The notes below the pieces were generated by a model, which worked only from the letters and a program-made list of their open reading frames with translations, was not told where the DNA came from and did no database searches. Both the position numbers and the translations under genes were made by a program. Below are positions 1-64,000 of a DNA stretch of 64,000 bases, piece by piece. Source of the stretch: Candidatus Krumholzibacteriia bacterium (GTDB lineage Bacteria; Krumholzibacteriota; Krumholzibacteriia; JAJRXK01); assembly GCA_041484665.1 (NCBI GenBank), contig JBGPIA010000003.1, positions 1 through 64,000 on the forward strand, in the 5' to 3' direction. The stretch's first letter is position 1, and every line of letters starts with the position of its first letter.

Positions 1-1368
<1,368 letters not shown>

Positions 1369-1493
1369 CGGAAAGTTTGCCGGCGCTTGCGCGCCTCTTG
1401 CGTATCGCAAAGTTGGCAGACAGCGCACGCCGAGCGAGCGCACGCCTGCACAACCCAATTCTCGGATTCGACGGGTCTTGCGCGCTATTCAAT

Positions 1494-1505
1494 TGTCAAA
1501 GAGCT
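1494..1505 (-). promoter_or_regulatory. boxA antitermination element in rRNA leader
   Basis: AGCTCTTTGACA on minus strand, close to the TGCTCTTTAACA consensus, ~125 nt upstream of 16S. Confidence 0.75.
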
Positions 1506-1577
1506 GGGCCACGCGCCTTGCGCACTCGGCCTTTGCCACCTGGGGTGGCGCGCCCCACGCATTGGAGCGGACTGCAG

Positions 1578-1606
1578 ACGTTAGCCCGACCCGACAACCC
1601 TGTCAA
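1578..1606 (-). promoter_or_regulatory. rrn promoter (P2-like), sigma70 type
   Basis: TTGACA-17 bp-TAACGT. Confidence 0.7.
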
Positions 1607-1680
1607 TGCGAAGTTCAAGCGGAGTTGAGGGTTCTGGATCGCAGCTGGGCAGGGACCCCCCGCCGCTGCAGCGGCACGCA

Positions 1681-1709
1681 TATATAAGCGGTGCAGGGTC
1701 TGACGTCAA
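1681..1709 (-). promoter_or_regulatory. rrn promoter (P1-like), sigma70 type
   Basis: TTGACG-17 bp-TATATA with an upstream T-tract (UP-like). Confidence 0.6.
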
Positions 1710-1934
1710 GTGTCCCACGCAAAAAATCTTGTGATGTCCCCGCCCACCATCCCATCCCGGCCGCAACGGCTGAAGAACCCGGGAGTCCTGGATGTCAACG
1801 GCGCTGGCGCCCGTTCCGCCGGCCGGGCAGCCCCGGGTCGGCCTGAAACTGGCCGCCGCCCATCCCGGCAGGTGACCCGGCCCCGGTCGGGGTTCCGGGC
1901 GGCCGCCGGACGTCCGATCTTCCTTTGAAATCAA

Positions 1935-3176
1935 TCAGTTATCGGCCCGATCGCCCACCACGATCTCACGGAAGCCCCGCTTCCCGGCCTTCAGCAAGTA
2001 GGTCTTTCCGGACGGGAGAGGAAGCAGCGCTTTGGGATCCGTGATGCGCTCACCATCCAGGGAAACGCCTCCCTGCTGGATCAGCCGCCGGGCCTCGCTG
2101 TTGGTGGTGCACAGACCCGACTCCGCGATGACCGAATAGACAGGAACCGGGTCGCCGGGCGGCAGGCGGTACTCGGTCACCGCGGTGGGAGTCTGCTTGC
2201 GGACGAAAATGCGATCGAACTCCGCCTCGGAGCTCGCGGCGGCCTGCGGGCCGTGGTACTGCGCCACGATGTCGGCCGCGAGCTCTCGCTTCAGATGGCT
2301 CGGGTTGACGCTTGGATCCCGCAATCGGGCGCGCATCGCGTCGAGCTCATCCTCCCCCAGGCTGCTCACCAGCTCGAACCAGGCGGGCATCAGGCCGTCG
2401 GGAATCGACATCACCTTGCCGAACATCTCCTGCGGCGCCTCCTGGATGCCGATGGCATTGCCCATGCTCTTGCTCATCTTCTCGACGCCGTCGAGCCCGG
2501 GCAAGAGGGGGAGCGTCAGGACCGTCTGCGGGTGCTGCCCGTATTCCCGCTGGAGCTCGCGGCCGACCAGCAGGTTGAACTTCTGGTCCGTGCCGCCAAT
2601 CTCGACGTCGCTGCGCAGCGCGACGGAGTCGTAGCCCTGGAAAAGCGGGTAGAGGAACTCCTGCAGGCTGATGGGTTGGTTGGTGGTGTAGCGCTTGTGG
2701 AAATCGTCGCGCTCGAGTATGCGCGCCACGGTGGCACGGGCCGCGAGCTGCAGGACGTCCACCGCGCTCAGCTGCGCGGACCACTCGCTATTGAAGCGGA
2801 CCTCGGTCTTGCGCTCGTCGAGGACGCGAAAAACCTGGTGCTTGTACGTTTCGGCGTTGGCCTGCACCTGTTCGCGGGAGAGCATCGGGCGCGTCTCGTT
2901 GCGTCCGGACGGATCGCCGATCATCCCGGTGAAGTCGCCGATGAGGAAGATGACCTGATGGCCGAGGTCCTGGAACTGACGCAGCTTGCGCAGGCTGACG
3001 GTGTGGCCCAGGTGGAGGTCCGGCGACGACGCGTCGAAACCTTCCTTCACGCGCAGCGGAACTCCCGTGCGCAGAGAGTGTTCCAGCTTCTGCTCGAGTT
3101 CCCCCGCCGGAAGCAGTTCGGCCACTCCTCGCATGAGGAGACGAAGCTGCTCGTGCACCTGCTGGCTGACGCTCAC
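1935..3176 (-). CDS. tyrS: Tyrosine--tRNA ligase
   Basis: [18 protein letters not shown]-terminal S4 domain. GTG start at 3176 inferred. Confidence 0.97.
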
Positions 3177-3247
3177 GGGGGAGTCTCCCGGCGGCTGCGG
3201 GGGCTGTCGGCAGTGCGCACGCAACGCGCTCTCGGCGCGGCGCGAGG

Positions 3248-3276
3248 ACGCTATCAAGCGCCCCCGGGAGTGTCAA
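3248..3276 (-). promoter_or_regulatory. putative tyrS promoter
   Basis: TTGACA-17 bp-TAGCGT. Confidence 0.55.
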
Positions 3277-3380
3277 GGCGGGCCGGTCCGCTTGCCGGGG
3301 TCGGTCAAAGCAGGTAGGTTGGCGGCATCGGTAGGGGCGCTGTCGCAAGGGCGGCGGCGCGGCCGAAGGAGCGTTGCGGC

Positions 3381-5549
3381 ATGCGACGGTTAAGGTGGGA
3401 CGGGACGTCCGGGCGGCTGCGCGCGTTCGGCCAGTGGCAGGTGTCCACCCGCTGGGTGCGCGTTGCCCTCGCCGTCGCGGCCAGCATGATCTGCGTGGGG
3501 CTGGGCGTCGCGGCGGTCGTCGTGCACAGCCTCTCGCGGGACCTCCCCTCGCCCGAACGCCTGCTGACCATCCGCCCGCCGACCAAGACCCTCATCTTCT
3601 CGGCCAGCGGCGACACCCTCCACGAATTCTTCGTCCAGAATCGCGTCGCCATCCGGTTGGAGGACGCGCCAGAGGGCCTCGTGAAGGCGATCATCGCCAC
3701 GGAAGACCGTCGCTTCTACCAACACTACGGCATCGATCTGGGAGGCATGATCCGCTCGGTCTGGGTGAACCTGCGAACCGGACGGCCTGCGCAGGGCGGA
3801 TCGACCATCACGCAGCAGCTTGCGCGCAGCCTCTTCCTCACGCCCACCAAGCACTGGGAGCGCAAGGTGCGCGAGATCCTGCTGGCGCTGCAGATCGAGA
3901 AGACCTACACGAAGGACGAGATCCTGGAGATGTACCTCAATGCGATCTACTTCGGGCCCGCCTACGGGTTCGAGGCGGCATCGTACGCCTTCTTCGGGAA
4001 ATCGGTGCGCGGCCTGCGCCCGGCCGAGTACACGATGCTCGTGGGCGTGCTCAACAATCCGGGCATCTACTCCCCGTTGCGCCATCTGGATCGCGCCTAC
4101 AAGCGCCGCGCGATCGTGCTGCGGCGCATGGCGGACGCCGGTCTGCTCACCGAGGAGCAGGCCAGCGCCATCGGCCAGGAGCAGGTGGAGATCCGTCCAG
4201 GTGGGCGCCGCCGCGTCACCGCGCCCTACTTCATCGAGATGGTGCGGCACTATCTCGAGGAGCACTACGGCGTGGAGCAACTGTACGAGGAGGGGCTGCG
4301 CGTCTACACCACGCTGGACGTGAGGATGCAGGACGCGGCGGAAGAGGCGCTGGAGGATCAGCTGACTCGCATCGAGACACAGCAGCACTACGCGCAGACG
4401 CGCCGCAGCTATGACGAGCAGGTGGGAGACGCCGACGAGAAGGCGCCGCCGGAGTACCTGCAGGGGGCGCTGATGAGCATGGACGCCCGCACCGGCGCCA
4501 TCCTCGCTCTGATCGGCGGGCGCGACTTCGAGGCCAGCAAGTTCAACCGCGCCATCCAGGCGCAGCGGCAGCCTGGCTCGCTGTTCAAGCCGTACGTCTA
4601 CACGGCAGCGCTGCAGCAGGGCTGGACGCCGGCGGACATCCTGCTGGACGCGCCCGTGGAGGTCGATACCGGCGGTGACGAGCTGTGGCGTCCGGTGAAT
4701 TACGACGAGACGTTCCGCGGGCCGATCACGCTGCGCGCTGCCATCGCCGGCTCGGTGAACGTGCCGGCTGTGCGCGTGATGCTGGACATCAAGCCACGGC
4801 CCGTGATCGACGTGGCCCAGAGCATGGGCATCGAGTCCCACATCCCCAACGTCTACTCCATCGCACTGGGCTCGGGCGAGGCGAACCTGCAGGAGCTGGT
4901 GACATCCTACTGCACGTTCGCCAACCACGGGATCCGCACGAAGCCCTTCTTCTTCACCAAGATCACCAACGCGCGCGGCCAGGTGCTCGAGGAGACCCAG
5001 CCCTACAACGAGGAGGTGCTGGATGAGCGGGTCAACTACGTAATGGTCGACCTGATGCGGACCGCGATCCGCGAGGGCACCGGCGCGCCTGCGCGCGCCT
5101 ACGGCTGGACGCGCGACTCGGCGGGCAAGACGGGGACCACGGACCTCAACACGGACGCCTGGTTCATCGGCTTCACGCCCGACGTGGTGTGCGGCGTGTG
5201 GACGGGCTTCGACAAGAAGATCTCCATGGGCCACAAGAAGACGGGTGCGGCGATGGCGCTGCCGATCTGGGCGACCACCATGGTGAGCGCTCTGGAGGGC
5301 ACCCCCGAGTCGCACTTCGACCGGCCCGAGGGGGTGGTGGACCGCTTCGTCTGCCGCGCATCGGGCAAGCTGGCCAGCCCTGCGTGCGCCGACGTGTACC
5401 GGGAGATCTTCATTGCGGGCATGGAGCCGGAGGTGTGCCCCATCCACCAGCCCAACGCCGGCCGCATGCGCGACCGCGCCGCGGACTTCCAGGCCCTCGA
5501 CGACCCCAGCGTCCGCGCCAACGAGTTCGGGGAGTACCGCAAGCACTGA
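3381..5549 (+). CDS. Class A penicillin-binding protein (PBP1A family)
   Basis: N-terminal TM; transglycosylase motifs EDRRFYQHYG, GGSTITQQL, RKVRE; transpeptidase SLFK, SVN, KTG. Confidence 0.95.
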   Translation: MRRLRWDGTSGRLRAFGQWQVSTRWVRVALAVAASMICVGLGVAAVVVHSLSRDLPSPERLLTIRPPTKTLIFSASGDTLHEFFVQNRVAIRLEDAPEGLVKAIIATEDRRFYQHYGIDLGGMIRSVWVNLRTGRPAQGGSTITQQLARSLFLTPTKHWERKVREILLALQIEKTYTKDEILEMYLNAIYFGPAYGFEAASYAFFGKSVRGLRPAEYTMLVGVLNNPGIYSPLRHLDRAYKRRAIVLRRMADAGLLTEEQASAIGQEQVEIRPGGRRRVTAPYFIEMVRHYLEEHYGVEQLYEEGLRVYTTLDVRMQDAAEEALEDQLTRIETQQHYAQTRRSYDEQVGDADEKAPPEYLQGALMSMDARTGAILALIGGRDFEASKFNRAIQAQRQPGSLFKPYVYTAALQQGWTPADILLDAPVEVDTGGDELWRPVNYDETFRGPITLRAAIAGSVNVPAVRVMLDIKPRPVIDVAQSMGIESHIPNVYSIALGSGEANLQELVTSYCTFANHGIRTKPFFFTKITNARGQVLEETQPYNEEVLDERVNYVMVDLMRTAIREGTGAPARAYGWTRDSAGKTGTTDLNTDAWFIGFTPDVVCGVWTGFDKKISMGHKKTGAAMALPIWATTMVSALEGTPESHFDRPEGVVDRFVCRASGKLASPACADVYREIFIAGMEPEVCPIHQPNAGRMRDRAADFQALDDPSVRANEFGEYRKH

Positions 5550-5587
5550 CGGCCCGCACAGCGCGCGCCCCGCCGGCGGCGCCCCGC

Positions 5588-6886
5588 TCAGGCCAGCCGA
5601 TCCTGCACCAGCGCAACGGAAGCGACGGGGGCCCCGTACACGGGGATCGCGTCGGCCAGACGCCTCCGGCAGCGCTCGGCCTGATCGGGGGCGCGCCCGA
5701 ACACGCGTGCCAGCGCCTCGCCCCGGCGGACCGGTTGACCGGTCTTCACGGGCACGAGCAGGCCGACGGCGAGGTCGAGGCTGTCCGTGCTGCGCAGGCG
5801 CGCGCCGCCCAGCTCCACCAGCGAGCCCCCGATCGCCTCGCAGTCCATCGGACCCACCCACCCGTCGGTCCCAGCCAGCAGCGGCTCTTGCTCCGCGGCG
5901 ATGGGCAGACGCTCTGGATCCTCGGCTGGCAGACGTCCCCCCTGGGCCTGCACCATGCGCAGGAAACGCGTCCAGGCCCGGCCATCGTCCAGGGCAGCCG
6001 CGGCCTGCTGGCGCAACTGCACCGGGTCGCCCAGCCCGGCCAGCGTTCCCATCTCCGCGACCAACTCGATGGTGAGCGTGCGCAGATCCTCTGGGCCGCC
6101 GCCGCGCAGTCCCTCCATGGCCTCCCGCACCTCGAGCGCGTGGCCCACGGCATGGCCGAGCGGCTGCCCCATGTCGGTGATCAGCACCGCCATGCGCCGT
6201 CCGGCGCGCCGCCCCGTAGCCAACAGTGCCTGGCCCAGCGCGCGCGCCTGGGCCAGGTCGCGCATGAACGCTCCCGAGCCGCATTTGAGATCGATCACGA
6301 TGTGCTGCGGACCCGCCGCGAGCTTCTTGCTCATGATGCTGCTGACGATGAGCGGGATGCAGTCCACCGAGGCGGTGACGTCGCGCAGGTGGTAGAGGCG
6401 TCGATCGGCCGGCGCGATCTCGGCGGTCTGCCCGCTGATGGCGCAGCCGATGCCGCGCACCTGCGCCACCAGCTCGTCGGGGCGCAGGTCGAGACGGAAG
6501 CCCGGAATCGCGCTCAGCTTGTCCAGCGTGCCGCCGGTGTGCCCCAGGCCGCGCCCCGAGAGCATGGGCACGTAGAGACCCAGCTCCGCCGCCAGCGGGG
6601 CCAAGAGCAGCGAGACCTTGTCCCCCACGCCCCCGGTGGAGTGCTTGTCGGCGGTGGGGCCCGGCAGGCTGGACAGATCAAGGCTGATTCCGCTGGCCTG
6701 CATGCGCTCGGTCAGCAGGTAGGTCTCCTGCGCGGTCATGCCCCGGAACCAGACCGCCATGAGCCACGCGCTGATCTGGTAGTCGGGGATGCTGCCGTCG
6801 ACCACGCCGCGCACCAGGAGGTCGAGCTCGATGGCGGTGTGCTCGCCCCCGCGCTTCTTCTTTGCGATCAGCTCGTAGGGAGTCAT
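5588..6886 (-). CDS. pdp: Pyrimidine-nucleoside/thymidine phosphorylase
   Basis: DKHSTGGVGDK, SGRGLGHTGGTLDKL, SIMSKK. Confidence 0.95.
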   Translation of the reverse strand: MTPYELIAKKKRGGEHTAIELDLLVRGVVDGSIPDYQISAWLMAVWFRGMTAQETYLLTERMQASGISLDLSSLPGPTADKHSTGGVGDKVSLLLAPLAAELGLYVPMLSGRGLGHTGGTLDKLSAIPGFRLDLRPDELVAQVRGIGCAISGQTAEIAPADRRLYHLRDVTASVDCIPLIVSSIMSKKLAAGPQHIVIDLKCGSGAFMRDLAQARALGQALLATGRRAGRRMAVLITDMGQPLGHAVGHALEVREAMEGLRGGGPEDLRTLTIELVAEMGTLAGLGDPVQLRQQAAAALDDGRAWTRFLRMVQAQGGRLPAEDPERLPIAAEQEPLLAGTDGWVGPMDCEAIGGSLVELGGARLRSTDSLDLAVGLLVPVKTGQPVRRGEALARVFGRAPDQAERCRRRLADAIPVYGAPVASVALVQDRLA

Positions 6887-6911
6887 GCGGGAAGGCGTGC
6901 GCCGCGGGCGA

Positions 6912-7772
6912 TCAGTACGCGGCCTTCGCCGTGAGTCCGTTGCCGCCGACGATCTTCACTCCTGCGCTCGCGCCGATGCGATTAGCGCCGGCGCGGATCA
7001 TGGCCTCGGCGGTGGCGCGGTCCTTGACGCCACCGCTGGCCTTTACACCGACCTCGCTGCCCACCACGCGCCGCATCAGCGCTACGTCCTCCACCGTGGC
7101 GCCCCCGCCGGCGAAACCCGTGGACGTCTTCACGTAATCGGCGCAGGCCTCCTTGGCCAGCGCGCAGGCGACCACCTTCTCCTCATCGCTGAGCAGACAG
7201 GTCTCCAGGATCACCTTGGTGCAGGCGCGGCCTTCGGTAGCCTGCACCACCGCGGCGATGTCGTCGTACACGAGGCCGTAGCGGCGACTCTTGAGCAGCC
7301 CGATGTTGAGCACCATGTCGACTTCGCCCGCCCCCTGCTCCACCGCCAGGCGCGTCTCGTAGACCTTGGTCGCCGTAGCAGCCGCGCCGAGCGGGAATCC
7401 GATCACCGTACAGGTCGTCACCGGCGAGCCGGCCAACAGCGAGGCGCACAGCGGCACCCACGTGGGGTTCACGCATACGGCGGCGAAGCGGTAGCGCACG
7501 GCCTCGGCGCACAGCGTGCGCACCTGCTCCTCGGTGGCGTCGGGCCGCAAGAGAGTGTGGTCGATTGCTCCGGCCAGCTCGGGCGGCAGGGTCTTGGCCC
7601 GCTCCCCGCACGACAGCCGGCAGGCGCCGTGATCCAGCATGGCACGCAGATGGGCCTCCTGCGGCGGCTCGACGCCGCAGGCGCACGACGCCACAGCCAG
7701 CGGGCCAGGTCCCCCGGCCAGACGCGCCATGACGCGCTCGGTGATGAGCTCGACCAGGGTGCCTGGCTGCAC
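6912..7772 (-). CDS. deoC: Deoxyribose-phosphate aldolase with N-terminal extension
   Basis: IDHTLL, VIGFPLG, KVILE, KTSTGF, KASGG, RIGAS. GTG start at 7772 with a GGAGG RBS. Confidence 0.95.
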
Positions 7773-7774
7773 GC

Positions 7775-8182
7775 TCAGCCTCCGCTGCGGGCCGGGCGGT
7801 AGTCGCGGAACGGATGGGCCAGCAATTCGGCCAGCCGGTACTCGGCGCGGGCGCCACGCAGGTCCGCCAGGAGCACGCGCAGCTCGGGCGCGAATTCCAC
7901 GAGGAATTGCCGGCAGGCACCGCAAGGCGGCGTCAGCACCTCGCTGGCGGTGACGATGGCAATGGCGTCAAAGCTCCGCGCGCCCTCCGCCACTGCCCGG
8001 CAGACGGCGGCCCGCTCCGCGCAAATGGACAGGCCCAAGGAGGCGTTCTCGACGTTCGCCCCGGCATGGACGCGGCCCGAGCGGTCGCGCAGCGCCGCAC
8101 CCACCGCGAACCCCGAATAGGGTGCGTGCGCGTGGCTGCGCGCCTGCGCCGCGGCCTCGATCAAAGCCTCATCATCATCCAT
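7775..8182 (-). CDS. cdd: Cytidine deaminase (homotetrameric type)
   Basis: [28 protein letters not shown]. Confidence 0.96.
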
Positions 8183-8204
8183 GGGTCTTGCGGTCACGGG
8201 CGCA

Positions 8205-8233
8205 ACGGTAGACCCCGGCCTGCGCACTGTCAA
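8205..8233 (-). promoter_or_regulatory. putative cdd-deoC-pdp promoter
   Basis: TTGACA-17 bp-TACCGT. Confidence 0.5.
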
Positions 8234-8307
8234 CGCCCCCCGCCCGCGCCCGTTGCGCGGCGCACGCGCACATGGCGCCCACCCCGCTTTGCTGGCACAC
8301 TAGGGGC

Positions 8308-9708
8308 ATGGCCGACCTGTTCTGGCCCAAGGAGACGCCCGAGCCGGACGCAACAGCACCCGGCACGCAGCGCGGGCTTGGCGCGAGCGCGCAGCCGCCG
8401 TCTCCGCTGGCCGACCGCATGCGCCCACAGCGCCTGGACGAGATCGTGGGGCAGGACGCTGCCATCGGAGCGGGTACGGCGCTGCGCGCGGCGCTCTCGC
8501 GCCGCGAGCTACCCAGCCTGATCCTGTGGGGGCCGCCCGGCTGCGGCAAGACGACGCTGGCCCGCTGCCTGGCCAGCGAGGCTGGTGCGGTGTTCCTGCC
8601 GCATAGCGCCGTGACCGTGGGCGTGCGCGAGATCAAGGCCCTCATGGTCGAGGCCCGCAAGCTGCGCCGGCGCGGCGCACGGGCGCCCCTGCTGTTCCTC
8701 GACGAGATCCACCGCTTCAACAAGGCGCAGCAGGACGCGCTGCTGCCGTACGTCGAGACCGGCGACGTCGTGCTGATCGGTGCCACCACCGAGAACCCGA
8801 GTTTCGAGGTGAACAGCGCCCTGCTCTCGCGCACCCGGGTGATCGTGCTCGCGCCGTTGCAGGAGGAGCACCTGAGGACGCTGCTGCGGCGCGCCCTGGA
8901 GGATCCGCGGGGCCTGCAGGGCGCAGGCGTCGCAGCCGACGACGATGCGTTGGCGATCCTGGCGCAGCGCAGCGGCGGCGACGCACGCTTCGCGCTCGGG
9001 AGCTTGGAGCTGGCCGCCAGCGCCGTGCGGGCGAGCAACGCGCAGGCTCCCCCGCGCATCGACGCCGCGCTGGCGGCGCAGGTGGTGCAAGAGGCGCACC
9101 TGGTCTACGACCAGGCAGGCGAGGAGCACTACAATCTCATCAGCGCGCTGCACAAGTCGCTGCGCAACAGCGACGCGCAGGCCGGGATCTACTGGTTGGC
9201 CCGCATGCTGGAGTCCGGCGAGGATCCCCTGTATGTGGCGCGCCGGCTGGTGCGGTTCGCGAGCGAGGACGTCGGGCTGGCCGATCCTGCGGCGCTGGTG
9301 CAGGCGGTCGCAGCGGCGCAGGCCGTGCACCAGATCGGGATGCCCGAGGGCGCGCTGGCGCTGGCCCAGGCCGCCGTCTACCTGGCGCAGGCCCCCAAGA
9401 GCAACGCACTGTACACCGGCTACGCGGCCGCGACGCGTGCCATCGCGGACGGGCACCGCGACCCCGTCCCCCTGCAGCTGCGCAACGCCATCACCCCGCT
9501 GATGCACGATGTGGGCTACGGCGACGGCTACGACTACGCCCACGACCACGCCGCGGGCGTGGCCGCCATGGAGTGCCTGCCACCCTCGCTGCGCGACGCG
9601 GTGTTCTACCGGCCGACGGACCGGGGGTTCGAGGCGGATGCCGCGACTCGTCTGCGCGCCGCGTGGCGCGCGGCGCACCCCCGACCGGGAGGAGGAGGAG
9701 GATCGTGA
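8308..9708 (+). CDS. rarA: Replication-associated recombination protein A (MgsA/RarA)
   Basis: PLADRMRP, GPPGCGKTT, DEIHRFNKAQQD, ATTENP, SALHKS, SEDVGLADP. Confidence 0.97.
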   Translation: MADLFWPKETPEPDATAPGTQRGLGASAQPPSPLADRMRPQRLDEIVGQDAAIGAGTALRAALSRRELPSLILWGPPGCGKTTLARCLASEAGAVFLPHSAVTVGVREIKALMVEARKLRRRGARAPLLFLDEIHRFNKAQQDALLPYVETGDVVLIGATTENPSFEVNSALLSRTRVIVLAPLQEEHLRTLLRRALEDPRGLQGAGVAADDDALAILAQRSGGDARFALGSLELAASAVRASNAQAPPRIDAALAAQVVQEAHLVYDQAGEEHYNLISALHKSLRNSDAQAGIYWLARMLESGEDPLYVARRLVRFASEDVGLADPAALVQAVAAAQAVHQIGMPEGALALAQAAVYLAQAPKSNALYTGYAAATRAIADGHRDPVPLQLRNAITPLMHDVGYGDGYDYAHDHAAGVAAMECLPPSLRDAVFYRPTDRGFEADAATRLRAAWRAAHPRPGGGGGS

Positions 9709-10664
9709 TGCGGATCGCGGTGATGACCAGCGGAGGCGACTCGGCAGGGATGAACGCGGCCCTGCGCGCGGTGGTACGCGCGGCCGGCGCCCAGGGGTTC
9801 TCGGTGGTGGGAGTCGAGCGCGGCTTCATGGGCCTGGTCGAGCAGGCCTACGTACCGCTGACCAGCGCCTCGGTAAGCGGGATCATCCACCGCGGGGGCA
9901 CCATCCTGCGCACCTTCCGCTGCCCGGACTTCCTGGAGCGCGGCGTGCGCGACGAGGCGGCCAAGGGCTTCGCCCACGCGGGGATCGAGGCCCTGATCGT
10001 CATCGGCGGCGACGGGAGCCTGCGCGGAGCCCACGCCATCCAGCAGGAGTGGGGCATCCCCGTGATCGGCGTTCCCGGCAGCATCGACAACGATATCCCA
10101 GGCTCGGACTACTCCATCGGGTACGACACGGCGCTCAACATCGCCGTGGACGCCGTGGACAAGGTGCGCGACACCGCCACCAGCCACGGTCGCATCTTCG
10201 TAATCGAGGTGATGGGACGCAACTGCGGGATGTTGGCGCTGGCCACGGCGATCTGCTGCGGTGCCGAAGAAGTGCTGATTCCCGAGCGTCCCTTCGACAT
10301 GGACGAAATCTGCCGGCGGATCGAGAAGGGCTACGATCGCGGAAAGCACCACGCGATCATCATCGTGGCCGAGGGGGCCAGCCGCGCCAGCCACGTCAGC
10401 TACGAGATCCGCGGCCGGCTCGACCGCGAGGTGCGCATGGTCGTGCTCGGCCACATCCAGCGCGGCGGCAACCCCACAGCATTCGACCGCATTCTGGCCT
10501 CGCGCCTGGGTACGACCGCGGTGGAACGGCTGGCGGCGGGCGAGCACGGCGTGATGGTGGGATTGGTCGCGGACACGGTGGCGACCTCGCCGCTGATGAA
10601 GGAGGACGCGCAGCCGCGCATTCCGCTGGCCGAGTTCCTCCATATCCAGAGCTGGCTAAGCTGA
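9708..10664 (+). CDS. pfkA: 6-phosphofructokinase, ATP-type
   Basis: TSGGD, GGDGS and PGSIDND (Gly at both ATP-specificity positions), EVMGR, LGHIQRGG. Confidence 0.95.
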   Translation: MRIAVMTSGGDSAGMNAALRAVVRAAGAQGFSVVGVERGFMGLVEQAYVPLTSASVSGIIHRGGTILRTFRCPDFLERGVRDEAAKGFAHAGIEALIVIGGDGSLRGAHAIQQEWGIPVIGVPGSIDNDIPGSDYSIGYDTALNIAVDAVDKVRDTATSHGRIFVIEVMGRNCGMLALATAICCGAEEVLIPERPFDMDEICRRIEKGYDRGKHHAIIIVAEGASRASHVSYEIRGRLDREVRMVVLGHIQRGGNPTAFDRILASRLGTTAVERLAAGEHGVMVGLVADTVATSPLMKEDAQPRIPLAEFLHIQSWLS

Positions 10665-10685
10665 GGCGCTCGCCGGCTGGGCGCG

Positions 10686-11735
10686 CTACACGGAGAAGCG
10701 GAACTCGATCACGTCGCCGTCGGCCACGATGTAGTCCTTGCCCTCCAGCCGCACCGCACCGGCCGCACGCGCCGCCTTCATGTCTCCGTGGCGGCGCAGA
10801 TCGTCGTAGGGGACCACCTCGGCCCGGATGAACCCGCGCTCCAGGTCGCTGTGGATGCAACCCGCTGCGGCCGGCGCGCTCGTCCCGCCCTGGACGGTCC
10901 AGGCGCGGCACTCGTCGGGCCCCACCGTGAGGAACGAGATCAGCCCCAGGCTGGCGTAGGTGGCGCGCAAGAAGCGGTCGCGGGCCGGCTCCGTGAGCCC
11001 CAGGTGCTCCAGGAACGCCGCGCGCTCGCTCTCGTCGAGGTGGGCCAGCTCGGTCTCGATGGGCAGAGCGCATGCGCACAGCTCGTGGCGCGCCCGCGCG
11101 CACGGGTCCGTGAGAACTGCGGGCGGCGGCTGCCCGGCGGCGGCGTCGGCCAGATTGGCGAGCACCACCACGGGCTTGAGCGAGAGGAATTGGTAGCCGC
11201 GCAGCTGCCGCTGCTCCTCGGGGTGGAGCTCCAGGCTGCGTAGGGGTTGCTGTTGCTCAAGATGCGCGCACAGGCGCGCCAGCAGGGGCGCCTGTGACAC
11301 GGCATCCTTGAGGCCCTTCTTGCGGTCGGCGGCGATGCGGGCGAGGCGCCGCTCCACCAGCTCCAGGTCGGCGAGCGCGGTGGCGAGCTCGAATTCCTCC
11401 AGGTCCCCCGCGCCGCCGTTGCGCTCCGCGCGGGTGGCGAAGCGCGGTAGCACCAGCGCCAGGGCGTCGCAGGTGCGCGCCTGTGGGAGAGCAAGCAGGC
11501 CGCTGAGATCGAGCCCGGCGCAGCGTGGATCGCCGCCCAGATCGGCGAAGTCGAGGGTGGCCGGGGTCAACTTGCGCGGGCGGTAGAGCTGCGCCAGCCA
11601 GGTCAGGCGCGGGTCGGGGATGCTGACCACGGCGTCGAACGGGGCCTTGCCCCGGCGCGCCCCTTCGCCGGCCAGCAGCAACGCGAGCAGCGTGCTCTTG
11701 CCCGACTGGGGCTCGCCCACGATCCCGACCTGCAT
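10686..11735 (-). CDS. YchF/Ola1-family protein (atypical) with C-terminal TGS/DUF933 domain
   Basis: GEPQSGKST P-loop, PDPRL..L, AAGCIHSDLERGFIRAEV, RLEGKDYIVADGD. Confidence 0.88.
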   Translation of the reverse strand: MQVGIVGEPQSGKSTLLALLLAGEGARRGKAPFDAVVSIPDPRLTWLAQLYRPRKLTPATLDFADLGGDPRCAGLDLSGLLALPQARTCDALALVLPRFATRAERNGGAGDLEEFELATALADLELVERRLARIAADRKKGLKDAVSQAPLLARLCAHLEQQQPLRSLELHPEEQRQLRGYQFLSLKPVVVLANLADAAAGQPPPAVLTDPCARARHELCACALPIETELAHLDESERAAFLEHLGLTEPARDRFLRATYASLGLISFLTVGPDECRAWTVQGGTSAPAAAGCIHSDLERGFIRAEVVPYDDLRRHGDMKAARAAGAVRLEGKDYIVADGDVIEFRFSV

Positions 11736-11754
11736 GATCGCACCCTCCGGAAAC

Positions 11755-11789
11755 GCACCCACCTCGCGGGACGCCCGCGAGGTGGGTGC
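11755..11789 (-). terminator. 16-bp perfect hairpin between lipoprotein gene and ychF-like gene
   Basis: GCACCCACCTCGCGGG-acg-CCCGCGAGGTGGGTGC, followed by GTTT on minus strand. Confidence 0.6.
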
Positions 11790-11814
11790 GGCAACGCTGA
11801 TCAGAGCTTTCGGC

Positions 11815-12666
11815 TCAGGTACCCAGGTAGCGGTTGGCGTACTTGACCCAACCGATCTGCACGTGTCCGACGACCTTCGTCTTCTGCCGCATCTTCACCG
11901 GCAGGGGGTCGGTCAAGGTCATCGCCCCGATCAGAGGAAGGTTCTCCGCCTGGAGCAGATGCAGCACCCAGTCGAGCTCGGGCGTGACGTTGGCGACCTT
12001 GAAGGCGCTCTCGGAGGCCGCGGCCGATGTGAGGAACCAGGCCAGCCGCGGCTCGCCCGGGGGCGCCGTTTGCGCTGCCGCCACCGTCGAGTCGGGCGGT
12101 TCGACGTCCGGCCGCTGCACCGCGCGCGCCACGGTCTGGAATTGGCTGTCCACGCGATCCAGGAGAGTCTTTGAGTCGGTGTCCCAGGTGAGCTTCTTGA
12201 GGTCGAACCCCGGGATCTCCAGGTTCAGCTCTTTCTCATTGAGCACCTTGGGGAGCACGGGATCCGGGACCGAGTCCAGCGGCGTGACCGTGGTGCCGTC
12301 ACGGATCTGCTTGGCGATCAAGTAGACGAACGGCGAGAACGCCTTCTGGACTCCCAGCTTCTTGCCCGCCAACGTCGGCGCCCGGTTCTCCGCGTCGGGC
12401 AGCACGAGGACCTCCAGCAGATTCTTGTCGCGGATGAGCGCCGTGTTGCCATGGGCGTACACGAACTCCGGGGCATCGATCTCGAACAGGAAGCCCTTGC
12501 TCAGGACCGTCCCCCGCGTCACCGCGCGCAACGTCGCGTGCAGGTAGGGGTCCTTGACCTCTTTCGTCTTCTTGTTGCTTGCGCAGCCCGCCGCGACGAG
12601 AGCGACCAGCAGCAGCAGCGCCAGGCTGCCGACGATGCGCAGACCGTGGCGACGCTTGCAGGGCAT
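11815..12666 (-). CDS. Hypothetical lipoprotein
   Basis: Basic N-terminus, hydrophobic stretch, lipobox VAAGC; GGAGG RBS; own TTGACA-18-TATTCT promoter at 12761-12790. Confidence 0.8.
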   Translation of the reverse strand: MPCKRRHGLRIVGSLALLLLVALVAAGCASNKKTKEVKDPYLHATLRAVTRGTVLSKGFLFEIDAPEFVYAHGNTALIRDKNLLEVLVLPDAENRAPTLAGKKLGVQKAFSPFVYLIAKQIRDGTTVTPLDSVPDPVLPKVLNEKELNLEIPGFDLKKLTWDTDSKTLLDRVDSQFQTVARAVQRPDVEPPDSTVAAAQTAPPGEPRLAWFLTSAAASESAFKVANVTPELDWVLHLLQAENLPLIGAMTLTDPLPVKMRQKTKVVGHVQIGWVKYANRYLGT

Positions 12667-12786
12667 AAGCACCTCCGTTGGTGATCGACGCCCGTCGGTG
12701 GGGTTGGGCGGTCGCGGGTCCGCCGGCGCTCCCGGAGCGCGGGGCACGTTGCGCGGCGACAGAATAAGGACCTGCGCGCGGCGCTG

Positions 12787-13284
12787 TCAACTCCCACCGG
12801 GCGCGCCCGGTGGCAGAGCCGCGGCCGTCCGGCCGACCATCCGGCGGGCCACCAACGGATCTGCCTGGACCCACTGACCCGGGGGCCAGGCCGCCGTGCG
12901 CCCGGACTCCTCGCAACGCAACGATGGCACCAGCCACGCCGGGGAGATCTCCAGGCCCGAGACGATCAGCGTGAAGCGCGCCGGCCCTGGGTGATCGGCG
13001 GGCAGCAGCGCCTCCAGCGGCAGCTCGAGGATCGAGGCAGGCTGCACTACGCACTCCTGCTGCCCCAGGCGGCTGCCCTTGGCATCCAGCGCGGTGAGCA
13101 GAACGCGGCGTGGCAGCATGTCGCTGGACAAGAGAGATAGGATCAGTTCCTGGGCGTCGGGGCCGGGCGCCACGACCTCGGCGAGGCCCGGGGACGCCCA
13201 GATCCATACCGACCCGGCCGGGCCCGGGGCGGGCCGCCCTGCCTGCAACAATCCGGCCATCAGCAGGATCACGCCATGCGTCAT
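12787..13284 (-). CDS. Hypothetical protein, possibly exported
   Basis: ATG overlaps the upstream stop (ATGA), GGAG RBS, short hydrophobic N-terminus. Confidence 0.5.
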   Translation of the reverse strand: MTHGVILLMAGLLQAGRPAPGPAGSVWIWASPGLAEVVAPGPDAQELILSLLSSDMLPRRVLLTALDAKGSRLGQQECVVQPASILELPLEALLPADHPGPARFTLIVSGLEISPAWLVPSLRCEESGRTAAWPPGQWVQADPLVARRMVGRTAAALPPGAPGGS

Positions 13285-14198
13285 CGCCGCTCCCCTTCTG
13301 CGCGCGGCGCCCAGGTCGCGACGCCCAGGCTCCATTGCACGCCGCGCAGCGTGTTCTCCCCACCCAACGGCAGCGACGCGCCGCCCACGAGCCACAGCGT
13401 GCCGCACACGCGCAGCGCGGCCTCCGGCGCCAGGCGCCAGCTACGCTCCGACGCGGACACGGCTCCGGCCGCCGCACCGGAGCAGCCGCCCCCGGCGGGA
13501 AGCACGGCGCGCAGCTCGACCTTCCAAAACGCAGCGCCGCCGCTCGCGCCCGCCTCCAGCGCCCCCAGCCAGCTGTCGGCGAAGCCCGCGCCGCGCCCAC
13601 GATACCCGAGCGTGGCGTTGGCATACAGTGGAAGCGGCCACAGCGACCGCCCCGCCAGGAGGAGCAGCTCCCCCTCGACGTGCCCGCTTCCCGCGGGCAG
13701 GTACTGCGTGCGCTGCGCCGGCGGTTTGCCGAGGTCGGACGCTGGGTAGGTGGGAACCCACAGGCTCGCCTGGGCTGCCCAGGGGCTGCGCCCCTCGTGG
13801 AGCGCCAGCCGCGCGCCGAGCTGCAAGTCCGCGGTCGAGCGCGTGCCGAAGCCCGGCGCGCCGTCGATCCGTTGGTCCTTGAACGCCCACGAGCCGACCA
13901 GCGCGAGGCGCGAGCGCACTCCGTACTCGCCGTACAGGAAGAGCTCCCGGTCCACGTAGTCGCCGCCGGAGGGATCGGCCGGAACGCGCCGACCGTCGCA
14001 GTCCACGCGCTCGCTCGCGCGCTGGGTCAGCAAGCTCAGCTTGAGGATGCCCCCGCCGGGCGGAGGCACCCAAGCGCCCGCCCGGGCGTCGCGGTCGTGC
14101 GGTGCCGCGCTCAGCGCCAGCAGCGAGGCTGCCGCCGCGATCCGCGGCGCACGCAACAGCCGCGCGATGCGCGGCGCGCGGAAGGAAAGCGATCGCAT
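13281..14198 (-). CDS. Hypothetical outer-membrane beta-barrel-like protein
   Basis: Signal-like N-terminus then AGAW; alternating amphipathic strands (YGEYGV, LQLGARL, YANATLGYR, WSLGVATW). Confidence 0.65.
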   Translation of the reverse strand: MRSLSFRAPRIARLLRAPRIAAAASLLALSAAPHDRDARAGAWVPPPGGGILKLSLLTQRASERVDCDGRRVPADPSGGDYVDRELFLYGEYGVRSRLALVGSWAFKDQRIDGAPGFGTRSTADLQLGARLALHEGRSPWAAQASLWVPTYPASDLGKPPAQRTQYLPAGSGHVEGELLLLAGRSLWPLPLYANATLGYRGRGAGFADSWLGALEAGASGGAAFWKVELRAVLPAGGGCSGAAAGAVSASERSWRLAPEAALRVCGTLWLVGGASLPLGGENTLRGVQWSLGVATWAPRAEGERR

Positions 14199-14260
14199 GG
14201 TGCCACGGTAGAGGGAACGCGCGGACCGGGCAAGGCTGCGGCCGACGCGCGCCGATCCGC

Positions 14261-14971
14261 TCAGCCGACCGCGCCGGTGTCGTCGTCGTGGCCCGGCGCC
14301 ATCCCCGGCGCGCCGGCCCGGGGCAGCGGCCGCTCGCGCGGCAGGCGTTCGAGCGCAGCCTGCAGCCCGGCGTGCTCGGGATACTGGCCCTCCCACAGCT
14401 GGTGGAACGTGTTCCAGTGGCGCGGGAGCAGCAGCCCGCCGGTGGCGAACGTGCGGAAGAAGTGGCGCCGCCGCTCCGCCAGGCTCAGCCCGGGCTTGCG
14501 CCGAGCTTTCAGGCGGCCATCCGTCCATACGTCCCAGCAGGCCGCGAATCCGATGACACGATCGCGCGGCACGCGCGCGGGCAAGACCCGGTGGCGCAAC
14601 AGGTCGTCCAGTTGCAGGAGGTTGCGGTGGATCCAGCGGTCGAGCAGGATGCGATCGACGTCGTGCGCCGGGATCTCCCCCAGCTGGTCGGTGGCCAGCG
14701 CCGCGCCCCGGCACCGCATCTCGGTCGACGGCGTGAGCACGTCCAGTGGCGCGCCGTACAGCGACGCGTGCAGGCGGCCCGCAGCGTCGTGCTCGAAATG
14801 CCAGAACCCGCTGCCCTCGAACTCGGGCGCGTCGAAGGCGACGGTCACCCAAGGCAGCGAGCCATGCAATGGAAGGCTGCGAGCCACCGCGTGCACGAGC
14901 TCCGAGATCTCGGCTGCGCGGGGAAACTCTGGCGGAAACACGTCCACGAGCAGCTCGGCCGCCACGGTCAC
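14261..14971 (-). CDS. Hypothetical protein
   Basis: Globular-looking ORF rich in aromatics (HRNLLQLDD, WDVWTDGRL). Start inferred. Confidence 0.65.
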   Translation of the reverse strand: MTVAAELLVDVFPPEFPRAAEISELVHAVARSLPLHGSLPWVTVAFDAPEFEGSGFWHFEHDAAGRLHASLYGAPLDVLTPSTEMRCRGAALATDQLGEIPAHDVDRILLDRWIHRNLLQLDDLLRHRVLPARVPRDRVIGFAACWDVWTDGRLKARRKPGLSLAERRRHFFRTFATGGLLLPRHWNTFHQLWEGQYPEHAGLQAALERLPRERPLPRAGAPGMAPGHDDDTGAVG

Positions 14972-15209
14972 CCACCTTCCCCCATGCGTGCGCGCCGCGG
15001 GCCACTGGCCGCGGGCGGCGGTCGGCCGCCCGCGGGCGCCACCTCCCCCATACTCGCGCAGCCGGCCAAAGGTTTCCATGGGATCCGTGCGGGCCGCAGC
15101 GGCGCGTCAGCGTGCTCGCCCGCGCAGCAGGCGCTGCCCACGCAGCGCGCGCCACGTGCGTCCGATCGCCCGCCGGCTTGGGCTGTGCGGCGCACGCTGA
15201 TGGGAATTG

Positions 15210-15278
15210 GGAAGGCCCGGTCCACAGGACCGGGCCTTCCGGCGCGCGCCGGACCGCGGGACGACGCCCTGCGGTCCG
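15210..15278 (-). terminator. Tandem hairpins downstream of the secreted-protein gene
   Basis: GGAAGGCCCGGTCC-aca-GGACCGGGCCTTCC (15210-15240) and CGGACCGCGGG...CCCTGCGGTCCG (15250-15278). Confidence 0.55.
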
Positions 15279-15302
15279 ACATCCCAGAAAGTGCGGGCGC
15301 CG

Positions 15303-15866
15303 CTACTCGCGGTAGAGCGCCTTGACCGCGCCGAAGCTAGCGGACTCCACCGGCACCGCGGTGGTCAGTGTCGCCGTCTGCGGAGTGAGGTCGACCAGCT
15401 GCGGATCGGGGGTTGGACAGGTGGAGAAACGCGGAAGGGTCACGCCGGGCTGCGGCACCGGCCACTTGGACACGGTGATCGCGGCGTTGTTGACCGCCGA
15501 GAAGGCGAGCACCTGGAGCGTGGACACGACCATCACGTCGGTGGAGTTCCACAGCAGCATGCAGTCGGCGAAGCCCATCTGCACGCCGCTCGCGCTGCCC
15601 TGCCCGTTCACGAAATTGCCGGCGAACGTCTCGCCGATCACGATCAGCTCGCTGGGCAGATTGACCTTGTACTCGACGGCCGTCATCTGGTTCTGCACGT
15701 CCGTCATGCAGACGTAGAGGTTGAACGGCGTCGAGGTTCCCTTGGTGGCCGTACTGGTCGTTGCCGCGCTGTCGAAGTAGACGCCGATGTTTCCGGCCTG
15801 GGCAGCCGGGGCGCCCAGCAACAGGGCGAGCGCAGCCAGGGCCGCGATCGTTCTCAAGGACTTCAT
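15303..15866 (-). CDS. Secreted beta-rich (cohesin/Ig-like) protein with C-terminal VPVESASFGAVKALYR motif
   Basis: Sec signal MKSLRT...AQA, IGVYFD, beta-strand pattern, AAGGAG RBS. Confidence 0.85.
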   Translation of the reverse strand: MKSLRTIAALAALALLLGAPAAQAGNIGVYFDSAATTSTATKGTSTPFNLYVCMTDVQNQMTAVEYKVNLPSELIVIGETFAGNFVNGQGSASGVQMGFADCMLLWNSTDVMVVSTLQVLAFSAVNNAAITVSKWPVPQPGVTLPRFSTCPTPDPQLVDLTPQTATLTTAVPVESASFGAVKALYRE

Positions 15867-16114
15867 GGCTGGATCCGCTCCTTGCGCTTCCGCTTGGGTC
15901 CGCGTCACGGGTGGTGCGGGGAGAAGGCGCCCGGCGTTTGCAAACTGCACGCGCGCGGAGCCGCCTCCCTTGGGTTCTGCGTCGCCACGACGGGGACCCG
16001 CGCCCCAGCCGTGACCAGCGTGGGCCGAGCGCATAACACATGCCGGGCGCGCTGCGGGCGGAAAGGCGGCAATTCCTTCCGGGTCGGTCCGCGCGCAGCT
16101 GCGCGGCGAAGCAG

Positions 16115-19100
16115 CTAGAGCAAGCCGGCGAAGGGGTCGACCTCGGAGTAGATGACGGTGAGCTGGTCGGCCGCACGCGACAGCACGCGGTAGTGCCGGT
16201 CGAGCGCCTCATGGCCGGTGCACAGGTGGATCACGTGGTCCAGCTCAGCGCCGGACAGCTCGCCGGGCTTCAGCAGCCACAGGTGGGCTCCCGGCCCCAG
16301 CGGATCGAGCAACGCGCGCGGATCCACCGCGCGCGCGCACGCACGCCACGAGCGCATCCGGTGCTCCGCGAGGTAGAGATCGAGGCGGCTCTGCGCGGCT
16401 CCACTGGCCTGCACGCCCGCCAGCAGGCGCGCGCGGCGCAGTAGGTCGGCGCCCTCCTGCAGCGACGTCCGCTCGCGCAGACGCGGACCCGCCTCGGCCA
16501 GCGCTAACAGCAGCGCGCCCGCACGAGACGCGATGGCCACGGGCTCCCCCCGCTCGTGCGCGGCCAACCACTGCCCCAGGGTCTGGGGGTCCGGCGCGGC
16601 GAGCGGCTCGCCGGCCGACTGCAGCAGCAGCGACGCCAGGGCCCCGCGCGTCGCGTCGTCCAGACCGCGCTCCACGTCGTGCACCAGCAGGGCCGCGAGC
16701 AGCTCCCGAGGTCCGCTCGCCGCGCAGCGCGTCACCTCGCCCGCGAGCCAGACGGCCAAGCCCCGCTCGCGCAGTCCCGCGGCGAGCGCGGACAGATCCT
16801 CGTCGCTGCCCGCCACGATGCCGGTGCGCTGGCGCTGCGCGGCGGAATCGGCGAGCAGCTCGCCGATGATGTCGGCGCAAGCCTGGAGGCTGATCCCGCG
16901 GCGGCGCGTGAGTCGCCCTTTCTCCTTGCGGCGCGTTTGCAGCGCATTGCTGGCGTTGAGCTCGCGCACGAGCAGCGCGGAGCCCGCGCGCGCCAACTCG
17001 CGCGCGAGGCGGAAGCTCTGGCTCTGCCCACGTTCGTGGCGGCCGGTGTGCTGCGGGGGCAAGAGAGCCGGATCTGCGGCCGTCCAGCGCTGCGGCTGCG
17101 TGAAGAGCAGGTCGATGACGGCCAGCTCCTGCTCGTCGAAGGCGTCCGCATCGTCCACCAAGACCACGGGGTAGCGGTCGCGCCAGGCTGCGGCAACATC
17201 GGTCCGCTCCTCGATCCCTCGGCGCGCCAGCGCGCACAGTTCGCTGCGGGGGATGCGACCGGCCGCTTCCCGCGCCGCAGCGGCGCAGCGGCGCAGCAGC
17301 GGGAGGTCCACAGCGGCCGCGTCCTCGCCCGCCGCGGCGGCGAGCAGGACCTCGCCCCCCTCGACCACGCGGCGCAGCTCCACCAGATCGAGCGCCGGTG
17401 CGCGCCCGGCCGCCTGCGCGTAGCGCCGGCACGCGTCGGCGACCAGGCGCTTGCGGATCGACTCCCCTTCCGCGGTGGCCTGCGGGGGGAGCAACCGCGG
17501 CGACGCCCCAGCGTCGCGCGCGCCTGCGCGGTGGCGCAACAATGCCAGCGCGAGCTCCTCCCCCGTGGCGACCTCGGGCCGCGGCGCGGTCGCGCCCTGA
17601 CGGCGCAGCAGCTCCTCGCAGCGCAGCAGGGAAACGCCGCCAGGGACCAGCAGCAGTGCTTCGCCGCCGCCGCCTGCCCCGCGCGCCGCGGAGAGCAGGC
17701 GCGTCGTCTTGCCCGATCCCGGAGCTCCCAGGATCCAGCCGGGCGGCGGCGTATCATCGTGGCGGTGTGTGGCGAACGCCCCCTGCTGCGGCGCCGCCGC
17801 CACGGGAGCGGCGCGGGGCACGGGCCAGGGCGGCAAGGGCAGGGGGATCTCCACCGCCGCGCCGCGCACCGCGGCGAGCCACTCCTCGCTCGCGCGCGCC
17901 GCGGGGCCGACGTCTGCATCGCCGGCGGCAGTGGGCGACGCGGCCGATTCCGGCGGCGCGTCCCCCGCGGCGAGCCCCTCGCGGCGCAGCCAGGCGAAGA
18001 GGGCGCGGCTCGCGCCCGCGGCCCACGGATCCTCCTCGAGCTCATCGGGATCGAGGGAGATGGCAGCGGCGGCATCGAAGCGCATCCCCACGGCCTCGGC
18101 GCGCGTCACCACTGCCGCAGCGCGGCGCCGCGCCGTGGCGAGAGCCTCGGTGCGCGCAGCGCCCTCCAGGTCCTCCAGGCGGGCGCGCCGTCCGGTGCGC
18201 GGGGACGAGGCCCAAGCCTCCACCGCTGCCGCCAGCTGCGCCAGCGGCGGCGTGCGCGCCAAAGCGGCCTGCGGACCCAGGCCGCCCCCCACATCCGCAG
18301 GCGGTCCGGCCGACAGTGCGCGCTCCAGCGCGGCGAGCCCCTCGCGCACCCGGAAGTCGACCTCCAGGCGCGTAGCCGCCCAGCGCCAGGCTTCCGGCGT
18401 AGACGCGCTGCCGACCTCGTGCGGCGCAGCGCCCGCGGGCGCGCGCCGCGCCCACAGGAGCGGGTGGTCCAGCACCGTGAGCGCCCCGCCGGGCCGGCCG
18501 CTCGCCGCGAGCCGTTCGAGCGCCGCGCGCAGATACAGCGGATCCTCCGGCAGCGACGCCAGCACCAGCTCACCCTCTGGGATCGGCCCGGTCCAGAGGT
18601 CTGCCAGCGCCAGGATGCGCACCGAGAAGAGCGGCGTTTGGTGTGCATCTCCCGCCAGGAGCGGCGTGCCGACGAGCGCCGCCGCGTCCACGCCCAACAG
18701 CGATTGCAGCACCTCGCGCTGCGATCGCCCGGGCGCCAGCACCAGCCAGGAACCGCGGGTGGAGCGCTGGCCCAGCCAACGCGCCATCTGGCGCAGAAGC
18801 GTCGCGCGCTGCAGGTCCTCGTCGCGCGCGTCGCCCAGCAACGCCGTCCCGCACCGCACACACGCTGCGTAAGCGTTCGCCACCTGCGCCGGCACCGCGC
18901 ACGCCGGGCAGCGCCAGGGCGGGTCCTGGAGCGCCACCCGCACGACGCGCCAGGCCTGCGTCACCGCGACCGCTGGCGCCACGCTGCGCACCTCGCCGTC
19001 CACGCTCGCCGCCAGCGCGTCGAGCGCGCGCGACTCCCCCTGCGCGTCGAGCAAGCACAACACCAGCGGACCGCGTTCGGCGGGCAGGCCACGCAGGAAC

Positions 19101-22100
19101 GCCAGGGCGCTGCGCTGCGCCTCGTCGAACGCCGGATGCCCGGGCAGCGCCCGATCGGCGTCGGGGACGACCCACGCGACCTGCGTGGCGCGCGCGGCCC
19201 AGGCGCGCACCAGCGGCAGAGCGAGCGCGCGGGCCGGCAGCGCGAGCACTGAAACAGCGCCGGTCTCCGCGTCCAGCAGCGCCCGCTCCAGCGCGCCAGC
19301 CGGATCGGGTAGGGCCAGCGCGCCGGCCGGCAGCTCGCACACTGCCAGGTCAGCCTCCTTCCGCAAGGCGGGCGGTTGATCGTGGACCCATAGCACGCAG
19401 CGCACCCCCAACGGTCCACCGTCGCCGGCCTCTTTGGCCAGCCGCGCCAGCAGGCCGCACAGCAGCACGCGCTCGGCATCGCTGGCACCGCCCAGCGCGA
19501 CGCGCATCCCGCGCGTCAGGTCGTGCAGGGCGCGCGCGAGCGCGTGGAGGCGCTGTGGGTCGGGCGGGTCGGCCTGGGCCAGCAAACGCCACGTGGCCGT
19601 CAGACGCTGCGCGTCCACCGGACACCGCCAGCGCGGGAGCTTGCGTGCGCCCATGCCATCCAGCAGCCGCGAGCCGGTGGCGGCCCCCAGCGGATCCGTC
19701 GCTGGAGACTGCGCAGGCGCCAAGCGCGGCGCGCCGCCGACCAGGCGCGCCAGGCGCGGATCGACGCAGGCGACCATGCGCTGCGCGTGTGTGGCCGCCA
19801 GCGCCAACCGCAGCACCGCGACGCCGTCGGGGAGCGCTCCGGGTGCGCCCAGCAGGGGCACGACCACGACCTCCGCCGACGGCGTGGGAGCGGCTCCCGC
19901 AAGCGGCGCCGCCCGTGCGAGCTCGCCCAGCAACGCCTCGCCGTCGGCCAGCGGCGCAAGCCACAGGCGGGCCTGCTTCGTGCGGGACAACCAGGCGGCC
20001 GCGCGCAGGCGCGCCAGCACGAGCGCCTCCTCCGACACCAGCAGCGCGCCCGGCTCGAATCCCGGCGGGCAGAGCACGACGGCGGGCGCCGACGCGCCCC
20101 GCAGCGTCACCGTCCGCAGCGCGCGGCGCGAAGCGAGCACGATCGAGAGCTGCACGGCCAGCAGATCTCCGGCGGCGGCCGCGTCCGCGCACACCACGGC
20201 CGACGGCGCGGCGGCAATCCACCGCACCAGGTCCTCCCACGCGCTCCGCGCGCCGGCGTCGTCCTGCACCGCGATCCAGCGCGGCAGATCGTCCACCACG
20301 AGCGCGCGCCCGGTCGGCGCGAGCGTGGCGTGCGGGCCCACCTGGATCCAGATGCTGCCCGCCGCGGCCCGCTCGTGGAGCTGCGCGTCGAAGCATCCGC
20401 CCGCTTCGCGCAGCCGACAGGCGGGTGTGCAGCCCTTGTACGCCGCCGCCAGGGCCGACGCCACCTGATCGTCCTGCGTCCGGTCGCCGGAGCCCGGCAG
20501 CCAGCGCGCGAGATCGCCTTCCGGACAGGTGGCGAGCGCGTGGTAGAGACGCAGCACATCCACCGCCCGCGCCGGGGTCGCCAAGGCCTCCTGGATCCAG
20601 AGGTCCAGTAGCGCGAGCAGCGGCTCGGCGCAGCTCGGCGAGGTGGGCGCCAGCGTGACGTCGCGCGGTGCGGTCGCGCCAGCCGCCGCGGCGGCCACGG
20701 CCATGCCGCGCTCGGCGTTGCCGGCGATCACTACGCAGGGGGCAGTGCGCACGGCGAGCGCGGCCAGCTGCTCGGGCGAGACCGCTCCGAGCAGGAGCGC
20801 GTCGCGGTCGGCGGTGGCAGGCACTGGCGCCAGCGCGCCGCGCTGCGGCCAGCGGCGCAGCGCCAGGTGCGGCCACGCGAGCGGGACGACCAGCTCCACA
20901 CGCTGGAGCTCGTGCGCAGCGTGCGGCGGATCCGGCTGCTGTGCGCGGCCCAGGACGCGCAGCGCCGCAGCCAGGCCCGCCGCCGCGGCCAGCCCGGCGC
21001 GTCCCAGCGTCTCCAGGTTGGCGATCCCCCACGCGGACCCCAGCGGCTCGGCCTGCGCGAGTCCGCCCAGGCGCGGGCCCAGCGTCCGCGCGCTCTCGAT
21101 CAGCGGCGCCCACGGCGCGACGAGCGCGTCGGCCGCCGTGAACGCGGGATGCGGCGCGACGGCCGGGGCGGGCGCCACCACCGACGGCGTGGCCAGCGCC
21201 GCCTCCAGCGCCCCCAGGGCCACCACCGCTCGGTCCCCCAGCAGCGATCGCAGGTCTTCGGGCGGCTCGGTGACGCACAGCACGACCGCGTCCGGGTCGA
21301 GCCAGCTGTCGATCTCACTGCGCGCGGCCACCGGCCCGAGCGCGAGCCCGGCAGCTCCGGCGCCGGGATCCGCGGCGACACCCGCGGCGGTGCGCTGCAG
21401 CAGCAAAGCGTCGCACGGAGCGGTGCGCTCCAGGCGGAGCAGCGCCAGGCGCCCCCCGTGGCCTTGGTCCCCGCCATTCCACGCGAGCGCGGCGAGCCCA
21501 CCCTGGAGCGCGGGGGGACGCCGACGGCGCAGCAGCGCCTGGAGTTCCGCAGGCGGCCACGCGGCGCCGAGCCGGTGGGCCAGCGGGGCCAGCTGGCGCA
21601 GACGCTGCTCGCTCGCCGCCGGTACGGCCAGCCGGTCCTCGTTGCAGGACAGCCCCGCGACCCATCGCAGCATCGCCAGCGCCGCGTCCGATCCAGGCGC
21701 CTCCTGCAGCGCGAGAAGGCCCAGCGCCAGGGCGGCGGGAGCGCCATCGGCGCGCAGCAGGCTGAGCCGTGCCGCCAGGCCCAACGCCTGCCAGCGCTGC
21801 GGGTGACCCGCGGGCAGCCCCGGCTCCGTGAGCCGCGCGATGCACCACGGCGCCAGCGCCGTCAGGTCGGGCGCTGCCTCGTCCAGCCGGGAGCGAGCCC
21901 AGCTCGCCAGCCAGACCAGGTCCTCGGTCTGCTCCGGCCGCAGGTCGTGGAGCAGATCGGGATCGGCGGCCGTCAGATGGCGCCCGCAGGCGTGCAGGTA
22001 CGCGCGAGCCATCGGCCAGGCCAGCGCGGCGGGCAGTCGGAAGCTGCTCCCGTGGCGGTGCAGCAACAGCAGCTGCGCGAGCCGCGCCAACTCATCGAGG

Positions 22101-22411
22101 CCCAGCGCGTCCCAGCGACCCCGGACGCGGGTCGTCGCCTCCTGCAGGCGCAGGTCGGTGGCCTGCTCGAGATCGGAGGCGAGCTGCGCTGCGCGGTAGC
22201 TGAACGCTGGCCCCGCCGGCTCCTCGCTGGGGCCGGTGACCAACCGGCGCGCCCAGCGCACCACGGGCTCCACGGCCTTCTCGGCGATCGCGGCGCGCAG
22301 GTGCGAGCGGTCGTGCTCGTGGTGCGCCCGCGCGAGGAGGCGCTCGGTGGCCAGCAGCTCACCGGCGGCGAGCCGGCGCCGCGCTTCCTCCAACAGCGAC
22401 CAGTAGCTCAT
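16115..22411 (-). CDS. 2098-aa multidomain protein with degenerate DinG-like and RecQ-like modules and a C-terminal UvrD-like module
   Basis: Uninterrupted 6.3-kb ORF 33 nt after leuS; GAPGSGKTT, LVDDADAF, GAELDHV, YRVLSRA; Cys cluster; CPAC...CVRC. Confidence 0.8.
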   Translation of the reverse strand: MSYWSLLEEARRRLAAGELLATERLLARAHHEHDRSHLRAAIAEKAVEPVVRWARRLVTGPSEEPAGPAFSYRAAQLASDLEQATDLRLQEATTRVRGRWDALGLDELARLAQLLLLHRHGSSFRLPAALAWPMARAYLHACGRHLTAADPDLLHDLRPEQTEDLVWLASWARSRLDEAAPDLTALAPWCIARLTEPGLPAGHPQRWQALGLAARLSLLRADGAPAALALGLLALQEAPGSDAALAMLRWVAGLSCNEDRLAVPAASEQRLRQLAPLAHRLGAAWPPAELQALLRRRRPPALQGGLAALAWNGGDQGHGGRLALLRLERTAPCDALLLQRTAAGVAADPGAGAAGLALGPVAARSEIDSWLDPDAVVLCVTEPPEDLRSLLGDRAVVALGALEAALATPSVVAPAPAVAPHPAFTAADALVAPWAPLIESARTLGPRLGGLAQAEPLGSAWGIANLETLGRAGLAAAAGLAAALRVLGRAQQPDPPHAAHELQRVELVVPLAWPHLALRRWPQRGALAPVPATADRDALLLGAVSPEQLAALAVRTAPCVVIAGNAERGMAVAAAAAGATAPRDVTLAPTSPSCAEPLLALLDLWIQEALATPARAVDVLRLYHALATCPEGDLARWLPGSGDRTQDDQVASALAAAYKGCTPACRLREAGGCFDAQLHERAAAGSIWIQVGPHATLAPTGRALVVDDLPRWIAVQDDAGARSAWEDLVRWIAAAPSAVVCADAAAAGDLLAVQLSIVLASRRALRTVTLRGASAPAVVLCPPGFEPGALLVSEEALVLARLRAAAWLSRTKQARLWLAPLADGEALLGELARAAPLAGAAPTPSAEVVVVPLLGAPGALPDGVAVLRLALAATHAQRMVACVDPRLARLVGGAPRLAPAQSPATDPLGAATGSRLLDGMGARKLPRWRCPVDAQRLTATWRLLAQADPPDPQRLHALARALHDLTRGMRVALGGASDAERVLLCGLLARLAKEAGDGGPLGVRCVLWVHDQPPALRKEADLAVCELPAGALALPDPAGALERALLDAETGAVSVLALPARALALPLVRAWAARATQVAWVVPDADRALPGHPAFDEAQRSALAFLRGLPAERGPLVLCLLDAQGESRALDALAASVDGEVRSVAPAVAVTQAWRVVRVALQDPPWRCPACAVPAQVANAYAACVRCGTALLGDARDEDLQRATLLRQMARWLGQRSTRGSWLVLAPGRSQREVLQSLLGVDAAALVGTPLLAGDAHQTPLFSVRILALADLWTGPIPEGELVLASLPEDPLYLRAALERLAASGRPGGALTVLDHPLLWARRAPAGAAPHEVGSASTPEAWRWAATRLEVDFRVREGLAALERALSAGPPADVGGGLGPQAALARTPPLAQLAAAVEAWASSPRTGRRARLEDLEGAARTEALATARRRAAAVVTRAEAVGMRFDAAAAISLDPDELEEDPWAAGASRALFAWLRREGLAAGDAPPESAASPTAAGDADVGPAARASEEWLAAVRGAAVEIPLPLPPWPVPRAAPVAAAPQQGAFATHRHDDTPPPGWILGAPGSGKTTRLLSAARGAGGGGEALLLVPGGVSLLRCEELLRRQGATAPRPEVATGEELALALLRHRAGARDAGASPRLLPPQATAEGESIRKRLVADACRRYAQAAGRAPALDLVELRRVVEGGEVLLAAAAGEDAAAVDLPLLRRCAAAAREAAGRIPRSELCALARRGIEERTDVAAAWRDRYPVVLVDDADAFDEQELAVIDLLFTQPQRWTAADPALLPPQHTGRHERGQSQSFRLARELARAGSALLVRELNASNALQTRRKEKGRLTRRRGISLQACADIIGELLADSAAQRQRTGIVAGSDEDLSALAAGLRERGLAVWLAGEVTRCAASGPRELLAALLVHDVERGLDDATRGALASLLLQSAGEPLAAPDPQTLGQWLAAHERGEPVAIASRAGALLLALAEAGPRLRERTSLQEGADLLRRARLLAGVQASGAAQSRLDLYLAEHRMRSWRACARAVDPRALLDPLGPGAHLWLLKPGELSGAELDHVIHLCTGHEALDRHYRVLSRAADQLTVIYSEVDPFAGLL

Positions 22412-22444
22412 CGCACGCCCCGACGACGAGCGCTCCCGCGAGCG

Positions 22445-24940
22445 CTACGCGACGACGATGTTGACCAACTTGTCGGGAACGACAACGACTTTGACCACCG
22501 CTTTGCCCGCGATCCAGGTGGGCACCTTGCCGTACGCGCGGGCGAGGGCGGCGAGCTGTTCGCGGTCGGTGCCACGCGCGACGTGCATCTGCTCGCGCAC
22601 CTTGCCGTTGACCTGCACCACAACGGTCACCTCGTCGCGCTGCAGCACCGCCTCGTCCCACGCGGGCCACGCTTCGTCGAACACACTGCCCGCGTGCCCC
22701 AGCATCTCCCACAGCTCCTCGCCCAGGTGTGGTGCGAAGGGCGCCAACACGCGCACCCAGTCCTGCACGATCTCCAGCGCCGCAGGACCCCATTGCTGCG
22801 GCGAGCGCTCCGCGGCACAAGCGTGAAGCTGGTTGGTGAGCTCCATGTGGCGCGCGATCGCCGTGTTGAACTGGAAGCGGTCGAGATCGAGCGTGCCGCC
22901 CTTCACGGAGCGGTGCCGAACGAAGCGCAGCTGTGCAAAGGTGGCGTCGGCCGCAGCATCGCGCCGCGTGCGCGCGCCGCGCAAACGCTCCTGATGCTCT
23001 TCCACGAAGCGGTGCACGCGCGCCAGGTAGCGGGCGATCCCGTGGATGCCCGAGTCGTCCCAGTCGCCGCCGTCGATGAACGCGAAGCCGAACATCAGGT
23101 ACATCCGCAGGGCGTCGCTGCCGTAGGTGTCCAGGTACGCCTCGGGGCTGACTACATTGCCGCGGCTCTTGCTCATGCGGGCGCCCTGGTGCGTGATCAC
23201 GCCCTGGTGACGCAGGCAGGCGAAAGGCTCGTCGAAGGACACGTGCCCCAGCCGGTGGAGCACCTTGGCAACGAAGCGGGCGTACAGCAGGTGCATTACG
23301 GCATGATCGGCGCCGCCCACGTACTGCGTCACGGGCAGCCAGGCGTCAGCCAGCGCACGGTCCCACGGAACGTCAGGGCGGTGCGGGGACAGGTAGCGCA
23401 GGTAATACCAGCTGGAGTCCACGAAGGTGTCCATGGTGTCGGTCTCGCGTTGTGCAGGGCCGCCGCAGCGCGGGCAATCCACCTTCGACCAGTTCGGGTG
23501 GCGACGCAGCGGGCTCTCGCCTGTGGGCATGAACTCCGCGTCATCGGGCAGCAGCACCGGGAGCTGCTCCATCGGCACGGCCACCTCGCCGCACCGCGCG
23601 CAGTGCACGATGGGGATCGGTGCTCCCCAGTAGCGCTGCCGGCTCACCAGCCAGTCGCGGAGGCGGTAATTGACGGTGGCCCCTCCGTGCCCCCATTGGC
23701 GCAGGTACTCGACGACGCGCTCGCGGGCCACCGGCCCATCCAGCCCGTCAAACTCGCCGCTGTTGCACGTGGGCCCGTCCTGCGTCCACGCGACCGGCAA
23801 CGGCTCCGTTGGATCGTCGCCCGGGCCGAGGATCACCCGGCGGATCGGCAGCCCGAACCGCGTGGCGAACTCGAAGTCGCGCTGGTCGTGGCCGGGGACG
23901 GCCATCACGGCCCCCGTGCCGTAGGTGGAGAGCACATAGTCGGCGATCCAGATGGGAATGCGTTCGCCGTTGACCGGGTTGAGGGCGTACGCGCCGGTGA
24001 AGACGCCCGACTTCTCCCGCGTGGTCGAGGTGCGGTCGATCTCGCTGAGGCGCGACGCCTGTTCCACGTAGCCCTGCACCTGCACGCGCTGCGACGCGGC
24101 GCCGAGCTGGGGCACCAGCGGGTGCTCGGGCGCCAGCACCATGTAGGTGACGCCGAAGATCGTGTCGGGACGGGTCGTGAAGATGGGCAGCGTGCGGTCC
24201 ACGTCGGCGTCGGATGCTAGCGAATCCTCCGTCACGCTGAAGTTCACCAGCGCTCCCTCGCTGCGGCCGATCCAGTTGCGCTGCATGGTGACGGTCTTCT
24301 GGGGCCAATCGATGCGTGAGAGGCCCTCCAGCAGATCGTCGGCGAAGGCGGTGATACGGAAGAACCACTGGACCAGCTCGCGGCGTCGCACCGGGGTCGA
24401 GCAGCGCTCGCACAGCCCGTCGTGCACCTGCTCGTTGGCCAGCACCGTCTGGCAACTGTCGCACCAGTTGACGGGCGCCTGCTTGCGGTAGGCGTAGCCC
24501 GCCTCGTAGAGGACCAGGAACAGCCACTGGGTCCACCTGTAGTAGTCGGGCTTGTGGGTCTGCAGCTCATGGGACCAGTCGTACATGCCACCCAGGGTCT
24601 GCAGTTGCTTGCGCATGTACTCGATGTTCTTCTCGGTGTGCACCCGCGGGTGGACCTTCATCTTGATCGCGTAGTTCTCCGCCGGCAGACCGAAGCTGTC
24701 GAACCCCATCGGCTGGAAGACGTGGTCGCCGCGCATGCGCCGGTAGCGGGCCCAAGTGTCCGTGGGGGCGTAGTTGAACCAGTGCCCCAGGTGCAGCTTG
24801 TCGCCGGAGGGGTAGCTGAACATCACCAGGCAGTAACAGCGCCCGCCCCCCTCGTCGCGCAGCCGGGCCCGGTGCGCCCCGGATTGCTCCCAGCGCGCCT
24901 GCCACTTGCGCTCGAGGGAATGTGGCTGATAGCCCCCCAT
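22445..24940 (-). CDS. leuS: Leucine--tRNA ligase
   Basis: MFSYPSGDKLHLGH, FTTRPDT, GTGAVMAVPGHD, SRQRYWG, RMSKS, VQVNGK. Confidence 0.98.
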   Translation of the reverse strand: MGGYQPHSLERKWQARWEQSGAHRARLRDEGGGRCYCLVMFSYPSGDKLHLGHWFNYAPTDTWARYRRMRGDHVFQPMGFDSFGLPAENYAIKMKVHPRVHTEKNIEYMRKQLQTLGGMYDWSHELQTHKPDYYRWTQWLFLVLYEAGYAYRKQAPVNWCDSCQTVLANEQVHDGLCERCSTPVRRRELVQWFFRITAFADDLLEGLSRIDWPQKTVTMQRNWIGRSEGALVNFSVTEDSLASDADVDRTLPIFTTRPDTIFGVTYMVLAPEHPLVPQLGAASQRVQVQGYVEQASRLSEIDRTSTTREKSGVFTGAYALNPVNGERIPIWIADYVLSTYGTGAVMAVPGHDQRDFEFATRFGLPIRRVILGPGDDPTEPLPVAWTQDGPTCNSGEFDGLDGPVARERVVEYLRQWGHGGATVNYRLRDWLVSRQRYWGAPIPIVHCARCGEVAVPMEQLPVLLPDDAEFMPTGESPLRRHPNWSKVDCPRCGGPAQRETDTMDTFVDSSWYYLRYLSPHRPDVPWDRALADAWLPVTQYVGGADHAVMHLLYARFVAKVLHRLGHVSFDEPFACLRHQGVITHQGARMSKSRGNVVSPEAYLDTYGSDALRMYLMFGFAFIDGGDWDDSGIHGIARYLARVHRFVEEHQERLRGARTRRDAAADATFAQLRFVRHRSVKGGTLDLDRFQFNTAIARHMELTNQLHACAAERSPQQWGPAALEIVQDWVRVLAPFAPHLGEELWEMLGHAGSVFDEAWPAWDEAVLQRDEVTVVVQVNGKVREQMHVARGTDREQLAALARAYGKVPTWIAGKAVVKVVVVPDKLVNIVVA

Positions 24941-25002
24941 GGAGATCCTTTTGCGACGCTGCGTCCGGCGACAGGGCGGGCTGCTGGGCCCTCCCCATAA
25001 AG

Positions 25003-25039
25003 GGCGCCCGCCGCTCTGGGAGAGTGGCGCCCGCCGCTC
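25003..25039. repeat. 14-bp direct repeat in leuS/HDOD divergent intergenic region
   Basis: GGCGCCCGCCGCTC at 25003-25016 and 25026-25039. Confidence 0.7.
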
Positions 25040-25191
25040 AAGGAGTGGAGCCGGACGGCCGATACCCACCGTGTGCCGCGCGCGCGGACGCCGCCGTGCG
25101 CGATCGAGGGGGTTTCACCCCCGTCCGGATTCCTTGCGGGCGCCCAAGATAGCGCAAGCGTCGCGGCGCGCACAAACGAAAAGCCCACACC

Positions 25192-26124
25192 ATGCCCGAC
25201 ATCGATCTGAAGCACTACCTGGGGGGCGGCGGGCCCGGCCGGGGCGGCGCGGGAGGGCACCCCTCCGGGCGCACGGTGCGCCTGAGCGGCGCCGAGATCG
25301 CCCTGGCGGTCAAGCGGCTGCCGGCGCTGCCGGCCATCCTGCACGAGGTCATCCGTGACCTGAGCAACGTCAACGCCGATCTCGCCCGTCTGCAGGAGCG
25401 CATCAGCAGCGATCCCAGCTTGACCACGCGCCTGCTCAAGATGGCCAATAGCAGCTTCTACAACAGCAGCACCGAGATCTGCTCCATCGCGCGCGCGCTG
25501 ACCACGCTGGGCTTCCGCACCGCCTGCAACGTCGTGGTCGCCAGCGCTCTGCGTGCCGCCCTCTACCAGGGTGATGTGCCGGGCTTCTCCCGGCGGGGCC
25601 TGTTCCGGCACTCGCTGGGCAGCGCGGTGTGCTCCGCGCGCCTGGGGCGCATGGTGCCCACCCTGCGGTCGCATCAGGACCAGCTGTTCGTCGCCGGCCT
25701 GCTCCACGACGTGGGCATGGTGGCGCTGTCGACGGTCTACGCCCAGAATCACATCGAGACCGGGAGCGACTGCTGGTCGCGCGATCAGATCCTCGATGTC
25801 GAGCGCCAGCTGCTGGGCACTGACCACCTGGAGATCGGACTGCGGGTCTGGGAGCATTGGGGACTCCCGAGGGAACTGCTGGCGCCCATCACGCGGCACC
25901 ACGAGCCGCTGGTACGCCTGCTGGACGAGCCGCTCACGCTGGCCGTCGCGGTGACGGAGCTGTACCTCGACCAGCTCGGCTTCGGGCGCCCCCGACCGGT
26001 AGCGACGCCCGAGGACGTGCAGGTGGCCATCAAGCTCCTGGGCGCTGAGCCCGCCCTAGTCCTGCCCGCGCTGGAGGGGTTCGAGCAGGAAGTCGCAGCC
26101 ATCCACGGAGCGCTGACGACATGA
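25192..26124 (+). CDS. HDOD domain protein
   Basis: LPALP, DPSLTTRLLKMANSSFY, LG, HS...A, AGLLHDVG, HLEIG, WGLP, HH. Confidence 0.92.
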   Translation: MPDIDLKHYLGGGGPGRGGAGGHPSGRTVRLSGAEIALAVKRLPALPAILHEVIRDLSNVNADLARLQERISSDPSLTTRLLKMANSSFYNSSTEICSIARALTTLGFRTACNVVVASALRAALYQGDVPGFSRRGLFRHSLGSAVCSARLGRMVPTLRSHQDQLFVAGLLHDVGMVALSTVYAQNHIETGSDCWSRDQILDVERQLLGTDHLEIGLRVWEHWGLPRELLAPITRHHEPLVRLLDEPLTLAVAVTELYLDQLGFGRPRPVATPEDVQVAIKLLGAEPALVLPALEGFEQEVAAIHGALTT

Positions 26125-27767
26125 CCACGCTCGCGCCGACGCCGCTCCTGGACGGGAGCCTGCTGGGGCTCCACCAGGCTTTGGTGCCCGCCGAGGCGTA
26201 TGCGCTGCTGACCGAGATTCTCAAGGACCGCTACGGGCACGCGCCGCGAGGCGCCTACGTGCGCGCGAGCAATGGCAGCTTCGCCCTGGACGCTCAGTGT
26301 CCCGCCGACGGCACGTTGCCCGACGGATTCGAGCCGCAGACGCGGCCGCTGCCGGCACACCTGAAGGCTGTCGTCTACACCTACAATGGACTGCCGCTGG
26401 GTGCGCTGGCACTGGACCGCGCGGTCGCGGCGCCCGCAGGCGAGCTCGAGCAATTGCTCCAGGAGCATTTCGCGCCCGCCTTCTTCCGGACGTGCTATCT
26501 CGCGCAGACGTTGCGCGACAACGCCCTGGCCAACGAGCAGATCTATTTCCTCACCGAGATCGGCCGCCTGCTGGGGACTCTGGAGCTGCAGCCCCTGCTG
26601 CTGAACATCCTGGAGCTCACCAGCGGCTACCTCGAGGCCGACGTCGGCTCGATCACCCTGCTATCACCCGTTGGCGAGCCTGCCACTGCCGTGGAATTCG
26701 GCCTGCCGCTCTCCGCCTTGCTCTCGTGGCAGGACGAGGCGGGCGACGCGGTGCTCCAGGCGGCGCTGCGGCGCGGCTCGCCGCTGCACCTGCGTCGCGA
26801 GCAGCTGCGCTTCAGCGATGCTGCCGCGCCGCGCCCCGACCAGCTGCTGATCCTGCCGCTGGTGAGCAGCAATAGCACCCTGGGCAGCATCAATCTCGTG
26901 GCCTCGACGGCGGCAGTCGGCTTCAGCAACAAGCGCATGGAGGTCGTGCGGCCCGCGGTGGGCCTGGCAGCGGTGGCCGTGGAGAACGCCCTGCTGCTGC
27001 AGGTCAAGCTCGAGCGCGAGCGCGAGCAGCAGCAGCTGCTCGTCGCCCAGCAGATCCAGAGCCGGCTGCTGCCGCAGGTGCCGCCCCGCATCGCAGGAAT
27101 CGATCTGGCGGGCACGTCGCTGCCGGCGACCACCATCGGTGGCGATTACTACGATTTCTTCGCGCTGCGCGACGGCGCGCTGGGCATGGTGGTAGCCGAT
27201 GTCGCGGGCAAGGGGGTCCCTGCGGGACTCATCATGACCGCCACACGCGCCATGTTCCGCAGCGCGGCGCACCAGCACTCCCGGCCGGAGCGGGTGCTGG
27301 AACGGGTGAACCGCCTGTTGTGCGAGGAGGGATTCGGCCCCAACTTCGTCACGGCGGTCTGCGTCCGCGTGGAGCTCCCCTCGGGGAAGGTCACAATCGC
27401 ATCCGCCGGACACGAGCCGGCCCTGCTGCTGCGGGCGCGCGACGGGCGCCTGGAGTCGACGTTGTTGCGCTCGCTCCCGATGGGCCTGCGCGACTCGACC
27501 CGCTATCCCGCTGCCCGGCTGCAGCTGCAGCCCGGCGATGCGTTGCTGCTCTACAGTGACGGAATCACCGAGGCGATGGACGCCGGCCGCGAGCAGTTCG
27601 GCCACCAGCGGCTGGAGGAGACCTTCGCCAAGGCCCCGCGCGATTCGGCGCGCGCCATCCTCGATCACGTCCTGGCCGCGATCGGGGCACACGTCCAGCA
27701 GGCCCGCCGTCACGACGACACGACGCTGATCGTTGCGCGCATCGACCCCACGGCAGGCGGTCCCTGA
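26121..27767 (+). CDS. GAF + SpoIIE/PP2C (RsbU-like) phosphatase
   Basis: AQQIQSRLLP, IGGDYYD, DVAGKG, SAGH, YSDGITE, DDTT. Confidence 0.93.
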   Translation: MTTLAPTPLLDGSLLGLHQALVPAEAYALLTEILKDRYGHAPRGAYVRASNGSFALDAQCPADGTLPDGFEPQTRPLPAHLKAVVYTYNGLPLGALALDRAVAAPAGELEQLLQEHFAPAFFRTCYLAQTLRDNALANEQIYFLTEIGRLLGTLELQPLLLNILELTSGYLEADVGSITLLSPVGEPATAVEFGLPLSALLSWQDEAGDAVLQAALRRGSPLHLRREQLRFSDAAAPRPDQLLILPLVSSNSTLGSINLVASTAAVGFSNKRMEVVRPAVGLAAVAVENALLLQVKLEREREQQQLLVAQQIQSRLLPQVPPRIAGIDLAGTSLPATTIGGDYYDFFALRDGALGMVVADVAGKGVPAGLIMTATRAMFRSAAHQHSRPERVLERVNRLLCEEGFGPNFVTAVCVRVELPSGKVTIASAGHEPALLLRARDGRLESTLLRSLPMGLRDSTRYPAARLQLQPGDALLLYSDGITEAMDAGREQFGHQRLEETFAKAPRDSARAILDHVLAAIGAHVQQARRHDDTTLIVARIDPTAGGP

Positions 27768-27843
27768 GAACTGGCCCGCAATCTGCTCGAGGACCGGCGT
27801 GGCGGAGCGCCCGCGCACCGCCGCGACGCACAAGGAGGAACCC

Positions 27844-28197
27844 ATGGAGATCGAGATCAGCGAGCTCGCCGACGGGGTGGTGTTGGTGCTGCCCAACGAC
27901 TCCATCGACACCGCCACCAGCGGAGCGCTGCGCGACTGCCTGACGGCCAAGCTCCAACAGGGGTCGCGCCGCGTGGTGGTGGACCTCTCCCGCGTGCGCT
28001 ACATCGATAGCTCGGGGCTCTCGAGCCTGGTGGCGTCCGCCAATGCGTTCGCGGCGGAGAACGGGAGGCTGGTCCTGTGCAGCGCGCCGGCCGGCGTCCT
28101 GCGCATCCTGCAGCTGACCAAGCTCGACGAGTACTTTCAGTTGGCCGGCGACCGCGGCAGCGCCCTGGAGCAGGCGCAGGTCGAGCCCGCCCGCTAG
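27844..28197 (+). CDS. STAS-domain anti-sigma-factor antagonist (RsbV/SpoIIAA-like)
   Basis: VDLSRVRYIDSSGL with the phosphoacceptor Ser; AAGGAGG RBS. Confidence 0.93.
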   Translation: MEIEISELADGVVLVLPNDSIDTATSGALRDCLTAKLQQGSRRVVVDLSRVRYIDSSGLSSLVASANAFAAENGRLVLCSAPAGVLRILQLTKLDEYFQLAGDRGSALEQAQVEPAR

Positions 28198-28282
28198 CGG
28201 CGCGGCCCCACCGGGCCGCGGTTGTGCAAACGCCCGGTCTGCTCTACCCTGGCGCGGCCCAACAGCGCACCAGCGGGTGAAC

Positions 28283-29137
28283 ATGCACGCGGCAACCTCG
28301 GAACCCACCGGCATCGGCGTAGCCCTCTCGGGCGGCATCGCCAAGGTGATCGCCCATATCGGCGTGCTCAAGGCGCTGGAGGAGAACGGCCTGCGCCCGG
28401 CCGCCATCGCCGGCACCAGCGGCGGCAGTCTGATCGCCGTGCTCTACGCCTCCGGCATGACGCTGGACGACCTGGCCGACCTGGCGCGGGAGGTGACCTG
28501 GAAGCGTCTGGCCACGCTGCAGGTGCCGCGTCTCGGCCTACTCTCCAGCAGGCGTATCGAGGATTTCGTGGGGGAGGTGGTGGGGCACAGCCGCCGCCTC
28601 GAGGACCTTCAGATCCCGACCTACGTGGTCACCACCAACCTGCTCACCGGCGACAAGACCGTCTTCCATCGCGGGCGCGTCGCCCCCGTGGTGCGCGCGA
28701 GCTGCAGCATTCCGCAGATCTTCAGCCCCGTGGAGATCGATGGCGGGCTCTACGCCGACGGCGGCATGGTGGAGTCTCTGCCGGTCGAGACCGTACGGAG
28801 CGCCAACTGCCCGCTGAACGTGGCGGTGCATCTGGGCGCCTACCGCGACTTCAGCGATCCGCCCCGCAACTGGGTGGGCATGGTGCTGAGGGTCGTGGGC
28901 CTGGTCTCCAGTCGCAACGCCCGTGTGTCCGCGCGCTACGCCGACGTCGTGCTCAAGCCGGACCTGCGCCGTTTCGGAGGTTTCGACCTGGGACGGGCGC
29001 AGGAAATGATGGACGTGGGCTACCAGACCGCCATGGTGGAAGTGCCCCGCATCCGCGAGCTGTTGCAGGAGCGCATCAGCTTCTGGGGACGCCTGAAGAG
29101 CCAGATCCGCCTCGCGCGCACGGGCGAGCCGGAGTGA
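28283..29137 (+). CDS. Patatin-like phospholipase (RssA/NTE family)
   Basis: LSGGIAK.. AHIG, GTSGG nucleophile motif, ASCSIP, DGG. Confidence 0.92.
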   Translation: MHAATSEPTGIGVALSGGIAKVIAHIGVLKALEENGLRPAAIAGTSGGSLIAVLYASGMTLDDLADLAREVTWKRLATLQVPRLGLLSSRRIEDFVGEVVGHSRRLEDLQIPTYVVTTNLLTGDKTVFHRGRVAPVVRASCSIPQIFSPVEIDGGLYADGGMVESLPVETVRSANCPLNVAVHLGAYRDFSDPPRNWVGMVLRVVGLVSSRNARVSARYADVVLKPDLRRFGGFDLGRAQEMMDVGYQTAMVEVPRIRELLQERISFWGRLKSQIRLARTGEPE

Positions 29138-29215
29138 GCCCGCGCCGCGGCGGCGCTCCCCGAGCGCCCAGCGCCGTCGTGGCCCGCTCGGCGCACCACG
29201 GGCCGTCGTTGCGCA

Positions 29216-32200
29216 TCAGCGTAGCAGCGTGACCTTGGCGGTAGCGCGCTCCCCCGCCACTTCCACCACGAGCTGGTAGATTCCGCTCGCCAGCCCAACG
29301 CCGTGCCCATCCTGCGCCTGCAGCGGCTCGCGCCACGGGCCCTGCGCGCCGAGCGCGCGGTGCCACTGCCGCACCCTGCGTCCGCGCGCGTCGAGCAAGG
29401 TGAAGGCCGCCTCGCCCGCACCGGCATGTTCCAGCTCGATCTCCGCCCGCGGATTGAACGGGTTGGGCCGCACGCGCAGCACCAGAGCGGGGCGGGCCGA
29501 CACGGGCGGCGTGCCGACCGGCGGGGGCGCCACGCACGCGTAGCACGCGTCCTGGGCGGCCGAGCCGCGGCCGCCCGTCCAGAAGTTCGCGGGCTCGGTG
29601 GGCTGGCGGCCCTGCTGCAGATAGAGCCGGTTGCCCCGCGCCACAATCAGATCGGCGCGCCCGTCGCCGTCCAGATCGGCCACCACCCCGGGCAGATGGG
29701 TGAGCGCCGGTTCGAATTGGTGGCCGTCTGCGGCATCCCACTGCAGCCTGGGGTCGGGCGCGCCGTCGGCGTAACCCAGCATCCGCACGACACTGCCGTA
29801 GCGGACCTGGGAGGTCCCCTCCAGCGTCTCCTCCCACGCCAGTTGCACCGGGAACCAACTCTCGGCGCCCGTCGCCGAGAGCACGTCGGCCACCACCGGC
29901 GTTCCCATGGCCACGCGCACGATGCGCGGCCCTGCCCCGGCGAATGCTGCGGACAAGAGCGGCACCGACAGCCACGGCGTGCTGCCGCCGGCCAAGGTCA
30001 CGGCCTGCACGCGGGCACCGGTGCGCCCCTGGGCATCGGTGTACACCAGCGGCACCAGGAGCGCGATGGGCCCGCCCCGAACCAGGCGCGACGGCACCAC
30101 CCCCGCCAGCGCGCGCACCACGGCGTCGCCACTCTCTCCCAGGGCGATGGGGAAGCCGGGTTGCAACGCGCCATCAGCACCCAACAGCAGCAGCCACACG
30201 CTGCCGTCGGCGCGCTGCTCGGTGAGTGCCACGCGAGCGCCGGACCCCGGATCGCCCACCAGCACGGGCGCCGAGAGCGTCACACCCGGCGGGCGCAACA
30301 CCGGCCAGCCCGGCAGCAGGGCCGAGTCGGCCGCGCGGGCATGGATCTTCCCTTCCTGGGTGGCGATCACCACTTCGCTCACGCCATCGCCGTTGACGTC
30401 GCCGACGGCCGCGGGCCCGGCCGCCCCCGCGCCCAGCACCCAGCGATCCACCTCGGCGCCCGCGGCGTCGAGGATCGCAGCGCCATCGTCGGTGCCGACC
30501 ACGAGGCGCGTCTGCCCCGCAGCGCTCCAGAGCGCGGGACCCGTGGTGGGCGTTCCGCTGGCCACTGTGGTCTGGAATTTCAGCACCCCGTCGAGGCCCA
30601 CACCGTAGACGTCGCCGAACCCGGACCCGCACACGATGCGGATCCCCTGTCCCAGATCCCCTACCACCGGGGCGGTCAGCGCTCCGGTGCGATCGGAGGC
30701 GCTGAAGAACGTGCGGGGGAACGGCGCGAAGGCGTGGCCGTCCCCGCGGAAGACGTAGATGGTGTGCCCTGAGGCGTCGATGGACACGTTGTTGGGCGCG
30801 ATGATCTCCGGCAGGCCGTCGCCATCGAGATCGTAGGTCGCCGGTGCCACCGTCATGGGGGCCGAGAGCTGCAGCGGCCACAGGCGGCCCTGGGCGGCGA
30901 GCTGGTCGGTCACCAGCGTTGCCGTGCCCTTGCCACTGATGCGCTTGACCACCAGCACGTACCAGCCCGCTGCGAGATTCGGCAGCTGCAGCGACTCCGG
31001 CGTGCCGGGCGCTGGTGAGCGGGAGGCCGCCTCCAGCACGACGTCGTCGCCGGTGTCGCGGTAGAGCATCAGGTCGAAGTCCGCCTGCGCGGGCACGCTC
31101 AGATCGGCTACCAACGACTGCGCGCCCAGCACCGGCAGGCGGGCGGACCACACGGCGCTGCCCGTGACCGGCGACTCCAACACGAAGGCCGCGCGGTCGC
31201 CCGGCCAGATCACCCGGCGCACGGCGTCCACAGCGCCGTCGACCTGCAGCAAACCGAAGCCCTCCGCCGGGTCTTGCCCCCCGCGGTCCAGACGCAAGCC
31301 CGGCGGCCGCGTCGACTCGTACTCCTGCGTCTCCACGGCGGTGGCTGCAAGCAGCGCAGTGAGCCAACGCACCTGCGCGGCGTCGGTGCGCCATACGCGC
31401 CCACCCTCCGCCAGCGCCTGCGAGATCAGGCTCACCGCCCCGGCAACGTGCGCAGCCGCGAGCGAGGTGCCGACGCGGCCGCGGTAGGAGTCGTTGGGCT
31501 CGTTGTCGCAGGTGACGATGGCACCGCTGGGATCGATGCTCCCGCCACCGGGCGCGACCAGGTCGGGGACGCGCAGCGCCAGATCGCCCGGGGTGTTGTA
31601 CGCCGCGAGCCGTCCATCGGGATCGGTGGCCCCTACCGTGATGGCCTCGGGACAGCGCGCCGGGTACGCAAGCGGGGCGTGCGGGTCATTGCCGATAGGG
31701 CAGATCACCGCGATGCCGGCCTGGGTCAGCGCGCGCACCGCATCGGAAATCGCCAGATCGTCGGGCCAGGTCGCCCCGATCAGGCACGCACGCACGCGGT
31801 AGCTCTGCAGGTGCGCCAGCAGCCAGTCGATCCCCAGCAGCAGGTCGCTCGCCCACACCTCCCAGTGGCCCTCGAAGTTGTAGGTCTTGACGATCACCAG
31901 GCGCGCCTGGGGGGCAACTCCCGCCAGGCGCGGGTCGACGACCCCGCCCCCCGCGGCCACCCCCGCCAGCGCGGTGCCGTGGCGGTGGTAATCGTAGGGG
32001 CCCAGCGCGCCGGGCATATCGTCGGAGACATCGTGCCAGCCCACCACGCGCAACGCGAGGTTTGCAGGGAAGCCAGCGCCTGCCGCGTCGCGCCAGTCGT
32101 CGGGGTCGCCGGCCGCGGCGGGCGGTAGGTCGGTGTTGTCGAAGTCGGGGTCGCCCAGGTCGTCGTGGGCCGTGTCGCAGCCGCTGTCGAGGATGGCGAT

Positions 32201-32782
32201 GGAGCTTCCAGGATCTCCACGCAGGTTAAGAGTCTGCCACACGTAGGGGCGCACGCCCACCAGCGCAGTGGTGCGAATGAGGCACGGCGTCCCGCCCGCG
32301 TCGCGGCGCAGCTCGCCCAGCGCCGTCCAGGCCTGTTCCACGGCGCCCACGCTCTCGGCGGGAGCCTCCAGCACCCACAGGTCGCCAAAGCGCGCCAGCC
32401 GCGCCACCAGGGCCGCGCCGGCCGCGCCGAGGTGGGTCTGCGCCGCCACCGGGTCGTCCGGGCGCAGCACCCAGCGCGCGCGCAGCGACGTGTCGCCGTC
32501 GACCGCGCCCATCCAGCCGCCCGGATCCGCGGTTCCCTCGGGCGTCGCGGGCAACGCGGTGGCGCGGCCGGGGGCGGCGGGCAGCTGGGCCGCGAGCATC
32601 ACCAACAGGACGACCGCTGGCGCCACGAACCGCCGCGCGGGAGGCCTCCGTCCCTGCCACGCGGCCGCTGCACCCGCCGGCAGACAGCACGCGGGATCCT
32701 CCGCCGCGGGGGTGGGCGACGGCACGGAACGCCGGAGATTCGGTGATGGGGTGGTTGTGGGGCTCACGGCACGCCAGGGCAC
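29216..32782 (-). CDS. Secreted S8 subtilase with PPC-like domain, FG-GAP repeats and C-terminal FlgD/T9SS-like domain
   Basis: Triad ILDSG / HGTALAG / GTSLAA; DLDGDG and DVNGDG repeats; PNPFNP...LASGIY. Start uncertain. Confidence 0.88.
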   Translation of the reverse strand: MPWRAVSPTTTPSPNLRRSVPSPTPAAEDPACCLPAGAAAAWQGRRPPARRFVAPAVVLLVMLAAQLPAAPGRATALPATPEGTADPGGWMGAVDGDTSLRARWVLRPDDPVAAQTHLGAAGAALVARLARFGDLWVLEAPAESVGAVEQAWTALGELRRDAGGTPCLIRTTALVGVRPYVWQTLNLRGDPGSSIAILDSGCDTAHDDLGDPDFDNTDLPPAAAGDPDDWRDAAGAGFPANLALRVVGWHDVSDDMPGALGPYDYHRHGTALAGVAAGGGVVDPRLAGVAPQARLVIVKTYNFEGHWEVWASDLLLGIDWLLAHLQSYRVRACLIGATWPDDLAISDAVRALTQAGIAVICPIGNDPHAPLAYPARCPEAITVGATDPDGRLAAYNTPGDLALRVPDLVAPGGGSIDPSGAIVTCDNEPNDSYRGRVGTSLAAAHVAGAVSLISQALAEGGRVWRTDAAQVRWLTALLAATAVETQEYESTRPPGLRLDRGGQDPAEGFGLLQVDGAVDAVRRVIWPGDRAAFVLESPVTGSAVWSARLPVLGAQSLVADLSVPAQADFDLMLYRDTGDDVVLEAASRSPAPGTPESLQLPNLAAGWYVLVVKRISGKGTATLVTDQLAAQGRLWPLQLSAPMTVAPATYDLDGDGLPEIIAPNNVSIDASGHTIYVFRGDGHAFAPFPRTFFSASDRTGALTAPVVGDLGQGIRIVCGSGFGDVYGVGLDGVLKFQTTVASGTPTTGPALWSAAGQTRLVVGTDDGAAILDAAGAEVDRWVLGAGAAGPAAVGDVNGDGVSEVVIATQEGKIHARAADSALLPGWPVLRPPGVTLSAPVLVGDPGSGARVALTEQRADGSVWLLLLGADGALQPGFPIALGESGDAVVRALAGVVPSRLVRGGPIALLVPLVYTDAQGRTGARVQAVTLAGGSTPWLSVPLLSAAFAGAGPRIVRVAMGTPVVADVLSATGAESWFPVQLAWEETLEGTSQVRYGSVVRMLGYADGAPDPRLQWDAADGHQFEPALTHLPGVVADLDGDGRADLIVARGNRLYLQQGRQPTEPANFWTGGRGSAAQDACYACVAPPPVGTPPVSARPALVLRVRPNPFNPRAEIELEHAGAGEAAFTLLDARGRRVRQWHRALGAQGPWREPLQAQDGHGVGLASGIYQLVVEVAGERATAKVTLLR

Positions 32783-32939
32783 GGGGAGCGGCCTGCGGAA
32801 GGGCGCGGCGCGCTCGCGCCCGGCGCGTGCCGCGTCAGCAAGTTAGGGACGGGCGACCCCCGCGGTCAACGCGTCGCCGCCCCGACGCGAGCTGCCGCGC
32901 CGGCCCGCGTCGGGGCGGGGCTGCGCGCCCCCCGGCACT

Positions 32940-33365
32940 TCAGCCGTCCAGCCGCACCGCGCGCAGGTGGCTCAAGGCCAGCGCATCGGCCTGCAGATCG
33001 ATCGTCACCACGTCGAAGCGGACGGTCCGCCCCGGCCAGCACAGGTCTTGGCGTCGCCTCAGGATACTCCGCGCGCACGCCCGCAGCCGGCGCCGCTTGT
33101 CGTGGCCGATGGATCCCGCGGCGCTGCTCCACGCCCCCGCCGAACGCAGACGCACCTCGACGAACACCAGCGCCGGCCCGTCGCGCGCCACGATATCCAC
33201 CTCGCCCGCCTCACCGCGCAGGTTGCGCCCGAGAACCTGCAGCCCGGAAAGCTGCAGGAAGGCGGCGGCGATCTCTTCCCCGAGTGCGCCGCGGCGGGGG
33301 GCGATGCCGCCGTGGCGCGGCGCGCGCGCAGCGGAGCCCGGCGTCCGCAGCGGATCGCTCTGCAT
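32940..33365 (-). CDS. yraN: YraN family (UPF0102) nuclease-like protein
   Basis: GALGEEIA, GEVDIVA, LVFVEVR, RFDVV. Confidence 0.9.
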   Translation of the reverse strand: MQSDPLRTPGSAARAPRHGGIAPRRGALGEEIAAAFLQLSGLQVLGRNLRGEAGEVDIVARDGPALVFVEVRLRSAGAWSSAAGSIGHDKRRRLRACARSILRRRQDLCWPGRTVRFDVVTIDLQADALALSHLRAVRLDG

Positions 33366-33442
33366 CGTGGGCCTCTCGCGGGAGGCAGCCGATTCGTGGT
33401 GGAAGGCGGTACAGAGGCAGCGGAGGCGATGGAGCGCAGCGC

Positions 33443-34078
33443 TCAGAGCGCCAGCGGAAGCTGGGCGCAGACGGATCGGACCGGGGCGAAGGACCGGCGG
33501 TGCAACGGGCAAGCCCCGGCCCGTGCCAGCGCCTGCAGGTGGTGTGGCGTGGGGTAGCCCACGTTGGAGGCGAACCCGTAGACGGGATACCTGCGGTGCC
33601 AGGCGCGCATGAGACGGTCGCGGGCCACCTTGGCCAGGATGCTCGCAGCAGCGATCGCCTGGCTGCGCCCGTCCCCGCGCACGATGGCGATCCCCGGCGC
33701 GGGCAGGCCTTCGGGCAGGTAGGGGCCATCCACCAGCACGAGATCCGGCGGCACGCGCAAGCGCGCCACGGCGCGACGCATGCCCGAGAGGGTGGCACCC
33801 AGCACGTTGCGCGCGTCCACCTCGGATGCGGCAACTGCGACCGCCGCCCAGCAGACGGCAGCCGCGCGGATGACTCCGAACGCGGTCTCGCGCTGCCTAC
33901 GGGTGAGGCGCTTGGAGTCGTCGACCCCGGGCAGCCGCAGTCCTGCCGGCAGGATGACGGCGGCGACGACGACCGGGCCCGCCAGACACCCGCGGCCGAC
34001 CTCGTCGACGCCAGCCAGCCGGCACGCCCCACGCCGCGCCGCCACGCGCGCGTCGAAGCGAGCCAGGGCCGCGCTCAA
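33443..34078 (-). CDS. rnhB: Ribonuclease HII
   Basis: [40 protein letters not shown] start inferred. Confidence 0.95.
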
Positions 34079-34518
34079 GCCTTCCCGTCCTCCGCGGCGG
34101 GCTCCGGCGGCGCCGCATCGGTGCCGGATCCTGTGGCGATCGCGTCCGTCCCGGGCTCTCTGGCGACCGCCTCGGCCCCCTCCTGCTGCTGGATGCGGGC
34201 TCCCTTGCCCGAGCGGCCACGCAGGTAGTTCAGGCGCGCGCGGCGCACTCGCCCGCGGCGCGACACCTCGATGCTCACCACGTTGGGTGAGTGCAGGGGG
34301 AACACGCGCTCGACGGCGATCCCGGCGCTGATCTTGCGCACGGTGAACGACTCCTCGATCTGCCCTCCGCGGCGGTCGATGACCACCCCCTCGAAGAGCT
34401 GCGTGCGGGTCTTGTCCCCCTCGCGCACGCGCACCGCCACGCGCACGGTGTCGCCGACGTGGAAGTCGGGCACGTCCTTGCGCAGCTGCTGCTGCCGGAT
34501 CGAATCCATGATGTTCAT
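34075..34518 (-). CDS. rplS: 50S ribosomal protein L19
   Basis: [37 protein letters not shown]. Confidence 0.98.
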
Positions 34519-34524
34519 GGCTCT

Positions 34525-35235
34525 CTACCTCCTGCCTCTCTCTTCGTCGCTGCGCGGCTCCGCCAGCAGATCGGGCCGCCGCGCCTGCGTGCGGGCGCGG
34601 CTGCTCGCCTGGCGCCACCGCGCGATCGCTGCGTGGTCGCCCGACATCAGCGCCTCCGGCACGCGCAGCCCGCGGTACTCCGCAGGCCTGGTGTAGTAGG
34701 CCGCATCGAGCAGCCCTTCGCGCCCGGCGCTGAAGCTATCCGTCTCGGCGGACTCCGCGCTGCCTAGCACGCCGGGCAGCCTGCGGATCACCGCGTCGAC
34801 CACCACCAGCGCCGCCAGCTCCCCGCCCGAGAGCACGTAGTCGCCGATGGAGATCTCGTCCGTCACGACGAGCTCGCGAATCCGCTCGTCGATCCCCTTG
34901 TACCGCCCGCACACGAGCACCAGTTGCTCGTGCCGCGCGAGTTCGTCGGCGACGGGCTGGGAGAACACCCGCCCCGCGGGGCTCATCAGGATCACCGGCG
35001 CCCCCGGCAGGCGCACCGACTCCACTGCCTCCACCACGGGCGGCGCCTGCAGGATCATCCCGGCGCCCCCCCCGTAGGGCGCGTCATCGACGGTTCCGTG
35101 CCGGTCCACGGCGAAACGGCGCACGTCGGTGACCACCACCCGCACCCGGCCCGTCTCGACTGCGCGTCCGATCACTCCCGCCCCGAGCACCGCGCGGCAC
35201 ATCTCCGGCATCAGGGTCAGCAGGTCGATGCGCAC
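34525..35235 (-). CDS. trmD: tRNA (guanine-N1)-methyltransferase
   Basis: [37 protein letters not shown]. Confidence 0.97.
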
Positions 35236-35297
35236 GCGGCCTCCCTCCGGCCGTCGTTATCTCCCCGCCGGCAGCTTGCGGCCTTTGCCGCCGGACT

Positions 35298-35834
35298 TCA
35301 GATCGGATTGCCGCCGTCGAGCAGCCCCGGCAGCGGCTCGATCGTCAGCGTGCCTCCCCGCCGATCCAGCGTCCGCAGCACCGGCGGGATCACTGGAATC
35401 AGCACCTCGTCCCCTCCGGGCTGCCGCACGCTCAGCACCCAGTTCGCCGGCAACAGCAGGACATCGTCGACCACCCCGACCGTCTCGCCGGCCACCGTGC
35501 GTACCGTCAGCCCCAGGTACACGAACGGAAGCGGGTGCGCGGGCTTGGGGAAATCGTCGCGATCGTAGTCCTCCTCGAGGAAGCCCACCTGCTGTCCCAC
35601 CGCCGCGCGCGCCGCATCCACCGCGTCGATGCCGCGCAGTTTCAGCACCAGCGCGCGTCCCTGCCAGCGCCAGTGCTCCAGGCCGGCCGGTCCGACGCTG
35701 TCGCCCGGGCCACGGCGCCAGAGGAACCGCGAATCGAGCACCTCCTCGACCAGGTCGGCCAGGGGCGCCGCCTTGAGCTCTCCCCGCAGGCCCACCGGGC
35801 GTGTCAGTTCTGCCATGGCGATGAACACGGCCAA
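35298..35834 (-). CDS. rimM: 16S rRNA processing protein RimM
   Basis: GLRGEL, LKLRGID, LIP motif; position between khpA and trmD. Confidence 0.9.
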   Translation of the reverse strand: MAVFIAMAELTRPVGLRGELKAAPLADLVEEVLDSRFLWRRGPGDSVGPAGLEHWRWQGRALVLKLRGIDAVDAARAAVGQQVGFLEEDYDRDDFPKPAHPLPFVYLGLTVRTVAGETVGVVDDVLLLPANWVLSVRQPGGDEVLIPVIPPVLRTLDRRGGTLTIEPLPGLLDGGNPI

Positions 35835-35858
35835 GTCCCCGCCGCCCGGTCGCGGGCC

Positions 35859-36089
35859 TCAGTCCAGGATCTCGATCTCCACGCGCAAACCGCGCCGCAG
35901 TGCGATCCCCGAGACAAGCGTGCGCAACGCGTCCACGGTCGCCCCGGCCTTCCCGATCACGTGCCCCCGGTCGTCGGGATGCATGCGGAGCTGGTAGACC
36001 ACGCGCCGACCCGTCTCGCGCTCCTCCACCTCGACGTCCTCGGGATGGTCCACGATCCCGCGCACGATGGTGCCGATCAGCCCCTTCAC
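35859..36089 (-). CDS. khpA: KH-domain RNA-binding protein
   Basis: IVDHPEDV, DRGHVIGKAG; follows rpsP. Confidence 0.92.
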   Translation of the reverse strand: MKGLIGTIVRGIVDHPEDVEVEERETGRRVVYQLRMHPDDRGHVIGKAGATVDALRTLVSGIALRRGLRVEIEILD

Positions 36090-36568
36090 GCGCTCGCGCC
36101 CGCGTCCGGCGCCGCGGGAGCCTCGTCCGCGGGGGGAGCGGCCTCCGCCTGCGCCTTCTTGCGCGCCGCGGCAGCGGCGGCCGCGACGGCCCGAGCCTTC
36201 TCATCGGCCTTGCGCCGCTTCTCCACGCGCACCACCTCGAACTTCTTGCGGCGTGCCGAGCGGAAGGCCTCGACCTGGCCGTCGATCTCCTCGGTGGGCA
36301 CGCCCTGCTTCTCGAGGTGCCAGCGCAGGAGCACGCCCTCGTTGCGCAGCAGGCTGCGCGCCGTGTCGCTGAGGCCGGCGCCGAGCTTCAGCCACGCAAT
36401 GGTCCCACCCGCGTCGATCTTACACTCGTACGGATCGGCGAATGGGTTGTAATAGCCCAGCTGCTCGGTAGCCGCCCCGTCACGGCGGTTGCGGGAATCG
36501 ACCACGATCAGGCGGTAGAACGGTCGCTTCTTCTTGCCCAGGCGCGTCAGACGGATCGTCGTTGCCAT
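36086..36568 (-). CDS. rpsP: 30S ribosomal protein S16 (long C-terminal form)
   Basis: IRLTRLGKKKRPFYRLIVVDSR, RDG, LGYYNP. Confidence 0.97.
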   Translation of the reverse strand: MATTIRLTRLGKKKRPFYRLIVVDSRNRRDGAATEQLGYYNPFADPYECKIDAGGTIAWLKLGAGLSDTARSLLRNEGVLLRWHLEKQGVPTEEIDGQVEAFRSARRKKFEVVRVEKRRKADEKARAVAAAAAAARKKAQAEAAPPADEAPAAPDAGASA

Positions 36569-36620
36569 CGCTTTCCTCCGTTACGGTTCGAGCGGCGGAC
36601 CCGCGCTCTCCAGCACGATC

Positions 36621-37970
36621 CTACATGCCGGCGAGGAAGCCCTTGCCGAGGCGGTCGATCGACCCTGCTTTCTTCAGGGCCCTCATCATCTTCTTCATGT
36701 CGCGGTACTGCTTCAGTACACGGTTCACGTCCGCGACGTCCGTGCCGCTCCCGCGCGCGATGCGCTTGCGCCGGCTGCCGTTGAGGATCTCCGGGCGGCG
36801 GCGCTCATCCTTGGTCATGGAGCGGATGATGGCCGTCACGCGATCGAGCTGCCGCTCGTCGATGGCGGCTCCTTTGAGCGCCTTGGCGTTCATGCCGGGC
36901 AACAGCCCCAGCACCTGCTTGAGTGGCCCCATCTTGCGCACCTGTTGGAGCTGCTCAAGCATGTCCTCGAAGGTGAACTCGGCGCGGCGCAGCTTGCGCT
37001 CGAGCTTCTGCGCCTGCTCCTCGTCGATTCCCTCCTGGGCCTTTTCGATCAGGGACATCATGTCGCCCATGCCCAGGATGCGCCCGGCCATCCGGTCGGG
37101 ATGGAAGGCGTCCAGGTCGGCGATCTTCTCGCCCACGCCCACCAGCTTGATGGGCTTGCCCGTCACCTGCACCAGCGACAGTGCCGCTCCCCCGCGCGCG
37201 TCGCCGTCGAGCTTGGTTAGCACCGAGCCCGTGATGCCGATGCGCTGGTCGAAGGTACGCGCGATGGACACGGCTTCCTGGCCGGTCATGGCATCGAGCA
37301 CCAGCAGCTTCTCCGCCGGCCGCAGCGCCGTGGTGAGGCGCGCGAGCTCTCCCATCAGCGGCTCGTCGATCTGCAGGCGGCCGGCCGTGTCCACGATCAG
37401 CACGTCGCACAGGCGGGCGCGCGCAGCGGCCAGGGCGTTCTGCGCCACCGCCACCACGTCGCCCTTGCCCGGCTCGGAGCGCTCCGCGTGGCAGGGCACC
37501 TGGGCCTGGGCGGCGAGCACCTCGAGCTGATCGATGGCGGCCGGGCGCTGCAGGTCGCAGGCCACCAGCATCGGGCGCCGGCCCTTGCCCTTGAGCTGCA
37601 GGGCGAGCTTGGCGCAGAACGTCGTCTTGCCGCTGCCCTGCAGCCCCATGACCAGGATGGTCGCCGGAGGCGTGCCACCGAGCGCCAGCGGCTCCAGATG
37701 ACCGCCCAACAGCTGCACCAGCTCGTCGTGGACGATCTTGACAACGTGCTGCTGGGGAGTGAGGCTGCGCAACACCTGCGAGTCGGGCGCGAGCGCCCGT
37801 TCCTTCACGCGGGCGACGAAGTCGCGAGCCACCGACACCTCGACGTCGGCCGCCAGCAACGCTCGGCGGATCTCCCGCAGCGCCTGCTCGAGGGACTCTG
37901 CACTGAGGCGTCCGCCGCCCTGCATGGCGCGGAACACCCCCGCAAGGCGCTCCTGCAGCTCCTGGAACAT
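36621..37970 (-). CDS. ffh: Signal recognition particle protein
   Basis: GLQGSGKTT, DTAGR, TKLDGDARGG, M-domain SMT..ER. Confidence 0.98.
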   Translation of the reverse strand: MFQELQERLAGVFRAMQGGGRLSAESLEQALREIRRALLAADVEVSVARDFVARVKERALAPDSQVLRSLTPQQHVVKIVHDELVQLLGGHLEPLALGGTPPATILVMGLQGSGKTTFCAKLALQLKGKGRRPMLVACDLQRPAAIDQLEVLAAQAQVPCHAERSEPGKGDVVAVAQNALAAARARLCDVLIVDTAGRLQIDEPLMGELARLTTALRPAEKLLVLDAMTGQEAVSIARTFDQRIGITGSVLTKLDGDARGGAALSLVQVTGKPIKLVGVGEKIADLDAFHPDRMAGRILGMGDMMSLIEKAQEGIDEEQAQKLERKLRRAEFTFEDMLEQLQQVRKMGPLKQVLGLLPGMNAKALKGAAIDERQLDRVTAIIRSMTKDERRRPEILNGSRRKRIARGSGTDVADVNRVLKQYRDMKKMMRALKKAGSIDRLGKGFLAGM

Positions 37971-37982
37971 CCATCACCGTCC

Positions 37983-38055
37983 AAAAAAAGGCCCGGGCCG
38001 GCCCCGGGCGCAAACGCCGACCCGGGAGGATAGCAGACGGCTCGCCGTCTCGCAA
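37983..38055 (-). promoter_or_regulatory. putative ffh promoter plus terminator-like leader hairpin
   Basis: TTGCGA-17-TATCCT with TGn extension (38027-38055); GCCCGGG-5 nt-CCCGGGC-C-T7 (38009-37983). Confidence 0.5.
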
Positions 38056-38195
38056 CTTCCTGAGGGCCAAGGGCAAGCGCGGCGGACGGGCAGGCGCAGG
38101 GGCACCGGCTGCGGATCGCTCCGGGCCCCAGCGCGGGCGCCTCGCGTGACCTCTGCGCCACGCCCGAGCGCGCGGCGGCGCGGCAACGGCGCCGC

Positions 38196-38846
38196 TCAGC
38201 CGTCGCCGCGCAGGCTGGCGATGGTGGTCCGGTAGTCGGAGCTGCGGAACAAGGCCGAGCCACAGACCAGGATGTCCGCCCCTGCCGCGCGAGCCGGCGC
38301 CGCGGTCTGCGGGTCGATCCCGCCATCGATCTCCAGAGCGAACTCGAGCCCGTCCTCCTGCCGCCACTGCCGCAGGGTCGCCAGCTTGGACAGCACCGCG
38401 GGATCGAACCGCTGGCCGCCGTAGCCCGGCGGAACCGACATGACGAGGAAGAGATCGCACAGCGGCAGCAGGGGGCGCACGAGGCCGGTCAAGGGCGTCT
38501 GTGGGTTGATCACCAGTCCGCCGCGCACGCCGGCCGCGCGCAACGCGCGCAGCAGCCCGGCGTGATCGACCTCCACCTCGAGATGGAAGCTCACCGAAAC
38601 GCCTCCCGCCGCGGCGAAGCGTGGCGCGTAGCTGGCGGGGTCGGTGATCATCAAGTGACAGTCCAGCGGTAAGGCGCTGCCGCGGGCCACGGCCCGCGCC
38701 ACGTGGGGACCGTAGGTCAGGTTGTCCACGAAGTGGCCGTCCATCACGTCGAGGTGGATGAGGTCGGCGCCCGCGGTCTCGACCGCGCGCAGCTCATCAC
38801 CCAGGCGGAGCACGTCCGCCGAGAGGATCGACGGCGCGACGGCCAC
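38196..38846 (-). CDS. rpe: Ribulose-phosphate 3-epimerase
   Basis: APSILSAD, HLDVMDGHFV, DCHLM, MSVPPGYGGQ, IDGG. Confidence 0.96.
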   Translation of the reverse strand: MAVAPSILSADVLRLGDELRAVETAGADLIHLDVMDGHFVDNLTYGPHVARAVARGSALPLDCHLMITDPASYAPRFAAAGGVSVSFHLEVEVDHAGLLRALRAAGVRGGLVINPQTPLTGLVRPLLPLCDLFLVMSVPPGYGGQRFDPAVLSKLATLRQWRQEDGLEFALEIDGGIDPQTAAPARAAGADILVCGSALFRSSDYRTTIASLRGDG

Positions 38847-38853
38847 GCCGCGC

Positions 38854-39579
38854 TCAGCCCGAGGACGCTGCCACCAGCTCAAGGCTGCCTCCCACCGGGA
38901 TCCGGCTGCCCGCCGCCGGCGATTGCTCCAGGATCGTGCCCGGCGCGGCGCCGCGCTCGCGGCGGTACGTCGCGCGGCGGATCTTGAAGCCGGCGCGCAG
39001 CAGCTCCTCCTGCACGGTCTGCAGGCTGCGCCCCACCAGCGAGGGCACCTTGAAATAGATAGGCGCGTGCCCTTCGCGCAGCAGCACGTCGACCCTGCTG
39101 CCGCGCGCTGCACGCGCACCCGCCCGCGGGTGCTGCGCCACCACGCCGAGCCTGCCCTGGGGATCGAAGCTGCGCGCCACACTCCCCAGGTTGAGCCCCT
39201 CGCGCACGAGTGTGATCTCGCACTGGCGCAGCGTCATGCCCGAGAGGTCGGGCGCCTGGGCCAGCGACTCGCCCTTGCTGACCACTGCACGCAGCGGCCT
39301 TCCCTTGCGCACGGAACGCAAGGCACGGGGTTGCTGCTCGAGCACGACGCCCGGCGGCGTGCCCTCGCGGTAAACCTCCTCGCGCACCTCGAAGAGCAGG
39401 CCCAGGCGCTCGACCTGAGCGCGGGCGTCGTCGACTTTGACGCCGGTGAGGTCGGGAACGAGCACCTCCTGCTGGCGGTGGATGATGTGGGGGAGGACCA
39501 GGTAGTTCGCCAGCGCCACCCCCAGGGCGAACGCCCCGGCCACCAGCAGCACGAGCGTCACCAGCCGCTTGAGCGTCAC
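38854..39579 (-). CDS. Membrane-anchored protein with three PASTA domains
   Basis: N-terminal TM; three repeats VPDLTG / APDLSG / VPSLVG...QxP..G. Confidence 0.9.
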   Translation of the reverse strand: MTLKRLVTLVLLVAGAFALGVALANYLVLPHIIHRQQEVLVPDLTGVKVDDARAQVERLGLLFEVREEVYREGTPPGVVLEQQPRALRSVRKGRPLRAVVSKGESLAQAPDLSGMTLRQCEITLVREGLNLGSVARSFDPQGRLGVVAQHPRAGARAARGSRVDVLLREGHAPIYFKVPSLVGRSLQTVQEELLRAGFKIRRATYRRERGAAPGTILEQSPAAGSRIPVGGSLELVAASSG

Positions 39580-40952
39580 GGTGAGCCTCCCCGGCGCCGC
39601 AGCACCGCCGCGAACGACCCATCGGTCCCGTGGCGGTGCGGCCAGGTGCGCAGGCGCCCACCATCGACCACCGCCGAGGGGGCGAGCCCGTCGGCGCCCG
39701 TCTCCTCCACGTCGGAGCGCCGCGCCCGCAGCGCGTCCACCACGTCATCGTTCTCCTCCCGCTCCAACGAGCAGGTCGCGTACACGATCGTCCCCCCCGG
39801 GCGTGTCAGCTCGACGGCCGCCTCGAGCAGCGCCAGCTGCAAGCGCGGCAGCCGCAGCAGGTCCTCCGGCGTGCGTCGCCAGCGCGCTTCGTAGCGCCGG
39901 GAGAGCACGCCGGTCCCCGTGCACGGCGCGTCCACCAGCACGGCGTCATAGCCGCCGTGCAGCGGAGCCTGCCGGCCGTCGGCCGCCACCGCACAGATCG
40001 AGCGCGCCCCCATGCGGGCCGCGCCCGCGACCAGCCGGCGCAGCCGCCGCGGCGAGCGATCGAGGGCGACGATCAGGGCCGCGTCCGCCGTAAGCCCGGC
40101 CAGGTGCGTGCACTTGCCACCTGGAGCCGCGCAGAGGTCGAGGATCCGGTGCGGCTGCGCTGCGGTCAAGAGCGGCGCCACCAGCTGGGCCGCCTCGTCC
40201 TGGATGGCGGCGTCGCGCCCGGCCTGCTCCAGCGCCAGCGGTGCGGGTACGCGCGTCACGACCTCGAGCGCATCGGGACCCCACGGTAACAGCCGCGTTT
40301 CCCATTCGAGGGCGGCCAAGCGTCGGGCGACCTGCTCGCGCTTGGTGTGCGGGGCGCGCAGCGTGAGCGGCGCACGGTGGTTGTTCGTGTCGCACAGCGC
40401 CACCACCTCGGAGACCGGCAGCACGTGGGACCAGCGCTCCACGAGCCAGGCCGGATGGCTCAGCCAGAGGCGGGCGTGGCCCAGCGGATCGGCCTGCGGG
40501 TCGGGGAAGCCCGCGTGCACACCTTCGGAGGCGACCCTGCGCAGGAGCCCGTTGACGAAGCCCGCGGCGTGGGCCGCGCCCATCCGCCGCGCGCAGGCCA
40601 CCGCCTGGTCCACCACGGCGTAGGCCGGCGCGTCGTGCTCGCAGAGCTCGTGGAGGGCAACCCACAGGATCGCGCGCACTCTGGGCTGGATCTCGGCCGG
40701 GCGGCGTGCGTAGCGCTGCAGGATGGCGTCATAGCGCCCGCGCAGCCGCACGGCGCCGAACACCAGCTCGCGCACGCGGCGGCGGCGCACGTAGGGCCAG
40801 CGAGCAGGCGAGGCGCCCGGGCCCGCCTCGAAGCCCGCCACCAGCCCGCCGACCGGCGCTGCGGACAGGGCCCACCGCGCCAGTAAGTGGGCGGCCGCCA
40901 GACGCGCAGGATCGACCTCCGCGCGGCCCGAGCGTCCCGGTGCCCCACTCAA
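39576..40952 (-). CDS. rsmB: 16S rRNA m5C967 methyltransferase (NusB-like + RsmB)
   Basis: GFVNGLLR, SHPAWL, IQDEAA, DLCAAPGGK, DAPCTGTG, YATCS. TTG start inferred. Confidence 0.94.
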   Translation of the reverse strand: MSGAPGRSGRAEVDPARLAAAHLLARWALSAAPVGGLVAGFEAGPGASPARWPYVRRRRVRELVFGAVRLRGRYDAILQRYARRPAEIQPRVRAILWVALHELCEHDAPAYAVVDQAVACARRMGAAHAAGFVNGLLRRVASEGVHAGFPDPQADPLGHARLWLSHPAWLVERWSHVLPVSEVVALCDTNNHRAPLTLRAPHTKREQVARRLAALEWETRLLPWGPDALEVVTRVPAPLALEQAGRDAAIQDEAAQLVAPLLTAAQPHRILDLCAAPGGKCTHLAGLTADAALIVALDRSPRRLRRLVAGAARMGARSICAVAADGRQAPLHGGYDAVLVDAPCTGTGVLSRRYEARWRRTPEDLLRLPRLQLALLEAAVELTRPGGTIVYATCSLEREENDDVVDALRARRSDVEETGADGLAPSAVVDGGRLRTWPHRHGTDGSFAAVLRRRGGSP

Positions 40953-41923
40953 CGCCACCCCTCCGACGAAGGCGGGAGCGGCCGCAGCACATCGCCCGGT
41001 TGCAGGCCGTGGCCGCGCGCGTAGCTGGCCGGGTCCATCCAGCGTCCGCCCTCCGGCTGCACCTGACCGATGCGCACAGACCCATCGCCGCAAGCGACGT
41101 CCATGCCTGCGGCGTCCAGCTGCAACACGGTCCCCGGCGCTGCGTCTTGGCGCGACGGGGTGAGCGGTGCCCGCAGGCGGCGGGTGTGGGCCAGCCCCAG
41201 TCGGTGCACGCCGTGAAGCGCGGTGGCGCGCGGCCACGGATGCAGTGCGCGCACGGTGTCGTGCACGCGCTGTGCGCTCCAGGCGAAGTCGACGGTGCCC
41301 TCCGCCTTGCGCAGCGGCGGCGCATGCGTCACTCCCGCCTGGGACTGCGGCGTCGGCGCCAGGGTGCCCGCCGCCAGCCCCTCCAGCGTGCGGACCAACA
41401 GCAGCGCGCCCAGCGCGGCGAGCCGTTCGTTGAGCTCTCCCGCGGTCTCGTCCTCGCCGATGGGCGCTGGCTGCGCGAGGTAGATGGGACCGGTGTCCAG
41501 GCCGGCCTCCAGCCGCATGGTCGTCACGCCGGTGATGCGGTCCCCGGCCAGGATGGCGCGCTGGATCGGCGCGGCGCCGCGCCAGCGCGGCAGGAGCGAG
41601 GCGTGGACGTTCAGACAGCCCAGCGGCGGCGACGACAAGAGGGGCTCGCGCACCAGATGGCCGAACGCCACCACCACGACGCAGTCGGGCGCGAGCTCCA
41701 GGATGCGCTGATAGGTCGGCGTGCGGGCGCCGCGCTCCAGCATGGCGACGGGCAGGCCGCGCGCGGCGGCCAAGGCCTTCACCGGCGTGGGCGAGGGCTG
41801 CTGGCCCCGTCCGCGCGGTTTGTCCGGTTGGGTGACCACCAGCGCCAGTTCGTGTCCGGCTGCCAACAGCGCTCGCAGCGATGGGCAGGCGAACTCCGGA
41901 GTACCGAGCAACACCAGGCGCAC
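40949..41923 (-). CDS. fmt: Methionyl-tRNA formyltransferase
   Basis: GTPEFA, TQPDKPRGRG, NVHASLLPRWRGAAPI, LDTG. Confidence 0.97.
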   Translation of the reverse strand: MRLVLLGTPEFACPSLRALLAAGHELALVVTQPDKPRGRGQQPSPTPVKALAAARGLPVAMLERGARTPTYQRILELAPDCVVVVAFGHLVREPLLSSPPLGCLNVHASLLPRWRGAAPIQRAILAGDRITGVTTMRLEAGLDTGPIYLAQPAPIGEDETAGELNERLAALGALLLVRTLEGLAAGTLAPTPQSQAGVTHAPPLRKAEGTVDFAWSAQRVHDTVRALHPWPRATALHGVHRLGLAHTRRLRAPLTPSRQDAAPGTVLQLDAAGMDVACGDGSVRIGQVQPEGGRWMDPASYARGHGLQPGDVLRPLPPSSEGWR

Positions 41924-41934
41924 GGAAGCGCCGC

Positions 41935-42453
41935 TCAGGCCGGCTGGGCGCGGCGCGCCAGCTCCCGCAGCTTCTTGGCCAGGAGCTTGCGGCGGACCAG
42001 ACCCAGGTGATCGACGAACAACACGCCGTCGAGATGGTCGGCCTCGTGCTGGACAATGCGGGCCAGCAGCCCGTCGTCGGCGAGCAGCTGCTCGCGCCCC
42101 TGCAGATCCTGGTAGCAGACGCGGACGCGCGCCGGCCTGTCGACGTCGGCCGTGATACCCGGCAAGCTCAGGCAGCCCTCGTTGAAGGTGGCGCGCTCGA
42201 GGCTGCGGAACACGATCTCGGGGTTCACCAGCGGCAGCACCGTGGCCAACGGGCCGCGCCGGTCGCGCGCCACGATCAGGCGCAGGTCGTGCCCCACCTG
42301 GGGCGCCGCGAGGCCGATGCCGTTCTGGTGGGTCATGGCGGCGATCATGCCGTCGACCAGCTGCGACAGGACGCCGTCGAACTGCTCCACCGGCCGGCAG
42401 CGCACGCGCAGGCGCGGATCGCCGTAGAGGAGGATCTCGGGGTCGTCCGCCAT
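41935..42453 (-). CDS. def: Peptide deformylase
   Basis: GIGLAAPQ, EGCLS, QHEADHLDG. Confidence 0.97.
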   Translation of the reverse strand: MADDPEILLYGDPRLRVRCRPVEQFDGVLSQLVDGMIAAMTHQNGIGLAAPQVGHDLRLIVARDRRGPLATVLPLVNPEIVFRSLERATFNEGCLSLPGITADVDRPARVRVCYQDLQGREQLLADDGLLARIVQHEADHLDGVLFVDHLGLVRRKLLAKKLRELARRAQPA

Positions 42454-42469
42454 GGGCCCTTGCCGCGGG

Positions 42470-42889
42470 CTACTCTTCCGCCGCCCGCACCTGCTCGGCG
42501 GCCGTGGCGCCGTTGCCCTTTCCCTGGCGCCTGGGCGCCTCGCCGCGCTTCTCGGGGGCGCCCGGCTTGCTGGTGTCCACGCGCGTCGCGACCGCCGACT
42601 TGGCCAGTTCGACCTTCACGCCGTCGGCGATGGTCGCCACGATCAGGTTGTCCTTCACGTTGAGGACGTTCGCGTACAGTCCGCCGCTGGTCAGGATGCG
42701 GTCCCCTTTCGTGAGGTTGTCGACCATCTTCTGGTGCTCGCGCTGCTTGCGGGCCTGAGGACGGATGAGCAGCAGGTAGAAGATCACCATGATCACGGCG
42801 ATCTGAACCAGCAGCGATACCCCCGGGCTGATCAGGGCGGCCGGGAGGGCGACGAGGGACAGCGAGAGAGGGGAAGCCGCAGGGTTCAC
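42470..42889 (-). CDS. yajC: Preprotein translocase subunit YajC
   Basis: FYLLLIRPQ, L.KGDRILTSGG; follows tgt. Confidence 0.93.
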   Translation of the reverse strand: MNPAASPLSLSLVALPAALISPGVSLLVQIAVIMVIFYLLLIRPQARKQREHQKMVDNLTKGDRILTSGGLYANVLNVKDNLIVATIADGVKVELAKSAVATRVDTSKPGAPEKRGEAPRRQGKGNGATAAEQVRAAEE

Positions 42890-43036
42890 GGATCTCTCCA
42901 GAAGTCGAGGGGACACCGGGTGCAGCCAGTCTAAACGCGCCGGCGAGCCCCAGCAAGGCCGGCCACAGCAACGCCGGCGCCGCGTGCAGGCCGCGCGCGG
43001 CTGGCGCCCGCGGCCAGACTCCAGGGTGGTTGCGGG

Positions 43037-44203
43037 CTATGCCCAAGGCGTGCTCCCGGCCGCCCACTTTGCGAGGAACTCCCGCGCGAACGCAGCCAGC
43101 TGCCGCTGCTCCACGGCCGCGCGGATCTCCGCCATCAGGTCCTGGTAGAACGTCACGTTGTGCACGGTGCACAGGACGCTGGCCAGGATCTCCCCCGCCA
43201 TGACGAGGTGGCGCAGATAGGCGCGGGAGAAGCGGGCGCAGGCCTCGCACCGGCAGCGCGCATCGAGTGGGCGGGGATCGTCAGCGAAACGGCGGTTGCG
43301 CAGCGGGAGGCGGCCCTCGCGCGTCAGCGCGGTGCCATTGCGCGCCATGCGCGTGGGCAGGACGCAGTCGAACAGGTCCACGCCCGCCGCCACGGCCGCC
43401 AGGATGTCCTCGGGGAATCCCACGCCCATCAGATAGCGGGGCTTGGCCTGCGGCAACAGTGGCGCCGTGATCGCCACGGCCCCCTGCATCTGCTCCTTCG
43501 TCTCGCCGACTGAGAGCCCGCCGATGGCGTAGCCGGGCAGATCCAGCTCGATCAGGGCCGCGGCGCTGCGGCTCCGCAGGGAGGCATCCAGGCCGCCCTG
43601 CACGATGCCGAACAGCACCTGCTCGTGGCCCGCGGGGTGGCGCCGGCGCGCGCCGAAGGCGTCGAGGCTGCGGCGTGCCCAGGCCGTGGTCCGCTCCACG
43701 GCGAGGGCGACCTCGCCCTGTGCGGCGGGCAGTGCCGGGCAGTGGTCGAACGCCATCACCACGTCGGCCCCCAGGGCGCGCTGCACCTCCATGGCCAGAT
43801 CGGCGGTGAAGCGGTGGGTGCTGCCGTCGAGATGGCTGCGAAAGGTCACCCCCTCCTGGTCCAGCGTGCGCAGGTCCGCCAGCGAGAACACCTGGTAGCC
43901 CCCGCTATCGGTCAGCATCGCCCCGTCCCAACCCATGAACCGGTGCAGGCCACCCAGGCGCGCGATGCGCTCGTGGCCCGGGCGCAGGTACAGGTGGTAG
44001 GTGTTCGCGAGCACCATGCGCGCGCCGGTGGCCGCAACCTGGGCGGGCGTGAGCGCCTTGACCGCCGCGGCGGTGCCCACGGGCATGAAGGCGGGCGTGT
44101 CGATCACGCCGTGTCCGGTGACCAGCCGGCCCCGGCGCGCCGCGCCGTCCTCGCTGCGCACCTGGAAGGAGATCGCCTCCGCCGCCGCGTCGGTCATGGT
44201 CAC
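43037..44203 (-). CDS. tgt: tRNA-guanine transglycosylase
   Basis: TPAFMPVGT, NTYHL, TDSGG, GIVQG, DCVLPTR, CxCxxC...H Zn site. Confidence 0.97.
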   Translation of the reverse strand: MTMTDAAAEAISFQVRSEDGAARRGRLVTGHGVIDTPAFMPVGTAAAVKALTPAQVAATGARMVLANTYHLYLRPGHERIARLGGLHRFMGWDGAMLTDSGGYQVFSLADLRTLDQEGVTFRSHLDGSTHRFTADLAMEVQRALGADVVMAFDHCPALPAAQGEVALAVERTTAWARRSLDAFGARRRHPAGHEQVLFGIVQGGLDASLRSRSAAALIELDLPGYAIGGLSVGETKEQMQGAVAITAPLLPQAKPRYLMGVGFPEDILAAVAAGVDLFDCVLPTRMARNGTALTREGRLPLRNRRFADDPRPLDARCRCEACARFSRAYLRHLVMAGEILASVLCTVHNVTFYQDLMAEIRAAVEQRQLAAFAREFLAKWAAGSTPWA

Positions 44204-45252
44204 GCCTCCACCGCGGGCTCGATCCAGCTGGCGTCGCCGTAGCTGTAGAAGCGGTACGCGCCGGCCACGGCGTGGGCGTAGGCCGCACGCCAGCGCTCCC
44301 CGGCGAATGCCGCCACCAGCATCAAGAGCGAGCTGCGCGGGAGGTGGAAGTTGCTCACCAGCACGTCCACCGCGCGGAAGCGGTATCCCGGCCGGATGAA
44401 CAGCGCCGTTTCGCCGCTCTGTTCGGAGTCGGCGTTCAGGTCCACCGATTCCAGCGCGCGACAGGTCGTCGTGCCGATCGCCACGACGCGCCCGCCGCGC
44501 GCCCGCCGCTCGCGGATCGCGCGCAGCACTAAGGCGGCGACGGCGTAGCGCTCGGGGTGCAGCACGCCCTTGGTGAGCTGCTCTTCCTCCACCGGGCGGA
44601 ACGTGCCGGGTCCCACGTGCAGGGTGACCTTGGCCACGGCCGCGCCCGTCGACTCGATGCGTTGGAGCAGCGCCCCGTCCAAGTGCAGGCCCGCGGTCGG
44701 CGCGGCGATCGAGCCATCCTCACGGGCGTACACCGTCTGGTAACGGCTGCGGTCCTGCGCGTCGTCCGCGCGGCAGATGTATGGTGGCAGCGGCACGTGC
44801 CCATGGCGCCGGGCGTGCTCCAGCGGATCCACGCCCGCAGGGAAACGCACCACGCGGTGGCCGTCGCGCAGCACCGCGGCGACCTCGATCTCCACGTCCC
44901 CTTCCAGCCGCGCGCGAGCCCCGGCACGCATCCGGCGGCCTGGGCGCACGAGCGCGCTCCAGGCGAGCGGGCCGGCGGCGTCGTGGGGCGCCACCAGCAG
45001 CACCTCCGCGCTAGCGCCCGAGGGCTGCGCGCGCCCGAGCAGCCGCGCCGGGAAAACACGCGTGTCGTTGACGACCAGCAGGTCGGCCGGCTGCAGCAGG
45101 CGCGGCAGATCGGCCACGGCGGCGTCGCGCAGGCCGCCGTTGGCGGCCCACACCAACAGCCGCGCGGCGCTGCGATCGGGGAGGGGGCGCTGCGCGATGA
45201 GCGCGGGCGGGAGTGCGTACTCGAAGGCGGATAGCGCGGCGGTGACGTCCAT
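44200..45252 (-). CDS. queA: S-adenosylmethionine:tRNA ribosyltransferase-isomerase
   Basis: LIAQRP, NDTRVFPARL, PLPPYI, YQTVYA, AAPTAGLH, NFHLP, FYSYGD. Confidence 0.97.
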   Translation of the reverse strand: MDVTAALSAFEYALPPALIAQRPLPDRSAARLLVWAANGGLRDAAVADLPRLLQPADLLVVNDTRVFPARLLGRAQPSGASAEVLLVAPHDAAGPLAWSALVRPGRRMRAGARARLEGDVEIEVAAVLRDGHRVVRFPAGVDPLEHARRHGHVPLPPYICRADDAQDRSRYQTVYAREDGSIAAPTAGLHLDGALLQRIESTGAAVAKVTLHVGPGTFRPVEEEQLTKGVLHPERYAVAALVLRAIRERRARGGRVVAIGTTTCRALESVDLNADSEQSGETALFIRPGYRFRAVDVLVSNFHLPRSSLLMLVAAFAGERWRAAYAHAVAGAYRFYSYGDASWIEPAVEA

Positions 45253-46283
45253 CAAAGCAGGGGCGCTTGCAGGCTCGCAGGCCGCGGCAGCTCCAGGTGC
45301 TCGAAGGCGCGGCGCGTAGCCATCCGCCCCCGCGGCGTGCGCTGCACGAACCCCTCTTGGATGAGGTAGGGCTCGACGACGTCCTGCAGCGTGTCGGTCT
45401 CCTCGCCCAGGCTGGTCGCCAGGTTGGAGAGCCCCACCGGACCGCCGTCGAACGTTGCGGCAAGGCAGCGCAGGTAGGAGCGGTCCAGCGGCTCCAGCCC
45501 CAGCTCGTCCACCTCCAGCAGTTGCAGGGCGCGCCGCGTCACCACCAGATCGACGGCGGGTTGCCCCTCGACCTGTGCGACGTCGCGCACCCGGCGAAGC
45601 AGCCGGTTGGCCACGCGCGGTGTCCCGCGGCTGCGCTCGGCGATCTCGGTCGCGGCCGCCGGCGCGAGGTCCATGTCCATCAGCTGCGCGCTGCGCTTGA
45701 CGATCATCGTCAGCTCGTCGGCCGGGTAGAAGTCCAGGTGGAGCACGATGCCGAAGCGACTGCGCAATGCCGGCGTCACCAGCCCCGCCCGCGTCGTCGC
45801 GCCGATGAGGGTGAACGGCTCGAGCTTGAGCTGGTAGTGGCGCGCGGCGGGTCCCTTGTCCACCACCAGCTCCACCCGCCAATCCTCCATCGCCGGATAG
45901 AGGTGCTCCTCCACCACGCGGCTGAGCCGGTGGATCTCGTCGATGAACAGGCACTGGTGCTGCTGGTCGCGCGCCAGGATCGATAGGAGCTGCGCGCCGT
46001 TCTGGAACGCCGGCCCGCTGGTCAGGCGCAGCTCCGCGTCCATCTCCCGCGCGACGATCGTCGCCAGCGTGGTCTTGCCCAGCCCCGGCGGGCCGTGGAG
46101 CAGCAGGTGGTCCAGCGGCTCGCCGCGCCCGCGCGCCGCCTGGATGAAGGTGGCCAACTGCCGCTTGATGCGGTTCTGTCCGATGAACTCCGCCAGCCGC
46201 CGCGGCCGCAGCGACCCTTCGTCGGCAGTCTCCACGGGGTCCGGGTCGGGCCGCGGGTCGGTGATGCGCTGGCGTGGATCCAT
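45252..46283 (-). CDS. ruvB: Holliday junction helicase RuvB
   Basis: LRP..L.EFIGQ, GPPGLGKTT, DEIHRL, SRGTPR, EPYLIQ. Confidence 0.98.
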   Translation of the reverse strand: MDPRQRITDPRPDPDPVETADEGSLRPRRLAEFIGQNRIKRQLATFIQAARGRGEPLDHLLLHGPPGLGKTTLATIVAREMDAELRLTSGPAFQNGAQLLSILARDQQHQCLFIDEIHRLSRVVEEHLYPAMEDWRVELVVDKGPAARHYQLKLEPFTLIGATTRAGLVTPALRSRFGIVLHLDFYPADELTMIVKRSAQLMDMDLAPAAATEIAERSRGTPRVANRLLRRVRDVAQVEGQPAVDLVVTRRALQLLEVDELGLEPLDRSYLRCLAATFDGGPVGLSNLATSLGEETDTLQDVVEPYLIQEGFVQRTPRGRMATRRAFEHLELPRPASLQAPLL

Positions 46284-46347
46284 CAGCGGGCCCTTCCTGG
46301 CGATGGCGGCCGCGCGCGGCGCGCGCGGCCGTGGGAGATTGCGCGGT

Positions 46348-46938
46348 TCAGAATGGAATGCGCTGCAACGCCGCGCGCACGAGCTCCTCCACGCTGCCGT
46401 GCCGCTCTGCGCTTTCCAGTCCCGCGATCGTAACGCGCGCGCGCTCCGGATCCACGCCCATGGCCGCCAGCGCCAGCGCCGCCTCCTCCTCAGGGCCCGC
46501 GGCGGCTGCCGTCACCGCCGCCCGTGGCACCGGGAGCCAGGCGGAGGCTTTGTCGCGCAACTCGACGATCAGGCGCTCCGCGGTCTTGCGCCCGATACCC
46601 TTGATGCGGGTCAGCCGCGCCGGCTCGCCGGCGCGGATCGCCGCGAACGCGTCCTCGGCCTCCTCGTCCCCCAGGATCGACAGGGCGAGCTTGGGGCCGA
46701 TGCCGCTGACGCCGATCAGCAAGCGGAAGAGCTCGCGCTCCTGCGCAATCGGAAAGCCGTAGAGGGAGAGCCCGTCCTCGCGCGAGATCAGGTGGGTGTA
46801 CAGCCGCACCGGCGAGCCTATCGGCGGAAGGCGGCGGCGGGCGCGCTCGGGCACCCACAGCTCATAGCCCACCCCACCCGCCAGCACGATCGTGGGCGGT
46901 CCCGCATCCTCCAGCACGCCCTGGATCAGGGCGTACAC
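46348..46938 (-). CDS. ruvA: Holliday junction protein RuvA
   Basis: GGVGYE, REDGLSLYGF, VSGIGPK, KGIGRKTAER. Confidence 0.96.
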   Translation of the reverse strand: MYALIQGVLEDAGPPTIVLAGGVGYELWVPERARRRLPPIGSPVRLYTHLISREDGLSLYGFPIAQERELFRLLIGVSGIGPKLALSILGDEEAEDAFAAIRAGEPARLTRIKGIGRKTAERLIVELRDKASAWLPVPRAAVTAAAAGPEEEAALALAAMGVDPERARVTIAGLESAERHGSVEELVRAALQRIPF

Positions 46939-47495
46939 CGGCGCACCTCCCTGGGTTTGCGCGCCACGCGTGGCCGCCCGGCCGCCGGCAACTGTGGCGG
47001 TGGCTGCGCGAGCGCCAGCTGCCGGCGCCAGCCGCCGGCGTGGCAGATCGCTACCGCCAGCGCGTCGGTCGCATCCTGCGCCAGCCCCGCGACCGGCAGT
47101 CCCAGGATCCGGCCGACCATACCGGCCACCTGCTGCTTGTCGCGGCGTCCGTGTCCGGTCACCGACATCTTCACCTCGGCGGGCGCGTACTCGGCAATCG
47201 GCAGACCGCGCTGTGCGAGCGCAAGCAGGATCACCCCTCGCGCGTGCGCCAGCACCAGGGCGGACGCGGCGTTGCGCGCGGTGAAGATCCGCTCGATCGC
47301 CGCTTCGTCGCACGGGTAGCGGTCGAGGATCCCGCAAATCGCTCCGTAGAGGCGCTCCAGGCGCTGTGGCAGCGCCTCGCTACGCGGCAGGTCGCACGTC
47401 CCCTGCGCTATGGGACGCAGCACGCTCCCGCGCGCCTCGATCACTCCGAACCCAAGGTGGACGCTGCCCGGGTCGAGGCCGAGGACGATCGTCAT
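46926..47495 (-). CDS. ruvC: Holliday junction resolvase RuvC
   Basis: LGLDPG, AIE..F, ARGV, EY.P..VK, DATDALAVA. Confidence 0.96.
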   Translation of the reverse strand: MTIVLGLDPGSVHLGFGVIEARGSVLRPIAQGTCDLPRSEALPQRLERLYGAICGILDRYPCDEAAIERIFTARNAASALVLAHARGVILLALAQRGLPIAEYAPAEVKMSVTGHGRRDKQQVAGMVGRILGLPVAGLAQDATDALAVAICHAGGWRRQLALAQPPPQLPAAGRPRVARKPREVRRCTP

Positions 47496-48253
47496 CAGAG
47501 CTGGTCCTGCAACTGGGACAGCTCCTCCTCGGATATGTCGGGATTGGCACTCACCGAGGTGGCGTCGTCCATGTCGTCGAGGGCGTTGATCAGGCGCAGC
47601 ACAGCCTCGGCGTCCTTGCCGGCGACCGCGACGGTGGTGTTGGGCAGGGACGTGAGCTCGGCCGACAGCGTGGCGATGCCGGCCAGCTGGAGGCTCTCCG
47701 CCACGTCGTGGAACGCCTCGCGCGGGGTGGTCACCTGGATCTCGCCCTGCTGCGTCTGTACGTCCTCCGCCCCGGCGTCGATCACGACCTCCATCACCCG
47801 CTCCTCGTCGGCGACCTGGGGGTCGATGGTGATCACCCCCTTGCTCTCGAAGAAGCGCGCCGCGCTGCCCGGGCGATCCGCCAGCTTGCCCAGGTAGCGC
47901 GACAGCACGTGGCGCACTTCGGCGGCCGTGCGGTTGGTGTTGTCCGTGACGCAACGGATCAGGATGGCGACGCCCGCGGGGCCGAATGCCTCATAGGTGA
48001 CCTCGGCATAGGTGGCCCCCTCGATCTCGCCGGTGCCGCGCTTGATCGCCCGCTCGATGTTGTCCTTGGGCATGCTGCCGGCCTTGGCGTTCTCGATGGC
48101 CGTGCGCAGGCGGGGGTTGGCCCCCGGGTCGCCGCCGCCGTCGCGCGCCGCCAGCGAGATCTCCTTGCCTAGCCGCGTGAACAGCCGTCCGCGTTTGGCG
48201 TCCGCCGCGCCCTTCTTCCGCTTGATGGTCGCCCATTTCGAATGACCCGACAC
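47495..48253 (-). CDS. yebC: YebC/PmpR family protein
   Basis: SGHSKWATIKRKK, NPRL, YEAFGPAG, TDNTNRT. Confidence 0.96.
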   Translation of the reverse strand: MSGHSKWATIKRKKGAADAKRGRLFTRLGKEISLAARDGGGDPGANPRLRTAIENAKAGSMPKDNIERAIKRGTGEIEGATYAEVTYEAFGPAGVAILIRCVTDNTNRTAAEVRHVLSRYLGKLADRPGSAARFFESKGVITIDPQVADEERVMEVVIDAGAEDVQTQQGEIQVTTPREAFHDVAESLQLAGIATLSAELTSLPNTTVAVAGKDAEAVLRLINALDDMDDATSVSANPDISEEELSQLQDQL

Positions 48254-48286
48254 GACAGAACCTCCCCACCGCATGAGCCGGTGCTC

Positions 48287-50365
48287 TCAGCCCTCCGCCG
48301 TCTCTTTCTTGGCTTCCTCGATGATCTTGGTCGCGAGCTCCGCGGGGACCTCTTGGTAATGGTCGAAGGTGATCGTGTGCGTGGCCCGCCCCTGGGTCAT
48401 GGAGCGCAGCGTCGTGCTGTACTTCGAGAGCTCCGCGAGGGGCACCTGCGCCTTCACGATGGAGAACCGGCCGTCCGACTCGCTGCCCACGATGCGCCCC
48501 CGCCGTGACGAGAGGTCGCCCATGACGTCGCCCATCGCGGCCTCGGGGACCTTGACCTCGACCGTGTAGATTGGCTCCAGCAGGACGGCCTTGGCCTCCT
48601 CGAAGGCCGTCCGCAGCGCCAGCGCCGCGGCGGTCTTGAAGGCTGCCTCGCTGGAGTCGACGGCGTGGAACCCGCCGTCGTGGAGGGTCGCCCGGACGTC
48701 CACCACCTGGTTGCGGGCCAAGGGGCCCCGCTGCATCGACTCCCGCAGTCCCTTCTCGACCGCCGGGATGAACTTGTTGGGCACCACACCGCCCACGATT
48801 GCGTCGACGAACTCGAACCCTGCGCCGCGGGGCAGAGGCTCGAACTTGATGACGACATCGGCGAATTGTCCGCGCCCGCCGGTCTGTTTCTTGTGGCGCG
48901 CCGGCACGTCGACCACCGACTTGAGGGTCTCCAGATACGGGATGCGGGGATCGTGGCGGGTGACCTCGACGTGCGCCGTTTCCTTGAGCCGGTCCAGGAG
49001 CACGTCGAAATGCAACTCCCCCTGCCCCTCGAGCACCAGCTCGTGCGTCTGCGGGTCCAGCCTGGACTTGAAGGTGGGGTCCTCTTCGTGGATCTTGGTC
49101 AGCCCCTGGGCCACCTTGTCATCGTCCCCCTGGTGCACCGGACGGAGTGCCACGCGACTGTTGGGGCTGGGGTAGGGGATGGGCGGGAGCACGCCCGCTA
49201 CGCCCCTGTCGCCCAGCGTGTCGCCGGCGTGGGTGCCCTTGAGCTTGACCGCCGCGGCGAAGTCGCCGGCGCCGGCCCGCTCGATCCGCTCGCGGTTCTT
49301 GCCCTCGAGGCTGAAGAGCCCGGAGATGCGCTCGGTCGAGCCGCGCGACAGGTTGGTGAGCTCGGCTCCCGTGGCAATGCTGCCGGCGAAGACGCGCAGC
49401 AATGCCAGCTCCCCCGCGTCCTTCTCGCTGGCGATCTTGAACACCCGAGCCACCGTGGGCGCCGCGGCGCCCGCGGGGATGGCGACCGTGGCACCCTTGC
49501 TGTTCACGCCTTGCAGCGCGGTGCGCATTGCCGCCGCCGGCAGGTACTCCTTGACGCAGTGCAAGAGCGCCCCCATGCCGATGCCGCTCGCAGCGCTCAC
49601 GGCGCATACGGGGAAGAAGGTGCGGTCGCGAACACCGATGCCGATGCCGTGGATCAGCTCCTCGTAGGTGAGACTGCCTTCTTCCAGAAACTTCTCCACC
49701 AGCGCATCGTCGTGCTCGGCGGCGGCGTTGAAAAGCTCCTCGCGCGCCGCCTCGTAGGCCGAATTCATGTCGGCCGGAATCTCCGCCTGCACCGCGTGCC
49801 CGGGTTTGTCCAGGATCCAGGCGACCCCCTGCGCCACGTCGACGACACCGCGGAACCCCTCTCCGCGGCCGATGGGCAGCTGGACGGGGATGGCCTTGGG
49901 TGTGAGGCGCTCGCGCACCTGCGCCATCGCCGCGCCGAAGTCGGCGTGCTCCTTGTCCATCCGGGACACAACGATGAGGGCAGGCAGCTGCGCCTGGCCC
50001 AGCCGCTCCCACAGCGCCTCCGTTGCGACCTCAACGCCAGCGTCACCGCGCACGACGAGCAACCCACTCTCGACCACGCAGAGGGCGGCCGCGACCTCCC
50101 CCCTGAAGTCCTCGAACCCCGGGGTGTCGAGCAGGTTGAACTTGGTGCCCTCGTACTCGCAGGCGCCCAGCGCCAGGTAGATGCTGGTACGGCGATGGAT
50201 CTCGTTGGGATGAAAGGCGAGGTTGCTCGTGCCCTCGTCGACACTTCCCATGCGCTGGATCGCCCCGGTCTGGAAGAGCACCGCCTCCGCGAGCGTGGTC
50301 TTGCCGCAGGCCTGATGGCCCAGGATCGCGACGTTGCGGATACTCGCGGGGTCGTAGCTCTTCAC
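48287..50365 (-). CDS. Elongation factor G paralog (EF-G2 / FusA2-like)
   Basis: GHQACGKTT, DTPG, KKQTGGRGQF, DSS, LLEP, TQGR; G2 motif RRTSI instead of RGITI; outside the str operon. Confidence 0.92.
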   Translation of the reverse strand: MKSYDPASIRNVAILGHQACGKTTLAEAVLFQTGAIQRMGSVDEGTSNLAFHPNEIHRRTSIYLALGACEYEGTKFNLLDTPGFEDFRGEVAAALCVVESGLLVVRGDAGVEVATEALWERLGQAQLPALIVVSRMDKEHADFGAAMAQVRERLTPKAIPVQLPIGRGEGFRGVVDVAQGVAWILDKPGHAVQAEIPADMNSAYEAAREELFNAAAEHDDALVEKFLEEGSLTYEELIHGIGIGVRDRTFFPVCAVSAASGIGMGALLHCVKEYLPAAAMRTALQGVNSKGATVAIPAGAAAPTVARVFKIASEKDAGELALLRVFAGSIATGAELTNLSRGSTERISGLFSLEGKNRERIERAGAGDFAAAVKLKGTHAGDTLGDRGVAGVLPPIPYPSPNSRVALRPVHQGDDDKVAQGLTKIHEEDPTFKSRLDPQTHELVLEGQGELHFDVLLDRLKETAHVEVTRHDPRIPYLETLKSVVDVPARHKKQTGGRGQFADVVIKFEPLPRGAGFEFVDAIVGGVVPNKFIPAVEKGLRESMQRGPLARNQVVDVRATLHDGGFHAVDSSEAAFKTAAALALRTAFEEAKAVLLEPIYTVEVKVPEAAMGDVMGDLSSRRGRIVGSESDGRFSIVKAQVPLAELSKYSTTLRSMTQGRATHTITFDHYQEVPAELATKIIEEAKKETAEG

Positions 50366-50502
50366 GGACACGCTCCTTGCGGTTCGGCGGCTGCCGACGC
50401 GCCGCCCGGGTTGTCGAGGGCACCGGGAAAAATTGGCGGGCGGAGCCGCTGCGGGCGCCAACCCACCCGCGCGGGCGGGGGCGTACAGGCGCCAGACGGC
50501 CC

Positions 50503-50726
50503 AATCTATCACTGCGGCGAAAACAGTGTCAACGCAGCGCCCCGCACGCGGCCGGCCCCGAGCTCTGGCGGGGGGGCCGAGCTGCCGCAGGCACCCCCCA
50601 GGCTGCTCAGGCCGCCGCAGCCGGACCTACCGCCGGGCGCCCGGGCATCCTTATATTGTGCCGGCGGCGCGAGTCGGCAGCGCGCAGACTTTGGTTTTGA
50701 CAGCGCGGCGGGGGCCGGCCTAGAGT
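50503..50726. promoter_or_regulatory. Divergent sigma70-type promoters for EF-G2 (-) and beta-barrel gene (+)
   Basis: Minus TTGACA-18-TAGATT (50532-50503); plus TTGACA-18-TAGAGT (50697-50726). Confidence 0.55.
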
Positions 50727-50863
50727 TTTGCGTTCACCCCACCGGTGGGCCTCACCCACGGACTCGCCCCTGCGCCGGGATCGTTCCTGCGCGCGGGCCG
50801 CCAGCGATCACCATCTCCGGCACGGCCAGCGCCGCGCCGGCCAGCCGGCGAGAGGAAGACCCG

Positions 50864-51766
50864 ATGGTCTCGACCTTACGCTCGACCGTGCGAGCCGCCT
50901 GCGGGGCGACGCTCCCGCTCAGCCTGGCGCTCACCCTGGCGATCATCGGCTGCCTGCTGGGAGCCCCCCCGGCCCGGGCGCAGTACGCGCCGCCCGCGAA
51001 GGACGCTCCGGCGACGCCGCCGGCGAAGGACGCCGGGCCCTCGCCGGCGGCCAAATCTGCCGCTGCGGCCCCCCCGGCAGAGGGCAAGCCGATCTTCCAG
51101 GTGCAGCGCATCGAGCTCTCGCTCTTCGCAGGCCCATTCTTCGGGGCGACGTATCTGCAGCTCCCGGACATCTTCGATGTGCAGCGCACGCGCGACCTCG
51201 GAGCGAGCGACATCCTGGATTTCAGCGGTCGGCCGCTGCGCGCTGCCGACAGTTCGCCGATCCGGGCCCCGCACAAGAAACTGGAGAACGGCACGCTGTT
51301 CGGGGGCGCAGCCACGTTCTACTTGAGCGACCGCTTCGGGCTTGAACTGCGCGGCGTCTACGGAAAGACCCAGGCCACGGTCACCGGCCACACCGACCGC
51401 AATCCGACGGTCTACGAGTGGGACCGCAGCAACGTGTCGGTCTACCAGGGCGGGGCGAACATGGTCTACCAGGTGTCCCGCGGCAAACTCCGTCCCTACT
51501 TCAACCTGGGGTTTGGCGGCATCCTCAACAACTACCCCCGCACCCGGGACGTGGGGGCGCTCTACTTCCTGTGGGGCGGGGGGCTGCACTACCCGCTCTC
51601 GCCGCGGTTGTCCGCCCAGCTCTCGGTGGATGCCAGCCTGTACAGCTACAAGAACAATGAGATCATCTTCAACGAGACGATCACACTGCCCATGATCTCG
51701 GCGGGGCTGACCTGGCGCCACGACGTACCCCCGGCGCCTGCGGTCGTGGAACCCGGCAACCCCTGA
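50864..51766 (+). CDS. Outer-membrane beta-barrel protein (OmpA-like 8-strand type) with Pro/Ala linker
   Basis: Signal peptide ending ARA-Q; PAK repeats; RPYFNLGFG, WGGGLHY, SAGLTW strands. Confidence 0.8.
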   Translation: MVSTLRSTVRAACGATLPLSLALTLAIIGCLLGAPPARAQYAPPAKDAPATPPAKDAGPSPAAKSAAAAPPAEGKPIFQVQRIELSLFAGPFFGATYLQLPDIFDVQRTRDLGASDILDFSGRPLRAADSSPIRAPHKKLENGTLFGGAATFYLSDRFGLELRGVYGKTQATVTGHTDRNPTVYEWDRSNVSVYQGGANMVYQVSRGKLRPYFNLGFGGILNNYPRTRDVGALYFLWGGGLHYPLSPRLSAQLSVDASLYSYKNNEIIFNETITLPMISAGLTWRHDVPPAPAVVEPGNP

Positions 51767-51814
51767 CCGATCGCGGCCGGTCCGCCGCGCTACCCCTTCT
51801 GGCCCATCAACGAC

Positions 51815-51843
51815 GAGGCGCCCTCCTTCTGGGAGGGCGCCTC
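51815..51843. terminator. Hairpin between convergent genes
   Basis: GAGGCGCCCTCC-ttctg-GGAGGGCGCCTC. Confidence 0.6.
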
Positions 51844-51891
51844 TTAGTGCTGGCCCCGGGCCCGACGGTGACGGCGCCCGGGCGCAGGGCA

Positions 51892-52089
51892 CTACATCAT
51901 CTTCTTGGTCGCGGACCGTTTCGCGGTCCGCTTGCGACGGGCGCGCCTCTTGCCGCCCGCCTTCTTGCGGGCGCCGCCCTTCTTTCGGGCGCCACCCTTC
52001 TTCTTGGCCGCGCCCTTCTTCTTCCGACGCTTCTTGGCTCCCGCCTTCTTGCGGGCAGCCGCCAGCATTGTCAGCATTCCGTCTTCCAT
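51892..52089 (-). CDS. Small Lys/Arg-rich histone-H1/protamine-like protein (65 aa)
   Basis: 30 of 65 residues are K/R; GAGG RBS; own strong promoter and downstream hairpin. Confidence 0.75.
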   Translation of the reverse strand: MEDGMLTMLAAARKKAGAKKRRKKKGAAKKKGGARKKGGARKKAGGKRRARRKRTAKRSATKKMM

Positions 52090-52202
52090 CTTTCGTACGC
52101 CTCGCTTGTTGAGTGCAGCCTTGACTTGGGGCAAAGCCCCGCGAGTCGACGTTCGAACCACAACGAGTCTGCAACTCTCGTTCCGGTTCGTCTGTCTTGC
52201 GC

Positions 52203-52231
52203 ATTATTGAAATCGCCCCAAAGGGTGTCAA
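52203..52231 (-). promoter_or_regulatory. Strong sigma70-type promoter of the basic protein gene
   Basis: TTGACA-17-AATAAT with upstream TTTTTTGT UP-like tract. Confidence 0.7.
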
Positions 52232-52333
52232 ACAAAAAATGCACGCGCGAGGTGGCCGGCGGAGGGGGGCGGCGTCAGTCGGAGGGTCGCGGTCGCGCCG
52301 CATGCGGATGTCGCAGGAGGACGGGACCACGAA

Positions 52334-54184
52334 ATCGGGATAGGGGGCAGCGGGGATCGCCCGCTGCTCCCCTCCCACACCACCGGACATGCGGGTCCGC
52401 ATCCGGCGGTTCGAGGAGTTGAGGTCATCCGGCCAGCCGGGGGACTCCCAGTTGGTCGAAGAGCGAGTTCGGCAGCGCGATGTGTAGCCCCATCGCGGAG
52501 TTCTTCCACCAGCGGCGGGCGTTGGCGGCGACCCGCCGCGCTACGGCGTCGGGTGTGTCCCGCCGTCGCAGCTCGCGGTAGATGGTCCGCCCTCGCTTCC
52601 ACTGCTTCAGCTGAAGGCTCCGCAAACGGTGCCGGATCCACTGGTCCAGTTCCGCGAAGATCTTCGGGGTGTCGGCGAGCTGGAAGTACTCCTTCCAGCC
52701 CCGCAGGTACGCCCGTAGTTCCCCACAGACCTGTTCCAGGCTCCGCCCTCCGTTCCGGCACGTGATCTGCCGGACACGGCCCTTCATCGCCTCAAGGGCT
52801 GGCTTGGCGACCCGGCGCCGCACCACTCCCCCCGGCGCCACCCAGAAGGCGAAGCCGAGGAACTTGCGGTCGCACGCCCAGGCCACCGCGCTCTTGTCCC
52901 GATTGATCCGAAGCCGAAGCCCCGCGTACAGCCGCTCCAGCAGCCGCATCACTCGCTCCCCCGCCCGCTGTGACCGCACATACACGTTGCAGTCATCGGC
53001 GTACCGGCAGAACGTGTGTTCGCGCTTCTCCAGCTCCTTGTCCACCTCGTCCAAAAGCACGTTCGCCAAGAGCGGTGAAATCGGTCCGCCCTGCGGCGTC
53101 CCTTCCCACCGCTCCACCACCACCCCGTCGGCCAGCACTCCGGCCTCCAGGTAGCGGCGAATCAGTCGCAGCATCCTCCGATCCCCGATACGCTTGGCAA
53201 GCCTGCTCATCAACACATCGTGATTGACGCGATCGAAGAAGCGCTCCAGATCCACGTCTACCACCCAACGGCGTCCCTCCTGGATGTACTGCTGTGCCCG
53301 ACACACCGCGTCGTGTGCACGCCGTCCAGGCCGGAATCCGTAGCTGTGGTCAGAGAAGCTCGGGTCGAATCGAGGCTGCAGCACCTGCAGCAGGGCCTGC
53401 TGGATGAAACGGTCGAGCACCGTCGGGATCCCGAGTTCTCGGGTCCCGCCGCCGTCCTTGGGGATCGCGTGCCGTCTCACCGGCTGGGGCTGGTACGTCC
53501 CCACGAGCAGCTGCTCGCGGATCCGTGTCCAGTGCTCCCGCAGATGCTCGGCCAGCTCTCCCACCGTCATCCCGTCGATGCCGGGACTGCCCTTGTTCTG
53601 CTTCACTCGCCGGAGGGCTGCCTGCAGATTCTGGCGTTCCACCACCAGCTCCATCAGGCGCTCCTCCCCCAAGCGCCCGGTCCCGTTCACCGCCGCCTTG
53701 ACTTCCCCGCTCCCTTTCCCCGCAAGGGCTTCACCCCTGCCGAGAAAGGGGAACTCCAGTTGCCCGGACATCTGGGGCGCTGTCGCAGCGAGGTTCACGT
53801 CCGTCTCGCTCTCCTTCTCGTTTGGCCCTTCGCCCCGCGCTGCCCGCGGCGGCTACTATGGCCTCGGCTGACTTCTCGCTCCACCCGAAGGCGTCGCCCT
53901 TTCAGGCGCAAGGCGAGATCTCCCCAGGTAAGGACGCTGACCTTCACTGCACGACCGCCGCGTTTACGTCGCCTGAGCCTCGGTCACCAGAGCTTCGCGG
54001 TGTCATGCCCGCTCGCCCTGCCCGGCGCCGCCTCGTACGCGGTTCTTGTCCATCGGCCCGCAGTTTCGTTCCCCGCTTCCTTCACGCCGGCCTCACGGAC
54101 CGACGCTCTGCGGTTCCCTTCGGTCGCCGTGACCAGCTCCCGGAAGGACTTCCACCTTCAAGTCAGCGCCCATGCTGGGCGCAC
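52334..54184 (-). mobile_element. Group II intron, class IIC (1851 nt)
   Basis: 5' GTGCGCCCAGCATGG; short domain V GAACCGCCGGATGCGGACCCGCATGTCCGGTGGTGTGGGAGG; domain VI ending CTATCCCGAT; inserted just 3' of a hairpin. Confidence 0.93.
52425..53798 (-). CDS. ltrA: Group II intron reverse transcriptase/maturase, no endonuclease domain
   Basis: NKGSPGIDG, RELGIPTVLDR, SYGFRPGR, GTPQGGPISPLLAN, RYADD, FLGF, domain X RGWKEYF. Confidence 0.96.
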   Translation of the reverse strand: MNLAATAPQMSGQLEFPFLGRGEALAGKGSGEVKAAVNGTGRLGEERLMELVVERQNLQAALRRVKQNKGSPGIDGMTVGELAEHLREHWTRIREQLLVGTYQPQPVRRHAIPKDGGGTRELGIPTVLDRFIQQALLQVLQPRFDPSFSDHSYGFRPGRRAHDAVCRAQQYIQEGRRWVVDVDLERFFDRVNHDVLMSRLAKRIGDRRMLRLIRRYLEAGVLADGVVVERWEGTPQGGPISPLLANVLLDEVDKELEKREHTFCRYADDCNVYVRSQRAGERVMRLLERLYAGLRLRINRDKSAVAWACDRKFLGFAFWVAPGGVVRRRVAKPALEAMKGRVRQITCRNGGRSLEQVCGELRAYLRGWKEYFQLADTPKIFAELDQWIRHRLRSLQLKQWKRGRTIYRELRRRDTPDAVARRVAANARRWWKNSAMGLHIALPNSLFDQLGVPRLAG

Positions 54185-54189
54185 ATGAG

Positions 54190-54221
54190 CGAGGCCGCGC
54201 ATCGGATGTCGCGCGGCCTCG
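54190..54221 (-). terminator. Terminator hairpin after tRNA-Leu (intron target)
   Basis: CGAGGCCGCGC-10 nt-GCGCGGCCTCG; pre-insertion tail CTCAT|TTCGT. Confidence 0.75.
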
Positions 54222-54235
54222 GCGCTGCGGAGATG

Positions 54236-54320
54236 TGGTGCCCGGGGCGGGATTCGAACCCGCACAGCTTGCGCCACTGCCCCCTCAAGACAGCGTGTCT
54301 GCCAATTCCACCACCCGGGC
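54236..54320 (-). tRNA. tRNA-Leu(GAG)
   Basis: GCCCGGG acceptor, TGGAATTGG D-loop, anticodon loop TTGAGGG, long variable arm, GGTTCGAATCC, encoded CCA; follows secG. Confidence 0.97.
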
Positions 54321-54337
54321 ACGCGTTGGCGCGCGGC

Positions 54338-54784
54338 TCACTTTCCCTGGGGCTTCTGCTGGGTCGACGTTTCCGCACCTGCGGCCGGCGGTGCCGCGGG
54401 CGTCCCGGCCGGTGCCTGCACCGGTACCGCGGGAGCCGGCACCGCAGGCTGACCCTGCGCCGGCTCCGTCGTGGGCACCGCCGCGCCGCCCGTGACCGGC
54501 AGCTCTTCGAGTCCACGCCGGGCCTCCGCCTGGGGAGTGCGGTTGGCGCGGTTGGCCGTCATGACGACCAACAGGCCGCTGCAGAGCATGAAGCCCACCG
54601 CCAGGTAGATGGTGGCCTTATGCAGGAAGGTCGTGACCCCGTGGGTTCCGAACACGGCCTGCCCAGCCCCGCCGCCGAAGGCGCCCGCCAGCCCGTCGCC
54701 CTTGCTGGACTGCAGCAGGATCACGACGCAGAGCAGGAAACAGATCAGACCGTGGAGAGCAAACAGCAGGTAGTACATCGTCAT
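54338..54784 (-). CDS. secG: Preprotein translocase subunit SecG
   Basis: Two TMs, ILLQSSKGDGLAGAFGG, FL.KAT. Confidence 0.95.
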   Translation of the reverse strand: MTMYYLLFALHGLICFLLCVVILLQSSKGDGLAGAFGGGAGQAVFGTHGVTTFLHKATIYLAVGFMLCSGLLVVMTANRANRTPQAEARRGLEELPVTGGAAVPTTEPAQGQPAVPAPAVPVQAPAGTPAAPPAAGAETSTQQKPQGK

Positions 54785-54847
54785 TCGCCTGGAGATCGAG
54801 GCCCGGTCGGGCCCCGGGAAAAGCGGTCGCCGCAGAACCGAACGGTC

Positions 54848-54876
54848 AAGCTAGCACGGGCGTTTGCGGGTGTCAA
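54848..54876 (-). promoter_or_regulatory. putative secG-tRNA promoter
   Basis: TTGACA-17-TAGCTT with TGn extension. Confidence 0.6.
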
Positions 54877-54952
54877 ACCGCGGGACGGCGGTGCGGCGAG
54901 AGCCCGCAGCGCCGGGCGGCGTGGACCGTCGAGCGATCCGGGCGACGCGGCG

Positions 54953-55717
54953 TCAGTGCCCGTCCTGGTAGCACACGATCTGCACGAACCGCTGGGCGTC
55001 GAGGCTGGCGCCACCCACCAGCGCACCGTCGATCTCCGGCGAGGACATGTAGGCGCGGATGTTCTCGGAGTTCACGCTGCCCCCGTACAGGATGCGGGTG
55101 GTCTGGGAGACCTTGTCCCCGCCACGCTCCCTTAGCAGACCGCGCACCAGGCGGTGCACGCGCTCGGCGTCGACCACCTCGGCGTTGCGTCCCGACCCGA
55201 TGGCCCACACGGGCTCGTAGGCCATCACCAGCGCCGCGATCTGCGGCGGGTCGAGCACGTCCAGCACCCGTGACACCTGGGCGATCACGTGCGCCTCGGT
55301 GCGCCCCGCCTCGCGGATCTCCAACGTCTCGCCGAAGCAGAAGACCGGCGTGATCCCCACGCGGAAGGCGGCGCGGATCTTGGCGGCGACCAGCTCATCG
55401 GTCTCGCCGAAGTTCTGCCGGCGCTCGCTGTGACCCAGGACGCAGCAGCGTACGCCGAGCTCCTTGAGCTGCTCGGCGCTCACGCCCCCCGTCACCGCTC
55501 CCGGCTCGTGGGGCACCAGATCCTGGGCCCCGACGCCGATAACGCTGCCCTCCAGGGCCTCCTTGACCGGGACGATGTGGGGGAACGACGGGCAGACTGC
55601 CACCTCCGGCCCGGCGTAGATGCCCGCCACCTTGCGCTTGAGCTCCCGGGCGAGCGCCATCGCCCCGGAGTAGCTCAGGCTCATCTTCCAGTTGCCGATG
55701 ATGAATGGACGGCGCAT
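54953..55717 (-). CDS. tpiA: Triosephosphate isomerase
   Basis: GNWKM, GHSERR, AYEPVWAIG, YGGSV, LVGGASL. Confidence 0.98.
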   Translation of the reverse strand: MRRPFIIGNWKMSLSYSGAMALARELKRKVAGIYAGPEVAVCPSFPHIVPVKEALEGSVIGVGAQDLVPHEPGAVTGGVSAEQLKELGVRCCVLGHSERRQNFGETDELVAAKIRAAFRVGITPVFCFGETLEIREAGRTEAHVIAQVSRVLDVLDPPQIAALVMAYEPVWAIGSGRNAEVVDAERVHRLVRGLLRERGGDKVSQTTRILYGGSVNSENIRAYMSSPEIDGALVGGASLDAQRFVQIVCYQDGH

Positions 55718-55759
55718 CGCCACGACCTACCCCCGTGGATCCCGCCAGCAGAGGCGGCG

Positions 55760-56974
55760 TCAGACGCGCATGCTGCTGGCGTCGCTGAGGGCCTCCACGC
55801 CCGGCAGCGTCTTTCCCGCCAGGAATTCCAGCGAGGCCCCCCCACCGGTGGAGATATGGGTGATGCGGCTCGCGATATCCATCTCCGCCAGCGCCGCCAC
55901 GGAATCGCCACCGCCGACCACCGTGCGCGCTCCCGTCTCGGTCGCCTGCGCCATGGCGCGCGCGATCCCCCGCGTGCCCTTGGCGAACGCCGGGATCTCG
56001 AAGACCCCCATGGGCCCGTTCCAGAAGATGGTATTGGCCGACTCGATCACCTGGCTGTAGAGCTTGATCGTGCGCGAGCCGATGTCCAGACCCTGCCAGC
56101 TCTCGGGAATGTCGGTGACGAGGACCTCCTTGCGCTCCCCGTGCTCGCCGAACTCGCTGCTCACCACGCAGTCCTGGGGGAGCAGCAGCTGCGTCGTGGA
56201 CCGCTTGGCTTTCAGCGTGATTCCGCGCACGGTCTCCAGGAGATCGTTGTCCACGAGGCTGTTGCCCACCTCCAGCCCGTGGACCTTGAAGAAGGTGAAG
56301 GCCATCCCGCCACCCACGAGGATGGTGTCGACGCGGTCGAGGAGGTTCTCGATCACCTCGATCTTGCCGCTCACCTTGGCACCACCCAGCACCGCCACGA
56401 AGGGCCGGGTGGGATTCTCCAGCAGGGCGCCGAGATTCTCCAGCTCCTTGTCCATGAGCAGCCCAGAAACGCGCAGATCGAAGTAGCGCGTCACGCCCAC
56501 CGTCGAGGCATGGGCGCGGTGGGCGGTCCCGAAGGCGTCGTTGACGTACAGATCACCGAGCTCGGAGAGCTGCCGGGCGAACCCGTCGTCGTTCTTCTCC
56601 TCCTCAGAGTAGAAACGGAGATTCTCCAGCAGAGCGACCTGGCCGGGCTGCAGTGCGTGCACGACCTTGCCCGCCGGCTCGCCGATGCAGTCGTCGGCGA
56701 ACCGGATGGGGATGCTGGGGAGCAACTCGCTGAGCCGGTCGGCGACGGGGCGAAGGCTGAACTTCTCGCTGCGCTGCCCTTTGGGGCGGCCCAGGTGCGA
56801 CATCAGGACGGGCATGCCGCCGTGCGCGACGATGAACTGGATCGTCGAGATCGAGCCCCGCAAGCGCGTGTCGTCGGTGATCGCGCCGTTGGGGTCCATG
56901 GGCACGTTGAAATCGACACGCGTGAGCACACGGCGGCCGTGGAGGTCGACGTCCTGCACGGAGAGCTTCTTCAT
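55760..56974 (-). CDS. pgk: Phosphoglycerate kinase
   Basis: RVDFNVP, SHLGRP, LLENLRF, DAFGTAHR, WNGPMGVFE, STGGGASLE. Confidence 0.98.
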   Translation of the reverse strand: MKKLSVQDVDLHGRRVLTRVDFNVPMDPNGAITDDTRLRGSISTIQFIVAHGGMPVLMSHLGRPKGQRSEKFSLRPVADRLSELLPSIPIRFADDCIGEPAGKVVHALQPGQVALLENLRFYSEEEKNDDGFARQLSELGDLYVNDAFGTAHRAHASTVGVTRYFDLRVSGLLMDKELENLGALLENPTRPFVAVLGGAKVSGKIEVIENLLDRVDTILVGGGMAFTFFKVHGLEVGNSLVDNDLLETVRGITLKAKRSTTQLLLPQDCVVSSEFGEHGERKEVLVTDIPESWQGLDIGSRTIKLYSQVIESANTIFWNGPMGVFEIPAFAKGTRGIARAMAQATETGARTVVGGGDSVAALAEMDIASRITHISTGGGASLEFLAGKTLPGVEALSDASSMRV

Positions 56975-57046
56975 GGGCCAACCGACTCCCGGTTCGGGAA
57001 CGCAGCGGATGGCCGCGAGCACAGGGCCCGCGCGCTCAGCTGGGCT

Positions 57047-57886
57047 CTATGTGCTTGAATCACATGGAGTTAGAGACCAACCCCGCCGCAAACATTCTAG
57101 GGAGCCGCGCAACGGGGTGTCAAGGCCAACTTCCCGCGGTGCGCGGCTCGCCCCGCCCAACGCAAGGCCCGCCACTGGGTTGCCGCGAGCGCCCAGGATC
57201 CTCAGCGCGGCCTGCGCGGTGGCCCCGGTGGTGATCTGATCCTCCACCAGCACCAAGGGACGGTCGCGCGGGATCTCCGCGAGATTGCCCGCGGAGAACA
57301 TCCCATCGACGTTGCGCCAGCGCTGCAGCGGATCGCGCAGACGGGCCTGCGGCGGCGCCGCTCGCCTGCGGCGCAGCAGATCGCCGCGCAGCGGGCAGCC
57401 CGCGCGACGCGCCAGCGCCGACGCAATGAGGCGCGCGGGACTGAAGCCGCGCTCGCGCAGGCGCAACGGGTCGTCGGGTGCGGGCACCAACACGGCCTGG
57501 GCCGTGAGCCAGCCAGCGCGCACGCCGGCGTGGGCGAGCGTAACGGCGAGCTGCGTCAACAGCGCGCTGCGCCCGCCGTACTTCGCCGCGTGCAGCAGCG
57601 CGAAGAGCGCCGGGGAGTCGGCGTACGCCCAGCGCAGGGGAGCGCCCGCGTGCAGCGCCCGCGGCCACCCCGGCGCGAACGTGGCGCGTGGCAGCGCGCG
57701 CAGGCAGCATCGGTGCAGCAGCGGCGACGGGGCCCGTCCCCGGCTGCACACCACCCCGGGCTGCCCCAGCTCGATCCACTGCTCGCACACGGGACACTGA
57801 GCGGGCCACAGCAGGTCCAGGGCCGTGCCGCCTAACGCCAGCGCCTGCGCGCGCAGCGCGCGCCAGCAGGGCGTGCGCCTGGCCAT
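57047..57886 (-). CDS. ComF family protein (PRT domain)
   Basis: DLLWP..CPVC, KYGG, ERGF, R.RNV...F, LVEDQITTGAT. Confidence 0.85.
   Translation of the reverse strand: MARRTPCWRALRAQALALGGTALDLLWPAQCPVCEQWIELGQPGVVCSRGRAPSPLLHRCCLRALPRATFAPGWPRALHAGAPLRWAYADSPALFALLHAAKYGGRSALLTQLAVTLAHAGVRAGWLTAQAVLVPAPDDPLRLRERGFSPARLIASALARRAGCPLRGDLLRRRRAAPPQARLRDPLQRWRNVDGMFSAGNLAEIPRDRPLVLVEDQITTGATAQAALRILGARGNPVAGLALGGASRAPREVGLDTPLRGSLECLRRGWSLTPCDSST
57094..57123 (-). promoter_or_regulatory. putative pgk-tpiA promoter inside the 3' end of comF
   Basis: TTGACA-18-TAGAAT. Confidence 0.55.
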
Positions 57887-57996
57887 CAACACACCTCACG
57901 ACGGGAGGCTGGACTCCAAGCGGCCAGCGCTGGCGGGCGCAACCGCGATCATCCAGCGCCGGGAGACACTGCTCCTTGCGTCCAGCCCCGGCCCAC

Positions 57997-58872
57997 TCAA
58001 TCCCAGGAGCGGCCGAGGCTCGCGGCCATGGCCTGCAACGGCGGCTCCCCACCCAGCCAGAGCGAGAAGGCGAGTGCCGCTTGCGCGATCAGCATCGGGA
58101 TCCCATCCATCACCGGGCAGCCCCGCCGGGACGCCGCGCGCAGCAGCTGCGACGGGACCACACTGTAGGTGAGGTCCACGACCAGCGCCCCCGCGCGCAG
58201 CTGCGCCACGTCCACCGGTGACGGGTCGTCCACCCGCAATCCGAGCGGCGTCGCCTGGATGACAAGCGCCGCGTCGCGCAGCACCGGATCATCCAGCGGT
58301 CCCACGCGCGCGCCGCGCTGCGCGGCCCAGCCCGCCGCGTCGGGGCGGCGCGCCAGGACCGCGATCGAGTGCGCGTTCAGCTCCTGGAGCGCGGCCACCG
58401 CGGCGCGGGCCGCGCCGCCGGCTCCCACCACGACCGCTGGCTGCGTCCGCGTGGGCGCGACCGCCGCCCACGGTGTCCGCCGCAGCGCCATCGCCAGGCC
58501 CGCTGCGTCGGTATTGTGCGCCCGCCAGCCGCCCTGCGCACGCGCCAACGTGTTGGCTGCGCCCACGACCTGCGCGCTGGCGTCACAGCCCACGGCCAGC
58601 GTCAGCGCGGCCAGTTTGTGCGGCACGGTGACGTTGAGGCCCAAGAGGCCAGCGGCGTGGGCGTGCGCAAGACATTCGGCCAGGTTGGCGGCAACAACCT
58701 GCACGGCGGCGTACGACGCGTCGTGACCGCGAGAGGCTAGCGCGGCGGCGAACAAGCGCGGGCTGAGACTGTGCGCGACCGGGTCCCCGAGCAACGCGAG
58801 CTTCGGCCACGGCGCATCGCGCCGGCCATCGGCCGTCCGCAGTCGGCCCGCGCGATACTGCAGGGGTTTCAC
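57997..58872 (-). CDS. aroE: Shikimate dehydrogenase
   Basis: GDPVAHSLSP, NVTVPHK, AANT, NTD, GAGGAARA, DLTY. Confidence 0.94.
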   Translation of the reverse strand: MKPLQYRAGRLRTADGRRDAPWPKLALLGDPVAHSLSPRLFAAALASRGHDASYAAVQVVAANLAECLAHAHAAGLLGLNVTVPHKLAALTLAVGCDASAQVVGAANTLARAQGGWRAHNTDAAGLAMALRRTPWAAVAPTRTQPAVVVGAGGAARAAVAALQELNAHSIAVLARRPDAAGWAAQRGARVGPLDDPVLRDAALVIQATPLGLRVDDPSPVDVAQLRAGALVVDLTYSVVPSQLLRAASRRGCPVMDGIPMLIAQAALAFSLWLGGEPPLQAMAASLGRSWD

Positions 58873-60206
58873 CGCCCGCTGACGGTGAGGCCGTCCACCA
58901 GCAGGCTGGGGCAACCGACGTTGGCGTCGAACCAGAGGTCGCTGCCCACCTCCACGATACGCTGCAGCAGCTCCAGCAGGTTGCCCGCGACGGTCATCTC
59001 CCCCACCGGGTACGCGCGCCGACCACCCTCGATCCAATGACCGACCAGGCCCAGGCTGAAATCCAGGGTGACCGCGTTGGCCGTGTGCAGCCCCATCAGG
59101 TCCTGGATCTCAAACCCGCGCGCGATCTGCGTGCGCAGCGCGTCCAGGGCGCGGCGTCCCGGCAGCAGCACGAGGTTGGTGGGGGCGACGCGCACGGCGG
59201 CGGCGAAGTCGTCGCGCGCGGCGTTGGCGGTGACGGCGACCCCCATGCGTCGCGCGGAGTAGCTGCTGTGGAGCAGGCTGCGCAGCTCGCCGTCCTCGAC
59301 CAGGGGCGTGGCCCGGGCGGGCACGCCCTCCGCGTCGAAGGGCATCCCGCCGATCCCGCCCGCGTGGAACGGATCGTCAACGATGCGCACGAGGGGCGCG
59401 GCGACCCGTTGTCCCACACGCCCGGCCAGCGGGCTGCTCCCCAGCAGGCACTCCTCCGCCGACAACGGCACGGCCAACAGGGAGAGCAGCGCCGTGGCGG
59501 CCACCGGGTCCAACAGCACCGGTCCCTTGAAAGTCTCTGCCTGCCGGCTGCCCAGCAACTCGACGGCGTGGCGCGCCGCTGCGCGCCCGACCCCCAAGGC
59601 ATCGAGTCCGCCCGCTCCGCGCGCGTGCGCCGCGTGGTGCCCGGTGCGCTCATCGCCACCGCCCGCCGCCACGACCTCCACGGCCAACGACGCCGCGCTC
59701 GCCTCCCCGGCCGCGCGCACTCCCCGGCTGTTCACCACGACCTGCGCCGCCAGCACGTCCTCGTAGGTCGCCGCCTCGCACTTGGCGACGCGTGGATCGG
59801 CCGCGAATGCAGCCTCCTCCGCCGCGCGTGCCAGCGCCACGCGTCGCACGTCGGGCAGATCGCGCAGGGCGGCCTCGCAAAACGCGCCGTCGGGCGGAAG
59901 CTGGGGCGCGGGCTCGGCCAGCACCGAGGCCTCCCGCGGCTCGGCGACGGCCGCCACGGCGGCAGCCCGCTGCAGAGCCGCAGCGATCCCGGCCTCGCTC
60001 AGGTCGGTGGTGAAGGCCGTCCCGACGCGGCCGCCACGCTCCAGACGCAGACCCAGCCCGCGCCGCACCGCGCGCGAGAACGACTCCACCTCGCCTCGAT
60101 GCACCTGCACGCGCGTCTGCTCCGTGCGCTGCAGGAAGGCTTCCGCGCCGTAGCTCTGCGCCTGCGCGCCGCGCACGGCCGTCTCGGCGATCTGCAGATC
60201 GTCCAT
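58869..60206 (-). CDS. pmbA: TldD/PmbA family protein (PmbA/TldE type)
   Basis: GLGLRL, DDP, FDAEG, TANA.R, DFS, AGN; no HExxH. Confidence 0.9.
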   Translation of the reverse strand: MDDLQIAETAVRGAQAQSYGAEAFLQRTEQTRVQVHRGEVESFSRAVRRGLGLRLERGGRVGTAFTTDLSEAGIAAALQRAAAVAAVAEPREASVLAEPAPQLPPDGAFCEAALRDLPDVRRVALARAAEEAAFAADPRVAKCEAATYEDVLAAQVVVNSRGVRAAGEASAASLAVEVVAAGGGDERTGHHAAHARGAGGLDALGVGRAAARHAVELLGSRQAETFKGPVLLDPVAATALLSLLAVPLSAEECLLGSSPLAGRVGQRVAAPLVRIVDDPFHAGGIGGMPFDAEGVPARATPLVEDGELRSLLHSSYSARRMGVAVTANAARDDFAAAVRVAPTNLVLLPGRRALDALRTQIARGFEIQDLMGLHTANAVTLDFSLGLVGHWIEGGRRAYPVGEMTVAGNLLELLQRIVEVGSDLWFDANVGCPSLLVDGLTVSGR

Positions 60207-60263
60207 CGTCCTCCCACTCCGGACGGCGTGGAGGAGGCTCGCACGTCGCCCGCGCCGGGCGAC

Positions 60264-61535
60264 TCAGACCTCCGACCAGCGTGCCGACACGTTCAAGAGC
60301 AGCCCCATCATGATGCAGCTGGAGAGCATGGAGCTGCCCCCGTAGCTGATCAACGGCAACGGCATGCCCGTGATGGGCAACAGCCCCGCCGTGATGGAGA
60401 TGTTCACGCACGACTGGAAGGCGAAGTAGGTGGCCACTCCCACCGCCAGCAGGCTGGCGAACGGCCGCTTGGCCTTCATGCCAATCTGCAGCGCCCGGTA
60501 GACCAGCAGCACGAACAGCGCGACCACCAGCAGCGCGCCGACCAGCCCCAGCTCCTCGCCCACCACCGAGAAGATGAAATCGGTGTGGCGCTCGGGCAAG
60601 AAGGCCAGCCCCTTCTGGCTCCCGTGGAGATACCCCTTGCCGAACAGCCCGCCGGAGCCGATGGCCACCTTGCTCTGGAAGATCTGGTAGCCGGAGCCCA
60701 GGCGGTCTGCCTCCTCCCCGGCCAGGAAGGTGAGCACGCGCTGCTGCTGGTACGGTTTGAGGTGTTCCCACACCAGCGGCACGCTGAGGCCGGTGACCAG
60801 ATTGGAGAAGACCAGCACCAGGCTTTGCAGCATGTACAGCCGCGAGAAGAACACGGCCAGCAAGAGCAGTAGCACGTAGAGCACCCAGGGCCAGGTGCTG
60901 TGCAGGACGTTCTCGCCGTAGAACATCACGACCGCCCCCAGCGCGGGCGAGATGATGGCCAAGAGCAGCAGCAAGCTGGCGCCGACCCACAGCAACATGG
61001 GAGCGGCCAGCGCCAGAAACACCAGAGATGTCCCCAGATCGGGCTCCTTGAGCGTGAGCAGGAAGGGCGGCACCGTCAGCAGCAGCGCCCCGCCCACGAG
61101 CAGGATGGGGCGGCTGCCGCGCCGCATGGCCAGGAAGCGCGCCAGGGCGAAGATCGTCGCGGCCTTGGTGAACTCCGAGGGCTGCAGCGAGAAAAGCCCC
61201 AGATCGATCCAGCGGCGGCTGCCCAACCGCTCCACGCCGAACAGCAGCACCGCCAGCAGCGCCAGCAGCGCGAGCCCATAGAGCGGGAAGGCCAGGGTCT
61301 CGAAGAAGCGGAACGGCACCAACAGGCACACCACTGCCGCGGCCACGCCGACGGCGACCCACAGCAGCTGATTGCGGAAGGTGCCGGGCCCCACGTTGCT
61401 GCGCAGCCCCTCCGATCCTCCGGGCAGCCCCACCGCGCAGCTGTAGACGATGGCCAGGCCGATGGCGATCAGCAGCAGCCACGCCAGGATCGCCGGCGCG
61501 TCGGTGCGGCCCAGGAGCTGCGTGAAGCGCCTCAT
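60264..61535 (-). CDS. rodA: Rod shape-determining protein RodA
   Basis: RWI, QPSEFTK, EPDLGT, GYQIFQS, LPERHTDFIF, GMPLPLISYGGS. Confidence 0.96.
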   Translation of the reverse strand: MRRFTQLLGRTDAPAILAWLLLIAIGLAIVYSCAVGLPGGSEGLRSNVGPGTFRNQLLWVAVGVAAAVVCLLVPFRFFETLAFPLYGLALLALLAVLLFGVERLGSRRWIDLGLFSLQPSEFTKAATIFALARFLAMRRGSRPILLVGGALLLTVPPFLLTLKEPDLGTSLVFLALAAPMLLWVGASLLLLLAIISPALGAVVMFYGENVLHSTWPWVLYVLLLLLAVFFSRLYMLQSLVLVFSNLVTGLSVPLVWEHLKPYQQQRVLTFLAGEEADRLGSGYQIFQSKVAIGSGGLFGKGYLHGSQKGLAFLPERHTDFIFSVVGEELGLVGALLVVALFVLLVYRALQIGMKAKRPFASLLAVGVATYFAFQSCVNISITAGLLPITGMPLPLISYGGSSMLSSCIMMGLLLNVSARWSEV

Positions 61536-63343
61536 CCCTTCACCCCCGTAGCACGGGCGAGCGAGTCGGCATGCGTGGCGGTCTGCCACGTGAAGTAGGT
61601 GGTGAGGAGCTTGCCCACGATCGGAGCGGCGACGGAGCCGCCGTGCCCGGCGTTCTCCACGATCACGGCCACGGCGACCTCGGGGTGCTCGCTGGGCGCG
61701 TAGGCGACGAACCAGGCGTGGTCCTGGCCGTGGGGATTCTGCGCCGTGCCGGTCTTCCCGGACACCTCGATCCCCTCCACGCGTGCGAGGCTGCCGGTGC
61801 CCTGTTCGCCGGCCACGGCCTGGCGCATGGAGAGCTTGAGGAAATCGAGCACCTCCTGCGAGCAGACCGTCTCCGCCGACCGGCGTACCTGGCGTACCTC
61901 GCGCACGCCGAACACATTTTCGCGCGCGAGCACGATGTTGGGCCGGTAGAGATATCCGTCGCCGCCAACCGCGGCGTAGGTTCGCGCCAGCTGCAATGGA
62001 GTGACCAGCAGCTCGCCTTGCCCGATGGCGTTGTTGAGCATCACGCCGGGACCCCAGCCGCGCCGGCCCAGCTTCTCGTCGTAGTAGCTGGTGGTGGGCA
62101 CCAGGCCGGGCGACTCCCCGGCGAGCTCGATCCCGGTGCGGGCGGCCAGCCCGAAGCGCGCCGCGGTCTCGGCCAGCTCGTCGGGGGTGAGCAGTTGGCC
62201 CACCTGGTAGAAGTACACGTCGCAACTCTGGGCGATGGCCCCCAGCAGGTCGAGGCTGCCGTGACCCTCCGGCTTCCAGCAACGGAAGAAGCGGTTGCCG
62301 AATTGCAGGCCCCCGTGGCACGGGTGCATGCGCGTCAAGGGCGTGATGCGACGGCGCTCCAGCGCCGCGGCCGCCGTGATGAGCTTGTAAGTGCTACCGG
62401 GAGGGTAACCGCCCTGGAAGATGCGGTTGAACAGCGGGTGCTTGAGATCGTCGTTGAGGGCGACCCAGCGCGGCGCGCTGATCCCGCCGGTGAACTCGTT
62501 GGGGTCGAACGAGGGCGAACTCGCGGCGGCCAGGATGTCCCCCGTCGCAACCTCGATCACCACGCCGGCGCCCACTCGCCCCGCCAGCAGGTGCTCCAGC
62601 TCGGACTGCATGGGCTGGCTGATGGTGAGATAGAGGCGTACACCCGGGACCGATGGGATGTTCCCCTCGGGCAGCTCGCCCACCACGTGGCCGGCCGCGT
62701 TGACCTCCACGACCTTGCGCCCGTGGCGCCCGCGCAGCTGCTCCTCGGCCAAGGCTTCCACCCCGGCGCGGCCGATCATGTCCCCGGGGCCATAGAGGGC
62801 GTTGGCCCCCTCGCCCTGCGTCTCGTCGGAGCGCACCTCGCCCACGTAGCCCAGCAGGTGCGCCGCAAGCGGCCCGAAGCGATAGGTGCGTCGTGGCTGC
62901 ACTTCCAGCTGTACGTCGGGGAGCATCGTGCGGTGCTCTTCCACCTTTGCGATCTGCACGGGATCTGCGTGCCGCACGATGGTGACGCGGCCGTCCTCCG
63001 CGCCCCGCTCGAGTCGCTCTACGATCTGGGCGTCGTCGAGCTCCAGTAGCTGCTGCAGCGACGAAAGCGTCGCATCGCCCACACGGGCGTGCCGGCGCGC
63101 GATGGTGACCCGGGCCTGGTACTCGTTCTCGGCCAGCGGCACGCCATTGCGGTCGCAGATCGCGCCCCGCGGCGCCAGCACCCGCGTGCGGTACTGGCGG
63201 TTCTCTCTGGCGAGGGAGGCGTAGCGCTCCCCCTCGACCAGCTGCAGAGAGATCAGGGCGATCACGATCAGCAGATACCAGGCGCCGATCACCCCCATCA
63301 GCACGCGGCGGCGCAGCGGGGGAATCTCCTCACTAACTGCCAA
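61532..63343 (-). CDS. mrdA: Penicillin-binding protein 2
   Basis: APRGAICDR, YPPGSTYK, SCDVYFY, IGQG, KTGTAQ. TTG start inferred. Confidence 0.96.
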   Translation of the reverse strand: MAVSEEIPPLRRRVLMGVIGAWYLLIVIALISLQLVEGERYASLARENRQYRTRVLAPRGAICDRNGVPLAENEYQARVTIARRHARVGDATLSSLQQLLELDDAQIVERLERGAEDGRVTIVRHADPVQIAKVEEHRTMLPDVQLEVQPRRTYRFGPLAAHLLGYVGEVRSDETQGEGANALYGPGDMIGRAGVEALAEEQLRGRHGRKVVEVNAAGHVVGELPEGNIPSVPGVRLYLTISQPMQSELEHLLAGRVGAGVVIEVATGDILAAASSPSFDPNEFTGGISAPRWVALNDDLKHPLFNRIFQGGYPPGSTYKLITAAAALERRRITPLTRMHPCHGGLQFGNRFFRCWKPEGHGSLDLLGAIAQSCDVYFYQVGQLLTPDELAETAARFGLAARTGIELAGESPGLVPTTSYYDEKLGRRGWGPGVMLNNAIGQGELLVTPLQLARTYAAVGGDGYLYRPNIVLARENVFGVREVRQVRRSAETVCSQEVLDFLKLSMRQAVAGEQGTGSLARVEGIEVSGKTGTAQNPHGQDHAWFVAYAPSEHPEVAVAVIVENAGHGGSVAAPIVGKLLTTYFTWQTATHADSLARATGVKG

Positions 63344-63845
63344 GCCTGCCCTCCCGCCGGGCCATGAGCCCTCCGCCGCCCCCGATGGCCGAAGCGACCA
63401 CGGCGATGAGCCCGCCGGCCAGCGCCGTGTAGATGGCCGTGGGGATGGCGATGGTGAAGTACATGGAGAAGAAACGGGGAAGCGACAGATGCGTGTAGGC
63501 CAACAAGAAAATCGCGTCGTGCACGAGCACCGACAAGCCCAGCAGCACCGCCAACAGCACAAGGCTCTCGGCCACCAGCTGCTGGGAGAGCTTCCCGATC
63601 CCGAAGCCCAGCACTGACTTGGCCAGGCACTGCATGCCCAACGTGTGGGGTTGCAGCAGCCCCTCGAGCAGGCCGATGCAGAAGCCCAGGACCGTACCGA
63701 AAACCGGGCCGCGGCGCTGGGCCAGGAACACCAGTAGCAGCAGCGCCAGGTCGGGGCGGATGCCCCACAGATCGATGCGGTTGACCAGCGCCACTTGCGC
63801 GACGAGCGTCAGGAGCACGGCGAGCACCAGCCGGATGCCGCTCAT
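63333..63845 (-). CDS. mreD: Rod shape-determining protein MreD
   Basis: Hydrophobic protein, PDL motif, G...GF..GL; upstream of mrdA. Confidence 0.92.
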   Translation of the reverse strand: MSGIRLVLAVLLTLVAQVALVNRIDLWGIRPDLALLLLVFLAQRRGPVFGTVLGFCIGLLEGLLQPHTLGMQCLAKSVLGFGIGKLSQQLVAESLVLLAVLLGLSVLVHDAIFLLAYTHLSLPRFFSMYFTIAIPTAIYTALAGGLIAVVASAIGGGGGLMARREGRLGS

Positions 63846-64000
63846 GGGACGACACGCGGCGGAGGGTCCGTCCGGTCCGCCGCCGGCGACCGCGGCGTCG
63901 CGCTTTGCGCCTTCGAGGGCGGCGTGGCCCCCGACGCCCGCGGCTGTGGCTCGGCGGCGTACCAGGGCCCGGGCCGCGTCACCACGTAGACCTGCGACAG
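63842..64000 (-). CDS. mreC: MreC, C-terminal fragment (truncated by window end)
   Basis: Open frame LSQVYVV...VVP* whose stop overlaps the mreD ATG; synteny. Confidence 0.7.
   Translation of the reverse strand: MSQVYVVTRPGPWYAAEPQPRASGATPPSKAQSATPRSPAADRTDPPPRVVP

Follow-up and report, generated by a model that had tools for sequence, protein, structure and literature searches.

Helicase folds that have lost their motor function have so far been known singly and beside an active motor, as in AddB and RecC. AddB is reported to keep only the Walker A motif and to recognise Chi DNA through its dead UvrD fold (PMC3321194). The DinG protein of S. aureus is reported to be an active nuclease and ATPase from which the Fe-S cluster has been lost (PMC3270479). 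Here we analysed a window of 64,000 nucleotides from a Krumholzibacteriia bacterium (contig JBGPIA010000003.1), in which one chain of 2098 residues unites a nuclease fold with three helicase folds drawn from two superfamilies, all apparently dead. About 6 kb of coding sequence is kept in 86/87 genomes of two families, and such retention suggests a core role that depends on the shapes of these enzymes, not on their chemistry.

A conserved giant gene outside the family databases

The 2098-aa reading frame is a real gene. As the preliminary description had it, the frame is uninterrupted, lies on the same strand as leuS and starts 33 nt past the leuS stop codon. Its GC content at the three codon positions is 0.83/0.58/0.90; the third-position value equals that of leuS (0.895) and ranges from 0.87 to 0.93 along the gene. 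A promoter scan returned one site, at 12790, and none upstream of the giant gene. The product is nearly invisible by sequence alone and is covered by no Pfam, NCBIfam or PADLOC family, in line with the earlier proposal that it belongs to no named family: the Pfam scan gave a single faint UvrD match (E 0.021), the NCBIfam and PADLOC scans gave none, and a PDB sequence search with the protein and three profiles returned nothing below E 0.02. No description of the protein was found in the literature searched, which was mostly open-access. Since these databases are blind to it, other proteins of this kind may lie unrecognised among genes annotated as large and hypothetical.

Within the class, orthologues are present in 9/9 genomes of the window's family and in 77/78 of a second family (the titles of homologues name Krumholzibacteriota), with hosts known from metagenome assemblies. 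None was found when 81 genomes from other families of the class were searched, and 19 trmD loci from those families contain no giant-type gene. The gene is under purifying selection in both families that carry it: dN/dS is 0.09-0.23 in five pairs and 0.06-0.35 for every segment in four pairs. A decaying pseudogene, or a chance frame in GC-rich DNA, might be suspected from the composition (77% GC, with 21% alanine in the protein) and from the near absence of family matches, but this idea is refuted by conservation and selection. Full-length frames are open in dozens of genomes with dN/dS well below 1, as had been anticipated, and the folds are predicted with confidence (pLDDT 85.5 and 74.1).

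Folds of repair enzymes without their catalytic residues

In the predicted structures the chain opens with helical repeats, which are followed by a DEDD-exonuclease fold and then by three helicase cores: a DinG-like one that is shortened, a RecQ one into which a zinc ribbon is inserted, and finally a UvrD-like one (Table 1). The colinear exonuclease, DinG, RecQ and UvrD architecture first read by eye from motifs is thus supported, the DinG and exonuclease parts more weakly, and 11/11 of the motifs quoted at that stage are present, including GAPGSGKTT at 17702-17728. The suspected catalytic degeneracy is likewise supported, in that the catalytic motifs of the exonuclease, DinG and RecQ parts have been lost and the UvrD part has no Asp-Glu pair. 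Fold matches were obtained, the homologues are neither fragmented nor neutrally evolving and the architecture belongs to no named family, each the opposite of what the preliminary description had listed as grounds for abandoning its proposal. Profile identity between the two families is about 22%.

Table 1. Features of the giant gene and its neighbours in the window.
Feature	Positions	Strand	Basis or state
Gene for 2098-aa multi-pseudohelicase	16115..22411	-	ORF without internal stop; full-length homologues
All-helical repeat (TPR-like) domain, aa 1-300	21512..22411	-	All helix in model, pLDDT mostly 85-96
DEDD-type exonuclease fold without acidic residues, aa 303-453	21053..21505	-	Structure comparison
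Shortened DinG-like SF2 core, aa 525-905	19697..20839	-	No Walker A or motif VI; DD at Walker B
Cys594, 661, 665, 673 at DinG Fe-S ligand positions	20393..20632	-	Register with DinG; own family only
RecQ-like SF2 core, aa 931-1325	18437..19621	-	No Walker A, Walker B or motif VI
CxxC-x12-CxxC zinc ribbon, start of second RecQ lobe	18851..18910	-	18/19 own-family sequences
Helical insert, possibly winged helix, aa 1326-1545	17777..18436	-	Secondary structure
UvrD-like SF1 core, aa 1550-2098	16115..17764	-	Walker A intact here (17702-17728); no catalytic Glu or motif III Gln; motif VI Arg retained
leuS, directly upstream in this genome	22445..24940	-	Not a constant partner
About 210-aa gene after giant gene, both families; candidate partner	14261..14960	-	Co-distribution and position

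The N-terminal repeats gave weak TPR matches in Foldseek (E 0.012-0.03) and have the highest mean column identity among six segments (0.53). The exonuclease-like module of the model aligns with 4hec_A over 121 residues (Z 9.3, rmsd 3.7), which identifies an RNase H-like fold, and the S. aureus exonuclease-DinG structure 9ii8 aligns to the model from residue 301. His421 is kept in 20/20 sequences; of the acidic metal ligands of Exo I, no D-x-E was found in the first strand in 19 sequences.

DinG is the weakest fold assignment in the modelled protein. The SF2 fold itself is clear, and the earlier DinG call holds in so far as the alignments to DinG are the longest (316-362 residues) and DinG takes 5 of the top 10 Foldseek rows, at E 3e-3 or worse; it falters on the Z scores for DinG (10-10.8), which are tied with those of DEAD-box proteins. 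Profile matches to the DinG-like core have P values of 9e-4 and 2e-4. Walker A is found in 0/20 sequences, DD replaces DE in 20/20 such that the Walker B Glu occurs in 0/20, and QxxGRxxR is absent. The four cysteines at the Fe-S positions, after motif Ia, are kept in the window's family (20/20, 20/21, 20/21 and 21/21) and missing from the second-family consensus. About 70 residues separate Walker B from lobe 2, whereas in active exonuclease-DinG-RecQ fusions the Arch segment runs to about 230, and this spacing would leave no room for an Arch domain; no segment of the giant protein matches the Arch segment of those fusions. The resident DinG of the host matches the Fe-S region equally well, which weakens the case for descent from those fusions. 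An origin by duplication of that gene was rejected, the by-eye likeness of the exonuclease-like part being unsupported (P 0.6).

The RecQ assignment is firmer. Matches to WRN and RECQL5 have E values of 6e-8 to 4e-7, the RecQ family fills the top 14 structural rows (Z 16.8-15.6, the first DEAD-box protein following at 14.7), which places the module with RecQ cores, and the core profile matches with P 4e-5. The Walker B Asp is nevertheless found in 0/19 sequences, there is no GKS and motif VI is absent. Zinc-ribbon matches for the CxxC-x12-CxxC insert are weak (E 0.11 or worse), as is the match, over 20 columns (P 0.032), between the helical insert that follows the core and the insert of the active fusions; against RQC it scores P 0.042, with no Pfam match to the RecQ zinc-binding/RQC domain.

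A nucleotide site that looks retained for binding

The UvrD-like module matches UvrD/Rep with E 1e-11 over about 640 columns and the whole four-subdomain length, an SF1A fold, and its ESM Atlas features agree with UvrD/PcrA/Rep at 0.90; the overall rmsd to these proteins is about 30 A, so that the subdomain orientation of the model is not comparable. The intact Walker A noticed in the window's copy is there, but it is a minority state: the Lys is kept in 7/18 sequences of its own family and 1/30 of the second, where 28/30 have Arg, and the P-loop is missing in 4/18 own-family sequences. The Walker B Asp-Glu pair occurs in 0/19 and 0/30. The catalytic Glu is found in 0/19 of the own family; the second family has Glu at this position in 28/30 sequences and the Walker B Asp in 0/30. 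The motif VI Arg is kept in 17/19 and 27/30, respectively. Conservation in the second family is strongest at positions that include a non-canonical motif after UvrD motif III.

These residues bear on whether the protein is one slow motor, in which the UvrD module hydrolyses ATP through non-canonical residues while the rest of the chain serves as a passive guide. The window's copy does keep its P-loop, motif IV Arg1801 and motif VI Arg2079, and most second-family sequences keep their Glu. We consider such a motor improbable, given the absence of the Asp-Glu pair from all sequences compared, the loss of most Walker A lysines or their replacement by Arg and the absence of the motif III Gln in 19/19 own-family sequences. 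Close orthologues differ at the Walker A Lys, which argues against selection on hydrolysis. Different Walker residues have been lost in each family while a glycine-rich P-loop and the motif VI Arg have mostly been kept: this is the pattern of a binding site, not of a motor.

We favour, at a probability of roughly 0.45, a non-catalytic nucleic-acid-binding scaffold that is vertically inherited and whose UvrD module, by analogy with AddB, would bind nucleotide without hydrolysis. An ancestral exonuclease-DinG-RecQ-type fusion may have gained a UvrD module and N-terminal repeats and then lost catalysis, presumably because the enzymatic work falls to separate, active UvrD/PcrA, DinG and AddAB; such counterparts are encoded elsewhere in the host genome. 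The retained folds would hold on to nucleic acid that is single-stranded or branched, such as forks and D- or R-loops, without translocating, the UvrD module would act as an allosteric latch and the helical repeats would recruit partner proteins, with a structural role for the zinc ribbon and for the Fe-S cluster predicted in the window's family. Counting against this reading are the neutral net charge of the protein (222 K+R versus 229 D+E), the P-loops missing from some own-family sequences and the absence of an adjacent active helicase or nuclease gene. Among the DNA-contact motifs, UvrD motif Ia, the motif III loop and the RecQ aromatic loop are also eroded relative to their canonical forms.

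A fixed locus with a candidate partner

The locus is constant: trmD-rnhB precede the giant gene, and a small gene, a lipoprotein gene and mgsA come after it. The linkage to leuS holds in this genome but not generally, leuS lying directly upstream in 7/10 own-family genomes and 11/29 scorable second-family loci (18/39 in total), and a constant leuS operon is rejected. The gene of about 210 aa is found in 9/9 own-family and 88/91 second-family genomes and in 0/107 of the class's other families. It has no Pfam match, and four weak matches outside the class have no giant gene adjoining within the DNA examined; an Atlas cluster points to a homologue in Eisenbacteria. A complex prediction with the repeats, the UvrD module and this neighbour scored 0.00 and is uninformative.

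This co-distribution, which may reflect shared ancestry only, would fit a pure protein scaffold, in which the dead folds do no more than give a lineage-specific complex, perhaps one that includes the 210-aa neighbour, a rigid platform of several lobes, and nucleic acid is untouched. Eroded DNA-contact motifs, low identity between the families, conserved positions that are mostly Trp, Pro, Gly, Leu and Arg, and the non-canonical conserved motif of the UvrD module all fit it too, and the Utp25 pseudohelicase is a reported precedent (PMC9539457). We regard a scaffold of this kind as rather unlikely: the recognisable modules are all nucleic-acid enzyme folds, about 50 full-length sequences retain every one of them and conserved Arg clusters persist.

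Surfaces kept while catalysis is lost would also be explained by a phage-defence decoy sensor, a chain that mimics four host repair enzymes, traps phage inhibitors of helicases or nucleases and signals via its repeats or the small neighbour. The giant gene does evolve faster than leuS (dN/dS 0.09-0.23 against 0.07-0.10), and one homologue weakly matches PADLOC mad8 (E 3e-5) and GajB. Those matches arose in 1/5 family members scanned and reflect the UvrD fold only. With a single copy at a fixed housekeeping locus, near-universal retention and no effector domain, the gene is unlike defence genes, and we doubt that it is such a sensor.

More broadly, the protein could represent a new class of core bacterial machine, in which four fossil DNA-repair enzymes in one chain read the structure of nucleic acid at several sites or act as a decoy for inhibitors of those enzymes, gated by a non-hydrolysed nucleotide and, in one family, an Fe-S cluster, with a dedicated 210-aa partner and a clade-defining distribution; we put this forward only tentatively. 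As a binding scaffold or otherwise, the giant protein offers a natural experiment on the roles of DinG, RecQ and UvrD folds apart from unwinding.

Comparison with known systems

As a by-product, the search brought to light many exonuclease-DinG-RecQ fusions in other phyla, a large and intact family on which no paper was found in the literature searched. It comprises 19 proteins plus about 100 further clusters, whose sole annotation is 'RecQ family helicase', with Ktedonobacteria and Pyrinomonadaceae as the named sources. These fusions share the module order of the giant protein, the matching segment being the best of ten for 6/7 segments. They differ in that their catalytic motifs are all intact, a short N-terminus replaces the 300-aa repeats and RecQ zinc/RQC ends are present. 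The preliminary description knew of no protein that combines these folds; two of the three junctions have precedents in these fusions, and what stands is that none was found with UvrD, in 19 proteins and in 120 of 295 rows, a weak absence since each search scored only 8000 candidates.

Descent of the giant protein from such an active fusion is weakly supported by profile comparison. Matches are colinear but weak (P 9e-4, 4e-5 and 0.03-0.15, with 0.14 for the linker), and the second-family profile reaches P 0.08 at best. A profile of residues 300-1370 searched against 1.84 billion representatives gave 17 matches, all from the window's family, with no active helicase and no active fusion among them. 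Nor was an intact ancestor found within the class, where DinG (53/61 genomes) and RecQ (19/61) matches sit in ordinary genes; two odd RecQ frames were inspected and are unrelated to the giant gene.

Bacillota exonuclease-DinG (S. aureus DinG, PDB 9ii8/8zef; TIGR01407) likewise has an exonuclease fold followed by a DinG core, and 540 residues align with residues 301-912 of the model. The giant protein has lost the nuclease and ATPase residues, retains Fe-S cysteines in its own family and continues into RecQ and UvrD modules. With the RecQ catalytic core (1oyw, 4q48, 5lst) it shares the two-lobe fold (Z 16.5-16.8, rmsd 4.4-4.7, 341-354 residues), without Walker A, Walker B or motif VI and with a zinc ribbon inserted in lobe 2. 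Relative to UvrD/PcrA/Rep, it has lost the catalytic pair and motif III.

A further parallel is with AddB and RecC, inactivated subunits of AddAB and RecBCD in which a UvrD fold likewise lacks the helicase motifs; the Foldseek matches include AddB and AdnA. Unlike AddB, the giant gene has no active helicase or nuclease gene among its neighbours, PF12705 matches of the host sit on other contigs and the host's AddAB-type pair is encoded elsewhere. The giant protein also differs in having no C-terminal PD-(D/E)xK nuclease, and it carries three extra dead modules in front of the UvrD fold.

Reality and range of the giant gene

The giant gene reads without an internal stop, and its third-position GC of 0.895 equals that of leuS, a codon bias as in a real gene. 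Its preliminary description as an uninterrupted frame 33 nt past leuS was correct, and all 11 motifs quoted there were located in the protein. Pfam returned a single faint UvrD match (E 0.021), and no match was obtained in NCBIfam, PADLOC or PDB sequences. The gene is single-copy in its genome. A protein search found six full-length homologues at 37–50% identity, Candidatus Krumholzibacteriota being named for one of the proteins and for five of the six loci.

Within the window's own family (f1), a profile search placed the gene in 9/9 genomes, whole on one contig in seven and broken at contig ends in two; in the split copy of genome G002 the first piece terminates in a stop close to the contig end. 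A second family of the class (f2) carries counterparts of 2,000–2,300 aa, reached through weak terminal matches; an alignment between the f1 and f2 proteins spans 1781 columns with probability 100. The f2 profile was positive in 60/61 f2 genomes in one survey and in 77/78 in another, whose stricter filter makes its counts lower bounds and which detected none in 313 genomes belonging to neither f1 nor f2. Among the remaining families of the class, the f1 profile was positive in 0/40 genomes and the f2 profile in 0/81. Residues 300–1370, searched against 1.84 billion representatives, gave 17 matches, every one to the same protein family. An unrooted two-gene tree sets f1 together with f2 apart from the rest (bootstrap 77).

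Nei–Gojobori dN/dS values, which are rough owing to GC bias and saturation, were 0.09–0.23 in five f1 pairs (leuS, 0.07–0.10 in four of these) and 0.11–0.45 in four f2 pairs (tryptophanase, 0.08–0.27), and stayed below 0.35 in all segments of the four pairs divided by segment. With purifying values and frames kept in related genomes, the decaying pseudogene contemplated at the outset has become extremely improbable: judged by these comparisons, the gene is evolving faster than its housekeeping neighbours, yet is not in decay.

Architecture and loss of catalytic residues

Fold models were obtained for residues 1–930 (pLDDT 85.5, pTM 0.76) and 931–2098 (pLDDT 74.1, pTM 0.43). Of the colinear exonuclease, DinG, RecQ and UvrD folds proposed from sequence, the RecQ and UvrD folds were recovered clearly and DinG less sharply, its Z score being level with that of DEAD-box proteins and every Foldseek E value ≥1e-3. 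The S. aureus exonuclease-DinG structure aligned over 540 residues (model 301 to 912), and residues 525–905 are assigned to DinG partly because four cysteines fall where two independent DinG profiles (P 9e-4 and 2e-4) have their Fe-S ligands. The Arch domain appears, from spacing, to be deleted. A zinc ribbon is inserted in the RecQ-like part in 18/19 f1 sequences. Fe-S cysteines are absent from the f2 sequences, which have six highly conserved histidines at that place, a possible different metal site.

Coordinates of the giant gene, its predicted domains and other features
Feature	Position	Strand	Observation
Giant gene	window 16115-22411	-	2098 codons
leuS	window 22445-24940	-	directly upstream of the giant gene
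Helical repeats	aa 1-300		weak TPR matches
DEDD-type exonuclease fold	aa 303-453		4hec (which we take to be the DEDD nuclease Rv2179c): Z 9.3, rmsd 3.7, 121 residues
SF2 core, DinG-like	aa 525-905		longest alignments with DinG structures
RecQ-like core	aa 931-1325		top 14 rows all RecQ proteins, Z 16.8-15.6; first DEAD-box 14.7
UvrD-like module	aa 1550-2098		E 1e-11
Secreted-looking f1 protein	window 15303-15869	-	small, beta-rich, no family match; between giant and small genes in 8/8 f1 loci reaching that far
Small gene	window 14261-14960	-	210-aa product, by eye presumably like a degenerate zincin; unnamed Atlas clusters from Eisenbacteria and Actinomycetota lie close to it
YchF-like gene	window 10686-11762	-	C-terminal match strong, GTPase match weak (E 0.017); same locus in several f1 genomes
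Low-GC end	window 1-2000		GC 60%, against ~71% over the remaining window
Resident DinG (L078)	G000:C2:425674-428421	-	~200-aa N-terminal region without family match, differing between f1 and f2
RecQ joined behind nuclease-like region	L076:5362-9345	+	1328 aa; defence-like by eye
RqlH-like RecQ	L077:47-5880	-	close to an ATPase gene; defence-like by eye

Motifs were scored in 22 f1 sequences (28 minus six near-duplicates), fragments being omitted from each f1 count, and in 30 f2 sequences, with the canonical motifs, as generally known and as found in the active proteins compared here, for reference. In f1 the exonuclease acidic residues are absent and His421 of that fold is retained (20/20). 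The DinG-like core has lost Walker A and motif VI, with DD replacing DE in 20/20, and the RecQ-like core has lost Walker A, Walker B and motif VI. The f1 UvrD Walker A (n=18) has Lys in seven sequences, Arg in seven and no P-loop in four; the catalytic Glu is found in 0/19, the motif IV Arg in 12/19 and the motif VI Arg in 17/19. Its f2 equivalent has Arg in 28/30 and Lys in 1/30 at Walker A, has lost the Walker B Asp in 30/30, and retains the Glu in 28/30 and the motif VI Arg in 27/30. One residual motor, for which the UvrD-like module keeps some of these residues, is unlikely; no complete ATPase site occurs among the f1 and f2 sequences scored, and the catalytic degeneracy first read by eye is upheld.

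Genomic neighbourhood

The giant gene lies downstream of trmD-rnhB and upstream of the small gene, a predicted lipoprotein gene and mgsA. Directly upstream, leuS occurs in 7/10 f1 genomes and 11/29 f2 loci (two unscorable loci excluded), so the pairing with leuS is not constant. The leuS genes adjoining the giant gene are 56–70% identical to the window copy and those elsewhere in the class 46–53%; the two types inside both families suggest replacement or differential loss. The small gene is present in 9/9 f1, 88/91 f2 and 0/107 genomes of other families, a co-distribution that shared ancestry alone could explain. Usually a tryptophanase (f2) or the secreted-looking protein (f1) is encoded between the two, and in genomes G101 and G126 they are ~70 nt apart. 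Two distant relatives of the small gene sit near molybdopterin oxidoreductase genes.

Active counterparts and possible origin

Elsewhere the window's genome (G000; 94% complete) encodes an intact DinG, a UvrD/PcrA and a pair of the AddAB type. A search at E 1e-40 detected no gene of the RecQ family in it. Long relatives of the resident DinG include 19 intact fusions of DinG with RecQ, in 17 of which Pfam recognises an exonuclease, and a profile search added ~100 fusion clusters of roughly 1,800 aa, the named members of which come from Ktedonobacteria and Pyrinomonadaceae; among the matches listed, UvrD appears for none. These intact HTH-like/exonuclease-DinG-RecQ proteins (P0032-P0050 and P0066-P0167; ~1,800 aa) are labelled only RecQ in the database and unite a 5'-3' type motor, a 3'-5' type motor and a nuclease in one chain; PF14528 is additionally listed in two. 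When the giant protein was compared with them by segment, the corresponding part ranked first of ten for 6/7 segments, but only two of these matches are significant, any DinG or RecQ would give these two, and the linker and insert match weakly. The giant protein may plausibly derive from a fusion of this kind, or its modules may have fused independently.

Mode of action and known systems

We favour, at a probability of about 45%, a non-catalytic nucleic-acid-binding scaffold. Against this reading stand the eroded DNA-contact motifs, the neutral net charge and the lack of a motor gene in the neighbourhood. A pure protein scaffold is less probable, and a decoy for defence is unlikely. The closest precedent for the nucleic-acid-binding scaffold is AddB, whose UvrD fold keeps Walker A alone of the helicase motifs, binds nucleotide and recognises Chi (PMC3321194). 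S. aureus DinG represents the opposite fate for an exonuclease-DinG fusion (PMC3270479), and PMC5512222 concerns different multidomain proteins.

No description of either the giant protein or the DinG-RecQ fusions turned up in the full-text, mostly open-access literature covered. The individual parts and the pseudohelicase concept are already known; as far as tested, a core protein that occurs throughout a clade and carries four dead modules has not been described. The giant protein lacks defining features of DinG, RecQ, UvrD, DEDD nucleases and AddB/RecC, and its mode of action would at best resemble that of AddB/RecC.
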